A model generated the notes under the pieces. It was not told the origin of the DNA. It did no database searches and saw only the letters and a list, made by a program, of their open reading frames with translations. The translations under genes were made by a program, and so were the position numbers. Below are positions 1 through 17,701 of a stretch of DNA of 17,701 nt, one piece after another. The first letter of the stretch is position 1, and every line of letters starts with the position of its first letter. The stretch comes from Kudoa neothunni. Lineage: Eukaryota > Animalia > Cnidaria. The stretch is from assembly GCA_964304625.1 (NCBI GenBank), contig OZ199838.1, positions 14,129,160 through 14,146,860 of the forward strand, written 5' to 3'.

Positions 1-2732
1 ATTAGGAGGGCATTTTTGCAGAGATTCTTCTTCATTTTGAAAAGGATCACTGCCAGTATCATCTTCATTGGTTTTGTCAGTAGACTCAGATTTGGATATG
101 TATTTCTTATAAAATTGCAGTAATGATTCATTGTCATTGAGAGCAGGATACAATTCTTCATAAGAACGGTTGCTTGTGGAAAAACAATTGTTGCTGGGGT
201 GAGGTTGAGTAGGCTTGTGGAATTTCAGCGCAAAATCTACATATGCGTAAAGAGCCGTGTAACAGTAAAGGAACCCTTCATCTTGATAGTTCTCAATAAC
301 ACTCATAAACACTTCCACCAGTGGTTCAATTAACTCTCGGACGCATTGATCGCTGTCCTCTTCTACTAAGGCGACAAGGGATTTGAAAATAATGGGTGCA
401 TTATTGTTCCAAGAGAGGTAACGCATCTGTAGTGATATCTCATCGACAATCACTTCTTTGAAGTCCATCACTAATAGCGCCAAATTGTTATAACCAATAT
501 TGTTGGATATCGACGTCAAACAATCAAATGAAGCTTCACAAACCGAAGGAAAACCAGCGAGCGTACATCTCAACGTTAATAGAGTGTACAACACTCTAAC
601 GAAATAACAATCGATATATTTGGCGGAGAGTAGTTGACTGGATTCTCGTACAAAATTAAACACTTGAAAACACATATGAGGGATGTGATTAGTGGTGTGC
701 CAATTAAACATTAGGTCTCCATTAGTGGAATTGAGAGCGATTCCCAACTCTTGCAATACCATTTCATATTGAGGGGTGGGTTGACGGGGGCTGTACAACT
801 GATGGAACAATTCTTGTTGATCCCCAAATATGTAATCGTGTACAGTTTCGAGTAGACCATGTAAATAGTTGATATCCACATTGAGCGTAGTATTATTTGT
901 AGGAGTATCTTTTAATTTGGGGCCAGTTATATTAAACGCTTGCAAACAACGATTCACTATGTAAAGATATGGCCAATAGTCCGCTAGAGATTGATTTTCC
1001 ATAAATTCTGCGCATATCGAAGTTATATCTATAAAATAGCCCACATTCACCATCAGCTGCAACATCTAAAGAGAAACTCTCAATAAAAGTACTCAATACC
1101 ATTATAAATACATTCTCAATGATATCCATCTCAAATTTTTCCAACACACGTTTAATGTTGACTGTTTGCTTTAGTTGAATGGGGATTGGGTCTCTACGAG
1201 AGTGCACAACTTGTTCGCTGTTTAAGAGTTTAATTTGATTGGGTTTTGAATTGTCAAGCTGACCATATCCCACCAACTAAAACCAATAAATATATTCTTA
1301 AGATTAAGATTAAATTTACTTTTGCTAAAAATTCTATCAACCTTTTCAACAACTCGCGATCTACGCACAGATCGCCCTCCAACACTCTCAAACACACTGT
1401 TATCAATTTTAAGTTCTCAACAACACTGAGTTGGTGTTTTAAAATATTTTCTGATGATTTTTTGAACAATTTCGAATAATAGCTCATCATATGATGTTTA
1501 TTTTGGTCACAAATTGATGAATAGTAACTTAGACAACTTAAAACCAAGCTACAAACATCGTCAAAATCGGTTGTCAACAATTTTGTTGAAACATCAAAAA
1601 GTAAGTTATTTAAATTAAGTTGGTGGCAATTTCTAAAGTTATAATCTACGATTCCGGCCAATTGTAGGCACATCGTGTGATCGCAATCACGAAAAACCAA
1701 TGTAGTGATTTCCATAATTAATGAAGCTAATCTTTGAGTTGCCTCATTACTAGTGTTCTTAATTGACAGGTTGGAAATTTCTTCGGCTATAAAATCAAAT
1801 TTAACAATCAAATACAAATTTTAAAGCAACTAACTACATTTGGAACTAGAATCCGTGGGAATATCACCAATAGACTGCAAACAAGCCCATTGATCGTTGA
1901 GAAGCACCCCCAAGTAATAATAAAAACTGAGCAAACATTTTTGCTTCAATTTAAGCTTTGTGTAGGATTTATTTTTAAAAATATTCATCACAACACTCAA
2001 TACTCCAGGCAAAAATATCACTATTGATTTTGCTATCTTCCTAATAGTATTTATAAAGTTACTTTTCACACCAATTAATATACTTTTTAGTTGCACAACT
2101 TAAAGTAGTTTTTTTGGTTAAATATTTTGGTCCAAAATTGTAAAATTCCAAACATTGTTCAAAAACTTGAGTAGATCGGCTCGTCTCAACAATGAGTTTT
2201 GTTGTGGCACACATGTAACCATAGAAAGGGGCAGACGTGTTGTCCTCAAGCAATAGTCGGAATACAACTTCATTCTCTGCTATCAAACTATTCAATAACG
2301 CAATAATATGTTGTTTGATAGTGTCATTTTGCTTCACAGGTTTCAATTCACCATCCACATCATCCAAATCCACCAATAAATTTGTTACTATTCGTATAAC
2401 TCTCTTAAACAATTCCACGCTCTCTATTCTATTTGAACAAAAAAGATGTACTTCGAATATCCCCTAATAAAATTATATAACTTTATCAGTTCAGTTATGA
2501 TGATATTGATTTGTATAGTCTCGATAAATGAATGATGATAACTTTTTTTGTTAGCAGCATAAATAGGCAACAACGATGTGAACATTTCTACAAATAATTT
2601 GTCGTTCGTCACAGTTATATTCTTGTGTTGAAACTCTTCAAATTCTAACTTTATTTTTGATCCCAAGTTGCTGTTTGGAGTCACCATGTAAAACCCAATT
2701 AGCGTTCTTATCTTATTGAATGCTTTATCCAT
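1..2732 (-). CDS. TTI1: TELO2-interacting protein 1 (TTI1) homolog, 3'-partial. Exons 2732-2452, 2428-2063, 2040-1838 (or 1835), 1786-1320, 1276-1051, 1028-<1
   Basis: Five GT-AG introns (2429-2451, 2041-2062, 1787-1837, 1277-1319, 1029-1050) join the listed minus-strand ORFs and an unlisted open exon 1028-1 into one frame of about 857 codons. Motifs resembling TTI1 as I recall it: 'IVIFLPGVLS', and 'LYTLL...IGYNNLALLVMDFKEVIVDEISLQMRYL' (compare GYxSLxxLIxxNxDYLVxxISLxLRHL), followed by an acidic linker. Family call is by recall, not search. Confidence 0.75.
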
Positions 2733-3410
2733 TGTTGTCAACAGTTTCTACCTACACATAAGTAGGGCCGAAATTAGAATTTTTAAAATATTGTTGGTAT
2801 TTTTTAGATTAATATAAATAAATACATCAACTATTTCAATGATGGACGTTGTAACAGTCAAAATTGTAATGGAGTTAACTTTCGATACGCATGCGCCACA
2901 ACCTGTGATTCTTGAAAAATAATTTGATTATGAAATGTTTAATCATTAGATGCTAAATATGAATATAAACATAAATAAATGGGATAAAGATTAATTTTTT
3001 GGAATTTTTAAAACACACTCTTAGCATGCTATTCAATACAAAACTTTTGATCAGTGATTCTTAACCTTTCTTCTTGTGGACCCCTAATATGTTCAATGAG
3101 CATATCATGAACCCAATCTTGTTTCAACGCATAATGCATAATAAATATAAACATTTCAACCCTTACGTTCCCATTGTTCATTTTAGTAAACCGGTTAAAA
3201 AAGATATAAAATTATTGCTAAATTGTTTATTTTTAACAAAATAAAATTCAAATTGTATATAATTTTAATATTTGTTTAATTTAAAAAATTCACGATACAA
3301 AAAAATTAGGAACGGAATAGTAAACTTAGATAAATAATCTACGTTAACCCTAATTTTATTAAAATATTTATTATTTAAATTAACTCCTGAACACCTGAAG
3401 AAAAAAATTA

Positions 3411-4289
3411 CACGAATACCTGGAGGTGGCCAATGTGACCGCATGCGAAAATTAATTCAAATAATAGAAATCGTTACACCCAAGGTTAGGAACATAATCA
3501 CTTACGTTATTTTTTACATCCTAAAATAAAATAAACTTAAACAAATATATCAATGATGTATTTTTGTGACGTTTATTTGCGCAAGCGCGACGAATAGGGA
3601 TAATTTTGCCTGTTTATACTTTGAATAGCGCGAAAAATTAGAAATAAACTTTTTTATTGTTTTATTTTCCTCATTTTCTTGTTGTTATTATTAATATTAT
3701 TATTATCATTTTAACGGCAAATGTTTTCTTTTATTCTCAAAATCCATGATTTTATTAAGAAATCTCTTCCTCTGTTTACAGAAATATGTTAAATATATGT
3801 AGTCTAGGGATCTTTAGGTCTCGAATTTTTAAGTTGTGATAGGATGGTCCAAATTAAACTTTAAACAACTATATTTAACTTTGTGCTTTTTGTTGATATG
3901 TAATTTAACAATATTATTATATTCGCGATTCCCATGCTAGATTAAATTAGTTAACCGAATCAAGTTGTTATAGAAACAAAAAAATGAATTTTAAACAATT
4001 TTCTTGCTTCAAAGTACATTTATAATGTTTATTTTACTGCAGAAAAGCCTTTTTATATATTTTAAATATTTAAACGTTATTATTTATATGATGGGCATGT
4101 TCAGGTATTCGCGTCACTTTTTTTCATTTTTTGATTTTAAGCGAAAAAATTATACTTAAACTCCAGTATTGAAGGATTTTTGTAAGAACCAATATACTCT
4201 AAAATACATCTAGGGAAAAGTGGAAATAATATATTTGATAAAAGTTATTGATATAATAAGCGCTGATTAGCCACCTCCAGGTATTCGTG
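3411..4289. mobile_element. Putative non-autonomous DNA transposon (~880 bp) with 24-bp TIRs, CAC...GTG termini
   Basis: 3411-3434 CACGAATACCTGGAGGTGGCCAAT matches the reverse complement of 4266-4289 at 23/24. Flanks AATTA (3406-3410) and GATTA (4290-4294) look like a 5-bp TSD with one mismatch. No internal ORF. Confidence 0.65.
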
Positions 4290-5224
4290 GATTAATTATA
4301 TAGTGGTTTTAAAATACGCACTAAAATTTTTAATCGTTAAGACCAATTAGTTTTGGTATTAAAACAATAAGCTAACAACCATGAAATCCTTATCAGTAAT
4401 TTTTTTATAAATTATTAAAATTATAACGAAATATAGGCAATGATGCATAATATTTAAAATAAAAAGTTCAATCAAATAGGTTGAATTATTATATATACAT
4501 GCGTAAACATTTAAACGTAACATCAATAGAAAATTTCTAAATGAAAAATTCTCGTAAATTCATCAAAATATCTTTGATATACAAATTCTCTATTGCCGTA
4601 AATTATTGTATTTATTATAATAAAGAGTTTAAGCAAACGAAGGATCATTATCAATAGAATGCGAGATTAACGCAAATGAAATATTTTTTATATAAATAAT
4701 AGACATTAAGAAATATTTGAGGAGATTTTTGTAATTTCTTGTTGTCAATAAGTTCACAGAATTCTAACAAAGCATTTGAGAAAGCAACGCGCATATAAGT
4801 GATATTGTGACTTAGTTTTTATGGTCACCAGTGTGGAAATCCAGTTTCGCAATAATAGAATAGACTGTTGTAAAAGGAGTAATCATTCTAATTTCATAGT
4901 CTGCAACATTAAGAAGTATTTTTAGTTTTTATCAAATAATCTATTGAATAACTTTTGTTTTTATAGGTGTTTTTAAAAAATAAATTATAACACAAAGAAA
5001 TTTCGTAATAAATATAAAATATAAGAAACAATAACGCAAGGGTATGTTCGAAATTTTTAGTAATTACGCTAATATTAAAAAATACCAAATTATAATGAAT
5101 GTATGACGATAAAATTAGATTCAGATTTTAGTGAAACCACTCATGGGCCCCAGGTTAAGAACTGCTGCCTCTGATGAAGACGATGATGTCCGTGCGTGCG
5201 CAGCCGAACTATTTTAAGACGTAG

Positions 5225-6402
5225 ATGAAGCGACAGAAAGAATTTTTTCTGCTGTCCAACAAAAAAAGCCTTTTCGAAAATAGCGAGGACAGTAACGAAG
5301 AAAAAATTCTAGACATAAAATTGTATTATTATGAGGCAGAAAGATGTTATTAGTTTGTTATAGAGCACCGCCTTTGCTGATTAACGACGATGACTCTGAC
5401 CAAGACGAATTGGAAGAATTTCTTAGGAAAAATTCTCAAGATAAAAAAAAATTTTCTTCCGAACCTAAAGCCAATAAAATGTTTGATAAAGAACTGAATT
5501 TGATGGATATAAAATCTTCGAAAAATCATTGGCATAAAAATGATGGTGATGCCGATAGTGTGATTATTGTTGATGATAGCTTGATAAATGAGTTTTCCAT
5601 CGACGATGAGTCTTTTTTTAATCACAGTTTTGAATGTGTTGGTAACCCTCAGCTAACCGATAAAATTGTATTCATATTTTCAAAATAAGTTGGCTGTAAT
5701 TGTTGTGTAGAGAAATCGTCGTAAAGTGAAAACTGCGCCGAAGAAAAGAACCAGAGAAACACAAATTGAAAAAAATCTTAAAAAACTCGCTCAACCTCCA
5801 ACTATCAACGCTATTAAGACACAAAATTACGCACCTGAATTTAATGAAACTGTTAAAATCAATATTATGGTTATGGTTTTTTTCAAAGGCGTTACAAAAA
5901 AATATCTCCTCGATAACCAACAACCTTTGATTGAGTCTCTTACACCAAAAATCAGAGAAAACTATCCCGAAATTTCTGATACTCCATTACATTTCTTTAA
6001 GTTCTACGATGAAGATAATAAACTGCTTGATTTTTCTAAAAATCCTGAAACTCTTCAACTTAAATATGCTGATTCTATTGGTATTTTTGGAGGGATTTGT
6101 GATGTAATTTGATTGTAGATTGTATTATTGTACCCTCCGAAGGAAATGAGGAAGATTTCCGAACTGATATGATCAGTGTGAAATTCCAAGATGGTTCCAA
6201 GCATCCGCTAATCTTAAAAACTAAACCAGCAGACCCATTGGGTCCGTTATTTGAAAAATATTTATACAAAACCAACAAATCCTCTGATCTAATTAAATTC
6301 TATTTTGATGGGGATCAACTCTCCAACAATCAATCCCCCTGCGATATCGATATGGATGAAGACTTTGGTATTGATGTAGTTTTTGTAAAGACCAATATTT
6401 AG
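5225..6402 (+). CDS. NFATC2IP: NFATC2-interacting protein / Rad60-Esc2-Nip45 (RENi) family, two C-terminal SUMO-like domains, ~351 aa. Exons 5225-5322, 5364-5667, 5711-6080, 6119-6402
   Basis: Introns of 41, 43 and 38 nt join the ORFs in frame. Acidic low-complexity N-terminus. SLD1 ends 'PETLQLKYADSIDCII'; SLD2 reads 'IKFYFDGDQLSNNQSPCDIDMDEDFGIDV' and has no terminal di-glycine. Start uncertain: an upstream exon from the ATG at 5143 is possible. Confidence 0.8.
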
Positions 6403-6768
6403 AATTGTGTGCTATTGTAGAATTGTTATTTGTTGATTTTATATATACTGACTTTTCTTTTTAATAATTCTATTTGTTTGTCGAGTGCCAATTTTTCTTT
6501 TGTTGTTATGTTGTATATTAATTCAGCGATTCAATATCTGTGATGGATTGGAGTGGAGTTAATACAATTGTTTCAAGACATGTGCTTTGCTTAATTTAGT
6601 TTATAGAGTAATTCGTTAGTGAACTGATATATTTTCAAAATTGTCGAGTATAGTGTATTAATTATTAGAATGCTTTTACTAGATGAGGTATGATTTTAGT
6701 TATTTAAGAGATTGGTGTTCTTATTTGATAAAGGTTGTCATTGTTAGATTGCGTTTGAGACATATTTC

Positions 6769-9700
6769 CTTTATTTACCGTTCAACAATTTACATTTTTC
6801 TTTTAAGTATTTTTAGATTTTGTAAATTATAAAATGTTGAATTAGATATGAACATTGACTTATAAACTATTTAAGAATTTAGAGAATAAAAATATACACA
6901 TTCCTGAGTTTAAATACTAGAATTTATATGAATTAATTTAAATTTATTCTATTTATTATAATGGATATGTAGCTAAAAAAATATGTTCAACAATATCCGT
7001 TTAATATTTAATTGATAAGTATATACGATGATTATTTCGATTAGATTCATACTATTTAATTATATATGATTTTCCGTTATACTGTCGTTTTATTCATGAC
7101 GGGAATATTTATATTTAATCTTATTTTAATTTTATTAATTAATATGAGACCATTTGTACACATTTTTTTATTGGTGGCAGTTTTGATATGTACATATTAC
7201 TATTGTTTTCATTAGTTCATATCATTCATAGACGCCCATGGTTATTCCGTCAATGCAACCACGTCAACAGCTGTAATTGTTGTGAAAGCTCTCTCCTATA
7301 AAATTATAGATGAGTCTGGTAAAAAAGTAAAACTGACATTGAGTGGTACTGATTATGGTGCTAACAAGCATTGTCTCATAAAGAAGGGCAGTAGTGCTTT
7401 AACTGAATATGAGGACATTGACATAAACACAAGTCAGGTTGATAACAAAAGTGTAATTAGTTGCAACAGTGCTGATATTAAATTGACATATGAAAAACTC
7501 TCCCCAAGAAACAAGTATATATATGTTTTCAAAGCAGAATCCGATTCAGGTGCTAAAGCTGGTGTAAAGGGAGGAAATGTTTTTGGATTTGAAATACGTA
7601 TATAAATATCTAGGAATAGCATTTATTTATCTTATCGTTATTTAGCATTATTGGTAAATCCTCAGGTAGAAATATCAATAGAAACTCAAAAATTGAAATT
7701 TTCTACTAAAACTTGTAATCCAGTTACCTGCCCTGTTAAATACAAAAAGGAACAATACAACGCCGGGCAAGCTGCAGCTGACTGCGCCCAAGCTAGTGAC
7801 GTCGAAGTAGAATTTGATTTGATGATTCCATATTATGAAATGCAATGTGATAAGTATCCAAGCTTCTTTTATCATATGCCAAATGCATACATGAAAAAAG
7901 AAATTGACGTTTTTAAACCACAATATTATGTAGCCTTTAAATCAAATACTGATCAAACCAAATACAATATTCAATTTACAAACAAGTTCCCAACTGAAAT
8001 TTGCCGTTTTGGTATTAGAGATACTACTGCTACAGGAACTTCATTTTCACATGTTTGTGGACCTGAAGGAAAAGAATGTTACGCACCCTGTGATAATGTT
8101 CAGCTAACTCTTACCCCATCAAAAGTTCTTGTTGATATTTCAATCCAAACCAGACACCATAATATAAAATTAATGGATAATAATTATGATGGATATAAAT
8201 CGACTAAATTTGGTATGTTATAACAAATTTTATTATTTTTAAACTATATATATATAGCCATTGTTGAGCCAGAAGGTGGTTTGTTGAAAAATATAATAAG
8301 TACCGGAGTTACGCTAAATGCATCTCCTTTTAAACTGAGTAGTACACCTTCATTTACTACCTGCACCATAAAACACTTCGAAGCTGATAAACCAAGACCG
8401 AATGCTAGAGGAGGTACAACAACAAAATGCAATGCTTCCGCTTGTGCAATAACATGTGATGCTAGTCTAACAATTAAAGAGTTACCCGAAGGAAAACCAA
8501 TGATGATTGAAATAGAATCTGGAATTAATAACCCAGAAAACTTTAATGAATACTTATTTGTAAGAACAAGTAAATTTGATTTCAAAAATAAAACGTATAT
8601 TAATTTGTTAATGTAGAAAACAACGAAAATAAAGTATTTAACACTGCCAATCCAACAGCAACTCAATCAACAATTGTAATTAAAGCATTAGAAGGTGATG
8701 AAGATAACACCACAAACCAACCCACTTGTTCCTATTACATAAGCATAACAGGAAAAAATGAATTCGTTGATGCACATTGTGCCGATAGCTACCCTTGCAG
8801 AGGCCATTGCAAGGAGTCAAAAACTATCATTAACCTTACCCTAGGATCAACTTATGACATCAAAGTTATTGCACACAAGGAATTTGCACCGAAAACATAC
8901 ACCGGAATTAAAAGTAATATTTTTATTCTTATAAATGAATATTATTGATTATGATAAGATTTGTTAACACTTTCCCTCACATCAAATTTCTTGGATAAAG
9001 GATTCAAAGTTGTTGGAACCTTATCTATTCCTGATCCGGATGCGAAATGCGAATTTAAACTCCAGAGAAAAGATCAAACATTTAAGGATGTTTTAGTTTG
9101 TCCTCCAACTATTTCAACTCCAAAAACAAGCGTTACATCTAGAATAGTAGAGGGCAAGCTAAATAATGCTGTTGAAGATTCAACTAATTCTGTTAAAAAA
9201 TTAACTTTACCATCTGCATCCGATGAAATGAAAGTTGCGAGAGCAGGAAACCCCTCCTCCGATCCAACCACACCTACAACACCATCAACAAACATTGCTG
9301 TACAATTTCCACCATGCATCCAGGCACCATTATGCAATCATATTGTTGTGAGTGAAGGGTATGAAGCAGATAAAGAATATAAATTGTTAGTTACAGCTAT
9401 TGGAAGGTCAGAAGAGGTATCTATAACTATATCGAAAAGTAATATTATTTTCAATTTTATTCTTTACCAATTATGAAATATATTGATATATTTAATTCAC
9501 ATATTGTTATAAATTATATTTTAAATCATTCGCATTATAAACTTTTTCATTTAGATCCATCACTCGTATCCAATGAGGACGTGAATAAACAAATAGATAT
9601 AGTGATCGTACGCGACGATAAAACACTACAAGTTAAGACCATTCTACCTCCGGGTTCGGATGAAAATTCTTCGTGCAAATGGGAATTAATGGAATGGGAT

Positions 9701-10398
9701 AATGTTGCTAAACCAGTTGTGAAAAAATGCATGGTTGTTAGTCAAGATTGTGCCGCTTTTCCATCTTGTAAGGATATCTCAATTTCGGATGTTGAAGATA
9801 GCAATGATTACCGTGTAAGGGTAATTCATAGCATTGATGGGACAATTTTTGGAACTGCTATAATAAAAAGAGGTATTTATTAAATTATTATATTTTCATA
9901 ATTTTTATAATTAATAAATAGGCGAAACATCGAACAAATCAACGTAATTTCACGTATATGTTACAATTTTTAGATATTTTTTAGGTCAAAGAATACAATG
10001 TAGTTCACGTTTAATTTATCTTACTAATTTTTCCACTCAGGATAGTTGCAATTGTGGTTCCGGTTGTAATAATGATAATTGGAATAGGATTCTATTTCGG
10101 ATACATGAAAAATAAAAATTAATTATTCATGATTCAATTATATACAATGGTTGAATTTTAATTTTTTACTGAGATTTGGTTATTTTTAATATTTTATTGG
10201 TATGTTTACATTAATTATTATTTTTTCTATTATATCTAATAACACGCATTCAAAATTCTTATTCTTTGAATGAGATATATTATTTCGTATCAATGAAACA
10301 TTTATTAGGATCAAAATTTATATAACAAAGAATAATATAAATATTATTGAAATTAATGTCAACAAAGTAGTTATTGCAATAATCTGTTTTTTATCTAA
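6769..10398 (+). repeat. Segmental duplication, copy A: promoter, membrane protein gene and 3' exon of the syntaxin gene
   Basis: Aligns co-linearly with 13925-17701, offset 7156 at the start (CTTTATTTACCG at 6769 and 13925). Similarity continues to the window end. Confidence 0.95.
7144..10122 (+). CDS. Uncharacterised type I membrane protein, copy A (~834 aa): signal peptide, ~7 Cys-containing FN3-like modules, TM helix, very short tail. Exons 7144-7189, 7232-7597, 7646-8212, 8258-8569, 8617-8913, 8959-9438, 9555-9872, 9922-9943, 9985-9999, 10041-10122
   Basis: Nine GT-AG introns give an uninterrupted 2505-nt frame. N-terminus MRPFVHIFLLVAVLIYAHG is signal-peptide-like. C-terminus IVAIVVPVVIMIIGIGFYFGYMKNKN* is a TM helix plus tail. 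FN3-like motifs such as 'IINLTLGSTYDIKVIA'. Exon structure is conserved in copy B. Confidence 0.85.
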
Positions 10399-11253
10399 CA
10401 CAAAATTGTTAAGATTTAAACAATTAAAATGTTACTTTTTATTTTGTTCTGTACGTCAGTTAATTTCCCAATTAAATTTTTTGTAATCATTTCTTGTTTC
10501 ATGCATTCTTCCTCAATATTGGTAATTAACCTAATCAAATATTAATTTCAACAGTTTAAATTTAAATTAACTCGTTTTGTTCGCTAAGTTCATTGTTCAT
10601 CTCTATGCCAATATATTTTAGTCTGCTAACGCCCTTGTTTATTTGCGAAAGGTAGTTATTATCAATATTTTCTAGATTCTATATTTTTATTAGTTGTGAC
10701 ATGTTGAGAAATATTTGTATGAATTTACAACGTAGGTAGTTATATTCTCCTATATATAATGTTCCAGAAATGTTTCAGAAATATTTATTAATTACTTTTG
10801 TATTATTTGTTCCAATAGAATTTAATTGTAGTGTAATTTGTTGAAGAATTTCCTTTCTGTGCATTATTTCATCTTTGTCAATATCAGGGAATTTATCTAC
10901 ATGCGAAATGTATGTCACAACATCATCTACAGCGTAAGATTTATAACTTTGGTTATTTATCACTATATTTACAGTGTTCTGTAAAGATTGGATTTCTTTC
11001 TTCAAATCAGCCAAACAACTATTTGAATTCTGATCATTTAAATTTGATCGGGTATCCAAAAATAAATTTATTCTATCCTTGACATCGCTATTTTTAAAAC
11101 TTAGTCATAAATTCATTGATTTCTGCCAAATTATTTTTGTTTGGTGAATTTTAACAAAAAGGCCTACCTGTATACATCGTAGAATGGATCTTTCACGTTT
11201 ATGTTTACACCACGAGAAGGAACGATCCCACTAATTGCAAAACTCTGTGTCAT
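10318..11253 (-). CDS. STX6: Syntaxin-6/10 (Tlg1)-like Qc-SNARE, ~225 aa. Exons 11253-11168, 11087-10796, 10749-10729, 10678-10572, 10530-10436, 10394-10318
   Basis: Spliced frame is intact (678 nt). N-terminal 'KDPFYDVYSDVKDRIN' resembles the Syntaxin-6_N DPF motif. SNARE helix 'LSQINKGVSRLKYIGIEMNNELSEQNELITNI' has the central Q. C-terminal tail-anchor TM 'IIAITTLLTLISIIFILFFVI*'. A small extra 5' exon near 11337-11345 is possible. Confidence 0.8.
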
Positions 11254-11492
11254 TATTCGTTTAATCTATAATAAATAACACTTTTGTTTGTTTTAGCGTC
11301 GTTTAATATTATTAAAAATTTCAATACTAACATTACTATTCTCATACGTTTCCTTCAAATTTTCCAGATGTTATAACATATTCAAATTCCCAAACAATAA
11401 CTAATTATAAATTTGTATAAAGAATTTCTTGAAATAAATTTAAATTCTGTATTCAATGTATACTCTTAGTCTAGTGTATGATCCCACTAAAA

Positions 11493-11563
11493 CAGCGTTT
11501 CCCTTTTATTTTTTCCCCGCACCCCCAATGATTTCTTCATGCACCCCCTATAGGGAAACCCTG
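11493..11563. mobile_element. 71-bp hAT MITE (Buster/Charlie-like)
   Basis: TIRs CAGCGTTTCCCT and AGGGAAACCCTG match at 11/12. Perfect 8-bp TSD CACTAAAA at 11485-11492 and 11564-11571 fits the Buster nnnTAnnn target consensus. Internal GCACCCCC motif occurs twice. Confidence 0.85.
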
Positions 11564-12348
11564 CACTAAAATAAGGGATTATGCATCTTCGCCCCCCTAA
11601 TGACCGATATTACATTACCGCGTGCAATCACGACTACTACAACAGGTACTACGACCACTACTAACGATAGTTCCCAAATACAGTTACCATAGTAGTTATT
11701 TCTCAATTACGATCTGTGTCCTCTTCTGCGCACAATCATAACATCTAGTAATATCTACCGAATTATAAATAAAACGTCCGATGTATATAGACTTTGGATT
11801 ATAATTAATTCAATATGAAATAATATCGATTACTAAATTATTAATTTAATAATTTATATTATAATGAATGTGGTAAATAAAATTATATGTTTTACCGGAG
11901 TGTAAGATATTTCAATTAAGGTCTTACAGGTCATATTTATATAATTTTAGAAAATTCTAGTAATATTGACTTTAGATAATAACAAAACGTAAAGTAAACA
12001 GTTTTAAAAAAACTATGCAGTTAAAAATTTATTTCAAATTACACAGTTTTAAAAAAAACTTGGAGATGAGACAGAAAAATTTATTAAGGTTTATTATTCC
12101 TAAAAATAAAAAAGAATTATGATGAAAAAATAGTTTAGCAAGAAAAAGAATCAACAAAACCTTAATTTTTAAGAAAAGTAAGTAAAGAAATATTTGCGAA
12201 CGTTAGAATCGTGTATATTTAATACGAGGATTGTAATTTTAAATGAATGGAAAAAGTGCTTTTCTATAATCCAATCGGCATGTTAAACGAGTATTTTGAT
12301 TATGTGAGAACATGAATCTTTTGCATTAATTATCCGCTAGAGTTTATA

Positions 12349-13534
12349 CCGGGTTTTACATCCAAAACCGGACGCTATATATACTTAAGCAAAAATTTAT
12401 TTTATGTTGCATTTAAAAAAAAAAACAACTCAAATATAATTTATAGAAATTAATGAAGATTATAATAGTTTTTAACTTCTAGGAATGTCATCTAAGGTGT
12501 GACACAATCCAAGAAAACTTTCTCTATGTTGAAAGTAATTCTTTAAATTTTCCTCAGTGACAGATTGAGAGGAAGTTGTCATTCTCTGTATTAAATCACG
12601 ATGTCCACAGGTAGGGCCATCTTTTCTAGTTTTCGATTTAATTTGAAAAAATACCTCCTCACAAGGGTTCGAAAATGGCGAGTATCGAGGTAGATATTTT
12701 ATCTCATAAGAATAGTTGTCAAAAAATTCCATATTAGAACGATGGAATCTGACGTTATCCATGATAATAATGTAGTCTCCATCGCCCAACACATTTTTTA
12801 ATTGGTTTAAAAATTGTTGAAAAATTTCACAATTTACATCCCTGTTAATGGATTCACAGTAAACTACGCTGATAGCACTGACAGCCAGGATCATGGTTAC
12901 GTTCGGTCCTCTACTGCTAATCACCGCTGGATTGGGAGTTATTCCAACAGGAGCGCGTCCATGAGAGCGTAGTAAATGGAGGGAAAAGGGGCTTTCATCG
13001 ACGAATATCACCTTTTCATACCGGACATTTATTGGTAAGTTTTTGTACCTATTGGCGCATTCTCTCCGTTCTTGCTTTACATCGGGTGAATTGCGACTTT
13101 GAGATATCTGTTTTATCATTTTAAATTATATGTTCATTTTTTGAGGCATCTCCAAACGGTTGTTTCGCTCATCCAAATTGAGTTTTTGGATCGCAGACTG
13201 TAAAGTTATGGTACAGTTGTCCTCAATAAGCTGGAGAAGTTGGCGCTGGACGTCCTCAGTAATCTTAATATCCCTTGGGTCGCCTCTTACATCTTTTGTA
13301 TAGGTTGCGAATGTTTTATACCTTTAACCATGCCATGCAGGGTAGATTTTGGTATTCCTAGATCGTAAGCTACCACGGAGAAAGATTTTCCTTAATCAAT
13401 CACGAGCTTAATGGCGCGTTTTCTTAAGTCATCTGAAATATTATTTCTTAATATTTTGTTGAATTTAAATTTGTTTGTTCCCTCGCTTTCCTACGCTTAA
13501 AAGTGCGCCGTTCGGTTATGGATGTAAAATCCGG
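12349..13534 (-). mobile_element. IS630-Tc1-mariner superfamily DNA transposon, 1186 bp, degenerate
   Basis: 26-bp TIRs at 12349-12374 and 13509-13534 (23/26 identical), flanked by TA on both sides (12347-12348 and 13535-13536). Encloses a DDE transposase. Confidence 0.92.
12472..13448 (-). pseudogene. Disrupted DDE_3-type transposase
   Basis: Catalytic domain motifs 'IFVDES', 'IIMDNVRFH' and 'LPRYSPFSNPCE'. The upstream HTH region 'SFSVVAYDLGIPKSTLHGMVK' carries in-frame TAA codons at 13394-13392 and 13128-13126, and 'SETTVWRCLK' lies in a shifted frame. Confidence 0.88.
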
Positions 13535-14299
13535 TATTAAGATATATCGATTTTGTAAATTATAAATATTTGTAATAATATATCTGTATTTAATATTTAA
13601 CCTAAAATTTTGATGCTAATTATCAAAGAGAAAATTTTTGTCTCGATGAAATAAATGTGATATAAATACTTATCGTAGACAGCTTTTTTGACCTTCAATA
13701 AGTGTAATTATTATTAGATGTGGATTACTTTAATTTTAAACTGAATGCTAAACTTTTTATCTCATTTTCTTAATAAAAAAATTGAATTCAACCAATATAT
13801 ATATATATAATAGTTTTTACTTTTTCACTAAAATAGAATAATAAGCTTTAAATTAAATTAAAAAAATATTATGAGTTAAAAAATAAATATCTTAGTTATA
13901 ACATAACTTTTTAAAACGTATTGTCTTTATTTACCGATCGCCAATTTACATTTTTCTTCTAAGTATTTTTAGATTTTGTAAATTATAAAATATTGAATCA
14001 GATATGAACGCTGACTTATAATCTAATTAAGAAATTAGAATAAAAATATACACATTCCTGAGTTTAAATACTAGAATTTACATGAATATATTTAAATTTA
14101 TTCTATTTACTTATAATAGATATGTATCTAGAAAAATTTGTTTAATCATATTCGTTTAACATTTAATTGATAAGTATATACGATGATTATCTCGATTTGA
14201 TTCAAACTATTTAATTATATATGATTTTCCGTTATATTGTCGCTTTATTCATGACGGGAATATTTATGATCTAATCTGATTTTAATTTTATTAATTAAT

Positions 14300-17275
14300 A
14301 TGAGACAATTTTTACACATTTCTTTATTGGTAGCAGTTTTGCTCTGTACATATAACCACTATTGTCATTAGCTGATATCTTTCATAGACGCCCATGGTTA
14401 TTCTGTTAATGCAAACACACAAACAGCTGAAACTGTTGCGAAAGCTCTCTCCTATAAAATTATAGATGAGTCTGGTAAAAAAGTAAAACTAACATTGAGC
14501 GGTACTGATTATGGTGCTAACAAGCATTGTCTCATAAAGAAGGGCGATGGTGCTTTAACTGGATATGAGGACATTGACATAAACACAAGTCGGAGTGATA
14601 ACAAAAGTGTAACTACTTGCAACAGTGCTGAGATTAAATTGACATATGACAAACTTTCCCCAAGAAACAAGTATATATATGTTTTCGTAGCAGATTCCGC
14701 GCAAAATGCTGCAACTAAAGTAAAGGGAGGGAATGTTTTTGGATTTGAAATACGTATATAAACATCTAGGAATAGCATTTATTTATTTTATCGTTATTTA
14801 GCATTATTAGTAAATCCTCAGGTAGAAATATCAATAGAAACTCAAAAATTGAAAATTTCTACTAAAACTTGTAATCCAGTTACCTGCCCTGTTAAATACA
14901 AAAAGGTTCAATACAGCTCTGAAGCGGCGGCAATTGATTGCGTCAGTGCTAAGGATGCTAAAGTTGAATTTGATTTGATGATTCCATTTTATGAAATGCA
15001 GTGTGATAAATATCCAAGCTTCTATTATCACATGCCAAATGCATACATGAAAAAAGAAATTGACGTTTTTAAACCACAATATTATGTAGCCTTTAAATCA
15101 AATACTGATCAAACCAAATACAATATTCAATTTACAAACAAGTTCCCAACTGAAATTTGCCGTTTTGGTATTAGAGATACTACTGCTACAGGAACTTCAT
15201 TTTCACATGTTTGTGGACCTGAAGGAAAAGAATGTTACGCACCCTGTGATAATGTTCAGCTAACTCTTACCCCATCAAAAGTTCTTGTTGATATTTCGAT
15301 CCAAACTAGATATCATGATATAAAAGCAGTGGATACCAAGTACGAGGGATATAAAGCGACTAAATTTGGTATGTTTTAGCAAATGTTTATGTTCTAAAAC
15401 TATATATAGCCATTGTTGAGCCAGAAGGTGGTTTGCTGAAAGATATAATAAGTACCGGAGTTACGCTAAATGCATCTCCTTTTAAACCGAGTAGTACACC
15501 TTCATTTACCAGTTGCACCATAAAACACTTCGAAGCTGACAAACCAAGACCGAATGCTAGAGAAGGTACGCCAACGAAATGCGATGCTAGCAATAGTTGT
15601 GGAGATCAGTGTGGTAGTAACCTAACAATTAAAGAGTTACCCGAAGGAAAACCTATGATGATTATGATTACATCAGGTAGTACAGACAATCCAGCTAATT
15701 ATAATGAATACTTATTCTTAAGAACGAGTAAATTTGATTTAAACAATAAAACATATATTAATTTCTGAATGTAGGTCCCAAAGCAGACACAGAATTCAGC
15801 TCTACCGATCGAATAGTAACTGAGTCAACAACTGTAATTAAGGCACTACAAGGTGAAGAAGATGCAACAGCAACCCAACCCACTTGTTCCTATTACATAA
15901 GCATAATAGGAAAAAATGAATTCGTCGATGCACACTGTGCTGATAGTTACCCTTGCAGAGGCCACTGCAAGGAGTCAAAAACGATTATTAACCTCATTCC
16001 AGGATCAACTTATGACATCAAAGTTATTGCACACAAAGAGTACGCACCGAAAACTTACGCTGGAATTAAAACAAGTATTTTTGTTCTTTCGGAGGATATT
16101 ATTGACTTTATAAGATTTGGCAACACTTACCCTTACATCAAGTTTCTTGGATAAAGGATTCAAAGTGGTAGGAACTCTATCTACTCCCGATCCAGATGCG
16201 AAATGCGAATTTAAACTCCAGAGAAAAGATCAAACATTTAAGGATGTTTTAGTTTGTCCTACTCCTACTTCAACTCCAAAAACAAGCGTTACATCGAGAA
16301 TAGTAGAGGGCAAACTAAATAATGCTGTTGAAGATTCAACTAGTTCCGTTCAGAAATTAACTTTACCATCTGCATCCGATGAAATGAAAGTTGCGAGAGC
16401 AGGAAACCCCTCCTCCGATCCAACCACACCTACGACACCATCAACAAACATTACTGTACAATTTCCACCATGCATCCAGGCACCATTATGCAATAATATT
16501 GTTGTGAGTGAAGGGTATGAAGCAGATAAAGAATATAAATTGTTAGTTACAGCTATTGGAAGGTCAGAAGAAGTATTTATATCTGTACCAAAAAGTAATA
16601 CTACTTTCGATTTTATTTTTTACCAATTATTGAATATATTAATATATTTAATTCACATGTTATAAATTATATTTTAAATCATTCGCATTATAAACTTTTT
16701 CATTTAGATCCATCACTCGTATCTAATGAAGACGTGAACAAAAATATTGATATAGTGATCGTACGTGAAGATAAAACCCTACAAGTTAAAACCATTCTAC
16801 CTCCGGGTTCGGATGAAAATTCTTTATGCAAATGGGAATTAATGGAATGGGATAATGTTGCCAAACCAGTTGTGAAAAAATGCATGGTTGTTGGTCAAGA
16901 TTGTGCCGCTTTCCCATCTTGTAAAGATATCTTAATTTCGGATGTTGAAGATAGCAATGATTACCGTGTAAGGGTAATTCATAACATCGATGGGACAATT
17001 TTTGGAACTGCTATAATAAAAAGAGGTATTTATTAAATTATTATATTTTCCTAATTTTTATAATTAATAAATAGGCGAAACATCGAATAAATCAACGTAA
17101 TTTCACGTATATGTTACAATTTTTAGATATTTTTTAGGTCAAAGAATACAATGTAGTTCACGTTTAATTTATTTTACTAATTTTTCCATTCAGGATAGTT
17201 GCAATTGTGGTTCCGGTTGTAATAGTGATAATCGGAATAGGATTCTATTTTGGATACATGAAAAATAAAAATTAA
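14300..17275 (+). CDS. Uncharacterised type I membrane protein, copy B (~837 aa). Exons 14300-14345, 14388-14753, 14802-15368, 15410-15727, 15775-16074, 16115-16594, 16708-17025, 17075-17096, 17138-17152, 17194-17275
   Basis: Same 10-exon structure as copy A, with an intact 2514-nt frame. Signal MRQFLHISLLVAVLLYAHG; TM and tail IVAIVVPVVIVIIGIGFYFGYMKNKN*. All coding length differences from copy A are multiples of 3. Confidence 0.85.
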
Positions 17276-17622
17276 AGGTTCATAATTCAATTATATAAGA
17301 ACGTTGAATTTTAATTTTTTACTGAGATTTGATTATTTTGAATATTTTGTTGGTACGTTCACATTAATTATTGTTTTTATAACCGAGGAAACTTTTTTAA
17401 AATTATTCTGAAAAAATGTTTAAAATTCTAAATGGGGGTACCTTAGCTTTGTATATGTAGATTGAAATTTTTGTAATGTTAATTTTTATTTGTCATTCGA
17501 ATAGAGAAATATATGGGGAATATTTAGTTATTATTACATCTAATAACACGCATTCAAACTGTTTAATGTTTTTAACTCAATATATTCCTTCGTATAAATG
17601 AAACACTTATCAAGATCAAAAT

Positions 17623-17697
17623 TTATATAACAAAGAATAATATAAATATTATTGAAATTAATGTCAAAAAGTTGTTATTGCAATAATCATTTGTTAT
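17623..17697 (-). pseudogene. Frameshifted duplicate of the last (TM) exon of the syntaxin-6-like gene
   Basis: Homologous to 10318-10394 but 75 nt instead of 77, from two single-base deletions. Read from the conserved acceptor it gives AT AAC AAA TGA, an immediate stop. Confidence 0.75.
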
Positions 17698-17701
17698 CTA
17701 A

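What the first reader, a model, noticed from the sequence alone, without database searches (positions are those of the whole stretch)
7144..17275. Candidate undescribed variable surface-protein family: two intact paralogous type I membrane proteins with hypervariable patches
Seen in sequence: both copies keep the signal peptide, the module cysteines, splicing and the TM helix. Differences cluster in short, replacement-rich patches: FKAESDSGAKAG vs FVADSAQNAATK; EQYNAGQAAADCAQASDVE vs VQYSSEAAAIDCVSAKDAK; HHNIKLMDNNYDG vs YHDIKAVDTKYEG; CNASA-CAITCDAS vs CDASNSCGDQCGSN; KNNENKVFNTANPTATQ vs SPKADTEFSSTDRIVTE. Membrane-proximal exons 6-10 are much more conserved. Some coding patches look more diverged than several of the introns. 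Inference: diversifying selection on exposed loops, as in parasite variant antigens, adhesins or self/non-self recognition proteins. Hydractinia Alr proteins are an analogy only. The very short tail suggests a coat or adhesion role more than signalling.
Basis: partly seen in the sequence, partly recalled or inferred. Interest (0 to 1): 0.82.

Follow-up and report, generated by a model that had tools for sequence, protein, structure and literature searches.

The report
Two Kudoa FN3-like surface-protein paralogs
Two neighbouring, intact genes for a membrane-anchored protein made of Ig/FN3-like modules belong to an undescribed family of several hundred genes in the tuna parasite Kudoa neothunni. 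Their "hypervariable patches" are loosely constrained loops left unlike while gene conversion evens out the rest, and positive selection is not shown.

Summary
Copy A (7144-10122) and copy B (14300-17275) are intact 10-exon genes of 834 and 837 aa. Each has a signal peptide, 26 aligned cysteines, GT-AG phase-1 introns, one TM helix and a tail of about 6 residues. Replacements are clustered (p<0.0002), and exons 6-10 are the most conserved.

It is 0.87 in an unbiased patch set and 0.61-0.84 in the same columns of independent paralog pairs. That is near neutral, not above 1.
- Silent differences cluster with the replacements: dS is 0.53-0.58 in patches and 0.17-0.18 outside.
- In the patches A and B are as far apart as either is from other subfamily genes.
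- A 266-bp tract is identical (P about 6e-10).

This fits gene conversion homogenising the framework while loops stay diverged. A site model puts only 0.8% of codons at omega above 1.

The genes are not a two-member family. Each of three modules has at least 150 intact copies (278-482 candidates) in this 40.26-Mb genome, the published K. neothunni assembly. No Pfam, PDB-sequence or literature match was found, and only 18 unnamed fragments among 1.84 billion proteins. The folds are Ig/FN3-like.

No RNA data could be tested. Copy B ends at a 200-N scaffold gap. This scan had already found the same family on other DNA of this genome.

The parts
7144..7189 (+). Copy A exon 1: start codon and signal-peptide-like hydrophobic segment
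   Evidence: Read directly. The hydropathy peak covers residues 3-7 onwards. The GT donor is at 7190.
7232..7597 (+). Copy A exon 2: N-terminal, membrane-distal Ig-like beta-sandwich domain. It is the most diverged module and holds patch P1 at 7528-7563.
   Evidence: dN/dS against B is 1.12. The AF2 model has pLDDT 80 and is all-beta. Fold matches to V-set/Ig/FN3 are weak. The genome holds at least 150 intact copies. A and B lack 2 of the 4 family cysteines.
7646..8212 (+). Copy A exon 3: tandem pair of FN3/Ig-like domains, with patches P2 (7750-7806) and P3 (8155-8193)
   Evidence: AF2 pLDDT is 68. Foldseek matches cytokine-receptor FN3 tandems at E about 2e-4. VIA Z is 6-7.7. There are 150 full-length intact hits at E<1e-50 and 482 candidates.
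7876..8141 (+). 266-bp tract identical between A and B (B: 15032-15297): a recent gene-conversion tract
   Evidence: It is the longest identical run. P is about 6e-10, and the longest run in 2000 permutations was 158. About 11 silent differences were expected and none seen.
8258..8569 (+). Copy A exon 4: beta-sandwich module with patch P4 (8428-8466) and a second patch near its end
8617..8913 (+). Copy A exon 5: module with patch P5 at its start (8619-8666)
   Evidence: At this patch B is nearer the subfamily consensus than A.
8959..9438 (+). Copy A exon 6: module plus a Ser/Thr/Pro-rich, mucin-like linker
   Evidence: dN is 0.045.
9555..9872 (+). Copy A exon 7: membrane-proximal module, the most conserved
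   Evidence: dN/dS is 0.14. The genome holds at least 150 intact copies and 301 candidates.
9922..10122 (+). Copy A exons 8-10 (9922-9943, 9985-9999, 10041-10122): short stalk, TM helix and a tail of about 6 residues. The splicing of exons 8 and 9 is ambiguous.
   Evidence: Alternative GT-AG paths are listed. The hydropathy peak covers residues 794-804 onwards.
14300..17275 (+). Copy B, same 10-exon structure: 14300-14345, 14388-14753, 14802-15368, 15410-15727, 15775-16074, 16115-16594, 16708-17025, 17075-17096, 17138-17152, 17194-17275
   Evidence: Coordinates were mapped from A, with GT-AG at all introns. The exon 5 donor was corrected to 16075. The reading frame is open.
7074..7127 (+). Conserved upstream elements: CCGTTATACTGTCG-like at 7074-7087 and TTAATCTTATTT-like at 7116-7127, 20-70 nt before the ATG
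   Evidence: Both are conserved in all 8 subfamily genes, in upstream DNA that is otherwise poorly alignable. The exact first motif is limited to the subfamily. Distant members carry a looser TTTCG...GATTATCT pattern.
12472..13119 (-). Tc1/mariner-like DDE_3 transposase ORF in the spacer between the copies. It is not part of the gene pair.
   Evidence: Pfam PF13358 matches at E 1.9e-19. The genome holds 39 related copies, the closest 92% identical.

Best explanation
A and B are tandem paralogs of a very large gene family found here in Kudoa neothunni, with a few unnamed relatives in other public samples. The family has at least 150 and probably about 300 genes. Each encodes a type I membrane glycoprotein: a signal peptide, about seven disulfide-stapled Ig/FN3-like beta-sandwich modules encoded by phase-1 exons, a Ser/Thr/Pro-rich stalk, one TM helix and a tail of about 6 residues.

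Shown:
- Both genes are intact, and their frameworks are under purifying selection (omega 0.17-0.24).
- The patches are the loops that vary across the whole family, and they evolve nearly neutrally (omega 0.6-1.0).
- A and B exchange sequence by gene conversion.

Inferred:
- The patchy pattern arises because conversion keeps homogenising the conserved framework. The fast-evolving loops either escape conversion or stay unlike, so in the patches the two genes look as old as the whole subfamily.
- The protein sits on the parasite's surface as a coat or adhesion molecule rather than a signalling receptor. The membrane-distal modules carry the variable binding or exposed face.
For: Gene models and topology.

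Family size: each give 150 scored intact hits, with 278-482 candidates. The six closest paralogs share the same exon plan.

Fold.

Orphan status:
- No Pfam match.
- No PDB sequence match.
- One word-search hit.
- 18 short unnamed hits among 1.84 billion representatives.
- No paper found. The assembly paper never uses the words 'surface', 'fibronectin' or 'gene family'.

Genome identity: 40,260,978 bp minus the three chromosome lengths leaves 18,219 bp. That equals the mitochondrial contig length reported for the K. neothunni assembly.

Selection:
- Whole-gene omega is 0.38.
- Omega is 1.03 in the patches and 0.24 in the rest.
- In independent pairs it is 0.61-0.84 against 0.24-0.41.
- M1a puts 70% of codons at omega 0.11 and 30% at omega 1.

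Conversion and mosaic:
- The 266-bp identical tract.
- Patch dS of 0.58 against 0.17 in the rest. In the patches A-B (dS 0.58) is about as far apart as A-L036 (0.66) and B-L036 (0.57).
- In the patch tree A and B have terminal branches of 0.33 and 0.27 and A+B support is 50%. In the rest-of-gene tree the branches are 0.029 each and support is 100%.
- The independent tandem pair L031/L032 is identical in exon 7 but 0.41 apart in exon 4.
- Silent differences peak within 2 codons of a replacement (pS 0.26, falling to 0.11-0.14 further away and 0 beyond 20 codons).
- Introns 1, 3 and 5 are 19-26% diverged, the others 0-11%.
Against: - No expression, splicing or protein data exist. The two runs that hold the locus are unspliced DNA contigs, and the two RNA runs tried held no reads of it.
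- Surface location and function are inferred from topology alone.
- No donor for any patch was found elsewhere in the genome. 'Old divergence that escaped homogenisation' therefore cannot be told apart from 'very fast local change after duplication'.
- Selection against homogenisation of the loops would leave the same pattern.
- Exon 2 as a whole has omega 1.12, and patch P1 has 14.2 replacement against 0.8 silent changes.
- M2a beats M1a (LRT 15.6).
- A/B replacements alone are not significantly enriched off strands (p=0.33).
Confidence: 0.6

Rival explanations
1. One reading: diversifying (positive) selection acts on exposed loops of a variant surface antigen or recognition protein. The patches differ because new amino acids there are favoured.
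For: - Patch omega is about 1, four times the background.
- Exon 2 has omega 1.12, and patch P1 has 14.2 replacement against 0.8 silent changes.
- M2a over M1a gives LRT 15.6, with 0.8% of codons at omega about 13. Candidate sites lie at 7546, 8035, 8179 and 9671.
- The same loops vary across the whole family.
- The family is huge and arrayed.
Against: - Pooled patch omega is not above 1 even with ascertainment in its favour (p=0.51), and it is below 1 in independent lineages.
- Patch dS is raised about 3-fold, and neighbouring introns are diverged too.
- Site-model tests give false positives under gene conversion, which is demonstrably active here.
Confidence: 0.22
2. Assembly artefact: A and B are two haplotypes, or a mis-joined contig end, of one locus in a diploid parasite and not two genes.
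For: - Copy B runs to the last base before a 200-N scaffold gap at window position 17702.
- The assembly came from low-coverage HiFi reads of a diploid stage and needed haplotig purging.
- A-like and B-like contigs both occur in the DNA runs at similar word depth, 5.9 and 3.6. That does not separate alleles from paralogs.
Against: - Both copies lie in one gap-free contig; the window holds no N.
- They are separated by 3.5 kb of unrelated spacer holding a transposon, and their upstream contexts differ.
- They differ by about 10% overall and 21-34% in the patches, with codon indels.
- Other tandem pairs of the family show the same layout.
Confidence: 0.05
3. Plain relaxed constraint: after duplication one copy is decaying, and the patches are the first signs of pseudogenisation.
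For: Patch omega is about 1. A and B have lost two of the four family cysteines in the N-terminal domain. At several patches A departs from the subfamily consensus.
Against: Both reading frames, all splice sites and all 26 cysteines are intact. Omega outside the patches is 0.17-0.24. The terminal branches of A and B are equal outside the patches, 0.029 each. The cysteine loss is shared by both copies, so it predates their divergence.
Confidence: 0.08

Closest known systems
Fibronectin type III / cytokine-receptor-type tandem beta-sandwich ectodomains (IL-7R alpha, common gamma chain, gp130, tissue factor)
   Same: The exon 3 model is two beta-sandwich domains in tandem. Its best Foldseek matches are these receptors, at E 2e-4 to 5e-3. 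Both are single-pass type I proteins whose modules are encoded by phase-1 exons.
   Different: No sequence similarity: no Pfam fn3 hit and no PDB sequence hit. TM-scores are only about 0.3 and Z is 6-7.7, the level of a generic fold. Each module carries extra disulfides. There is no signalling tail.
Parasite multigene surface families diversified by gene conversion (Giardia VSPs, Plasmodium var/rifin/stevor, trypanosome VSGs). VSP- and RIFIN/STEVOR-like genes were recently reported in the myxozoan Sphaerospora molnari (bioRxiv 10.64898/2026.02.11.705288).
   Same: Both are large, lineage-restricted, arrayed families of signal-peptide plus TM proteins with very short tails. The outer parts vary and the membrane-proximal parts are conserved. 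Paralogs exchange segments.
   Different: The fold and sequence are unrelated, and there are no CXXC-rich VSP repeats. Mutually exclusive expression, switching and surface exposure are untested. Omega above 1 is not shown here. The S. molnari paper does not describe this family.
Hydractinia allorecognition (Alr) family
   Same: Both are cnidarian-lineage clustered families of type I proteins whose Ig-like domains are invisible to sequence profiles, with variable membrane-distal domains.
   Different: The tail here is about 6 residues, and no ITAM/ITIM-type motif is possible. No relatives beyond 18 fragments were found in 1.84 billion proteins, so there is no detectable homology. Myxozoan biology gives no known role for allorecognition.

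Membership tests
Kudoa neothunni FN3/Ig-like type I surface-protein family (unnamed; found repeatedly by this scan) | Shared modules and exon plan: signal exon, N-terminal module, double-module exon, further single-module exons, TM exon, all introns in phase 1 | tested here: met
   Exons 2, 3 and 7 each hit at least 150 intact genomic copies. The six closest paralogs have the same exons 2-7 with conserved splice sites.
Pfam fn3 (PF00041) / sequence-defined FN3 domains | Significant match to the family profile | tested here: not met
   No Pfam family matched any of the five module exons at E up to 1. A profile of 28 paralogs found nothing in PDB sequences at E up to 1.
FN3/Ig-like beta-sandwich fold | Seven-to-nine-strand two-sheet sandwich recovered by structure comparison | tested here: met
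   Exon 3 matched FN3 tandems at Foldseek E 2e-4 and Ig/FN3 at Z up to 7.7. Exon 2 gave only weak V-set/Ig/FN3 matches, at E 0.04-0.2 and TM 0.45-0.56. The models are of medium confidence (pLDDT 68 and 80), so the fold class is supported but the exact subtype is not.
Variant surface antigen system (antigenic variation) | Large family of surface-exposed proteins | tested here: inconclusive
   The large family is shown. Exposure is inferred only from the signal peptide and TM.
Variant surface antigen system (antigenic variation) | Mutually exclusive or switching expression | not testable with these tools
   No RNA run held the locus. The assembly paper reports too few parasite RNA reads for annotation.
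Variant surface antigen system (antigenic variation) | Positive selection (omega>1) on exposed regions | tested here: not met
   Patch omega is 0.87-1.03 for A/B and 0.61-0.84 in independent pairs. Only 0.8% of codons fall in an omega>1 class, under a test sensitive to recombination.
Hydractinia Alr family | Cytoplasmic tail with signalling motifs and detectable homology among cnidarian Alr genes | tested here: not met
   The tail is about 6 residues. No homologs appeared outside a few unnamed fragments. No Alr sequence was compared directly.

The most novel reading that the evidence does not exclude
The family of about 300 genes is a true variant-surface repertoire of a metazoan parasite. One or a few members would be expressed at a time from the conserved family promoter. 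Gene conversion would shuffle loop cassettes between copies, and selection would keep the loops of neighbouring genes unlike. That would be the first antigenic-variation-type system built from Ig/FN3 modules in an animal parasite.
Probability: 0.12. Interest if true: 0.85.

Novelty: new variant of a known kind. Interest (0 to 1): 0.55.

Why it matters
Myxozoans cause major losses in fisheries and aquaculture; K. neothunni causes post-mortem muscle softening in tuna. Almost nothing is known about their host-facing surface.

A family of several hundred intact type I membrane proteins in a 40-Mb genome is likely to be a main component of that surface. For scale, the published annotation lists only 5,316 genes.

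The family was probably hidden because the genome was repeat-masked before annotation. That link is my inference.

For this pair, the value lies in a clean worked example. 'Hypervariable patches' between tandem paralogs need not mean positive selection. Here they are near-neutral loops set against a framework homogenised by gene conversion.

Tried and rejected
- Pfam on every module exon: no match.
- Word-based protein search with exon 3: one 163-aa fragment.
- ESM Atlas by features: only sub-threshold bacterial rows, scores up to 0.90 with low recognition.
- Profile against PDB sequences: nothing.
- RNA evidence: the only holders are unspliced DNA contigs, and two metatranscriptome runs gave zero reads, which is no test.
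- Search for conversion donors of patch P2 in the whole genome: A's version matches only itself. B's matches itself and one paralog at 74%.
- Short-query BLAST of nine patches against 65 family loci: no donor better than 83-94% over 21-63 nt. 'Recent import from an extant paralog' is therefore rejected.
- A/B replacements against predicted strands: not significant (p=0.33).
- The idea that the exact upstream motif GTTATATTG marks the whole family: rejected. It is found only in the 8-gene subfamily.
- First iqtree run failed on the thread count and was rerun.
- The spliced, joined protein was never sent to any search or folding tool. All searches and folds were exon by exon, by reference. Exons were concatenated only inside scripts, to count stops and length and to build the patch and rest-of-gene trees. 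The site models were fitted exon by exon.


Full report
WHAT IS THERE

The window is AT-rich (GC 23-39%). It holds a direct duplication with a period of about 7155 bp. Copy A runs from about 6750 to 10400. Copy B runs from about 13910 to the window's end. Identity is 83-96% in 300-nt blocks.

Reading the sequence and mapping A onto B gives two open 10-exon genes. All introns are GT-AG, 40-116 nt long and in phase 1.
- A: 7144-7189, 7232-7597, 7646-8212, 8258-8569, 8617-8913, 8959-9438, 9555-9872, 9922-9943, 9985-9999, 10041-10122. It encodes 834 aa.
- B: 14300-14345, 14388-14753, 14802-15368, 15410-15727, 15775-16074, 16115-16594, 16708-17025, 17075-17096, 17138-17152, 17194-17275. It encodes 837 aa.
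- The path through the two tiny exons 8 and 9 is one of several frame-keeping GT-AG options. It needs RNA to settle.

Only two hydrophobic stretches exist, at the N-terminus and just before the C-terminus. There are 26 cysteines, all aligned between the copies, and 9 N-glycosylation sequons. The tail after the TM helix is about 6 residues.

WHICH GENOME

The window is G000:C1:14129160-14146860 in a genome of 40,260,978 bp in four pieces. Three pieces are 17,154,348, 12,040,071 and 11,048,340 bp. That leaves exactly 18,219 bp for the fourth.

The G3 paper PMC12239612 describes a 40.2-Mb chromosome-scale Kudoa neothunni assembly recovered from yellowfin tuna data. It reports a median intron of 49 bp and an 18,219-bp mitochondrial contig. 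I take the genome to be that assembly. The lead came from earlier notes of this scan. The check by sizes is mine.

NOT TWO GENES BUT HUNDREDS

- The 188-aa exon 3 product finds 150 scored hits, all full length, without stops and at E<1e-50. There were 482 first-look candidates.
- The membrane-proximal exon 7 finds 150 of 301 candidates.
- The N-terminal exon 2 finds 150 of 278 candidates.
- Hits of the three exons lie 1.5-2 kb apart in the same order, so most are genes of the same plan.
- A and B belong to a subfamily of eight (72-75% aa identity in exon 3). The other six share exons 2-7 with conserved splice sites.

ORPHAN IN SEQUENCE, ORDINARY IN FOLD

- No Pfam family matches any module exon.
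- A 28-sequence profile finds no PDB sequence.
- The word search finds one fragment.
- A full HMMER scan of 1.84 billion representatives finds 18 proteins. All are short, unnamed singletons from ENA or Logan assemblies.
- One of these sits on a contig of 19-20% GC that shares almost no DNA with this genome. The family therefore exists in at least one other AT-rich eukaryote, probably another myxozoan.
- AlphaFold models built on paralog alignments are all-beta. Exon 3 (pLDDT 68) is two sandwiches whose best Foldseek matches are cytokine-receptor FN3 tandems (E 2e-4). VIA Z reaches 7.7 to Ig/FN3 domains. Exon 2 (pLDDT 80) gives only weak V-set/Ig/FN3 matches.
- I found no paper describing the family. 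The assembly paper does not mention it, and it masked repeats before annotation. That may be why the family was missed, which is my inference.

ARE THE PATCHES UNDER DIVERSIFYING SELECTION?

Whole-gene dN/dS is 0.38 (dN 0.078, dS 0.208). Exon 2 is at 1.12, exons 3-6 at 0.31-0.37 and exon 7 at 0.14. Replacements are clustered (dispersion 2.36; 0 of 5000 permutations). Silent differences are clustered as well (1.85; 0 of 5000), and the two track each other along the gene (Spearman 0.46, p=0.003).

| Codon set | dN | dS | omega |
|---|---|---|---|
| Rest of the gene | 0.045 | 0.18 | 0.24 |
| Algorithmic patch set (127 codons), A/B | 0.50 | 0.58 | 0.87 |
| Same columns, three independent paralog pairs | - | - | 0.61-0.84 |
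| Non-patch columns, same three pairs | - | - | 0.24-0.41 |

The independent pairs are free of the ascertainment bias. The patch columns are therefore recurrently fast, near-neutral loops, not sites with omega above 1.

Codon site models were fitted on per-exon trees. M0 gives omega 0.27. M1a puts 70% of codons at 0.11 and 30% at 1. M2a adds 0.8% at omega about 13 (LRT 15.6). Five codons reach posterior above 0.8: 7441, 7546, 8035, 8179 and 9671. This test uses fixed relative branch lengths and is known to give false positives under recombination.

Across the family, neutral-class codons are enriched outside predicted strands (p=1e-5). The A/B replacements alone are not (p=0.33).

WHY THE PATTERN IS PATCHY

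- A 266-bp tract (7876-8141) is identical in both copies, although about 26 differences, 11 of them silent, were expected. P is about 6e-10, and the longest run in permutations was 158. This is a recent A-B gene conversion.
- Outside the patches A and B are close (dS 0.17). Inside them they are as far apart (dS 0.58) as either is from the other subfamily genes (0.57-0.77).
- The patch tree gives A and B terminal branches of 0.33 and 0.27, with only 50% support for A+B. The rest-of-gene tree gives 0.029 each and 100% support.
- In older pairs patch and non-patch dS are equal, so the patches are not mutational hot spots.
- Another tandem pair (L031/L032) is identical in exon 7 yet 0.41 apart in exon 4.
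- Introns 1, 3 and 5, which lie beside patches, are 19-26% diverged. Introns 2 and 6-9 are 0-6% diverged.
- At codons whose amino acid is unchanged, silent differences are most frequent within two codons of a replacement (pS 0.26) and fall to 0.11-0.14 further away.
- No patch has a donor elsewhere in the genome.

Together this says that conversion between the neighbours homogenises the conserved framework while the loops stay diverged. Two reasons are possible. Mismatched DNA may block conversion, or homogenised loops may be selected against. The data do not separate these.

CAUTIONS

- Copy B ends at the last base before a 200-N scaffold gap. The 3' limit of the duplication is therefore unknown, and more copies may be hidden there.
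- I judge a haplotype artefact unlikely. Both copies lie in one gap-free contig. A 3.5-kb unrelated spacer with a Tc1-like transposon separates them. They are about 10% diverged and differ by codon indels. No spanning long read was checked.
- The only runs holding the locus are unspliced DNA contigs of one sample, possibly the assembly's own. The RNA runs tried had no reads of it. Expression is untested.

VERDICT

- The 'diversifying selection' inference is not supported as stated.
- Earlier follow-ups in this scan reached the same family, and the same conversion reading, on other DNA of this genome.

METHOD NOTE

The joined spliced protein was never sent to a search or folding tool; all such calls were exon by exon, by reference. 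Exons were concatenated only inside scripts, to count stops and length and to build the patch and rest-of-gene trees. The site models were fitted exon by exon.

Noticed in passing
window 17701 / G000:C1:14146861-14147060 (L070:862-1061): A 200-N scaffold gap starts at the base after the window's end. Copy B therefore sits at a contig end, its 3' flank is cut, and more family copies may be missing from the assembly.
   Followed up: partly
window 12472-13119 (-): A Tc1/mariner-like DDE_3 transposase ORF (215 aa, apparently N-terminally short) lies in the spacer between the copies. The genome holds 39 related copies, the closest 92% identical.
   Followed up: partly
window 7074-7087 and 7116-7127 (B: about 14230-14243 and 14272-14283): Two short upstream elements 20-70 nt before the ATG are conserved in all eight subfamily genes, while the rest of the upstream DNA hardly aligns. 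Distant family members show a looser TTTCG...GATTATCT pattern before their ATG. This is a candidate shared core promoter.
   Followed up: partly
window 7441-7452 (exon 2), B equivalent about 14597-14608: A and B lack two of the four cysteines that are nearly invariant in the N-terminal module of the family: the TCP motif is deleted and KC has become KS. One disulfide was apparently lost before A and B diverged.
   Followed up: partly
window 5344-6402 (+): The upstream neighbour gene has an acidic N-terminal part and a C-terminal Rad60-SLD / SUMO-like domain (PF11976, E 3e-10). It lies outside the duplicated unit.
   Followed up: no
window 711-2741 (-): A run of long minus-strand ORFs (for example 1254-1817, 2059-2418, 2424-2741) looks like a multi-exon gene of unknown kind. 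The only Pfam match is a weak APP_E2 hit at E 0.001.
   Followed up: no
L035 (G000:C2:1108700-1112700), exon 2 at about 342-735: In this subfamily member the N-terminal module matches in two different frames (356-538 and 573-734). That suggests a frameshift or an extra intron, so the gene may be broken.
   Followed up: no
L037 (Logan SRR31175926 contig, 7256 nt), gene at 4001-4609: A relative of the exon 3 module (E 9e-28 to the family profile) lies on a 19-20% GC contig beside SNF5-like and ribosomal S14-type genes. The contig shares almost no DNA with this genome. The family therefore occurs in another, unidentified AT-rich eukaryote.
   Followed up: partly
L031/L032 (G000:C1:12309900-12319000): A second tandem pair of the subfamily (period about 5.07 kb) is identical in exon 7 and nearly so in exon 6, but 0.41 substitutions per site apart in exon 4. 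This is a steep 5'-to-3' conversion gradient.
   Followed up: partly
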